Source: a virus
Lineage: Duplodnaviria; Caudoviricetes
Virus record (IMG/VR): IMGVR_UViG_3300034084_000026
Location: 1-40,408 of that record
Direction: 5' to 3' (one strand)
DNA: 40,408 bases
Shown here: positions 1 to 40,408 of the stretch, piece after piece
Position numbering within the stretch: the first letter of the stretch is position 1
Layout of the letters: every line of letters begins with the position of its first letter
Position numbers and translations under genes: made by a program
Notes under the pieces: generated by a model
The model's database searches: none
Told to the model about the DNA's origin: nothing
The model's input: only the letters and a program-made list of their open reading frames with translations

Positions 1-144
1 GTATCTCGCCATGTAACTGCCCCCCGTGAAACTTATGGCCGCTCTCCGGCCATGCAGGTGCTCCCCGACATCAAAATGCTGAATGAAATGGAAAAGACCA
101 TAATGAGGGCGGCGCACAAAATCGTGGACCCACCCCTGTTGGCA
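1..144. repeat. Terminal direct repeat, left copy (circular assembly overlap)
   Basis: 1-144 matches 40265-40408 except T18 versus C40282. Confidence 0.95.
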
Positions 145-873
145 TATGGTGATGGTATCCTTTCCGCGTTCAACGCCCGGCCAAACGCCATTAACTATGG
201 CGGAGTAGATGAGCAAGGCCGTCAACTGGTTCATCCCCTAAAGACCGGCAGCAATTTACCTATCGCTCTGGAAATGACGGAGCAGAAGCGGAAGTTAATA
301 AACGACGCGTTTTACGTAACCTTGTTCCAGATTTTGGTCCAAAATCCGCAAATGACGGCCACCGAGGCTTTGATCAGAGCGCAGGAAAAAGGACAATTGC
401 TGGCCCCAACCGTTGGCCGCCAGCAATCCGAATTTCTTGGCCCGACCATAGAGCGCGAACTGGATATCCTGTCGGCAGCGGGAGTTCTGCCGCCCATGCC
501 CGACAAGTTAAAGAGGGTTGGCGGAGGCGTCAAGGCGGTGTACACCTCGCCCCTGTCCCGTTTGCGCCGGGCCGAAGATGGGGTGGCCATCATGCGCACC
601 ATTGAAGCCATAGGCCCGATAGCCAACGTCAAGCCAGAAGTAATGGACATCTTTGATGATGATGCCTTGGTCCGCGAGTTGGCCGAAATTAATGGCGTAC
701 CAACCAAGATCCTTCGCACCCCGGACATCGTGCTAGCGATCCGGGAGGGGAGAAAGCAACAACAAGAACAGGCTTCGTTACTCGAAGGAGCCGGGACAGC
801 CGCAAGTGCCGCCAAAAATATGGCGCAAGCGGCGCAAGCGGCAAGTTTTATTCAACCGGCAACAGTGCAATAA
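1..873 (+). CDS. Portal (head-tail connector) protein, C-terminal half; continues from 39497 across the junction
   Basis: YGRSPAM..LPD..L and MTATE..R..E motifs typical of T7/BPP-1-type portals. In frame with the ORF starting at 39497; joined length about 546 aa. Confidence 0.92.
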   Translation, partial: VSRHVTAPRETYGRSPAMQVLPDIKMLNEMEKTIMRAAHKIVDPPLLAYGDGILSAFNARPNAINYGGVDEQGRQLVHPLKTGSNLPIALEMTEQKRKLINDAFYVTLFQILVQNPQMTATEALIRAQEKGQLLAPTVGRQQSEFLGPTIERELDILSAAGVLPPMPDKLKRVGGGVKAVYTSPLSRLRRAEDGVAIMRTIEAIGPIANVKPEVMDIFDDDALVRELAEINGVPTKILRTPDIVLAIREGRKQQQEQASLLEGAGTAASAAKNMAQAAQAASFIQPATVQ

Positions 874-882
874 GGAGAAATC

Positions 883-1125
883 ATGCATCAAACTAAAGAA
901 ATCGTAAATGGCCAAGAACGAGTGACAACGTTCACAGATGAGGATGAAGCGAATGTTCGACAAAATCAAGAGCATGGTGCTGAAGAAGCGGCAAGCGTAC
1001 CGAGCGATATTCAGCCCAAAGGGCCTGTTGACTCCAGCGGCGGAAATAGTGATGTCGGACCTTCGGCAATTTTGCCGGGGGACATCAACCCCGGCAATAG
1101 TGTCACCAGCGACTCAACAGATTGA
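883..1125 (+). CDS. Acidic 80-aa ORF overlapping the next gene in another frame
   Basis: Strong RBS TAAGGAG (871-877) immediately after the portal stop. No recognisable family. Confidence 0.45.
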   Translation: MHQTKEIVNGQERVTTFTDEDEANVRQNQEHGAEEAASVPSDIQPKGPVDSSGGNSDVGPSAILPGDINPGNSVTSDSTD

Positions 1126-1246
1126 TCCGATAGCCACCGGCATTGCTATCGGTCGGCTTGAGGTGTGGCACCGCATCTGTCAGAACATCCACCTGACAGA
1201 TGCTGATATTTACAGACTTGTGGATAAATTCGATGAGGAGCAATAA
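953..1246 (+). CDS. Conserved podovirus protein between portal and scaffold (Bbp19-like)
   Basis: Y..IF...V..DL..FC....A...GR..V pattern and position. GAGG RBS favours ATG 953 over 938. Confidence 0.75.
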   Translation: MFDKIKSMVLKKRQAYRAIFSPKGLLTPAAEIVMSDLRQFCRGTSTPAIVSPATQQIDPIATGIAIGRLEVWHRICQNIHLTDADIYRLVDKFDEEQ

Positions 1247-1248
1247 AA

Positions 1249-2136
1249 ATGAGTGACGGGACCGGAGCAGCAGGTGAAGGGACTCCCGCAGCAGATCCAG
1301 CGGCGGCGAGTGTTTCAGCGAATGACCCAGCGGCAGCGGCGCCAGCCGGGGGCAAATGGTACGACGGATTCAAGGATCAGGGCGTAAAAGAATGGCTAGG
1401 GGCATACGGAGACGCGTACCCCGACGCGGAGGCCGTAGCTAATAAGGCCCTTAATCTGGAAAAATTCGTCGGGGCGGACAAGGCTGGCCGGGGTGTCATC
1501 GTCCCCAAGCCAGACGCAACTCCCGAGGAATGGCAGTCGTTCTATAAGAAGGTAGGCGGCGTTCCCGAAACAGCCGATGGGTACACCTTGCCGGATGAAG
1601 TTAAAAACGACCCCATGATGGTTAAGTTCCGCGATGCGGCCCATAAAATGGGCATGCCGCCCCAATTTTTCAGTGAGATCCAAAAGTGGTACGGCTCTGA
1701 AATGAAAGAGGCGCGGGACGCGCAATACGCCCAGTGGGAACAACAAGCCGATCGCGAGATGGGGCAACTGAAAGATGAGTGGGGGCAGGACTACGACAAG
1801 AACGTCGAGTTCAGCCGCCGCGCAGCCGCGTCTTTCATTCCGCATAAAAATCCCGAACAACTGAAAGAAACCCTGACCAAAATCGAAGGGGCGATTGGTT
1901 CTCGGGCCACGATGAAAATTTTTTCCAACATCGGCCAGTCTACGGGTGAGCATGGCTTTATTGGCGGGGAAGGCAATGGCATTAACGGCGGGATGACCCC
2001 CGAAGGTGCGAGGGTTCGTATTTCTGAACTCAAAGCCGACCCGGCTTGGGCCAAATCTTTTGCCAGCGGGGACGCGGATAAAAAGGCCGAATGGGACCGT
2101 TTGCATAAGGTGGCGTATCCGAACAAACCGTCTTGA
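1249..2136 (+). CDS. Capsid assembly scaffolding protein
   Basis: Low-complexity Ala/Pro N-terminus, G.PE..D.Y and L..EWG..YD motifs, located just before the major capsid gene. Confidence 0.8.
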   Translation: MSDGTGAAGEGTPAADPAAASVSANDPAAAAPAGGKWYDGFKDQGVKEWLGAYGDAYPDAEAVANKALNLEKFVGADKAGRGVIVPKPDATPEEWQSFYKKVGGVPETADGYTLPDEVKNDPMMVKFRDAAHKMGMPPQFFSEIQKWYGSEMKEARDAQYAQWEQQADREMGQLKDEWGQDYDKNVEFSRRAAASFIPHKNPEQLKETLTKIEGAIGSRATMKIFSNIGQSTGEHGFIGGEGNGINGGMTPEGARVRISELKADPAWAKSFASGDADKKAEWDRLHKVAYPNKPS

Positions 2137-2162
2137 CAGTAGTGCCCATGGTGTGTTATCAT
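2133..2162 (+). promoter_or_regulatory. Sigma-70-type promoter for the capsid operon
   Basis: TTGACA (2133-2138), 18 nt spacer, TGn-TATCAT (2157-2162). Confidence 0.65.
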
Positions 2163-2320
2163 GGGGTCTTACAGTAGGGACCCCCCGCCGAAGGCGGGGG
2201 CCTACCGGAACTCGGGGAAGACCGGGCATCCAGCAGAATGAATCTGTTAGCGCAGGTCCGTGACGAACGGGACACCTAAGCAAAAGTTAATTCACACAAA
2301 ACTTTTTAGGAGCAACCCAA

Positions 2321-3208
2321 ATGTCCGACAACGTACCAACCCATTACGCGCAGCAATACGCTTCCACCATCGAACTGTTGCTGCAACAACGCGGTTCGCG
2401 TCTTCGCGATTCCGTTACCCCCCACTCCATTCGTGGTGCCAAAGCGGCTTCTGTGGTCGATCAGATCGGTAAGGTTGAAGCAACCAAGCGCACCACCCGC
2501 TACCCGGCATTGACCCCGGCTGACACCCCAACCGATCGTCCTTGGGTCTACCCTTCGGACTATGATTGGAATGACATGCTGGATTCCATCGACAAGTTGC
2601 GCATGCTGACCGATCCGACTTCCACCTATGCAATCAACGGCACTTACGCTATGGGCCGCGCTCAGGATAAGGAAATCATTTCCGCGTTCTTCGGGGATCG
2701 TAAGTCTGGCGAAAATGGTGGAACTACAACCACCTTCCCGGCTGGCCAGCAAGTGGCCGTTAATTATGGCGCATCCGGCAACGTCGGCCTCACCGTGGCG
2801 AAACTCCGTGAAGCAAAGCGTCTTCTGATGGCCGCCGAGGTGGATATCGAAACTGACCCGCTTACTCTGCCCGTCACCGCCAAGCAGCACGACAACCTTC
2901 TGGCCGAGATTCAGGTTATCTCTCTGGATTTCAACGAAAAACCGGTGCTTACCGAGGGCTTGATCACCCGTTTCCTGGGCTTCAATCTGAAACACACCGA
3001 GTTGCTGTCCACCGATGCCAGCACTTATCGGCGCATCCCAGCTTACGCTCGGTCCGGCATGCATCTGGCGATTTGGAACGACATCACCACCGATATCTCG
3101 CAGCGTAAGGATCTGGCCGGTCTGCCGATCCAAGTTTACGTATTCGGGACCTTCGGCGCTACCCGTTCCGAAGAGAAGAAAGTCGTCGAAATCAAGTGCG
3201 CTGAGTAA
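2321..3208 (+). CDS. Major capsid protein
   Basis: 295 aa with LLQQRGSRLR, D..D.LR.L.DP.S.Y, AMGRA.D and GATR.EE.KVV motifs; AGGAG RBS; follows the scaffold gene. Confidence 0.9.
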   Translation: MSDNVPTHYAQQYASTIELLLQQRGSRLRDSVTPHSIRGAKAASVVDQIGKVEATKRTTRYPALTPADTPTDRPWVYPSDYDWNDMLDSIDKLRMLTDPTSTYAINGTYAMGRAQDKEIISAFFGDRKSGENGGTTTTFPAGQQVAVNYGASGNVGLTVAKLREAKRLLMAAEVDIETDPLTLPVTAKQHDNLLAEIQVISLDFNEKPVLTEGLITRFLGFNLKHTELLSTDASTYRRIPAYARSGMHLAIWNDITTDISQRKDLAGLPIQVYVFGTFGATRSEEKKVVEIKCAE

Positions 3209-3245
3209 TAACTCACTCAACCGCTAAATTCAGGAGAAATGAACT

Positions 3246-3752
3246 ATGACTACCGAAGCTATTAAATCCGCGCAATTGACCAATGCCGACGCAACCCCGG
3301 CAGTAATCAACAGCGCTCAAGTTGCAAATGGCCGCGTCCGCCACATGCGGGGCGTTTGTGCCGCCACTACCACCATGGCGGCAGGCAGCACCTACCGCTT
3401 TTTCCGCATCAAATCCAATGACACCATCCGCGATTTGCGGCTGGACAACGCCACCCTTGGCGCTTCCTGCACCATGGATTTCGGCCTTTACCAGACCGCC
3501 GCAAACGGCGGTGCCGTGGCCGATGCCGATCTGTTTGCCTCCGCCGTTGACATGAATACGGCAAACCGGGGTTTGGACATCCACCGCGAATCCGGCATCA
3601 TCACGGTGGCTAACATGGAAAAACCCATCTGGGAATTGTTGGGCCTTTCCGCCGATCCGCAAATTGAGTATGACGTTACTGCGACGGTGGTGGTTGCCAC
3701 CGCCGCTTCCGGTTCGTTCGCCTTGACTGCCGGGGTAGTTGGCAAAAACTAA
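3246..3752 (+). CDS. Capsid-associated (decoration/cement-like) protein
   Basis: Beta-rich 168 aa directly after the capsid gene, strong RBS, followed by a terminator. Confidence 0.65.
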   Translation: MTTEAIKSAQLTNADATPAVINSAQVANGRVRHMRGVCAATTTMAAGSTYRFFRIKSNDTIRDLRLDNATLGASCTMDFGLYQTAANGGAVADADLFASAVDMNTANRGLDIHRESGIITVANMEKPIWELLGLSADPQIEYDVTATVVVATAASGSFALTAGVVGKN

Positions 3753-3770
3753 GCAGCTTTCGCCGCTTTT

Positions 3771-3797
3771 CCCGTGGCTTCGGCCACGGGTCTTTTT
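3771..3797 (+). terminator. Rho-independent terminator
   Basis: CCCGTGGC-TTCG-GCCACGGG stem-loop followed by TCTTTTT. Confidence 0.85.
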
Positions 3798-3809
3798 GGA
3801 GGATGAATC

Positions 3810-4004
3810 ATGGCAACAAGGATTTATGGACTGTCCCGTGGCGAAAATATGGACCAAGTTACCGAGGGTGTCGGGTCCGCCGTGGCCGCAGACGGAATTG
3901 AACTGACAGTTGATCTGGCGGTCAGCCTGACCAAGGAGGATGTGCTTCTGGCGCTCGAAAAGTTCGAGTATCACATCATCAAGGGCAACTGGCCCCCGGC
4001 GTAA
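3810..4004 (+). CDS. Hypothetical virion-module protein
   Basis: GGAGG RBS, 64 aa, tightly packed in the operon. Confidence 0.75.
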   Translation: MATRIYGLSRGENMDQVTEGVGSAVAADGIELTVDLAVSLTKEDVLLALEKFEYHIIKGNWPPA

Positions 4005-4016
4005 GGGAGGCCCAAA

Positions 4017-4616
4017 ATGGCCTCCGAAGTTGAAATAGTTAACTTTGCGCTCACCCTCTTAGGTGAGTCTCGCATTGCGTCCATGGACGACGATGTAAAA
4101 CCCGCAAGGGAAGCAAAGGCCGTATTTACTCTGACCCGCGATTCACTTCTTTCGGCGTATGACTGGTCGTTTGCCAAGACCAGATCGCAAATCCCCGCCC
4201 TTTCAGACGCCCCCGCCTTCGGATATTCATTGCAATACCAGTTACCATCGGATTGCTTGAGGATTTTATTTGTTGGTGATCATTATGCCGGGGTCGATCT
4301 TACCGATTACCGATCCGCGCCAACGGAGGAATTTGAACTGGAAGATCGAAAAATTATAACCGATATGGCCGCCCCGTTAAATTTGCGTTATGTTAAGCGC
4401 GTTACCGATACGGCCCAATTCGCTCCGAATTTTGTTACATCCTTCTCCGCAAAATTGGCCGAACAGTTGGCCGAACCCCTAACCCAGTCGGATACCAAAC
4501 GGGCTAGGGCGGAAAAGGCTTTTTCCACGGCCATATCCTTGGCCATACGTGCCAACGCCATTGAATTGCCTCCAAAAAGATTGGCCGATGACGACTGGCT
4601 GATGTCGAGACTATAA
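4017..4616 (+). CDS. Tail tubular protein A / adaptor (T7 gp11-like)
   Basis: EIVN.AL..LG...I, W.FA and Y.LP.DCLRI motifs. Confidence 0.85.
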   Translation: MASEVEIVNFALTLLGESRIASMDDDVKPAREAKAVFTLTRDSLLSAYDWSFAKTRSQIPALSDAPAFGYSLQYQLPSDCLRILFVGDHYAGVDLTDYRSAPTEEFELEDRKIITDMAAPLNLRYVKRVTDTAQFAPNFVTSFSAKLAEQLAEPLTQSDTKRARAEKAFSTAISLAIRANAIELPPKRLADDDWLMSRL

Positions 4617-5212
4617 TGGATATAGCCGCCCCTCATTCAACTAAATTGGCCGCCCCCGTTCGCCTACATTATGCCAGCGCGACTCCCGGATCGTACCCTG
4701 CCGTTGGGTCGGAAAGACCGCTACCAATAATATCTACGGAACATCTTAGAATACATGAGGGGGTGATGTATTCTTTTGGCCATTTATGGGACTCCGCTAA
4801 TAAGGTATTGGACGGGGCGTTCGCGGACATAGTGGTGGCCACTCCGGCTTCCGTTACTATTCACGGTGTATTTGTAGTCGATTCTGGCGGCGAATCTGAA
4901 TTATATGTGTATGAGGGTGCCGTTGTTTCCGGCGGCACCCAATTAGTAGTCGGCAATAGAAATAGAAGATCCGCTAACGTTTCTTCATTGGTGGCGGCCC
5001 ATAGCCCCTCCGTGATAACGTTGGGAAACCAAATTGAAAGTTCATTGGTAGTTGGCGGATCTGGGCCACATTCCCAAGGGGGGTCAGCTAATTTTGATGA
5101 TGAATTTATTCTTGCATTGGATACCGTATATTTAATCAGACTAAAAAATACATCCGGATTAAGTAAGGCTATGCACATTAACGCCGTGTTCTATGAGGTG
5201 GCAAATGGCTAA
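4616..5212 (+). CDS. Hypothetical beta-rich protein between adaptor and nozzle
   Basis: Overlaps both neighbours; visibly more AT-rich than its flanks. Confidence 0.7.
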   Translation: MDIAAPHSTKLAAPVRLHYASATPGSYPAVGSERPLPIISTEHLRIHEGVMYSFGHLWDSANKVLDGAFADIVVATPASVTIHGVFVVDSGGESELYVYEGAVVSGGTQLVVGNRNRRSANVSSLVAAHSPSVITLGNQIESSLVVGGSGPHSQGGSANFDDEFILALDTVYLIRLKNTSGLSKAMHINAVFYEVANG

Positions 5213-7709
5213 AGTATCACCAGTCATAACCTCCATGAACGCCGGGGAATTTTCGCCCCTGATGGCCGGGCGGACGGACATAAAATACTACGAACACGCC
5301 TGCAGGAAAATCCGCAATTTCATAATATCCCCCCAAGGTCCGGCCCGGCGTAGACCGGGGACTAGGTATGTTGCCGAAGTTAAGGACAGCGCGGCCCGTA
5401 CTTGGTTATGGCGGTTTGAATTTAACATTGAACAAGCCTACGTTCTAGAATTTGGGCACCTGTATGTTAGGTTTTTCTCAAATCATGGTGTTGTTGGTGC
5501 TCCATATGAAGTCGCGACCCCTTACACCACCGCTAATTTAACGAACGCAGATGGAACCTTTGCCCTACGGTTTGTGCAGTCGGGCGATGTGTTGTACATC
5601 TGTCATCCGGATTATGCGCCAAGGAAATTAACCCGCACCGGGGCCGCCACATTTACCCTAGCCGCCATGGCCCCGTATGCCGGGCCATTTCAGGACGTGG
5701 ACCCGGACGCCACCATTACAGTATATTCCAGTGCCAATACCGGAGTGGTCACCTTAACCGCATCATCCGCCATATTCTTAGCTGGGCATGTAGGAACGGA
5801 TTTCTTTTTGGAACAAAAGGCCGTTGATGCCATAAAGCAATGGGAAGTTGGCAAAGCTATCGGGGCCGGTAACGTAAGGCGGTCCGATGGTAAAAATTAC
5901 AGCGCCCTGAATGCGGCCACCACTGGGTCCATCAAACCGGTACACTCGTACGGCGCTAGGTATGATGGCGACGCCGGGGTGCAATGGCAATTTGATGATC
6001 CCGGATATGGATGGGCTACCATAACAGCAATCGGGGGCGGAGGGACCACGGCAACCGCCACGGTGGTTTCTCGCATACCGGACGGGGCGGTCGGGGTAGG
6101 TAATGCCACCAACCGCTGGGCGCTCAGCGCATGGAGTGGTGTTGATGGATACCCGGATAATGTTACTTTCTTCCGGGAGAGATTGGCGTTTGCCAGAGAC
6201 CGTCAGATCTGGCAATCTGTATCGGGGGATTTTGAAAATTTCCAGCGTAAGGACGACGGCGGTTTGGTAACCGCCGATATGTCGATTGTTTCCGATATAA
6301 CTTCAGATAAGGCAAACCGGATTGAATGGCTTGCTCCGTCCGACACCGCCCTGCTGATCGGGACGGCTGGTGATGAACACGCTATGTCGGAAATATCCAC
6401 CACTGAGCCATTCGGCCCGGCCAACGCCAAGGCCAAAAAGCAATCCGAGTACGGGTCCCGCCACATCCCTGTTTGTCGGGTAGGTGCTGGCGTAATATTT
6501 GTGCAAAAATCGGGCCGGAAAGTCCGGGACATGATGTTTGCAGAAAGCGTGACCGAACGTTGGGTGTCCTCCGACACCACGGTGCTGGCTGAACACATAA
6601 CCCGTGGCGGGATAATTGACATGGCTTACCAACAGGAACCCGATTCCGTTGTGTGGTGTGCGCGGTCAGACGGGGTACTGCTGGGGTTTACGCTGAATCG
6701 GGAGCAGGACGTCAGAGGGTGGCACCCTCACCGAATCGGCGGATATTCCAATGCCGATCAGGATCAATACGCCATTGTCGAATCAATTATTTCCATACCG
6801 GCCCCGGACGGGGACCGCGATGAATTGTGGATGATCGTTCGCCGTTATGTAAACGGGGCCGCCCAACGCTACGTGGAATGGATGGAATACCATTATGAAG
6901 AGGGGGATGACCCGGAATCGATATTTTATGTTGATTCCGGCCTGTCACTGGATAATACAAAGGCCGCGACCCTTACCCCCGGAGCCGGGGCTACGGTAAA
7001 AGGGTCTGTGGGGGTTGTATTTACAGCCGGTTCGGCCATCTTTTCATCCGGTGATGTCAGCAGACACATAGTTTATAGATATTATGAAATAGATATAACT
7101 GGCAAAATCATTTGGAAAAAAGCAACAGCAGAAATAACCACTTACACTGACACAACCCACGTGGTCTGCACCATTAATTCACCGTGGCCGAATCTAACGG
7201 CCATTGCTTCCGGTGGATGGAAAATGACCGTAACATCCGTTAGCGGGTTGGGGCATCTGGAGGGGCAAACGGTTCAAGTTTGTGCAGACGGCGCGGCCCA
7301 TCCGGATTGTGTGGTAACAGCCGGGGCGATATCCCTTCAGTGGCCAGTCAGCCGTATTCATGTCGGACTCTCTTGCCCTGCTGTGATACAGCCGATGCCG
7401 ATCAATGCTGGGGCGCAAGATGGCACCTCGATGGGTAAGACCCAAAGAATTTCTAAAGTCGGCATCCGGTTCGATAACACCATCGGCGCGAAATACGGGG
7501 CGGATGAAACGGCCCAAATGGACGTCGTTTTGACTCGTGGCGGCGGGGATAATATGGATGAAGCCCTGCCCTTATTTACCGGCATAAAAACCGTTTCGTG
7601 GCCGGATGGGTACGATAATCCAGCTTTAATAACCATAGTACAGGACCAACCGCTTCCGTGCACCGTGGTGTCACTGATGCCACAAATGGCAACGCAGGAC
7701 GCAAGATGA
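5205..7709 (+). CDS. Tail tubular protein B / nozzle (T7 gp12 / P22 gp10-like)
   Basis: NAGE.SP...GR.D, G.ARRRPGT, Q..DVLY..H..Y.P, GL.HLEG..V and Q.QPLP motifs. GAGGTG RBS before ATG 5205. Confidence 0.88.
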   Translation: MAKVSPVITSMNAGEFSPLMAGRTDIKYYEHACRKIRNFIISPQGPARRRPGTRYVAEVKDSAARTWLWRFEFNIEQAYVLEFGHLYVRFFSNHGVVGAPYEVATPYTTANLTNADGTFALRFVQSGDVLYICHPDYAPRKLTRTGAATFTLAAMAPYAGPFQDVDPDATITVYSSANTGVVTLTASSAIFLAGHVGTDFFLEQKAVDAIKQWEVGKAIGAGNVRRSDGKNYSALNAATTGSIKPVHSYGARYDGDAGVQWQFDDPGYGWATITAIGGGGTTATATVVSRIPDGAVGVGNATNRWALSAWSGVDGYPDNVTFFRERLAFARDRQIWQSVSGDFENFQRKDDGGLVTADMSIVSDITSDKANRIEWLAPSDTALLIGTAGDEHAMSEISTTEPFGPANAKAKKQSEYGSRHIPVCRVGAGVIFVQKSGRKVRDMMFAESVTERWVSSDTTVLAEHITRGGIIDMAYQQEPDSVVWCARSDGVLLGFTLNREQDVRGWHPHRIGGYSNADQDQYAIVESIISIPAPDGDRDELWMIVRRYVNGAAQRYVEWMEYHYEEGDDPESIFYVDSGLSLDNTKAATLTPGAGATVKGSVGVVFTAGSAIFSSGDVSRHIVYRYYEIDITGKIIWKKATAEITTYTDTTHVVCTINSPWPNLTAIASGGWKMTVTSVSGLGHLEGQTVQVCADGAAHPDCVVTAGAISLQWPVSRIHVGLSCPAVIQPMPINAGAQDGTSMGKTQRISKVGIRFDNTIGAKYGADETAQMDVVLTRGGGDNMDEALPLFTGIKTVSWPDGYDNPALITIVQDQPLPCTVVSLMPQMATQDAR

Positions 7710-8137
7710 TTGAACTAATTGACTTCGAACCAGAACACGCCATCGGCATAGATCTTCAGGATATGCAGAGCGAAATATCGGGCGGGATAACCGAGGGTTA
7801 CGCCCGTGGTCTGAAAAACGCCGGTATTGCTTATACCGGAATGCTGGACGGTGAGGTGCTATTCTGTTGCGGAATGGCTAAATGTTGGGAAGGCAGGTGG
7901 GTGTTGTGGTCCATGCTGTCGAAGAAAGCCGCCAAACATATGTTGCGCATAACTCGCATAAGTAAAAGATTAATCGAACTCCACTGTAATAATTACGGCA
8001 GACTGGAGGTTACCGTCCGGTCTGATTTTGAACAAGCCCATCGTTGGGTAAAGATGCTGGGCGTCCCGTTCCACCACCACGAAGAAAAATTTCTTCCGGG
8101 CGGCCATGACGCGGATATTTATGTGAGGTTCTCATAA
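7706..8137 (+). CDS. GNAT-like / T7 gp13-like protein
   Basis: ATGA overlap with the nozzle stop; W.....K and A.RW..MLG pattern typical of this gene position. Confidence 0.65.
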   Translation: MIELIDFEPEHAIGIDLQDMQSEISGGITEGYARGLKNAGIAYTGMLDGEVLFCCGMAKCWEGRWVLWSMLSKKAAKHMLRITRISKRLIELHCNNYGRLEVTVRSDFEQAHRWVKMLGVPFHHHEEKFLPGGHDADIYVRFS

Positions 8138-8625
8138 TGGCCGTATGGTTAATGGTAGCGTCGACGGTATTGTCCGCCGTGGGGGCGCACCAGCAGGGGC
8201 AACAGCAAAAAGCCCAATACGCTGCGTACGCGCAAGCCAATGAGTATAATGCGGCTGTTAATCGGCAAAAAGCCGAAACCAGTTACCAAGTCGCAAACCA
8301 GCGTGAGGAGCAACAACGCCGGAACGCCGCCATGTTTATCGGGAAGCAAAGGGCTTTCGCCGCCCAATCCGGTCTGGGTCTTGGAGGAAGTAATGCCGAC
8401 CTTGAACGCCAATCCGAAGTATTGGCCGAATTGGACGCATTGAATATTCGTTATGAGGGCGCCATGCAAGCAAGGGGCCTGCTACAAGAAGCCGACATGC
8501 AGGACTACAACGCCGGGATGAACAGGGTGGGGTCGTACAATGCTGGGGTCAGTGGCAATATGGCGGCGGCTAGCGCCTTGATGTCCGGCGGGGCCAAGGC
8601 TTACGGTATGTCGCAGAAGAGTTAA
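8137..8625 (+). CDS. Internal virion (ejection) protein, gp14-like
   Basis: Gln/Ala-rich helical protein with G.QRA..A.SG....GS motif. Confidence 0.75.
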   Translation: MAVWLMVASTVLSAVGAHQQGQQQKAQYAAYAQANEYNAAVNRQKAETSYQVANQREEQQRRNAAMFIGKQRAFAAQSGLGLGGSNADLERQSEVLAELDALNIRYEGAMQARGLLQEADMQDYNAGMNRVGSYNAGVSGNMAAASALMSGGAKAYGMSQKS

Positions 8626-8627
8626 CG

Positions 8628-10199
8628 ATGCCAAATATAAACGAATATCAGCAGCGCACAACCACCCCCGGTGTTGCCGGTGGGCCGGAAATGAGGGCGG
8701 CGGAAATAACCGGAACCGGCAGAGGGATGCAATTCCTCGGTCAGGGGATGGCGGACGTTGCTGACACTCTGGTCGAAAGGGATCAAGAAACAGCCAGAGC
8801 TTGGAGTGCTGAAGCCCTTTCCAAAGCTCGTCTTGACTGGACGTCCCAACTTATCGAGCGCCAATCCAAGGCCGAACCGGGTGCGCCGAATTTCACGGAA
8901 GGGATGCTTAAGGATTACGACGAATATATGGATAAGTCGGTCGAGTCCGCCCCTTCTGGTGCTGCTAAAAAATTCATGAAAGAGCGGATGTTGGAAATGC
9001 GCACCCAGATTGGTGAGGGTGCCATGCGGTTTGAGGCTCAGGCCCGGATTGATTACCGGTCTGATAAATTTACCTCTGCCATCGACAACACTGAAAAATT
9101 GATGAACACCGACCCGTCGCAGTATAAAATTGCGCTGGCCGAACAACTTGCAGTTATTGATTCTGCCAACCTGCCGCCCATAAAGAAATCGGAATTGCGC
9201 CAAAAGGCGGTAGACAGAATTTCGGGTGCCGCCGTGTGGTCACAAATTCAGAAGTCCCCCAATCAGTTCCTTGACTCAATCGGGTTCATGGGGGCAACCG
9301 ACCCGGCCACCGGTAAAGTCCGCAAGTCGTCCGGTAACATAACTGGGATGACCGGAAACCCCGCATTTGACGCCCTGCCGTTTGAGCGCAGAACTCAGAT
9401 GTTTGAGGGGGCTATTCGTCTGAAAGCCCAAATAGACGGGGATGCCAATATTGCAGCGGAAAAGGTAAAGAAACAATTGGCCGAAGACGCCATGAAAGAG
9501 GGTTGGGGCAGGCTGGCCAGTGGGAAATTGAACAGGGCTTACGTAGAGCAGATCCGGCCCCTGTTATCCGCTCCCGAATACCACAGCCTGTTGGAGGGGA
9601 TGAAACAGGCTTCTACCGGGGGCGTTAAAACCGATCCCGGCACCTTCCGCCATCTGCAGGAGTTGCTGTATTCTGATCCCCCTGCGGCCCACGCTTACGC
9701 GCTAAAAGCGCACAAAAACGGATTATTGTCCAATGAAAACCTTTCATCGGCACTCACCCATGCCAAGTCCCTCAAGGACAGCGAAGGCCCTAAAAACGAG
9801 TTCCAACGCACCCGGTCATACATCAGGGATTCTCTGGACCCCGGCCCAATGGTTCAGGACCCTGTGGGTAAATCCCGATTTGCGGAAGCGCTGTATACCT
9901 ATGACAGTTGGGTTAATTCCGGCAAGCATACGGATGAAGAGATTGCCAAACGTGGAAAAGAAATCGTAGGCCAGTACAAGTTTATAGACTTTTCTGACAC
10001 TGTGATGGCCCTCCCGCAGCCGCGCAGCGGATCAATCCGACGCAGCACCACTGACCCCAACGGCATGCTGTCGGACGTTGGGATCGCGGCCAAGAAAGCC
10101 CAGTCCAAACTGGATAAGGGCGAAATGACCAAGCAAGAATTTGACCAAGAAATGGTTATACTTAACAGATGGCGTAAAGCCGCAAGTGGGGGCAAATAA
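8628..10199 (+). CDS. Internal virion (ejection) protein, gp15 position
   Basis: MP.I..Y N-terminus, helical 523 aa, synteny. Confidence 0.7.
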   Translation: MPNINEYQQRTTTPGVAGGPEMRAAEITGTGRGMQFLGQGMADVADTLVERDQETARAWSAEALSKARLDWTSQLIERQSKAEPGAPNFTEGMLKDYDEYMDKSVESAPSGAAKKFMKERMLEMRTQIGEGAMRFEAQARIDYRSDKFTSAIDNTEKLMNTDPSQYKIALAEQLAVIDSANLPPIKKSELRQKAVDRISGAAVWSQIQKSPNQFLDSIGFMGATDPATGKVRKSSGNITGMTGNPAFDALPFERRTQMFEGAIRLKAQIDGDANIAAEKVKKQLAEDAMKEGWGRLASGKLNRAYVEQIRPLLSAPEYHSLLEGMKQASTGGVKTDPGTFRHLQELLYSDPPAAHAYALKAHKNGLLSNENLSSALTHAKSLKDSEGPKNEFQRTRSYIRDSLDPGPMVQDPVGKSRFAEALYTYDSWVNSGKHTDEEIAKRGKEIVGQYKFIDFSDTVMALPQPRSGSIRRSTTDPNGMLSDVGIAAKKAQSKLDKGEMTKQEFDQEMVILNRWRKAASGGK

Positions 10200-13100
10200 T
10201 GGCGAACGGTAGCGTTACTTGGGAGCAAATAGGTGAACCCCCGCAGGATCTGGGGCCATCGTATGTTGAAAAGTCCACCCGAGACCAAAAATCGCAGGAT
10301 TCCCAGCAGATGGAGGAATTCATGCGGACGTTTGACCAAGGGGGTGTCCCGGCCTCTTCCCATTCGGCCCCGGACGGTAAACAGTTGCCCCCGGCCACCC
10401 CGCAACGCCGCCCAACGGACGATCAATTGGGCCGCCAACCAGTGCATGAGGAATCCACAGCCGGGACCATTATGCGTAATGTGGCGGAGGTCGTCCCATC
10501 CGCCGTTAAGGGAGTGAATGAGGCGGTAATGAACGCCACATCCTTTATTTCCCCACTGTCGGACTGGCTGAACGCAAACGTTGCTGACCTGACGTTTAAA
10601 TACGAACAGCCAGAAACCACAACCGGGGCCGTGGTTAAGTCTGCCGCTCAATTTCTTACCGGGTTTATCCCGGCGCTCAATGGCCTGAAGGCTATTGGCG
10701 TCGCCGGTAAGGCTGCCACGCCAATATCGGCTGGTGCTATCGCAGATTTCGCTACAAAGGACCCGCATGAGGGCCGGTTGTCCGACTTGTGGAATAAGGC
10801 CGGTCTTCCACAAAACATATTGACTGATTATTTGTCTTCCAAGTCCGATGATTCGGAAATTGAGGCCCGGTTTAAGAATGCCATTGAAGGGGCCGGACTG
10901 GGTGGAATGGCTGAGGGCGTTTTCGCGGGTGCCCGAGCACTCCGGGCGTCTAGAAAAGTTAAAGAGGTCAAGCAGACAGAGGACACTTACCTCAAGGCTA
11001 AATACGGTGAAGTTACCGATGAACAGATGGCCCACGCTGTCGGGGACCCCAGCAAGCCGATGTTTGAGGTTGTCCCCAAGAAGGCGTCCGACATTCCGGT
11101 AAAAATTGGGCGAGGAGTCGAGGATACCGCGAAGTTTGAGCCGGAATCTGTTGTTCGCGGTAATAAAAAAGTTACCGTTAGTGGCGAGGATTTCGGTACA
11201 TACATCAACTTCTCTCGGATTGATTCCACTGAGCAGATAAAATTCGCTATGGGCAAGATGACGGATGCCGCGAAAGGGACGATTGATGAAGCCAAGAGGG
11301 GGGTCATTACTCAGGCAGAAACCCAAAAAATGGCGGACGAATTGGGGATGTCTGCCACTGACTTATTGGCCCGGCGTAAGGGTCAAGGATTCAATGCCGA
11401 GGAAGCCGTGGCCGCCCGTCAGTTATGGGCCGCTTCTGGTAATCGACTTGTCGAAGCCGCAAAAAAGGCAGCTAGTGCTGATGCTTCCCCGCTGGACCAA
11501 TACGCTTTTCGAAAGATGATGGCCACCCATGCCGCTATCCAGTCCGAAGTTATTGGTGCCCGAACTGAAACTGCTAGGGCGCTGGCATCATGGGCCATCC
11601 CGGCTGGCGGCAATATGGAGAAGGCAAGGGCCATTGACCAGATCATGGGCGCAATGGGCGGCCCCGAAGCTTCGCAAGAAATGGCCCGCCGTTTAGCCAT
11701 TCTTGCCGAAACCGGGGCCAGTCCCGCCGCCATCGCCCGGTTTGCCGAACGCGGAATGGGTGCTACTTCGATGGACGCCCTGCGTGAGGTGTGGATCAAT
11801 GGTCTATTGTCCTCCCCCAAAACCCATGCCGTAAACATAATGTCGAACACCTTGGTGGCGTTCCAGCAAATATACGAACGGGCAGCGGCTAGGGGCATAA
11901 GCGCCATTACCGGGAGTGATGCGGTTGCTGCCGGTGAATCTGCAGCCATGGCGTTTGGGGCAATTGAGTCCATTAAGGACGCATTTCGCATGTCGGCGCT
12001 GGCGCTAAAAACCGGCCAGTCCGGTCACAGCATCAATAAGATTGATATAGCCCGGCCAAACTCTATGTCGTCCGACGCGTTTAACATATCGCGGGAAACG
12101 GGATTGGGCCGATTTGTCGATTTTATGGGCCATGCGGCCACGGTCCCCGGTCATTTGCTGGCGGCGGAGGATGAATTCTTTAAAACCATCGGGTATCGCA
12201 TGGAACTCCGCGCTCAAGCTTTGCGGACGGCCAGCCAAGAAGGACACAAAGGCCCGGATCTGGCAATGCGGACACAGGAGCTTATCGACAACCCAACCGA
12301 AGCGTTGCGCATAAATTCTGCGGATGCGGCGCTGTATAGCACCTTTAGCAATGAGCTTGGTAAGTTCGGCCAAGCCATGATGAACTTGCGCAACGTGGAT
12401 TCGGCTCTGAACCCTCTGGTGTTCGTCCTTCCGTTTGTGCGCACCCCGGCCAATATAGCCCGGTATACGTTTGAGAGAACGCCGTTCGCTCCCCTCGTCG
12501 GCCAGTGGAGGGCGGATATAGCTGCCGGGGGCGCTCGGGCCGATCTGGCGTTGGCGCGTATGTCCACTGGCACCGCCATCATGACAACGGCAATGGACTA
12601 CGCCGATAGCGGTCTGGTGTCGGGAGCGGGGCCTAAAGATCCGGCCCAACGCGAGGCCCTTATGCGTCAGGGGTGGCAGCCATATTCATTCAAATCTGGT
12701 GATCGCTGGGTGTCATACAACCGGGCCGACCCGTTCGGCACAACCATGGGATTTGCGGCTTCCATCAACGAAGCGGTGCGCCATGGTGAAATTGATAACG
12801 AAGACGTGGACGAATGGCAGGAAGTAATGGCTATGTCGATAGCATCCGTCTCCCAAGTCACAATTAATAAGACCTATCTTGAGGGATTCGCAAAGTTTGT
12901 TGAGGTGATGTCCGATCCCAAGCGCTATTCCGAACGCTATGTTGATGATCTGGTCGCATCATTCGTTCCGTTGACCGCTCTGTCATCAAGCGTAAAGAAC
13001 ATCGTGGACCCGACCCAGCGGGAGGCCGGTTCTCCGATGGAAGCCGTTCAGGCCCGGATAGCCTTCCTATCTGAACAACTTCCGCCCCGCCGCAGCTTGT

Positions 13101-13582
13101 GGGGTGAGGAAATCAGGGCTGAATCTGGGTTAGGCAAGGTATATGATGCCATGTCCCCGATGGCCAGCCGTCCGATGGTCGATTCACCGATAGATAAGGA
13201 AATGACTCGGCTTGAACATGGTGTTCAAAGAATCGGCAAAAAGACCGTAATTGACGGGGTGCAGGTGAATCTCAAGAAATATCCGCAGATTTATGACGAA
13301 TACGCCCGCCTGTCCGGGAACGACCTCAAGCACCCGGCATGGGGTATGGGGGCCAAGGATTACTTGAACGCTGTGGTGTCCGGTAAACACCCCATGTCCG
13401 CCGCCTTCAACATAATGAGCGACGAGTCCCGCAAGGCTTTCATAGAGTCCACAATCGGGGATTACAGAAAATTGGCCGCCCGGCAGATACTGGATAACCC
13501 AGCCAATGCGGCGTTTGCCGTTGAGGTGGGAAGGCTGAAAGAACTGCACCGAAACATGAAGATGCCGGTATTAGGAGAATAA
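10199..13582 (+). CDS. Large internal virion (ejection) protein, gp16 position
   Basis: 1127 aa with LLS.P.TH..N, DEFFK, PF.RTP.N and GWQPYS motifs. Confidence 0.8.
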   Translation: MANGSVTWEQIGEPPQDLGPSYVEKSTRDQKSQDSQQMEEFMRTFDQGGVPASSHSAPDGKQLPPATPQRRPTDDQLGRQPVHEESTAGTIMRNVAEVVPSAVKGVNEAVMNATSFISPLSDWLNANVADLTFKYEQPETTTGAVVKSAAQFLTGFIPALNGLKAIGVAGKAATPISAGAIADFATKDPHEGRLSDLWNKAGLPQNILTDYLSSKSDDSEIEARFKNAIEGAGLGGMAEGVFAGARALRASRKVKEVKQTEDTYLKAKYGEVTDEQMAHAVGDPSKPMFEVVPKKASDIPVKIGRGVEDTAKFEPESVVRGNKKVTVSGEDFGTYINFSRIDSTEQIKFAMGKMTDAAKGTIDEAKRGVITQAETQKMADELGMSATDLLARRKGQGFNAEEAVAARQLWAASGNRLVEAAKKAASADASPLDQYAFRKMMATHAAIQSEVIGARTETARALASWAIPAGGNMEKARAIDQIMGAMGGPEASQEMARRLAILAETGASPAAIARFAERGMGATSMDALREVWINGLLSSPKTHAVNIMSNTLVAFQQIYERAAARGISAITGSDAVAAGESAAMAFGAIESIKDAFRMSALALKTGQSGHSINKIDIARPNSMSSDAFNISRETGLGRFVDFMGHAATVPGHLLAAEDEFFKTIGYRMELRAQALRTASQEGHKGPDLAMRTQELIDNPTEALRINSADAALYSTFSNELGKFGQAMMNLRNVDSALNPLVFVLPFVRTPANIARYTFERTPFAPLVGQWRADIAAGGARADLALARMSTGTAIMTTAMDYADSGLVSGAGPKDPAQREALMRQGWQPYSFKSGDRWVSYNRADPFGTTMGFAASINEAVRHGEIDNEDVDEWQEVMAMSIASVSQVTINKTYLEGFAKFVEVMSDPKRYSERYVDDLVASFVPLTALSSSVKNIVDPTQREAGSPMEAVQARIAFLSEQLPPRRSLWGEEIRAESGLGKVYDAMSPMASRPMVDSPIDKEMTRLEHGVQRIGKKTVIDGVQVNLKKYPQIYDEYARLSGNDLKHPAWGMGAKDYLNAVVSGKHPMSAAFNIMSDESRKAFIESTIGDYRKLAARQILDNPANAAFAVEVGRLKELHRNMKMPVLGE

Positions 13583-13583
13583 A

Positions 13584-15020
13584 ATGACTGTATCAACTGC
13601 AAGCCCCCGCGTTACTTACACCGGTGCCGGAACCACTGGGCCGTTCGCCATCCCATATTACTTCTTGGAAAACGACGATCTGAAAGTGGTAAGGACCACT
13701 ATCGCTACTGGGGCGGAATCCACACTTGCCCTAACCACCGACTACACCATAACTGGAGCCGGGGACCCTGCCGGAGGCGCCCTCACACTAATTACATCAT
13801 TATCCAGTGCGTACAAGTTGACTATTATCCGGGACCCGGATCTGCTGCAGTCGATATCTTACCCGCGCAACGATAAATTCCCATCGGCCACCCACGAAAA
13901 AGCGCTCGATAAGTTGACTATGCTGGCCCAGCGGGTGTATGACATCGCTACCCGCGCATTTCGGTTGTCGGACGGCGATACCACAACGTCCGTAGTCCTT
14001 CCTCAAGCCGTTGCTAATCGGGCATTGAAATGGAACGGAACCGCCACCGGTCTAGCAAACTCCGCTTATGACCCAGATACCCTGCAGTCTGCCGCTGCCG
14101 CTAGTGCCGCCGCCGCCGCCGTTTCTGAATCCGCCGCCGCTGCCTCAGCAACAGCATCATCAAATAGTGCCATAGATTCATCAGGATACGCAACTAACGC
14201 GTCAAATAGTGCAGCCGCCGCCGCTGCCACTTTAGCCAGCGCCCTGTGGCGCGATGTCGTATTTAAAACCATCGTAGATAGCCCCGTTAATGTCGTTCAA
14301 GGGGATAACGGAAAGCTGTTTGTAATCGACACGGCGGGCGGGAGTGTGGTCGTTAATCTTCCGCAAATATCAGCAACAACGATGCCATTTACAGTGGGCA
14401 TAAAAAAAGAAACGAGCGACGCAAATACAGTCACAGTAAATAGGGCCGGAACCGACACCATTGATGGAGCAGCCAGTAAAGTTTATACGGTAACTGGCGG
14501 AGGGCAGTTCATCGCTGATGTGTCCCCGTCCCCTGACATATGGACGGAAGTAACCTTTGGTTCAATTTCCGCCGGTTTGATAACCGCTTCTGGTCTCACC
14601 CAATCAACCGCCAAGATGCTGGGTAGGTCCACCGCTGGTTCGGGGGCGATTGAAGAGCTATCTGTGGCTGGCGGCCTTACAATTTCCGGTGGTTCGCTAT
14701 CTGCGGGGTTCGCATCTGGAACATTCACTACAGCGAGTTTAGCATCTTCAGGAGTTGAAGAAGGACCGATTGCACACGGTCTTGGAACTGATGATATTGA
14801 CTTCGGATTCTCACTGATAGGTAGTGATGCGGCTATAGTAAATTCTGTGCTCTGTTCTGGGGCTTTAATCGGAACAGATAAACGAGTTAAATATGTGGGG
14901 TCGACGGGGTCAAATACCCCAACTTCATTGCCCTCTGCTGGAAATCTAAATTATTTGTTACGAAATGGGAGTGGAGTAACCCAAACAGTGACTGTTAAGT
15001 GGTGGGCGAGAAAACGCTAA
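13584..15020 (+). CDS. Tail fibre / receptor-binding protein
   Basis: gp17-like N-terminal anchor (F.I.Y...DL.V, DYT.TG, HE.ALDKLT), Ala/Ser-rich stalk, AT-richer tip. Confidence 0.85.
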   Translation: MTVSTASPRVTYTGAGTTGPFAIPYYFLENDDLKVVRTTIATGAESTLALTTDYTITGAGDPAGGALTLITSLSSAYKLTIIRDPDLLQSISYPRNDKFPSATHEKALDKLTMLAQRVYDIATRAFRLSDGDTTTSVVLPQAVANRALKWNGTATGLANSAYDPDTLQSAAAASAAAAAVSESAAAASATASSNSAIDSSGYATNASNSAAAAAATLASALWRDVVFKTIVDSPVNVVQGDNGKLFVIDTAGGSVVVNLPQISATTMPFTVGIKKETSDANTVTVNRAGTDTIDGAASKVYTVTGGGQFIADVSPSPDIWTEVTFGSISAGLITASGLTQSTAKMLGRSTAGSGAIEELSVAGGLTISGGSLSAGFASGTFTTASLASSGVEEGPIAHGLGTDDIDFGFSLIGSDAAIVNSVLCSGALIGTDKRVKYVGSTGSNTPTSLPSAGNLNYLLRNGSGVTQTVTVKWWARKR

Positions 15021-15036
15021 ATGGGGGGGGGCAATC

Positions 15037-15336
15037 GTGGTGAATGAAGAAAAATTAAAGGAGTGTCGGGATGAAGTTGATAAATCTATGGCGATTCTTC
15101 ATGGCCGTGTGGACGCATTCGTGCAAGCCACATCAACGATCCATGAAATCCGTGACGACATACGAGAGATGCGGGAGATCCTCGACGCGTGGAATAACGC
15201 GAAGGGGTTTGTAACCACCATCAAATTCCTGAGTTCCCTAATAAAATGGATATCCATAGTGGGGGGCACAATTGGTTTGATATGGTATTTCTTCAAAACT
15301 GGCCACCCCCCAGATGTTACCGGCAAGAATTTGTGA
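15037..15336 (+). CDS. Putative holin-like membrane protein
   Basis: Coiled-coil followed by a C-terminal TM segment (WISIVGGTIGLIWYFF); first gene of the lysis region. Confidence 0.55.
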   Translation: MVNEEKLKECRDEVDKSMAILHGRVDAFVQATSTIHEIRDDIREMREILDAWNNAKGFVTTIKFLSSLIKWISIVGGTIGLIWYFFKTGHPPDVTGKNL

Positions 15337-15481
15337 GGAATGCGACTGGCACCGGCTCACCACGGTGCGGGAAGGAACCCACGAACGCCACTTTTGCTTG
15401 TGGATTATTCCAGGATTCCCTAATCTTACGGAATGCATGAAATTCAGGCCAACAGAGGATCGCGACGATGAGCCAATCTGA
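15314..15481 (+). CDS. Small Cys-rich protein (55 aa; not in the ORF track)
   Basis: MLPARICEECDWH...HFCLW...TECMKF; fills the gap and overlaps both neighbours; weak RBS. Confidence 0.45.
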   Translation: MLPARICEECDWHRLTTVREGTHERHFCLWIIPGFPNLTECMKFRPTEDRDDEPI

Positions 15482-16472
15482 AACTAGGGGGGAGAGAAAC
15501 AATAATCCCGGCAACATCCGGATATCCAGCACTCAATGGCTGGGTAAGATCCCCGGCCATGACGCTGCGTTTGAGACATTTTCCTCCGTTGAATACGGTA
15601 TTCGGGCGCTAGCCAAGATATTAATTACTTATCAAGAAAAACATGGCCTGAAAACCATCCGTCAAATAATCAACAGATGGGCACCCCCGTCCGAGAATGA
15701 CACGAATTCCTACGTCAATTCGGTAGCCCGTGATGTGGGGGTCGGGGCCGACGATGAAGTCAGGGTGCCCGATGTCCTGCTGCCGCTCACCAAGGCGATC
15801 ATCAAGCATGAAAATGGCCGGGTGGTTTATTCTGACATCCAGATAATAGACGGCCTGAGAAAACTTATCCCCGAAACACAACCCCCGGCACCTGTCGAGG
15901 ACCGAAGTACCAAAGCAAAGGAGAAAGACATGGCACCATTCCTGTTAGCAGCGATCCCGTCGCTAATTTCCGCTATCCCCGAGTTTGCCAGAATATTCGC
16001 CAGCCCGAATGTCGCAGAGCGGAATATAGCGGCGTTAGTGAAGGCGTCCGAAATGGTTATGACTGCTGTTGACGCCCCCAATATTCAAGCGGCGGTCGAG
16101 AAAATCCAGAGCGATCCGCAGGCGGCGGAGGCAGCAAACACCTCGCTCCGCGCCAGCCGCGCTGAATTGATGGATATTATGGAACGCGAGGATGCCATCA
16201 AACAAAAAAGCCTCGCCGCCGCCCGTGATTTTTCAAAAATGGAACGGCCTGTAATTGGCCAGTTCAAGTTCATACATCTGCTGTCCATCCTGTTTGTGTT
16301 GTTCTCCGGCATCGGGTCCATCGTCGTTCTTAACTCGGATAAATTCAGCCAAGAACTCAAGGGCGCTATCGTTACCCTGATCTTGATTGGCGGATGGACC
16401 GGGGTAAAAGAGTTCTGGCTCGGGTCCAGCAACAGCAGTCAAATGAAGGATGAACTAAGGAAGCCGGATTAG
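15468..16472 (+). CDS. Putative endolysin (RNNNPGNI / P5-like lysozyme fold) fused to a membrane domain
   Basis: RG.RNNNPGNIR, G.RAL, RWAPP.EN.T.SY and HENG motifs; two C-terminal TM segments followed by FWLGSS. Confidence 0.8.
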   Translation: MSQSETRGERNNNPGNIRISSTQWLGKIPGHDAAFETFSSVEYGIRALAKILITYQEKHGLKTIRQIINRWAPPSENDTNSYVNSVARDVGVGADDEVRVPDVLLPLTKAIIKHENGRVVYSDIQIIDGLRKLIPETQPPAPVEDRSTKAKEKDMAPFLLAAIPSLISAIPEFARIFASPNVAERNIAALVKASEMVMTAVDAPNIQAAVEKIQSDPQAAEAANTSLRASRAELMDIMEREDAIKQKSLAAARDFSKMERPVIGQFKFIHLLSILFVLFSGIGSIVVLNSDKFSQELKGAIVTLILIGGWTGVKEFWLGSSNSSQMKDELRKPD

Positions 16473-16868
16473 CTGGTTAAATTCCTTGGTCAGCATTTGC
16501 ATGTTATAGGTGTTTATGCTGGCAAATTGAACAGCCATCGCCCAGTCTAACTTTCTAACCGCCCGGATCGAACTCCATTTCCACAGGATATGGCGATCCG
16601 GGGATCCCACCAGTAAATAACAGTTCCCCGACCCCCTGTTCCCTCTGTCGATCAACCACTTTTCCTGCCCTTTGGTGTAGTGCTTAATGTCGTCCAACGT
16701 TTTTGGTGGAGTCGGCACATACTTTACTTCGATCCACCCATCAGTATTGTGAGCGCTGAATGACAAGTCCGGGACGAATTTCCCGTACATATCCTCATGG
16801 GCCTGAAACTCAAATCCATATGGCATCATCGCCAGCATGAATTGTCTTTTATATTCATTTTCAGTCAT
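16455..16868 (-). CDS. PD-(D/E)XK nuclease (VRR-NUC / resolvase-like)
   Basis: M.E, VPDL, WIEVK and Q..W motifs. Confidence 0.75.
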   Translation of the reverse strand: MTENEYKRQFMLAMMPYGFEFQAHEDMYGKFVPDLSFSAHNTDGWIEVKYVPTPPKTLDDIKHYTKGQEKWLIDRGNRGSGNCYLLVGSPDRHILWKWSSIRAVRKLDWAMAVQFASINTYNMQMLTKEFNQLIRLP

Positions 16869-16960
16869 ATTTTTCCCGCAATCCGGCCTATCTTATAAAT
16901 TACGGCCCCGATGCAAAACAACACTATGGCCCAAGTACTTTTAGGAGGCTTAGGCATCAT
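16865..16960 (-). CDS. 31-aa single-TM microprotein (not in the ORF track)
   Basis: MMPKPPKSTWAIVLFCIGAVIYKIGRIAGKI; GGAG RBS; ATGA overlap with the next gene. Confidence 0.55.
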   Translation of the reverse strand: MMPKPPKSTWAIVLFCIGAVIYKIGRIAGKI

Positions 16961-17501
16961 TTATCTCCGCCATAATGCCGTTAATTACCGGCCACCACGC
17001 GTATTGGGGATAGATATCTATGCATTCCCCCGCCAAAAGAACCACCCGCTCCCTCAGGCCGTCCAGCACGTCTTCCGCGTGTTTCCCCATTCCTTCGTGG
17101 ACTAAGAAGTTTACGGCCTCGAGGGTGTCCGCCAGCTTCACTATCCGTATGACAAGTGGGTAATCATCTTTCAGCGATAGGTAAAATCTGCTGTATTCGT
17201 CAGATAGAGACAATTCTATACGCCGGATGGGGTCGGAATGTGGAACCGCTTCGCGCATTGCCGCTTTTACCGGGGTGGCCAGATCCCCAGTCACCACTTC
17301 CGGGATATCGTGCATCATTGCCCACCTGATGCACCTTACTCGGACATCCGGCTCGGCACCCAGCTCCCGGCTTAGGTGCTCGGCTATTTGCGCCACCAAG
17401 TACATATGCTCGGCAATGGTCTGCTCCCGCGCAACGCGAACGATCTGCCAGCGCTTCACATGACCGGTGCGCAGTTTCTGGCGCAATGATAACTCAGCCA
17501 T
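16950..17501 (-). CDS. datZ: HD-domain dATP triphosphohydrolase (DatZ)
   Basis: HVKRWQIV, EH, MHD..E..TGD and KLAD motifs (YfbR-like HD family); in an operon with purZ. Confidence 0.85.
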   Translation of the reverse strand: MAELSLRQKLRTGHVKRWQIVRVAREQTIAEHMYLVAQIAEHLSRELGAEPDVRVRCIRWAMMHDIPEVVTGDLATPVKAAMREAVPHSDPIRRIELSLSDEYSRFYLSLKDDYPLVIRIVKLADTLEAVNFLVHEGMGKHAEDVLDGLRERVVLLAGECIDIYPQYAWWPVINGIMAEINDA

Positions 17502-17776
17502 TATACTGCCCTCCCTTTTATTTCCATCAATCCGTGCTGCTCTAGGCAGGCCACCCCTGTGGCCACCGTCTGTAAGATTTCATGCAGAACCGAGTCCCGC
17601 CCTTCTCCGCCCTTAATTAGGGCATGTTTGGCTTCCGCAAGTTCGGCCTCCATTATGATAATCCACTCCCCGATGGTATGGCCACTATTTTCTAGGTTGC
17701 CATGCTTTTGGTCCTGATAGAACCGCTCGGCGGCGATTTCGATCATAACTTCCGACATAAGAAATTTTTGGGTCAT
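17501..17776 (-). CDS. mazZ: MazG-like (d)GTP pyrophosphohydrolase (MazZ)
   Basis: ER..QD.K.G, E.E..E and E..Q..A..VA all-alpha NTP-PPase pattern; lies between purZ and datZ. Confidence 0.75.
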   Translation of the reverse strand: MTQKFLMSEVMIEIAAERFYQDQKHGNLENSGHTIGEWIIIMEAELAEAKHALIKGGEGRDSVLHEILQTVATGVACLEQHGLMEIKGRAV

Positions 17777-18930
17777 GATGGTGTCCTCAGTCCGATGAAA
17801 TATGATTCGTCGCTCTTGCGTCGGGCCTTCAATACACTGCCGATTACGATGGGGTCGATGCTGTCCGGCAGTTCAAGAATATCATCGACCGTTGGCCCAA
17901 AACCAGCGAACCGCACATACGGTGCGCACATCCAGTTGGCGTTGTTTATTCCCGCCAACACCTTGTTTATTTCCACGATCATGGATATCAACGAATCCGT
18001 ATCCTTGATGTAATTAGCGAAGTTCAGGAATAACTCGTCTGGTTCGCATTGCCGAACCGCTTCGTACAATTGGGTGTTGCTGAATGTGAACACTCGGCGC
18101 GGCAACTTGGTTACGGTTGTGAGTTCCGTTTCTACCCCCAATTCATTGAACGTTATCTCCTTCTGATCGGGGTAGTGCGGCCCGGACCAACCCACCATAT
18201 TTCCGGCCCCGTCAAATCGGTTCGCTACCCGGATCGGGTACGTGCGTAGGGTGCCGAACACCTTATTCAGTCGGCTTATGGGCACCCCACAATCGGCCAA
18301 CGTCTGGGCGGGGGTAACGTCCCGGCTAGTGCAATATGGGTAGAAACCATGGTACATGGACAGGCTGTAACCCTGCGCACCCTCGATCTGTATTGTATTC
18401 CCCCGGTCCACCGCCTCATTATATTCGGTAACTGAGCACAAATATTGCTCTAGGGGTGTTCCCTTCAGCATAACGTCCGCGATGTTCATGGCATCCGGGT
18501 TGCGTTCGATCCGCTGGATCGCCGCCGCCCCCACCCCCTTCTTAGTGGACCCGATTTTTGTCATCAGCCCAGCTTCGGTGTCCCGATGCGACTGGGCTAT
18601 CACCGCCGCGTGGGGGTGGATGAATATGTTTACACCCGACCCGTCGACAAGACCACATTCATTGAGTTCCCGGTAAAGGTTGTGCGGGTCGATCAGCGAA
18701 CCGGGGCCGATCAGAACTTGTTTCAGATTGGGGGACACAACCCCGTTGGCCAACATGGTGTGGATGTATTTGCGCCCATCCGAGTCAATGAAGGTGTGGC
18801 CAGCGTTGGCGGCCCACGCGGTAATCAGAGTGTCCGGCTTGTACTTCTTTGCTAGATACCCGGCCAGCAGGCCCTTGCCGGTGGACCCGAACTGTAAATC
18901 AAAAATCATGTATGTGAATGCGTTTTTCAT
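17773..18930 (-). CDS. purZ: N6-succino-2-amino-2'-deoxyadenylate synthase (PurZ)
   Basis: PurA fold (NAGHT, EGAQG, YPYCTSR) with DLQFGSTGKG (Ser replacing the PurA Asp of GDEGKG), TVTKLPRR, and NFANY in place of TKLD. Confidence 0.93.
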   Translation of the reverse strand: MKNAFTYMIFDLQFGSTGKGLLAGYLAKKYKPDTLITAWAANAGHTFIDSDGRKYIHTMLANGVVSPNLKQVLIGPGSLIDPHNLYRELNECGLVDGSGVNIFIHPHAAVIAQSHRDTEAGLMTKIGSTKKGVGAAAIQRIERNPDAMNIADVMLKGTPLEQYLCSVTEYNEAVDRGNTIQIEGAQGYSLSMYHGFYPYCTSRDVTPAQTLADCGVPISRLNKVFGTLRTYPIRVANRFDGAGNMVGWSGPHYPDQKEITFNELGVETELTTVTKLPRRVFTFSNTQLYEAVRQCEPDELFLNFANYIKDTDSLISMIVEINKVLAGINNANWMCAPYVRFAGFGPTVDDILELPDSIDPIVIGSVLKARRKSDESYFIGLRTPS

Positions 18931-18931
18931 T

Positions 18932-19141
18932 TTAAGCCTCGTTTATAAGTTTATCACTAGCAACCAACGCTCTGGTCACACCCGACAAAATTTCATCCAT
19001 CAAAATGATCTTGGTGCAGTTGTCCCCCTTGTGCTGCTGTTTCATCTTAACTAGACCGAACATGAACTCCGCCTCCATCATCTTCAGTTCGTCCATCCGC
19101 TTGCGCAATTCAGCCCGTTCCATTATCTCTTCAAACATCAT
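18932..19141 (-). CDS. Hypothetical helical protein
   Basis: 69 aa, tightly packed immediately upstream of purZ. Confidence 0.6.
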   Translation of the reverse strand: MMFEEIMERAELRKRMDELKMMEAEFMFGLVKMKQQHKGDNCTKIILMDEILSGVTRALVASDKLINEA

Positions 19142-19153
19142 GCCCGTTCCCCC

Positions 19154-19408
19154 TTAAAATGGTATGTCATCGTCCACGAAATCGGTGCTTAATGGCTTGC
19201 CTACCGATCCCGTCGTTCTTTGCTGCTCTTCCTTCGGCTGGAATGCCAGAGAGAAAAATTTCCCGTTGACGCTTTCCTTGATCCATGCCGAAATCCAGTA
19301 CGCCTTGCCGTCAATGATACATTGCCCCTTATGGTCGGGGTGGCTGTCTTTCTCTTTTCTGTCATTGCGGCCTAGGGTGCCGCTGTTGTCGCGCTGTTCA
19401 TATGCCAT
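19154..19408 (-). CDS. Small ssDNA-binding protein candidate
   Basis: PD.KG...I.G..Y.ISAW...FSL core and an acidic DDDIPF tail; GGAGG RBS favours ATG 19408. Confidence 0.75.
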   Translation of the reverse strand: MAYEQRDNSGTLGRNDRKEKDSHPDHKGQCIIDGKAYWISAWIKESVNGKFFSLAFQPKEEQQRTTGSVGKPLSTDFVDDDIPF

Positions 19409-19423
19409 GATCATTCCTCCTCG

Positions 19424-19825
19424 CTAAATTTTGAATAAATTTCCTTTTGAACTATTGTCTCTGCGCGGTATGACCCTTAAGTTATACTCCACGTGGAGGC
19501 CGCAAACTAGTTGGTTATTCAAAGGAACTATGTGATCCACTGTCAGCCCCTTAAGCCTCGCTTCTTTATATATCATCCGGATTTTTCTTTTATCGGCCCA
19601 TTTTGGGGTCGGCATATTCCGCCGCCGTTTGTCGGTCTTTTCTGTATACACCTCCGGGTTATTATCATAGTATCGTTTTCTTCGATCAATGTTGGATGCG
19701 GGGTTTAACTTCCTGTAGTTATTTACCTTATCTCTATGGCACCTTACACACTTGCTGTTTGACGTCAATCTTTCCCCGATCAATTCTGGGTGTTTGGCGC
19801 AAATCTTCCCGAAGTATCTTGTCAT
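19424..19825 (-). CDS. HNH endonuclease
   Basis: C..H...C..C N-terminus; VDHIVPL....VCGLHV..NL......N.SKGN; ATGA overlap with the polymerase stop. Confidence 0.85.
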   Translation of the reverse strand: MTRYFGKICAKHPELIGERLTSNSKCVRCHRDKVNNYRKLNPASNIDRRKRYYDNNPEVYTEKTDKRRRNMPTPKWADKRKIRMIYKEARLKGLTVDHIVPLNNQLVCGLHVEYNLRVIPRRDNSSKGNLFKI

Positions 19826-21690
19826 TTCTTTTTCGAGGCATCGAACCAATCAACGCCGCCCTGCACCGAAGATAAAATTGGCACCCGACAGTGTATTGGA
19901 CACTCCACCCCGTCGAACACCTCCAATTGTTTTTTCATCATGCTGCCAAGTCGCTTGGTTTGCTTCTTTGGGAACGAGAAGTCCAGTTCATCATGCACCG
20001 ACAGCAGCATACTGAACCCTTCCTTCTTAGCGATTGGCCATATTTCAATCATCTTCTGCTTCATGCAATCGGCGCTCGTTCCCTGAAATACTAAACCCCC
20101 GGCCTTGTACGTAGCCCGGCCACCGGGAAACCGGATGTGCCGGTCCATCACGGTCTTGACAAAGCCCCTCGACTTAGCAATGGAAGAAGCTTGTTGTAAC
20201 AGCTTTTTGACTCCCGGTATGGCCGTGTGGTACTTACTAAATACATCAAGCGCTTGCGGCCCCGCCCTTTTCCACTCCCGATCATTCTTGTCCGTAGTGG
20301 TTGTGTACTCAAGGCCCATGTGATAAGCGAGTTCCCCCTCCCCCATCCCGAATACCAACCCAAGGTTGATCTGTTTCGCATTCGCCTGTCCCGCATAAGC
20401 AGGGTTTCGTGGGATGCCTGTAATATCCGACACAACCTTGTGGTAATCAGTGTTTGGATCATCATGGTAAGCTTTCATAATTTTTGGGTCTTTGGTGTAA
20501 TGGGCGAACCACCGAAATTCGAACTGTTCCCAGTCCGCGCAAGCCCATTCTTCCCCCTCTTCCGGCAAAAAGCATGCCCGAACGATGGCGGCCACATCCG
20601 CATCACGGGCCGGGATCTGCTGCAGCGCGGGGTCATCAATGGAGAACCGGCCCGTCCCGGTCCCTAGTTCATTATCGCCCCGCGTCTGGTTGTAATTTGG
20701 GTAAACCCGGCCCCCGACAGCATGGCCGATGATATGGTCTTTCAGGAAGCTCCGAGCCTTACCCATCCGGCGCAGGGTCATTATTGCCTCAGCCCGTTTG
20801 TCGCCCAGTCCGGTCATAATAAGCAGCGATTCCTTCGCCAATGACGCCTCGCCCCCGTCCGTGACACTCAATTCGAAACCGTTGTCGGTCACCCATTTCC
20901 AGCCTCGGGTGTTGTCGGCTTCGGCCTTCGTTACCTTGAACAGATTGCGCAGTTGAAGTGGGGAATTGGCGTTAACCGCACCCCCGGCCAGCTTGTTCAG
21001 TTGCTGTTGCGCCTTGGACAGGATGACGTCGATGTCGTCCATCGAACGGTGCGCCCGGTCCTCATCCACCCTAACCCCGTTTCGCTCCATTTGGACTAGG
21101 ATAGGGGTAAGCCTTCGTTCCAGATCCCACACCCGGCCTAATTCCTGCCGCTTTATCTCCTCCTCCTGCCACAACCACAACTTAATTGCTATCTCCGGGT
21201 CTGCGATAGCGTACTTCCCGGCTAGGCTGGCGGGTGCTCGGTGTAAGTTCTTCATCTGGACCGCTGGGGTGGCGGCTCCGCCGAATAAGGCGGCCAGTTC
21301 GGCATAAATGTCAACCTTGCCCATGCCAACATATTTTTCGCCCAGCATCCCCAGCTTGAATGACGGCTCGTGTTCATTAATTAGTGCGGCCCGGACACTA
21401 GTGCACTCGATGTTATCGAACGGAATTTCTACCCCCTCATTGATCAGGAAGTGGGAGTCGAATTTCATGTTATGGTTAATTACTTTCTTGCATTTGGGCA
21501 GTTCGGTACGCAGGGCGTCCATAATTTGCGGTTTCTGCCGAATGTCGTAGTAAGCAGAATGGATCTTTTGCCCATCATATGCGGAAATCGCGACCCCAAA
21601 CATCTTATCCCTGTACCAGTGCAACCCAGTGGTTTCGGTGTCCGGGGCTACGATGGGGTACTCGGAAAGTCGTGCTAGATTAAGGCTCAT
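19822..21690 (-). CDS. dpoZ: Family A DNA polymerase with 3'-5' exonuclease, DpoZ-like
   Basis: Exo motifs DTETTG, N.KFD and YA..D; TGRFS; motif A DWEQFEFR; motif B KQINLGLVFG; GGLVFQGTSAD; motif C VHDE. No 5' nuclease domain. Confidence 0.82.
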   Translation of the reverse strand: MSLNLARLSEYPIVAPDTETTGLHWYRDKMFGVAISAYDGQKIHSAYYDIRQKPQIMDALRTELPKCKKVINHNMKFDSHFLINEGVEIPFDNIECTSVRAALINEHEPSFKLGMLGEKYVGMGKVDIYAELAALFGGAATPAVQMKNLHRAPASLAGKYAIADPEIAIKLWLWQEEEIKRQELGRVWDLERRLTPILVQMERNGVRVDEDRAHRSMDDIDVILSKAQQQLNKLAGGAVNANSPLQLRNLFKVTKAEADNTRGWKWVTDNGFELSVTDGGEASLAKESLLIMTGLGDKRAEAIMTLRRMGKARSFLKDHIIGHAVGGRVYPNYNQTRGDNELGTGTGRFSIDDPALQQIPARDADVAAIVRACFLPEEGEEWACADWEQFEFRWFAHYTKDPKIMKAYHDDPNTDYHKVVSDITGIPRNPAYAGQANAKQINLGLVFGMGEGELAYHMGLEYTTTTDKNDREWKRAGPQALDVFSKYHTAIPGVKKLLQQASSIAKSRGFVKTVMDRHIRFPGGRATYKAGGLVFQGTSADCMKQKMIEIWPIAKKEGFSMLLSVHDELDFSFPKKQTKRLGSMMKKQLEVFDGVECPIHCRVPILSSVQGGVDWFDASKKK

Positions 21691-22949
21691 AGTAATGGGT
21701 TACTGCCGCAAAGATTGAGAACCTTGGATGCGCGGGTCATTGCTACGTACATCACCCGCAATTCCGCGTCCCGATCCTTGTACAAATTCTGCAGAACCTG
21801 ATTTGATAACGTCAGGTCCAGCACCACATTCTCCGCTTCATGGCCCTTCGCTTGATGGATGGTGGATAGGGAAATATTAATGGGCTGGCTGAGATCCGCT
21901 TGCCGGTAAAACTCCTGCCAATGTGGCGCAATTTCGGGTGTCCCGCCTTCCCGTAATTGGGATGCGATGCGGCTCGTCCACGGGGAAGATCCCCCCGGCA
22001 TGCGATACGGAATCAGCTCCCGGTTCAAGGCCATACGGATCTCGTCCAGTCTCCAACGATCACGACATAGTATCATGCCCCCGCCGTCTTTTGCAAACGA
22101 GGATAGGTCAAAGTTCAGGGTGTCGCCGTATCGACGGACCACCCCGACGCCCCCGCTGGGGGAGAAGTCCTTATCTACCCGCGTCTTTATTTCTTTCAGC
22201 GCCTTTTCTTTAGCCAGATCGAGGATCTGTATCGGGCAGCGATAGGAGTGGTCCAGCACCTTGTAATTGCCGCCGTGATTTTCAGTAAACCGGATCATCC
22301 CGTGCGGGTCTGCGCCGTTCCATTCATAAATGGCCTGATCGTCGTCCCCAGCAATGAACACCCGCTTGGCGCACCGGCTGATGTTTTCGAATACGGCCCA
22401 CTGTAGGGGCGAACAGTCCTGCGCTTCATCAAGAAACACCACATCTGGCCGGATGATATCGGCTTCCATCCCCCGCGTCAGCATGTCATCGAAGTCCATG
22501 TACCCGAAAGTTCGTTTCCAGCTTGTGTACGATGAAACGAAATTTTCGAACCGTTTCAGGGTGCCCGGTCTGCCGAAATGGTCGTATGCTTGACCCAAAT
22601 CGGTGATGTGGTTATTGGCGTAAGCGAATATGGAAGCGTAATCATCGCCCTCCTGCCGCTCGTCCGACCCCGGTTCACTCCCCTTAAATGGTATGCCGGT
22701 GGCCCGGCCAAATTCGGCCATCTTCTTCTCGTCAACAACGGATGATTTGGACAGCCCAAGTTGGGAAAACATATAAGAGTGGATTGTCGAGGCCTTAATA
22801 CCCGCATTGTTTATTCGAGACAAGGCCTCTGTCGCCGCCGCTTTGGTGAACGACAGAAACAGGCCGGTGTCTTTACAACGTTCAGCCTTTGTCACCAGAT
22901 CCCTAGTCTTACCGGTCCCCGGTGGCCCGAATGTGGTTATTACTTTCAT
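21687..22949 (-). CDS. Compact UvrD/Rep-like SF1 helicase
   Basis: GPPGTGKT, DEAQD, GDDDQAIY, STIHQAKG.E and YVAMTRA motifs. Confidence 0.9.
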   Translation of the reverse strand: MKVITTFGPPGTGKTRDLVTKAERCKDTGLFLSFTKAAATEALSRINNAGIKASTIHSYMFSQLGLSKSSVVDEKKMAEFGRATGIPFKGSEPGSDERQEGDDYASIFAYANNHITDLGQAYDHFGRPGTLKRFENFVSSYTSWKRTFGYMDFDDMLTRGMEADIIRPDVVFLDEAQDCSPLQWAVFENISRCAKRVFIAGDDDQAIYEWNGADPHGMIRFTENHGGNYKVLDHSYRCPIQILDLAKEKALKEIKTRVDKDFSPSGGVGVVRRYGDTLNFDLSSFAKDGGGMILCRDRWRLDEIRMALNRELIPYRMPGGSSPWTSRIASQLREGGTPEIAPHWQEFYRQADLSQPINISLSTIHQAKGHEAENVVLDLTLSNQVLQNLYKDRDAELRVMYVAMTRASKVLNLCGSNPLL

Positions 22950-22964
22950 CGTCTATCCTCTATT

Positions 22965-23213
22965 TTAATATTTCTGTATTCCGCCACACTCTTCCCAATC
23001 TTCGGCCAGCAAATCGGTGTGGGTTGGGTTCCATGGTCCCCGGCTGTCAGAAATCATGTTTGGCTCCGCCACCTCAACATATATGTATGGCATCGTCATC
23101 TTGCTGTTTTCATCCGGCACCTGTAATTTAAGAATGGCGTATATCCCGGCCCACGCCTTGCGGCGGACTGGCCTTTTGCATTTCAACTCATATAGCGCTT
23201 GTCCAAAGTTCAT
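22965..23213 (-). CDS. DUF2829 / Tad2-like protein
   Basis: MNFG.AL..LK....V.R..W, PYIY and PW.P...DLLA.DW family pattern. Confidence 0.8.
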   Translation of the reverse strand: MNFGQALYELKCKRPVRRKAWAGIYAILKLQVPDENSKMTMPYIYVEVAEPNMISDSRGPWNPTHTDLLAEDWEECGGIQKY

Positions 23214-23324
23214 TTTTCTCTCCTAAATTAGGTGGGCCTTCCACCCACTCGGCGGTTGCTGACCGCTTGCTGTCCGTCACGTCCCGGTCCTTATTTACGG
23301 GTACGGTTAATCACGGCTGCGGCA

Positions 23325-23684
23325 TTAGTGTTGCGGTTCTTTGAACTTCAATACATGAACTATGGCGCGGAAGATAAAATCTTTTGCCTGTTGTTCTTTC
23401 GGCAAATCAGCGAACGGCACCATGCATGGGTGTTCTTTCATGTCCGCGTCTTTAACTGGTCCGTATTTCCAACCATCGGCCAATTTAGCATTCATCCACC
23501 CGATGTGGCTTGCTTCAGGCCCGAAATCACCCATAAGATGCATATCAACACCCATTCTAGCTGATTCCCTCTGCCATTCGGGGGCCTCCAACCACGGCAA
23601 TTGACTATCATCGCCCAATGCCTGACAGTACGCTCGGTTCACTTCGTGGCAAACCTTTGCTATGTAATCAATTTCGTCTTCCAT
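23325..23684 (-). CDS. Stand-alone RyR-domain protein
   Basis: H..WM..K...GW.YG...D...K.HPC.VPF..LP......D, the ryanodine-receptor repeat signature. Confidence 0.82.
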   Translation of the reverse strand: MEDEIDYIAKVCHEVNRAYCQALGDDSQLPWLEAPEWQRESARMGVDMHLMGDFGPEASHIGWMNAKLADGWKYGPVKDADMKEHPCMVPFADLPKEQQAKDFIFRAIVHVLKFKEPQH

Positions 23685-23728
23685 TTTGTTGCTCCTAATG
23701 GGGGCCGGTTAATTTCGGCCCCGTTTGT

Positions 23729-24535
23729 TTACATTTCCGCGCCTTCGGTCGAACCGGCAGAATCAGCCGATTTGTCAAAGTCGGTCACATCCATCACCAC
23801 CTTACGCGACCCGGCTGCAATCTGCTCGTAAAGTTTCTCGGCACGATCATACAGCACCTTGGCCGGGAACCCGGACTGCGCGACTACGAAGTTGTAATAG
23901 TCGCCTTGGGTCTTTTTCTCCAGTTGGGTGCCGATACGATACACACGACTGAAACGATCGCCCCCGGCCAAACGGATCATGCTGTTCCATTGGCGGGAAA
24001 TCTTGGCCTTGGTGCGCGGCATGGACACCATAACTTCTTCAACGGTGCCCGATTGCATGCTGATCAACAGGCACAAATGTTGCGGGGTGTCGATCGATTC
24101 GATGTAATTGGCGGCCCCGCCTTCTTCCTCCACCCGAAGGTCAGCTTCTTCGGGGGAATTATACGAACCGAAAAACCCGCCCTCGATTGGCTTGTTGTCC
24201 TTGTCCTTGCGCTGCCGCCACACCAACCATTGCTTGTTGTAGAACACCGGGACCACCATTACTTCCTTGCCATACAGTTGCTTGGTTACGGAGTTCTGCA
24301 ACATGCCGGGTCGGGCCTCCTCGATGAAGCCGGGATCACCTTCCTTCACCGCCGGGGACAGGGCTTGAACGATTTCGAGTCGGGGGATAACGATGTCATC
24401 CTGCCCTACCTGTTCGGACCCGCGTTGCTGGTCCTGCTTGATGTAGTCCGGGGTTTCAGTCTGCACCATCACCAGTGAGTTGGATTCCGGTTCTTTTACT
24501 GCGGGGGTGCTGGGTTTTGCGTTTAGCTTAGCCAT
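23729..24535 (-). CDS. Putative ssDNA-binding / replication accessory protein
   Basis: D..IPRL.IVQ.LSP and W...I pattern with an acidic C-terminus; strong RBS. Confidence 0.6.
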   Translation of the reverse strand: MAKLNAKPSTPAVKEPESNSLVMVQTETPDYIKQDQQRGSEQVGQDDIVIPRLEIVQALSPAVKEGDPGFIEEARPGMLQNSVTKQLYGKEVMVVPVFYNKQWLVWRQRKDKDNKPIEGGFFGSYNSPEEADLRVEEEGGAANYIESIDTPQHLCLLISMQSGTVEEVMVSMPRTKAKISRQWNSMIRLAGGDRFSRVYRIGTQLEKKTQGDYYNFVVAQSGFPAKVLYDRAEKLYEQIAAGSRKVVMDVTDFDKSADSAGSTEGAEM

Positions 24536-24589
24536 TTTACTTCTCCTAAATTAAAATCATCAGTTCGTTCTATGCGTCAGTTCGTTAAG

Positions 24590-24760
24590 TTATTTCCTCA
24601 TATCCACTACCTTCCCTTTAATTGAATATACTGTTGGACGAAGACTGTTCAAGGTGTCAAAATCGCGGATGTACGCCACTATATCGCCGCTTATTGATCG
24701 TACGCTTCTTTTTGACGGCACCCGCACCCTCTGCTTAACCATCGGCCTTTTCTTAATCAT
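24590..24760 (-). CDS. Small basic hypothetical protein (56 aa)
   Basis: ATGA overlap with the upstream stop at 24757-24760. Confidence 0.5.
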   Translation of the reverse strand: MIKKRPMVKQRVRVPSKRSVRSISGDIVAYIRDFDTLNSLRPTVYSIKGKVVDMRK

Positions 24761-25215
24761 CCTTTCGTTATCCCGGCGCGGGTGATCGGCGTTATGTTGA
24801 TGAGGTCGGTTGGGATGTCCAACCCTTTCTCCATCCGACCCTTCACCCATGCCTTGAGTGTTGATGGATTAATACTGTCCTGCACAAGGTCAGCCAGTTC
24901 ATGTTCGCGAAACCACGTAAATAGCTGATCTTTCGCCCCGGCCTTGGTGGATACCAACAAATCGCCAGTAAGGGAGATCCGGCCAATGCCCTCATAACTG
25001 ATGCGTTCGATTCCATCGCTGTCCATCTTTTCGGGAATCGTTTCATAGCGGAGGACGTCATACTCGGCGTTGATCATCTTCATTTCCGCCTCGCGCTCCT
25101 CTTTTAAATCGCGCAATTCTTTCATACGTTGGACTTGCAGGCTCAGCGGTCTGCCATTCCATTCATTCCGGGCTGCGGCTTTGGCCTGCTCAAAGTCGTT
25201 CAGTTCTTCAGTCAT
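24757..25215 (-). CDS. Conserved phage replication-module protein
   Basis: Coiled-coil, IP..M...G and NP.TLKAWV motifs common in phage replication modules. Confidence 0.75.
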   Translation of the reverse strand: MTEELNDFEQAKAAARNEWNGRPLSLQVQRMKELRDLKEEREAEMKMINAEYDVLRYETIPEKMDSDGIERISYEGIGRISLTGDLLVSTKAGAKDQLFTWFREHELADLVQDSINPSTLKAWVKGRMEKGLDIPTDLINITPITRAGITKG

Positions 25216-25549
25216 GATTTTCTTCCTTTCTTAATTGTAAGTACATCGGCCTATAGCTGTGGTCCCGGTTATCCCAGCGCAGGATTCTTACCCTTGAAAT
25301 ACTCATCTGCCCAAGGATGAAGAATACCGCCGCCGATACATACGGTGACCCAGCTATTACTATCCAGTCGCTTTCTTCGTTATATGATTTAAGCAACCGG
25401 CGTAGTTCTAACAAAACCCGCTCGTTGTGCAGCGAGTTCTTAATGTTATTCAGGTCGTCAACCGGGGCCAGCATAAATTTAATGTCCCCAAACTCTTCGG
25501 CCTTGGCAAAGTCGTGGTTGGTTTCCTGCGTAACGAATACTGTACTCAT
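25208..25549 (-). CDS. Hypothetical alpha/beta protein
   Basis: 113 aa with GAGG RBS and its own candidate promoter. Confidence 0.75.
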   Translation of the reverse strand: MSTVFVTQETNHDFAKAEEFGDIKFMLAPVDDLNNIKNSLHNERVLLELRRLLKSYNEESDWIVIAGSPYVSAAVFFILGQMSISRVRILRWDNRDHSYRPMYLQLRKEENHD

Positions 25550-25576
25550 TTTGTTCGCCTCTCGTATCTAGCCTCT

Positions 25577-25607
25577 ATGATATCACATCTGGAGGCCGCT
25601 GCATAGT
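25577..25607 (-). promoter_or_regulatory. Leftward promoter with ACTATGCA -35-like box
   Basis: ACTATGCA-N17-TATCAT with extended -10 TG. Confidence 0.55.
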
Positions 25608-25608
25608 A

Positions 25609-27396
25609 TCAATCGATGTCGCCGTCCAGTAGCCGGGTCACGTCCTTTATGCGACTACGCATGTAGGTGGATAGATCTTGCTTGGCCTCGTTTGATTTAT
25701 AAATCAGTACATCGACCGTCTTCTCCGCAATGATGTCAATCCATATCCCTTGCTTATCCTGTCCGTCCCCCCATGCCCGGTCTTCGGCCTGAACCCGGTC
25801 GATTGCTTTATGGGTGTTATTGTAGAAGATGTTTATCTGGCTGGCCATCATCGTGTACCCCATCCCGCCCGTTGCGGCGTTGGCTACCACCCAATCTATG
25901 TCGCCCCGTTTGAAGGCGTCAACCATGGGCTGCCGGTTGGCCTCCCCGATGCCCCCGTGCAGTTCTCCTACCCGGATGCCCATACCCTTGAGCACCCTGA
26001 CCATGGCCTCTATCTCTGGCCGGTAAACCGCCCATATTATGCCCTGCTTCTTGGTCGAGCGCACAAACTCGAATACCTCCTGCATCTTGGGATTTTCTTC
26101 CGGGGGGATCACCTCAATCGGATCGTAGTGGATCTTTATCTTGTCCGTTCCGTCCTTGGCCTTCCGTATTTCTTGACGCGGATTGACGGTGTACCCCCCG
26201 GCAATCTGGTGTAGGCGCAACACTACCTCGAGGGTGTTTTGCATCACCATTTCCTCGCCGCTGGCCGTTGTTAAAAAGCCCTCCTTCTTGACCTGCTTAT
26301 ACAGATCGGCCTGCTTTTTACTCATGGGCACCGTGCGGATCTGGTAACGCTTGGGCGGAAGATCATAGGCATCAGTCTTTAGTACTTGGAACATATGCGG
26401 CCCGATCAGGCCCATTAATTCATCCATATTCTGGTATCCTACCACCTCCATCGGTTTCCCTCTCATCGGCCCCTCTTTAGGGGTGTACCCGCCCATAATG
26501 GCATACCGGTTGCGGTAGGTGTAGTAATCACCTATGCCAATGATGTTGGGGTCCAGGAACTCAAATTGCATAAACAGGTTCATCGGTCCGGCGCATGAGT
26601 CGGGTGTTCCGTTCATCGCGTATTTATATTCCGACATCGTCCCCAGTCGGACTACTTCCTGTGACCGAACGGCCTTATGCCCGGCTATATAAGATGTTTC
26701 ATCACCCACAGTAGCTGACCGATTCAACGACAGAAGAAATCGTTCGCACAGCGCTTTCATTCCACCAGCCGACATCGATTCCCATCCCACCACCATGACC
26801 TTGAAATCATGCGGCTTGGCCAGCCACCGCTCAAAGTCCTTAATCTTATCCGTCGTAGGCAGGTGCATGGAGTAATCGATCGGGCAATGGGTTTCAAACT
26901 GTAATTTCCAGTTCCCGCGCAACGACAACTTGGTGAACACCAACGCGCCATAAACGTGGCCTTCCATGCGATGGGCGGATAACAAATCGATAACCGTCTT
27001 GGTCTTTCCGGTCTGCATATCCATGGCTAAGAAATAAGCGTTCAGCCCGTAACCTTTATCCAACGCTGTTACTTGGTGCTTACGCGGTGTGGTCTTAAAC
27101 GGATACCACGACGGGAACCCGACCCCGCGTTGCTTCAAAACGGTGGCGTCGCGCTCAACATAGGTGGCCATCGCTTCTCTGGCCCGGTCCGTCACCACCA
27201 CTCCGGCCATCTTTACCACCTCTTCCATGGCAACCACATTTTGCCGGATGATTGGCGCGGCCCATGCCCCGGCTGACTTGTTCCATCTGCGGGATGGGAT
27301 CTGCCTAACAAGGTCATTTGCCCACATCGGGCAGCGGATCAGAAAATGGCTGCCTTTGTCGTCTATATCAACGTTAAATTTATCTTTATATTCCAT
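25609..27396 (-). CDS. SNF2-like SF2 helicase
   Basis: MDMQTGKT, DETS, NGTP, LRLHQI, NPK and QAEDRA motifs. Confidence 0.88.
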   Translation of the reverse strand: MEYKDKFNVDIDDKGSHFLIRCPMWANDLVRQIPSRRWNKSAGAWAAPIIRQNVVAMEEVVKMAGVVVTDRAREAMATYVERDATVLKQRGVGFPSWYPFKTTPRKHQVTALDKGYGLNAYFLAMDMQTGKTKTVIDLLSAHRMEGHVYGALVFTKLSLRGNWKLQFETHCPIDYSMHLPTTDKIKDFERWLAKPHDFKVMVVGWESMSAGGMKALCERFLLSLNRSATVGDETSYIAGHKAVRSQEVVRLGTMSEYKYAMNGTPDSCAGPMNLFMQFEFLDPNIIGIGDYYTYRNRYAIMGGYTPKEGPMRGKPMEVVGYQNMDELMGLIGPHMFQVLKTDAYDLPPKRYQIRTVPMSKKQADLYKQVKKEGFLTTASGEEMVMQNTLEVVLRLHQIAGGYTVNPRQEIRKAKDGTDKIKIHYDPIEVIPPEENPKMQEVFEFVRSTKKQGIIWAVYRPEIEAMVRVLKGMGIRVGELHGGIGEANRQPMVDAFKRGDIDWVVANAATGGMGYTMMASQINIFYNNTHKAIDRVQAEDRAWGDGQDKQGIWIDIIAEKTVDVLIYKSNEAKQDLSTYMRSRIKDVTRLLDGDID

Positions 27397-28943
27397 TATA
27401 GGTCTGCCTCAAATTCCACCGGTTCCGCTGTCTGGAACGCGATTACTTGTTTAACTGGAATATACCAAATGTTAATGTTCTCTTCCCCCGCCCGGACCCG
27501 CTTGTGCTCGACCCCGATGTCTTTTACCGCAAACCAGAGATTGACGCCCTTCAGTTCCTCCGATTTGGTTCGTTTGAGGTAGTTAACAAAGTCTTGCGCT
27601 CGGAACATAACGCACCTGTCGCCGTCCACCTTCTGTACAACCGGTAACCCGCGTAGAAGATTCTTTCGCGATTCTCTGTCGTCGCCCGTGCTGAGCAAGT
27701 CGGTCTTTGATGCAAACTCCCGCAACCGGTCCCGGATTACACCATTCATGGATGCGTCGTCGGGCGTCTCGATTATCCGGGCTTCTTTCATCAGCGGCCC
27801 CAGTATCCGCTCCCATTCATTGGCCTTTATCATCGGTACGATCCGGGTAAGGCGGTCGGCTATTACTTCCCGCATAATCCTCCAGTCCAGCAGTTGGGGT
27901 GTTCCTAGATTGGATATCAGAATTCCGTCAATCTTTATTTCCCAGCGTACCGGTTCGGTCAGGTACTTACCAAGATCCCCGAACATCGGCAACTCTTCAA
28001 ACTGGGTGATCTTGTCCGATTCTTCCTGTGTGATGCCGTATTTCCTATTGAAACAGGCATCCCTGTCGCATAACGATCGAATGGGGTCCTCGCCGCACCT
28101 ATAGCTATAGTCCGGTTTACCGGCTGATGCTATGGTCCTCCCGGCCTCTGATCGGGGAAGGGCCTTGGAGAAAAGGACGCCATTGGCATCGTTGGCCAGT
28201 TCGGTGAAGTGTTCCGGGTCCATCTTGCGCAGATATACCGCAACGTTGAACAGTGCCTCATTGCGTTGCCCTGCAGCAACCCCGTACGCGAACACCTTCT
28301 GTATGCAGGGCGGGGCCTCGGGGTGATCAGCAAATGATAATGCCCGGAGGTCGGCGTCAGTGGTGCGCAGCTTTTCGGCCAGTTCAATGAACTCGGCCAG
28401 TTCCAGTTTCTTGCCGTCCCGCACCCCGTACCGGTTAGTTTTCTCCCCGGTCATGTAGGGTAGGTTTATCCAGTTCCCTAGTTGCTTATTCCCCGCCGCC
28501 GTGGTGGCGAGGTGCGACTGCTTGGGGAATACCTCGTGGCCCTTATAACCAAGATCCGCTGCCCACTTGTTTAAGTACCCCCGTATCCGGGCCGCTGGCA
28601 TAGGCTTGCTTAGGAAGATATAAACGTGGACACCCCCCGATTTGGATCGGCACGGGATCAGGGGTAAGTTCTTTGTCCGGATTATCTCGTCGATCGGCTT
28701 GATTGGGATATCTTCGTCCGAATCATGGTTGTCGATGTCAATTGCCGCCCATGAGCAAGTGTCGTCATCCTGTATCGGGACGATGCCCACCCCCATGTCC
28801 CCGGAGAAGTGGTTTATGAAATCCTCCCTCTTCGCCGGTTCGTGGGCAGTAAATTGCTTGTCCTTCCTTAAGTCATATCGCCCCGACGACCGGGTGTTCC
28901 CGGCGTACAGGGCCATGAACTTGTTTATCAGATCTTCAGCCAT
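27396..28943 (-). CDS. AEP-family primase with PriCT-like domain
   Basis: IDID, SKSGGVH and NLPY catalytic motifs; PPC and G.RN..LF. No P-loop seen. Confidence 0.85.
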   Translation of the reverse strand: MAEDLINKFMALYAGNTRSSGRYDLRKDKQFTAHEPAKREDFINHFSGDMGVGIVPIQDDDTCSWAAIDIDNHDSDEDIPIKPIDEIIRTKNLPLIPCRSKSGGVHVYIFLSKPMPAARIRGYLNKWAADLGYKGHEVFPKQSHLATTAAGNKQLGNWINLPYMTGEKTNRYGVRDGKKLELAEFIELAEKLRTTDADLRALSFADHPEAPPCIQKVFAYGVAAGQRNEALFNVAVYLRKMDPEHFTELANDANGVLFSKALPRSEAGRTIASAGKPDYSYRCGEDPIRSLCDRDACFNRKYGITQEESDKITQFEELPMFGDLGKYLTEPVRWEIKIDGILISNLGTPQLLDWRIMREVIADRLTRIVPMIKANEWERILGPLMKEARIIETPDDASMNGVIRDRLREFASKTDLLSTGDDRESRKNLLRGLPVVQKVDGDRCVMFRAQDFVNYLKRTKSEELKGVNLWFAVKDIGVEHKRVRAGEENINIWYIPVKQVIAFQTAEPVEFEADL

Positions 28944-29289
28944 TTACTTTTCCCACTGAATACATCAAGTGAAGGGTGTGAACATTATCGCCGTGACTAA
29001 ATTTGTCGGCCACCACGTACCGGGCCGCCACATTTCCCGGTATCGTTAAATAGATCAGGTCACCTACATTAATAACCCGGTCGGGGGACCACACCGACAA
29101 CTGTATGTTCATGCCCCCCTTGTCCATGGTCTTTATGTAAACCCCTTGCCCGTCCACCGTGATATGATGCTCCCTTGGGGCGTCCCGAGGGTCCGGTTCG
29201 GAGGTCTTTATCATCCACCAATAAAACACTACGATGGCGGCCAACACCCCCATAGTCCAAAGGTCATAATTTGTGAATCCATAGTTCAT
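28936..29289 (-). CDS. Hypothetical protein with N-terminal TM segment
   Basis: LWTMGVLAAIVVFYWWMI; AAGGA RBS. Confidence 0.7.
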   Translation of the reverse strand: MNYGFTNYDLWTMGVLAAIVVFYWWMIKTSEPDPRDAPREHHITVDGQGVYIKTMDKGGMNIQLSVWSPDRVINVGDLIYLTIPGNVAARYVVADKFSHGDNVHTLHLMYSVGKVNG

Positions 29290-29302
29290 GGCTTATTTCC
29301 TT

Positions 29303-29503
29303 TCATAGCACCCTCCGGATTTCCAGTTTCTTAACACGATTGGCCTCATGGCAGCAGTACGTCGCCCCCATTTCGCGGATGATCTTTGCCACCTTTTTTG
29401 CGTAGGGGTCTTTGCCGGTGCGCTTCTGTAGCGGAAGTATGACGTGATTTTCCGAAAAGTCGCGCTCCCACATTAAATGTTTAATCCATTCGACGAGTTT
29501 CAT
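29303..29503 (-). CDS. Hypothetical protein
   Basis: ATGA overlap with the upstream gene; AGGAG RBS. Confidence 0.65.
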   Translation of the reverse strand: MKLVEWIKHLMWERDFSENHVILPLQKRTGKDPYAKKVAKIIREMGATYCCHEANRVKKLEIRRVL

Positions 29504-30171
29504 GATTTCCGCTCCTTTTTCATCTGGTTACGAAGGGCGTTGCCCAAACACATCCTCTGCTGGCCGGGGTTTAGGTGGCCATATTTCATCTTTAGGGTAC
29601 TTGGTTTGGTGTATAGCCGCTGGGCGGCTATTCGATAAACATCATCTAAATCTTTTGCGCCTCGCAGTAGGGTCGCTACTTTATCGCCCACATCGCGCAC
29701 CCCGGCCTTCGCCCGTTCTTTTCTCTGGACGTCGGCCATGGTCGGCTGTTTCATGTAAGGATTTTTTGTTACCGGGGCCAGTTCAACCAGATCCGCGTGG
29801 ACGGCGAACCGGGTGCGTTCCTTGGGGGCCGGGCGGTTAGGAGCCAGTGGCATGTCGGAGAGCATTACGTGAACGCCTTCCTCCCAGTGGTCGTGTACTT
29901 CCTCGATCCAGTGCCGGACACCCCGATACCATACCTGATCGCATAATTTCAGTGACCCCTCGGGGTGTTTTTTTGGGTACAGCTTAGTCGGGATGGGGGT
30001 CCGGGTGTGGGCATCGGGCTGGACTGATTTCTCGCCCATCTTGGTTTTCTTGGGGGCGGTGGTTTGGGGCAACTCTTCAACCACCGGAGCCGGGGGCGGT
30101 TTTATTTCTTTCTTGGGCTTCGGCGCGGGAGCCGGAGTATCCCCGAATAGGTCGTCAAGCGTGATTGCCAT
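29500..30171 (-). CDS. Hypothetical protein with C-terminal 'KYGHLN.G.QRM.LGN' domain (paralog 1)
   Basis: Pro/Lys-rich N-terminus; C-terminal ~60 aa align with 31304-31879. Confidence 0.8.
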   Translation of the reverse strand: MAITLDDLFGDTPAPAPKPKKEIKPPPAPVVEELPQTTAPKKTKMGEKSVQPDAHTRTPIPTKLYPKKHPEGSLKLCDQVWYRGVRHWIEEVHDHWEEGVHVMLSDMPLAPNRPAPKERTRFAVHADLVELAPVTKNPYMKQPTMADVQRKERAKAGVRDVGDKVATLLRGAKDLDDVYRIAAQRLYTKPSTLKMKYGHLNPGQQRMCLGNALRNQMKKERKS

Positions 30172-30212
30172 TTTGTGCCTCGTCTATTGTCTGTGTGGGT
30201 GACACGACGCCC

Positions 30213-30243
30213 AGTATAGCATGGGCCGGACGTCGTGCATAGT
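30213..30243 (-). promoter_or_regulatory. Leftward promoter with ACTATGCA -35-like box
   Basis: ACTATGCA-N17-TATACT with extended -10 TG. Confidence 0.6.
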
Positions 30244-30251
30244 CTGAATGG

Positions 30252-30479
30252 CTAGAATTTCTTCCGTGGGTGTGACCGGCAGATCCAGCCCTCCATAAAC
30301 GCGTTACATTCGTCGGTTGTCATGTACGTAACGTAACCGGAACTGGGGCCGAAGAAATCCGACTCGTCGCCCCCATTAAAGAATCGGCAGCGGATGCCGT
30401 CGCCGGGGTTGTGGGTTTCGATTTTCAGGCCCAGTATCCGCGCCCGTGTCTGAAGCAGCAATAAGTCTTTCTTGGTCAT
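30252..30479 (-). CDS. Hypothetical early protein
   Basis: GGAGGTG RBS; tightly packed. Confidence 0.7.
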   Translation of the reverse strand: MTKKDLLLLQTRARILGLKIETHNPGDGIRCRFFNGGDESDFFGPSSGYVTYMTTDECNAFMEGWICRSHPRKKF

Positions 30480-30480
30480 T

Positions 30481-30696
30481 TCACACCTCCATCATCTGGC
30501 CCCGCACGAAGCGGTAGCGTTTTAGGGTTACGAGGTCCTGCAGGGTGCCTCCCGTCTGTCTGGCTGTCCGTTGGGCGGCATCCATGCGCTTGAAGAAGAC
30601 GCGAAAGAAGACGCCCCGCTCCGTGCCCTCGACGGTGGCCACGTAACAGCACCTCGGCTGCCGGGGACCGCCATCGGCTATTCTTCGTCTACTCAT
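30481..30696 (-). CDS. Hypothetical basic early protein
   Basis: AAGGAG RBS preceded by the conserved leader motif. Confidence 0.7.
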   Translation of the reverse strand: MSRRRIADGGPRQPRCCYVATVEGTERGVFFRVFFKRMDAAQRTARQTGGTLQDLVTLKRYRFVRGQMMEV

Positions 30697-30712
30697 AGTA
30701 TTTCTCCTTTAT

Positions 30713-30946
30713 CTATCGTCTATAATGCCGGGGGATGATGACAAACCGAAGTGGGCTTCCCGGGTGCTTCAGCAACTTCAACTCGCGGCCACAACCCGGA
30801 CAGATGACCCCGGCCGCCACGATCTCTCGACCATCAGTAAGGACACGAACAACAATGCGAACCCACAACGGCGAAAAGCCGCCATAGCTGTTGCCGTGGT
30901 ACCACGAGGTGTTGCTGCTCGGGCACCACTCTTTTTTGTCGGTCAT
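30713..30946 (-). CDS. Putative Zn-binding early protein
   Basis: C...CPGC...H residues; ATGA overlap gives start 30946. Confidence 0.6.
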   Translation of the reverse strand: MTDKKEWCPSSNTSWYHGNSYGGFSPLWVRIVVRVLTDGREIVAAGVICPGCGRELKLLKHPGSPLRFVIIPRHYRR

Positions 30947-31218
30947 GGCCGCCCATCCTGTCCAACCCAGCCCATTGCCTGTGGGCTTTCGTCTTCCCAT
31001 TCCTCGCGGTCCTCCCGCTCGATCCATTCGGCCCCGATGACGCTGACGTAAAACTCACGCTCTGATTTGCGATCCAGTGTCTCGATGCTGATTTTTCCCT
31101 CGGACGACGGCTTATGGGGTGGCCTGAAATAAGTTACCCTAACCCACTGACCGTTGTTGGTTATGATCTGGTCGCCTACCTTAACTTCGGTTCCGGTGGC
31201 TTTATATATGAGTATCAT
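30943..31218 (-). CDS. Hypothetical early protein
   Basis: AAGGAG RBS plus leader motif before ATG 31218. Confidence 0.75.
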   Translation of the reverse strand: MILIYKATGTEVKVGDQIITNNGQWVRVTYFRPPHKPSSEGKISIETLDRKSEREFYVSVIGAEWIEREDREEWEDESPQAMGWVGQDGRP

Positions 31219-31303
31219 GATTATTTCTCCTTGTCTATCGTCTATTGATGGAAAGCCCATCCCCCGGCACCCACGATAAGGTAGATGCCGGGAAAGCGCT
31301 TTC

Positions 31304-31879
31304 TTACTTGGCGTTCAGGGCGGCGCGGATGCGGTTGCCCAGATTCATGCGCTGCATGCCGACGTTCAGGTGGCCGTATTTGGCGATCAGGTCTTTTTCG
31401 GTCTCGCCCAACGCTTTGGCGGCGGCCTTGTACACCTCGGAGAGATCCTTGCCGCGCAGCTTGGCTGCAAGCTCGTCGCCGTTATCTACGCTGACGTTGC
31501 CGCCGGAGGTCTTGTGCTCTTTGTCGTGGACGTATTGCTTAGCGTAGACGCGGAGAACGTCGGTCGGCTTGCCAGAGGCACCCACAGTGGCGGCTTTCTC
31601 TTTCGCCTTTGCGGCTTTCTCGGCGGCCTTGGCCTTGTCAGCCTTCGCTTTCTCGGCGGCCTTCGCTTTGGCGGCGGCCTCTTTTTCCTTCGCAGCTTTG
31701 GCCTTGGCGGCCTCTTTTTCCTTCGCGGCCTTTGCTTTCGCCGCGATGGCGGCGGCCTTGGCTTTCTCTTTGTCGGTCAGAGCGCCCGATTTGGCTTTGG
31801 GGGCGGGTTTTGCCTTCGCGGGGGTACCCACAGCAGCGGGGGTGTCGGAGGCGGTCGTATTTTCGGTGGTCGTGTTCAT
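31304..31879 (-). CDS. Lys/Ala-rich (histone H1-like composition) protein with 'KYGHLN.G.QRM.LGN' domain (paralog 2)
   Basis: AGGAG RBS before ATG 31879; KAKAAKEKEAA repeats; shared C-terminal domain. Confidence 0.85.
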   Translation of the reverse strand: MNTTTENTTASDTPAAVGTPAKAKPAPKAKSGALTDKEKAKAAAIAAKAKAAKEKEAAKAKAAKEKEAAAKAKAAEKAKADKAKAAEKAAKAKEKAATVGASGKPTDVLRVYAKQYVHDKEHKTSGGNVSVDNGDELAAKLRGKDLSEVYKAAAKALGETEKDLIAKYGHLNVGMQRMNLGNRIRAALNAK

Positions 31880-31972
31880 GGTGTTTCTCCTGTTTGCGGT
31901 TGTGGCCATCTGGCCGATGGGGAAAGCCCATCCCGATGGGAGGCCCGGAGGCACCCCCATGAAGCTGGAATC

Positions 31973-32164
31973 TCAGAGGCCCCGGATGACGGGATATCCC
32001 CGCATCAAGGCACCTATGGCCGGGGATCGAGAGGCAATCCGCATCGGGCGGGGGCGACGGATGGCGATCCGGGACACAATGCCCTTGATCACGGATGGGC
32101 GGCGGAAAATGCGGAATCGGACCGCGATATTTCTCCATTCGCCGTTGATATGGAATTGGGCCAT
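31973..32164 (-). CDS. Arg-rich 63-aa early protein
   Basis: AGGAG RBS plus leader motif before ATG 32164. Confidence 0.6.
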   Translation of the reverse strand: MAQFHINGEWRNIAVRFRIFRRPSVIKGIVSRIAIRRPRPMRIASRSPAIGALMRGYPVIRGL

Positions 32165-32238
32165 GGTGTATCTCCTGTCTGTTGTCTGAAAACCCCTATT
32201 GAAACACATGAAAGCCGGGTCTGTCAATACGTGAGCGC

Positions 32239-32598
32239 TCACTCGCCGGGGTGCGGCACCCCCACATATGGCGTGTACTCTTGCTCCCGCTCGTCCGGCA
32301 CCCACAGTTCGGTATCCATCCGGACCATTCCCGTGACGTGGACGTTGTCCTCGGGCCGGGGGCCGTACCCTCGCGTCAGGAGCACGAAGCTGGCGGTATC
32401 GGGGCCGTGCGGCACCCACGACAGAAGCTCGAATCCCGCGCATTCCTCGACGGGCAGCCCCGCCAGATCGGCGTCGGCTTGCTCCATCGCCCGGAGAAAG
32501 CTATCCGGGGAGAGGGCACCCACGATAGCGAGTTTTTCTGTGGCGGCCTCGCCGGACATGCCATCGATGGAGGTGGCGGTTGCGTTTTTTGTGGGCAT
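32239..32598 (-). CDS. Acidic hypothetical early protein
   Basis: AAGGAG RBS; 119 aa. Confidence 0.75.
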   Translation of the reverse strand: MPTKNATATSIDGMSGEAATEKLAIVGALSPDSFLRAMEQADADLAGLPVEECAGFELLSWVPHGPDTASFVLLTRGYGPRPEDNVHVTGMVRMDTELWVPDEREQEYTPYVGVPHPGE

Positions 32599-32632
32599 GG
32601 TGTTCTCCTTCGTCTATAGAGTTAGTGGGCGC

Positions 32633-32854
32633 TCACTTCGGGGATTTCTTGGCACGGCATTCCGGGGGGACCAGCATCGAGACACCCACATTCGTGGCTT
32701 TGTCCCAGTCCCCGATGCATGCCCCCGGCTCCCGCCCGTCCGGCCATGCGGCCCATGCGATGGCGCAGTCTTCCCGGTCCTCGATGGACACCCGTGCGGC
32801 CCTTTTGTGCATGGCGGCTTCCCATGCGGCGCGGTCTGTGTATACGTTTTTCAT
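32633..32854 (-). CDS. First gene of the early operon, hypothetical (73 aa)
   Basis: AGGAG RBS plus leader motif before ATG 32854 (MKNVYTDRAAWE...). Confidence 0.7.
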   Translation of the reverse strand: MKNVYTDRAAWEAAMHKRAARVSIEDREDCAIAWAAWPDGREPGACIGDWDKATNVGVSMLVPPECRAKKSPK

Positions 32855-32916
32855 TTTCCTGCTCCTGTCTGTCGTCTCTGCCGGGAGGCGGATGCCGCCC
32901 CGGTATAGAAAAGACA

Positions 32917-32933
32917 AGCAAGTGCCGTGCCAG
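32917..32933 (-). promoter_or_regulatory. Sigma-54 (-24/-12) consensus, leftward
   Basis: CTGGCACGGCACTTGCT on the - strand, about 60 nt upstream of the first early gene. Confidence 0.7.
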
Positions 32934-32993
32934 ATCGGGGTGTTTCGCCTTCCGTGGCCCGTCCTTGCGGGTTTTACGGGGTGAAAGGCCCAT

Positions 32994-33010
32994 CTGGCAC
33001 GAATCTTGCC
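32994..33010 (+). promoter_or_regulatory. Sigma-54 (-24/-12) consensus, rightward
   Basis: CTGGCACGAATCTTGCC. Confidence 0.65.
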
Positions 33011-33022
33011 TATCGGCCCCGA

Positions 33023-33060
33023 TATGCCGTCCTTGGGCATCTGTATGCCGTCCTTGGGCA
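33023..33060. repeat. Tandem repeat, 2 x 17 bp with 21-bp period
   Basis: TATGCCGTCCTTGGGCA at 33023 and 33044. Confidence 0.85.
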
Positions 33061-33189
33061 CCCCGAGAGGCCCCGTCCTTCCGTGGTCTGGCCCCGAAAG
33101 TTAGCGGTTCTTAACTTGGAGAGGGCCGGGGGGCGGGCAGCTTCGAGGTATGACGAGGGACGGCAGATCCGGGGCGGCGGCGGGGGATA

Positions 33190-33206
33190 GGCAAGACTCG
33201 TGCCAG
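33190..33206 (-). promoter_or_regulatory. Sigma-54 (-24/-12) consensus, leftward
   Basis: CTGGCACGAGTCTTGCC on the - strand. Confidence 0.65.
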
Positions 33207-33540
33207 CCTAGCGGGAGACACCCGGAGCGGATCGGCGGAGAAAACCGCGTATGCGCTCGTCATGGGCGTGAGAGAGGCGTCTGCGGCCCGAAGGACGGGG
33301 GCCGTGGCTGTTCCGGGCGTCTGTTCCGGGCCGTGTACCGGAAAGGCCCGAGAGGCCCCGGACGACGGGATACGTATCCCCCCCGGCGTGTTCTGCGTCT
33401 GTTCCGGGTGTTCTGGTTTAGACTCGGTCTAAGGGGCCCGGAGGGCCGCGTCCGTGGCCGGTCTTGGAGGATATATGCGTCGTTCGGGGGCTGTGGGGTT
33501 AAGAACCACTAACCTGCGGCGCGGGGGTCTCGGGGCGGAT

Positions 33541-33557
33541 CTGGCACGAGTCTTGCT
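33541..33557 (+). promoter_or_regulatory. Sigma-54 (-24/-12) consensus, rightward
   Basis: CTGGCACGAGTCTTGCT. Confidence 0.7.
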
Positions 33558-34372
33558 TGTGGCGATGTTCCACGGGCGATGGAGGCCGTAGGGGCGGGGG
33601 CCGGAGGGGTGCGGAGGGGTGCGGAGGGCGTTCTGGGCCGCGTGGAACAGACCGGTACACCCGGAACAGACGCGGAACAGAAGAAGACACCCGAAGATGC
33701 CCGTCCGTAGGGGTGTGTGTGCCTGTGGGGGGGTGCTCTGTTCTGCGTTCTGGGCGCGCGTGCGTGTGGTGCGCGCTCTGGCGCTGTGCGCTGGCTACGC
33801 AGGCGCAGGCGGGACGGTCCCGGCCAGAACAGGCGGCGGCAGAACACGGCGGGGGGTGTGAGAAAGGCGGCGGAGGCCGCAAGGACGGGGCGGGAAAGCA
33901 TCTTGACGACGGGGTGTTCTCTGTGGTATCGTGGCGGGGTGTCTCGCGCGCCCGTGCGTTGCCGGGACTCAAACAGGGCCGACGATCGGCCTCCGCCCCC
34001 CAACCGAGGATTTCCTTCGTGGCCAAAAGCAAGCCGACCAGCAAACAGCAAACCCCGAGCGCGGCCTCCCGCGATGCGCGGCCCCTGTCTGCCGTCCTCG
34101 ATGGCCCCGCCCCGGCCACGGGGGCCGCCTCTCTCGTTGCGCCGGGGGCCGGGGGCGGCGGAGATAGCCAGCCGGGGCCGGACAACGACGGACGGGCCGC
34201 CCCTGCAGGACGGGCGAGGAAGGGCCGAGCGGGGCCGAAGGACGGGGGGCAGGAGGCAATGGGGGGTATCTCTTCGCCGGAAAAAGCCGGAGGGGGGGTG
34301 GGGGCCAAAGCGCGTGGGTCCCTTGCCGCAGGGCGGGGGGCTTCCCCTCTCTCGACTGACCCCCAAGAATCT

Positions 34373-34939
34373 ATGACGGAAGCATACCGCAATACAGTAG
34401 TATTCGGTGTGTCCCATCCAAATATATACGATAATGATACCCCCCATTTTTCCGGGTCCCCCTCCGATGATACCCTAACCCCCGATCACGCCGAAAAGTT
34501 ACAACAATTACTCCCCCCATCATCCAATTACGACGAACTGAATCCACCCCCTGCCCTGCCGGTGCCGTCATTGGCCCACCTTAAAGGTACGGGGCTGAAG
34601 AATGTGGGCAAGGATAAAAACGGCAGAGTCATCCCGCATGTGCGTTCCGAACTTCTGGCGCAAAAAATATGTGAACTGGTAGCATGTGGGGCATCAGCCA
34701 ACGACATTGCAGTGCACTTCAACATTCGGCCCGGCTTACTAAAACAGTGTTACGCCACGGAATTGGAAGCCGGGGCATTCGCCCCAAACATGGCTGTAGC
34801 GGGTGCTATCTTGGACCGCGCAAAAAGGGGTGACCCCCGGCTGGCCATCTATTGGACCAAGGCCCGAATGGGCTGGCGCGACGGAGACGGGGCCGAACGA
34901 ACGGACGTAAGCCCGCTTAATATCCATATCCACCTATAA
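34373..34939 (+). CDS. Probable terminase small subunit (HTH)
   Basis: G.S...IA.....L...Y..EL..G and A..GD..A.IYW.KAR.GW motifs; upstream of terL. Start codon uncertain. Confidence 0.7.
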   Translation: MTEAYRNTVVFGVSHPNIYDNDTPHFSGSPSDDTLTPDHAEKLQQLLPPSSNYDELNPPPALPVPSLAHLKGTGLKNVGKDKNGRVIPHVRSELLAQKICELVACGASANDIAVHFNIRPGLLKQCYATELEAGAFAPNMAVAGAILDRAKRGDPRLAIYWTKARMGWRDGDGAERTDVSPLNIHIHL

Positions 34940-34940
34940 T

Positions 34941-35093
34941 ATGCCATACACCGCTGCCCAGATCCGGCTATTCGAAGGCGTCAAGCACGGGTCCATCCAT
35001 AAAAAGGGACTGACACCGGGCAAGGCCACAAAGATGCTAGCGGAAGTACACGGTAAGGCGACGAAAGTTCTTACGCAAAAAGGGAAGAAATAA
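34941..35093 (+). CDS. Small basic protein (50 aa; not in the ORF track)
   Basis: MPYTAAQIRLFEGVKHG...KGKK; fills the gap exactly, with TAATG coupling to the next gene. Confidence 0.6.
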   Translation: MPYTAAQIRLFEGVKHGSIHKKGLTPGKATKMLAEVHGKATKVLTQKGKK

Positions 35094-35344
35094 TGGACGT
35101 AACCCCTACAAACAGCATGTTCAAGGTAATGTCCTCGCTGACGGACGCCTTCTGCGGGGAAGAGCCAGAAAAATTACACACCGGGCCGGGTGCCTCCAAG
35201 GTGCGGGAAAACAGGAAGATGATGATGGACGTGCTGCACCGGCTAGTACATCTTTCGATGCGCGAAGGTGCCGCTCGAGCGATGAACACTCACTCACGTT
35301 CCGGAATCGAACTGCCATCGGGAGTACACATCCGTGGAAGCTGA
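35093..35344 (+). CDS. Hypothetical protein
   Basis: Coupled to the upstream gene and overlaps the terL start. Confidence 0.6.
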   Translation: MDVTPTNSMFKVMSSLTDAFCGEEPEKLHTGPGASKVRENRKMMMDVLHRLVHLSMREGAARAMNTHSRSGIELPSGVHIRGS

Positions 35345-36869
35345 GGTACACATACCGGGAAAAGGTAAAAAGCCGGGGTCGCCGCAAAAAGATGGCGGCA
35401 TCCATTATTATCCACCCGGCCCAGTAGCTAAAGCCTTCCTCCGGGATGACTCGTTCATAACCGGAATACGCGGCCCGTTCGGTAGTGGTAAGTCTACCGC
35501 CGTCATAATGAAGTTGATAAAGAACGCCCAGCAGCAGCCACGCGGGGCGGACGGCTGGAAAAGGCGCAGAACAGCAATCATACGTAATACGTACCCCGAA
35601 CTGAGGACCACGACGATGAAATCGTGGCACCAGTGGATACCACAACATATGGGCCGGTGGCGGGAATCGGGTCCGCCCATGCACCATATTGTGGACGAGA
35701 ATGACAAATTCGACTGGGAGGTGATCTTCGTCGCACTTGATCGGCCCGACGATCTAGCTAAGCTGCTGTCCATGGAACTTTCCGATGCTTGGGTGAACGA
35801 GGCGCGTGAAGTACCCAAGGCCATCGTGGACGGTTTAACAGGCCGCGTGGGGCGCTACCCTCCCCGCTGGCAAGCTGAGCCAACAAACGTTCAGATTCTA
35901 CTTGACACCAACCCGCCCGACACCGACCATTGGTGGTACATTCTGGCAGAAAAAGACACATCAAACGAGCGCAATCGCCAGCTTATTCAATCGATGGGCG
36001 AGGCTGAAGAAACCTTACGATCCAAGGGTGTCCTCACCGGAACACAAAAGTTAATGTCCTTCTACTCCCAACCGTCCGGTAGGGCGCAGAATGCGGAGAA
36101 TCTGCGCAACCTCCGCCCCGGATACTACGACTTCATGATGGCCGGTAAGGACGCCGATTGGATCAAGGTGTACATTGACGGCGAATACGGCTTTGTGATG
36201 GACGGGCTGCCGATGTTCCCAGAGTACAAAGACTCCCTGCACTGTAAAGACCACCTCATCATACCGGGGATTGGATTACGGATCGGGATGGACTTTGGGC
36301 TTACCCCGGCGGCTACCATTTCCCAGAGAACCGGTAATGGTAAGTGGGTAGTTCATGATGAATATGTGTCAGAGCGGATGGGCATCGTGACGTTCGCAAA
36401 CGACCTAATACGCAAGCTGCACGAACGGTATCCGGGGATTAAAATTATATCGTCACGCGGGGACCCGGCTGGTGATGCGGTTACGCCGGAAGAGAAGACC
36501 TGCTTCCAGATAATGACGGCAGCAGGACTTCCAACCCAACCCGCCCCGACCAACGACCCGGTTCGACGCCGGGAGTCGGTGGCCTACTTGCTTAAAACCA
36601 TCGTGGACGGCGAACCGGCGATGACGATCCACTCCCGCTGTAACATCTTACGGAAAGGGATGGCCGGGGGGTATCACCGCAAGCGCCTCATGGTGTCCGG
36701 GGACGTGCGCTATCGTGACGTTCCCGATAAGAACCAGTACTCCCACGTATGTGAAGGGCTGGAGTATGATTGCTTGTCGGCGGGAGAAGACCGAGCAATT
36801 CTGGTAACGCCAGAAAACAGGAGCGCTGTAAAACAGCAATATGCGCAATCAGATTATGAAATGTTCTAG
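35334..36869 (+). CDS. terL: Terminase large subunit
   Basis: Walker A GPFGSGKS, IIRNTYPEL, WVNEARE, DTNPP, nuclease GMDFGLTP and GDPAG. Confidence 0.93.
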   Translation: MEAEVHIPGKGKKPGSPQKDGGIHYYPPGPVAKAFLRDDSFITGIRGPFGSGKSTAVIMKLIKNAQQQPRGADGWKRRRTAIIRNTYPELRTTTMKSWHQWIPQHMGRWRESGPPMHHIVDENDKFDWEVIFVALDRPDDLAKLLSMELSDAWVNEAREVPKAIVDGLTGRVGRYPPRWQAEPTNVQILLDTNPPDTDHWWYILAEKDTSNERNRQLIQSMGEAEETLRSKGVLTGTQKLMSFYSQPSGRAQNAENLRNLRPGYYDFMMAGKDADWIKVYIDGEYGFVMDGLPMFPEYKDSLHCKDHLIIPGIGLRIGMDFGLTPAATISQRTGNGKWVVHDEYVSERMGIVTFANDLIRKLHERYPGIKIISSRGDPAGDAVTPEEKTCFQIMTAAGLPTQPAPTNDPVRRRESVAYLLKTIVDGEPAMTIHSRCNILRKGMAGGYHRKRLMVSGDVRYRDVPDKNQYSHVCEGLEYDCLSAGEDRAILVTPENRSAVKQQYAQSDYEMF

Positions 36870-36875
36870 GAGACA

Positions 36876-37121
36876 ATGATGGGCGGACTAGTTGAAGCGG
36901 TAGCAGATTTATTCGGCGGTGGCGGCAATGATGCACCACCACCACCACAAATTAAGGCCCCAGACCCGCTTCCGGCCCCGCCGTCCATTGATGATGCGGC
37001 CAAGCTGCGGGACGATGCGGACAAAATCAAAAAGCGGAAAGGCCGGGCCGCGACCCTCATGACCGGCAAAGAGGGATCGGGAACTCCTGACTCATCTGCC
37101 GCAACCTTACTTGGAGGTTAA
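36876..37121 (+). CDS. Small virion-assembly protein of the type normally adjacent to the portal gene
   Basis: Gly/Pro-rich N-terminus and KRKGR.AT..TG...LLG C-terminus. Confidence 0.7.
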   Translation: MMGGLVEAVADLFGGGGNDAPPPPQIKAPDPLPAPPSIDDAAKLRDDADKIKKRKGRAATLMTGKEGSGTPDSSAATLLGG

Positions 37122-37125
37122 GATT

Positions 37126-37689
37126 ATGTTCATGTATTATTGGGATAAAACGCTGGCGGCACTGGGACAAGAAGGCAAAAGGCGGGTGGAAGGCAGCGAT
37201 GGCGCGGCGTTTACTGCTGTAGTAGACCCTACAACTGGCCTACCATTAGGTATTAGTAACGGTGGACTCCCAGTATCAAACGTAAATGAACCAGCCCGTG
37301 ATTTATTTCTTGGCTGGTTTTTTGGTTCAGATAATGTGTTTTATACCTTGGCATTAGCTGCAACCAAATACAGTGGACTTTTCCAAGATTTTTCATTGTA
37401 CAACCCCGGTGCGCGGCAGATTGTTATTATTAATGGGAATGGGGCAACTGGCTGTGACTTCTCAGGTACAGTTGAGTTTTCCAGAAATGGCATCGGCGAT
37501 GCTACGCTAGATTCATATGAGGTTAGTTCTCTTGCTATTGCTGCCGGAGCAAAAGGAGCTATTACTGTGCTCCCAATACCCGCATCTGCGGGGTATGACA
37601 ACTTCATTCGGCTTAATCTTACTGCCACTGCTGGGCAGACCGCAAACCAATTGAAGTTCCGGGCGTATCTTACTGGGCGCGGGGGTTAA
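37126..37689 (+). CDS. Hypothetical beta-rich protein (moron-like insert, gene 1)
   Basis: GGAGG RBS before ATG 37126; AT-richer codon usage. Confidence 0.75.
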   Translation: MFMYYWDKTLAALGQEGKRRVEGSDGAAFTAVVDPTTGLPLGISNGGLPVSNVNEPARDLFLGWFFGSDNVFYTLALAATKYSGLFQDFSLYNPGARQIVIINGNGATGCDFSGTVEFSRNGIGDATLDSYEVSSLAIAAGAKGAITVLPIPASAGYDNFIRLNLTATAGQTANQLKFRAYLTGRGG

Positions 37690-37691
37690 CC

Positions 37692-39422
37692 ATGAAGTGC
37701 TTATTGCTCACTGAACCCGTACTCCCAGAAGGTGCTTCTGATAAAAACAAGCTGTATAGTGTCCGCAATCAACTTGCCGGACTAGGCATCAAATATGACC
37801 GGCAGCGAAGTGATAATATCTCGGACTATGCCGCTATATCTGCTGCCTATGATTTTGTCTGCATACCTTATGTGGGTGATACTGGATTCAGGACGATGCT
37901 AAACAGCGCCCTGCTAACCATACCTGTGATTATTGCAGAGATGGGGAATACGACAGCAGTAAACCTTGGGAATACTCCGGGTATTCAAGGCACCGGACTC
38001 CCTGCTGCGTCAGATGCATTTTTTCAGTCTGTGTTTTGTACTTCTCCATATATGGCTACCAATGCAAGGTGGGCAACCCCCCATGCAACGGCTCCGGGTG
38101 TACCCCTATTGTGGGCAGCAGCAACTAGTCCCATTGACGCTTCCGCGCAAACCGAGGCCGGGTTATGGGGCGCTTGGAGAACCACAAAAGCTGGGGCTGG
38201 AGGAATCTACGCGAACGTACAGGAACAGAACGTGGTTCCGTTTGTTGCGTTCCTTATCCAAGCTGCCTATAACAACGGTGACTTTACTGCCTCGCAGATG
38301 GCTGGTTTGCGTAGATTGCCTCTGTCCATAGATATGGATCACTTGTCAGGGGCGCATTTTACCGATATTAATATCCTTAACCGATGGTTAACCCAAATCC
38401 CCAGCAATGGGATGTCATGGTGCGGAATTAACAATGCATCTAAGCAAGCGACTGCACCTGCGGGAACTCTCACACTATCTGCTGCAACAGTAGGCACAGG
38501 AAGAACACTTACATCCAGCGTTGCAGCCACATTTGCCTCTACAGATGAAACAGATGGTGCTATTGTGTGGTGTGGAGGCGGGGTAGCCAGAGTCACCGGC
38601 TACACAAGTGGCACAGTCGTTACTGCTGAAATCCTAATTGCTTTCCCAGGAACAAGTTGCCCATCTGGCACTTGGGGTAAAACCTACTACAACAGCATAA
38701 CAAATATGTCGGCTGGGGTTAAGGCTGCGCTGCAAGCTGCCCATGCTGCCGGGAGAATTAAGTTTTGCTATCATGACCACTCTGCGGGCAAAGAGCATTT
38801 TTCAAGTGGGTTCTGGCCTTTTAATACTTGGGGTGGAACTATGGTGGCAAATGCCAATGTTACCAAGGCGATTCAGGACAGCCATTACCAGTACCTCAAA
38901 AGCATATGGGAAGCTGCTGGATTCTCTTTTGACCTACCAAGTTTCTATGTTCCGGCATCAAATGCTTGGAATGAAGATACGCTGCTGCTGCACCAGCCAC
39001 GCAGCAGTCTCGCGGCCTCCCCGGATAACTCTGCCGCAAAGGTCGGGTATGGCACAACTATGGTAAGGCAGGCGTATGCCAGCCCATCATCAAGACCAAC
39101 AACAGTCATGGGCGTTGTCAATAAGAATGGGCATATCAAGCGGGATTATTTTGCAGGGATGACCTTTGTGTGGTCAGCCGACTTATCTCCAACTGACGCC
39201 GGGCTGACCGAATCGCAGTGCCGCTCAATCTGGCAGTGGTTTCTGTATGCGCTACATTTCGGTGGCAGCGTGTACTTACATGACGAGGATTTTATAGACA
39301 CACAAAATCCCATTACGGGGGAGTATGGAGTTGAATTGCTCAGCCAGCTTAACCAGATGGGAGCATACCTGACTAATGTTTCTGCATTTTGGGCAGACCA
39401 AACAAAATATTCTTTAGGGTGA
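37692..39422 (+). CDS. 576-aa protein, putative polysaccharide deacetylase-like with an inserted beta domain (moron-like insert, gene 2)
   Basis: IDMDH, YHDH, YVPASN and VYLHD occur in NodB/CE4-like order. The function is an inference. Confidence 0.6.
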   Translation: MKCLLLTEPVLPEGASDKNKLYSVRNQLAGLGIKYDRQRSDNISDYAAISAAYDFVCIPYVGDTGFRTMLNSALLTIPVIIAEMGNTTAVNLGNTPGIQGTGLPAASDAFFQSVFCTSPYMATNARWATPHATAPGVPLLWAAATSPIDASAQTEAGLWGAWRTTKAGAGGIYANVQEQNVVPFVAFLIQAAYNNGDFTASQMAGLRRLPLSIDMDHLSGAHFTDINILNRWLTQIPSNGMSWCGINNASKQATAPAGTLTLSAATVGTGRTLTSSVAATFASTDETDGAIVWCGGGVARVTGYTSGTVVTAEILIAFPGTSCPSGTWGKTYYNSITNMSAGVKAALQAAHAAGRIKFCYHDHSAGKEHFSSGFWPFNTWGGTMVANANVTKAIQDSHYQYLKSIWEAAGFSFDLPSFYVPASNAWNEDTLLLHQPRSSLAASPDNSAAKVGYGTTMVRQAYASPSSRPTTVMGVVNKNGHIKRDYFAGMTFVWSADLSPTDAGLTESQCRSIWQWFLYALHFGGSVYLHDEDFIDTQNPITGEYGVELLSQLNQMGAYLTNVSAFWADQTKYSLG

Positions 39423-39460
39423 ACGCTTAATCAATAGTAACTCAATAGATAAACCACCAG

Positions 39461-39480
39461 ACCGCCTTCGGGCGGTTTTT
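39461..39480 (+). terminator. Rho-independent terminator closing the insert
   Basis: ACCGCC-TTCG-GGCGGT followed by TTTT. Confidence 0.8.
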
Positions 39481-39496
39481 AAGAATCGAGGAATCC

Positions 39497-40408
39497 ATGA
39501 TTGATTCACGAGTTGAAGAGATCTTCCGGGACCAGTCCCAGTTAGAGAACAATAGGTCCACCTTCGAGGCCCATTGGAAGGAGATTGCCGAGCGAATTCT
39601 TCCCCGGCAGGACGATTTCATGGGGCATCGGGGGATGGAGGGCGAAAAGCGGACCGAAAAGATCTTCGATTCCACCGCCGTGCTTGCTCTTGACCGGGCG
39701 GCGTCAGCCATCGATTCGCTCATCACCCCCGGAACCCAGATATACCATCGCCTAAGCCCGGAGGATGAATCACTGGAAGATGACCATATCGTTAAATTGT
39801 ACTTGGACGAAGTTAATAAGTTGTTGTTCAAGGTGCGTTATCGCCCTATGGCTAACTTTGCGTCCCAAGCCCATGAATGTTACGTCAGCCTGATGGCGTT
39901 TGGGACATTGGGGATCTTCATCGACGACGTTATGGGGTCAGGAATACGATACAAGTCGATGCCACTATCCGAATTGTTCATAGCCGAGAATCAATACGGT
40001 ATGGTCGATTTTGTGCATCGTAAGTTCCCATTAACAGCAAGGGCCGCGATTCAAAAATTTGGAACCCAGCTTCCTGAAAAAATACTGAAGGCGGCTGAAA
40101 AAGAACCGTTCCTGAAGTTCGATTTTATACATTGTGTTAAGCCGAACCAAAACATCCAGCATCGCCGCAAGGACTTCAGGGGGATGCCTATTTCGTCCTG
40201 TTATGTGTCGGTGGAAGGTAAAAAATTGATGTCCGAGGGCGGGTATCGCACGATGCCTTATGCAGTATCTCGCCATGTAACCGCCCCCCGTGAAACTTAT
40301 GGCCGCTCTCCGGCCATGCAGGTGCTCCCCGACATCAAAATGCTGAATGAAATGGAAAAGACCATAATGAGGGCGGCGCACAAAATCGTGGACCCACCCC
40401 TGTTGGCA
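39497..40408 (+). CDS. Portal protein, N-terminal half (open at the window end)
   Basis: GAGG RBS; MIDSRVEE...R..FE.HW.EIA..ILP and IFDSTA..A...AA; in frame with 52-873. Confidence 0.9.
   Translation, partial: MIDSRVEEIFRDQSQLENNRSTFEAHWKEIAERILPRQDDFMGHRGMEGEKRTEKIFDSTAVLALDRAASAIDSLITPGTQIYHRLSPEDESLEDDHIVKLYLDEVNKLLFKVRYRPMANFASQAHECYVSLMAFGTLGIFIDDVMGSGIRYKSMPLSELFIAENQYGMVDFVHRKFPLTARAAIQKFGTQLPEKILKAAEKEPFLKFDFIHCVKPNQNIQHRRKDFRGMPISSCYVSVEGKKLMSEGGYRTMPYAVSRHVTAPRETYGRSPAMQVLPDIKMLNEMEKTIMRAAHKIVDPPLLA
40265..40408. repeat. Terminal direct repeat, right copy
   Basis: Matches 1-144 with one mismatch. Confidence 0.95.

Follow-up and report, generated by a model that had tools for sequence, protein, structure and literature searches.

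Two-way sigma-54 box cluster beside the terminase genes of an uncultured podophage: possible docking sites for host RNA polymerase

The window analyzed here, a stretch of 40,408 bp from an uncultured virus (IMG/VR record IMGVR_UViG_3300034084_000026), represents a near-complete podophage genome (97% by CheckV) and carries four exact sigma-54 boxes, TGGCAC-N5-TTGC, which are confined to about 640 bp, with no further exact match in a whole-window pattern scan. They occupy a gap flanked by the early arm, which reads leftward, and the terS-terL arm, which reads rightward. It is plausible, with a probability of roughly 0.45, that they serve as docks for host sigma-54 RNA polymerase, mostly without initiating transcription, and load a host protein on the DNA that probably enters first. 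The preliminary description of this region had proposed that both arms are launched from sigma-54 promoters and had mentioned, as an alternative, sites that load or trap the holoenzyme during DNA entry; this alternative is supported and has become the leading reading.

The exact boxes are located at 32918-32932 (-), 32995-33009 (+), 33191-33205 (-) and 33542-33556 (+), giving the strand order -,+,-,+, and neighboring boxes are 62-336 bp apart, a tight head-to-head pair being absent. The 17-mers given earlier for box 1 (32917..32933, -), box 2 (32994..33010, +), box 3 (33190..33206, -) and box 4 (33541..33557, +) are the same four sites with one base added on each side, and the statements that no other full match exists and that flanks are shared in an outer and an inner pair are confirmed in the sequence. 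All four boxes contain GG at -25/-24 and GC at -13/-12. They had been called perfect, which holds for positions -26 to -12; at -11, where the sigma-54 consensus is A or T, boxes 1 (T) and 4 conform whereas boxes 2 and 3 have C, the class-wide A/T fraction being 0.69. With up to one mismatch, ten sites were identified in the window against a shuffle mean of 3.3, the six non-exact ones being scattered. An origin by chance or as an assembly repeat, for which nothing speaks beyond the GC-rich and repetitive setting, has a practically negligible probability: exact CTGGCACG-N4-TTGC occurred on average 0.02 times (maximum 1) in 200 Markov-1 resampled genomes, contigs of four other sequencing runs, from a set of 12 DNA runs, cover the region with no differences listed, and the spacing control described below refutes it. 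A DNA search with the region returned no match in cultured phages.

A pattern of two divergent boxes identified 72 viral loci, which fall into 41 clusters from unrelated phage groups with GC contents of 0.36-0.70. Among the non-anchor boxes of these clusters, 90 had the sigma-54 spacing versus 4 at seven other spacings, relaxed matches numbered 157 versus 8-20 in shuffles, and the class logo, YTGGCAYG-N3-C-TTGC-W, equals the sigma-54 consensus. The clusters hold 2-16 boxes in both orientations, and convergent neighbors are frequently placed head-to-head, 3-8 bp apart (36/54). This head-to-head form was estimated to occur in about 240 viral stretches (at least 120 among the matches listed, with 149 pairs counted), versus no viral match for the same pattern with a 1-bp shorter spacer. 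In prokaryotes it was found in 28 stretches of 596 Gb, mostly short MAG contigs, three of which have a terminase within 1.5 kb; head-to-head pairs are phage-biased. A terminase gene (terS or terL) lies within 3 kb in 20 of the 41 clusters, always downstream and reading away, and was not seen within this distance in the other 21, the scan covering 75 of the 143 flank ORFs. In one case, a T7-like phage, the cluster lies where the contig ends.

It is very improbable that the motif is merely sigma-54-like and is read by a phage protein such as TerS, a replication initiator or a repressor. The position beside terS and the repeats typical of pac or origin regions would fit such a protein, and palindromic pairs would suit a dimer; however, no phage protein common to the clusters was found, and the recurrence of one motif over a GC range of 0.36-0.70, in phages with several unrelated TerS/TerL families and also in a T7-like phage, argues that the binder belongs to the host and not to the phage. 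The bipartite form with fixed spacing, Y at -21 and W at -11 also counts against a phage binder, and the proposed identity of the boxes as sigma-54 sites is supported by exact matches together with strict spacing across viral clusters. A phage-encoded sigma-54 domain (PF04552) was sought and rejected (0/41 clusters). Motifs of the SlmA-binding sequence (SBS), DnaA, PhaR-like, NrdR-like and IHF types were denser near the arrays than farther out, each in 1-8 clusters in a scan with consensus sequences, and KOPS, Chi, matS, parS and FNR motifs were not enriched there. In addition, an NtrC-type palindrome lies inside one array (L057:2400-3500) and tandem DnaA boxes inside another (L059:2000-2050).

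Of the 15 TerL relatives identified in IMG/VR, five distinct phages (six loci, 66-72% identity) extend into the region, the remaining close relatives ending before it; the two distant ones (44-48% identity) have no box cluster. Boxes are present at the same place in all five relatives, in the order -,+,- in L006, L007 and L013, -,-,- in L002 and as a single box in L012, and one exact box was found in a further truncated relative, L269. Conservation of the GG-N10-GC spacing had been put forward as a check on the sigma-54 assignment, and the 10-bp spacing is kept in 5/5. As the inter-box DNA aligns only in short motifs while the boxes persist, the boxes are under selection.

Box 1 is treated differently from the others. 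The first early ORF (32633..32854, -; 73 aa, with an AGGAG ribosome-binding site) starts with an ATG 64 nt past the GC of this box, and the box is followed by an AT-rich stretch at -11 to -1 (AT fraction of the melting region 0.73, versus 0.27-0.45 for boxes 2-4) and a predicted +1 at A32906. It has a correctly oriented gene downstream, whereas boxes 2-4 lie 300-1000 nt from a gene or meet another promoter first: no gene follows box 2 before box 4, box 3 converges with box 2 at 181 bp, and a sigma-70-type late promoter lies 346 bp downstream of box 4. A/T at -11 is found in box 1 of 6/6 clade members versus 4/12 other boxes (P=0.013), and the distance from box 1 to the first ATG is 52-64 nt in 4/6. 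Box 1 may be a real promoter, and the odds are about even that it doubles as the promoter of the first early genes, fired by a host activator.

That all four boxes are working sigma-54 promoters, with boxes 1 and 3 serving the early arm, boxes 2 and 4 serving the late arm or antisense transcription, and a host enhancer-binding protein activating them, is nevertheless unlikely. In its favor are the context of box 1, the lack of any sigma-70 consensus ahead of the first early ORF (a weaker sigma-70-like early promoter, TTGACA-18-TTCAAT, is internal to the early arm at 32198..32227, -), and the palindrome RTGAC-N7/8-GTCAY, which lies at enhancer distance, 75-195 bp upstream of box 1, in 4/5 relatives (L006:3353; L012:8023 and 8119; L013:2159; L002:7413 and 7533). 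This palindrome is a candidate enhancer for a host activator, and the window holds only a degenerate copy of it, near 33151. Further support comes from one array-bearing record, G022, which encodes a sensor-less activator at a distance of 5 kb from divergent boxes, and from phage YuA, whose promoter P015 is labelled sigma-54 in the part of PMC10914365 that lists it, although YuA has no box with up to one mismatch near P015. Against promoters, NtrC, NifA and IHF sites are absent from the control region of the window, the melting regions of boxes 2-4 are GC-rich, boxes 2 and 3 carry C at -11 and lack a gene led by a ribosome-binding site, and the count and direction of boxes 2-4 differ among relatives. 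The late arm already has a sigma-70-type promoter with an extended -10 upstream of terS (33903..33932, +), as do all five relatives. Of the earlier proposal for both arms, the early part thus retains support from the context of box 1, and a sigma-54 launch of the late arm is not supported.

The only direct functional datum comes from the cultured phage PAK_P3, which carries an exact divergent pair (50798/50946) where its early block ends on the inner side; the terminal repeat, in which no box was found, is 12 kb away. No transcription start was listed for this pair among rows P024-P075 of cappable-seq Table S3, a thresholded map of one growth condition, the nearest starts being at 48439 and 51049, both sigma-70, and TGGCAC or TGGCAT occurs in no PAK_P3 row of the whole file. 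The silence of this pair also counts against sigma-54 promoters.

Other cultured carriers were found by BLAST with one array, which gave weak matches to 44 Pseudomonas and 301 Vibrio records, of which representatives were checked; of the other array queries against cultured phages, one gave no carrier and one gave weak matches only. In phage K8, whose 1188-bp terminal repeats are annotated (PMC4773840, in part), 7 of 16 distinct sites (up to one mismatch; three exact) fall in the repeat (P ~6e-10), on both strands and with 4/7 within an ORF; 12 kb inward there is another cluster, which includes a head-to-head pair. PAK_P1 has 6 of 17 sites in its repeat (67966-69139; PMC4309531 S1 Table) and one more 50 bp outside, with the same second cluster about 12 kb inward, and in Kat boxes likewise occur both in the terminal repeat and some 12 kb farther in. 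As K8, PAK_P1 and Kat belong to one genus (Pakpunavirus), they constitute one line of evidence. In the T5-like phage D419, sigma-54, DnaA, LexA and CRP boxes adjoin the A2/A1 genes and recur 10.7 kb from the record end, a position resembling that of the T5 injection-stop region; there, D419 has DnaA and LexA boxes next to a head-to-head pair. T5 itself has no exact sigma-54 box, and its annotated injection-stop region (L261:6141-7150, T5 9140-10149) holds DnaA, exact LexA (9411) and Fur-like boxes. With T5 and the PAK_P3 repeat boxless, sigma-54 appears to be dispensable in related phages.

In the docking reading, host sigma-54 holoenzyme would bind the boxes, stay closed and start no transcription. 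When stable, a closed complex forms a large and tightly bound clamp that does not move. The gap between the early arm and terS would hold the physical ends of the genome, and, with a pac near terS, general packaging rules would make the box side the last to be packaged and the first to be ejected. Acting in cis, the bound host proteins would anchor the incoming DNA, ratchet it in or shield it, anchoring or ratcheting being favored. Sites in either direction for unrelated abundant host proteins, at termini and at a spot like the injection stop, fit such a physical role better than regulation. In addition, two holoenzymes at the 3-8 bp head-to-head distance would hardly be workable as promoters. 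A non-initiating role is likely, given the head-to-head pairs, the many two-way boxes, the boxes inside ORFs, the rarity of an activator and the silent PAK_P3 pair. According to sections of PMC4591121, sigma-54 holoenzyme needs no activator for binding, and most of its sites are inactive, so that a phage lacking an activator is no longer puzzling.

Several observations count against docking. The window lacks a tight pair and its box spacing suits promoters too, box 1 being promoter-like. Non-coding space is itself concentrated at ends, the gap near the end being the largest such space, and location by itself does not prove an entry role. The sensor-less activator of G022, the lack of an exact box in T5 and in the PAK_P3 repeat, and the 21 clusters in which no terminase was seen nearby likewise count against docking. 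Moreover, a K8 resistance screen with 16 mutants reported O-antigen genes only, in the portion of PMC4773840 that describes it.

SlmA-type sites accompany the boxes. The only two SBS matches in the genome are at 32231..32242, with an exact SBScons core 4 bp upstream of the early -35, and at 32625..32636, with one mismatch; published SBS cores exceeded chance. Control regions of 6/6 clade members have 1-6 SBS matches versus shuffle means of at most 0.07, and an SBS match lies 4-12 bp upstream of the late (terS) -35 in 5/5 relatives. These sites in the window, L006, L007, L012, L013 and L002 may regulate late transcription or block host division, and they would point to a beta- or gamma-proteobacterial host.

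Two other roles for bound host proteins were considered. As a DNA decoy, replicated copies would titrate sigma-54 holoenzyme, together with SlmA, DnaA, LexA and Fur, and would shut host programs such as pili, flagella, Psp and division. The orientation-independent, high-consensus and multiplied sites would fit, terminal repeats double them, and SBS-bound SlmA blocks FtsZ according to parts of PMC4423959. However, four sites per genome are a small sink before replication, the positional bias is strong and includes boxes embedded in an ORF, and T5-like phages destroy host DNA early, leaving little to regulate (bioRxiv 866236, in part); a decoy is improbable. It is quite improbable that bound sigma-54 holoenzyme represses, times or insulates nearby sigma-70 promoters. 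Portions of PMC4591121 describe repression by sigma-54 where it overlaps another promoter, the Kat pair ends 11 bp before a -35, and SBS matches abut the terS -35 in 5/5 relatives; on the other side, all boxes of the window are more than 340 bp from a sigma-70 consensus, and intragenic sites gave no roadblock effect in the same source.

For the genome content, 53 of 251 listed ORFs were scanned, and purZ (17773-18930), datZ (16950-17501), a family-A polymerase, a primase and two helicases were identified, with no RNA polymerase gene among the 53. The combination of purZ, datZ and family-A polymerase suggests a Z genome, and it had been proposed that ATP-driven opening by sigma-54 offsets the extra stability of Z:T pairs. 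This link is not borne out: an exact TGGCAYG box was found in 0/22 cultured phages chosen by protein similarity, including 0/11 purZ-positive ones, and most array contigs have no purZ. Of 46 array-bearing records, chosen for length and searched for purZ and an activator, 12 were near-complete, and a PurZ-family match was present in 3 of these 12 (34-43% identity, which may be PurA) and absent from 9. The 3/12 appears to be more than random phages would give, possibly by kinship, and most array carriers lack purZ; K8, PAK_P1 and D419 are absent from the 60 purZ matches listed. Box clusters as a Z-genome trait were rejected, as exact boxes are absent in the 11 cultured purZ phages and arrays are present without purZ.

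The earlier view that the window encodes no activator is upheld: six-frame searches gave no PF00158 match, and neither GAFTGA nor a sigma-54 DNA-binding domain was found in the window. An activator above the cut-off was found in 1/46 array-bearing records; this 252-aa sigma-54 activator (L267:1321-2079; G022:24837-25307), with GAYTGS and without a sensor domain, is 5 kb from a divergent box pair and may form a phage-encoded activator system with it. The suggestion of a novel phage activator in the window is not supported, as none was found and the only conserved early candidate is predicted to fold as a four-helix domain without match. This domain, of family phrog_8941, is the common 70-aa C-terminal part of two paralogs with Ala/Lys-rich tails (31304-31879 and 29500-30171, -); its single-sequence model has a pLDDT of 73 and gave no PDB or Atlas match. 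It matches 57 phage records, with names that overlap those in the list of purZ matches, and it is possible that phrog_8941 is an unrecognized member of a proteobacterial Z-genome kit.

The control region contains further repeats. A weaker 16-bp repeat resembling SBS17, with a pattern fitted to the window, occurs at 33100..33115 (+) and, inverted, at 33498..33513 (-). A TGTTCY repeat cluster (33309..33920) includes two copies of GTTC-N7-GTTC (33390, 33664), the commonest spacing in six regions from the window and relatives (7 versus at most 3 for others); these TGTTCY/RGAAC repeats, placed between the boxes on one side and the late promoter on the other, are candidate pac or origin iterons or alpha-type LexA boxes. 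The repeat AAGGACGG has 7 of its 8 genome copies at 32959..34245, pointing outward from the center, with four on the - strand in the left half and three on the + strand in the right half, and it also recurs beside sigma-54 boxes in L053. No DnaA box was found in 32600-34400. A CsrA-sponge RNA from box 3 is not supported, as the predicted fold places its AAGGA motifs in base-paired segments. Downstream, a terS-like ORF (34019..34939, +; about 306 aa) was assigned by position and by inspection of the C-terminus, with no PHROG or Pfam match for the last 135 aa, and is followed by the terminase large subunit gene (35334..36869, +). Between terL and the portal gene, a 576-aa ORF (37692-39422, +) without Pfam or PHROG match is polysaccharide-deacetylase-like by eye only. 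Elsewhere, a Tad2-like (Thoeris anti-defense) domain (22965-23213, -; Pfam E 1.6e-16) adjoins an ORF with a RyR domain (23325-23684).

A wider generalization, possible if somewhat unlikely, is that many unrelated phages write landing strips of high-affinity sites for host proteins into their first-injected DNA and injection-pause point, where a closed sigma-54 holoenzyme would be a clamp that anchors the genome or ratchets it in, interchangeable with DnaA, LexA, Fur or SlmA depending on the host. If true, it would represent a general protein-free entry device and would explain the T5 injection-stop signal. Two old questions are touched, namely how DNA entry ends after the capsid pressure is spent and what binds the T5 injection stop. 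The boxes of an uncultured phage are now tied to the tractable cultured phages PAK_P1, K8 and Kat, and such boxes mark likely termini and sigma-54- or SlmA-bearing hosts for uncultured phages. The K8 receptor is the O-antigen (PMC4773840, in part), so deletion of rpoN should not block adsorption.

The sigma-54 site itself is textbook knowledge, and a precedent of the same kind exists in the DnaA proposal for T5. New here are the spacing controls, the contrast between viruses and cells, the cultured carriers with mapped termini, the silent pair in published transcription start data, the SlmA-type sites and the rejection of a connection to Z-DNA. In the literature searched, a scope that left out subscription journals and bioRxiv supplements, clustered sigma-54 boxes at the ends of phage genomes were not found described. 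Bacterial -24/-12 sites, as treated in parts of PMC4591121, are alike in sequence, in GG-N10-GC, in activator-free binding and in frequent inactivity, whereas the present sites are phage-borne, clustered and two-way, with the head-to-head form in about 240 viral versus 28 prokaryotic stretches. For T5, Davison (bioRxiv 10.1101/866236) proposed in silico that DnaA boxes in non-coding, first-entering DNA anchor this DNA at the injection stop; the portion of that preprint considered here names DnaA only, with sigma, RpoN, Fur, LexA and CRP absent from it. The likeness lies in boxes for host proteins and in the D419 sigma-54 pairs at the equivalent place, and it is a claim about the way of working only, since the 53 ORFs scanned gave no A1/A2 match and the control region has no DnaA box. 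YuA P015 is described, in the same part of PMC10914365, as a sigma-54-like promoter in a lytic phage without its own RNA polymerase; it differs in being single and internal, more than one mismatch from the consensus, outside any cluster and not at the packaging junction. SBScons and SBS12 cores, as given in parts of PMC4423959, occur exactly in the window and relatives, and the present sites differ in being phage-borne, in forming clusters and in lying directly next to sigma-70 -35 elements. With T7 the likeness is the recruitment of host polymerase to the first-entering end. There, active sigma-70 promoters at the leading end, all in one direction, pull the DNA in by transcription, whereas sites of the type found in the window face both ways and are likely to hold closed complexes.
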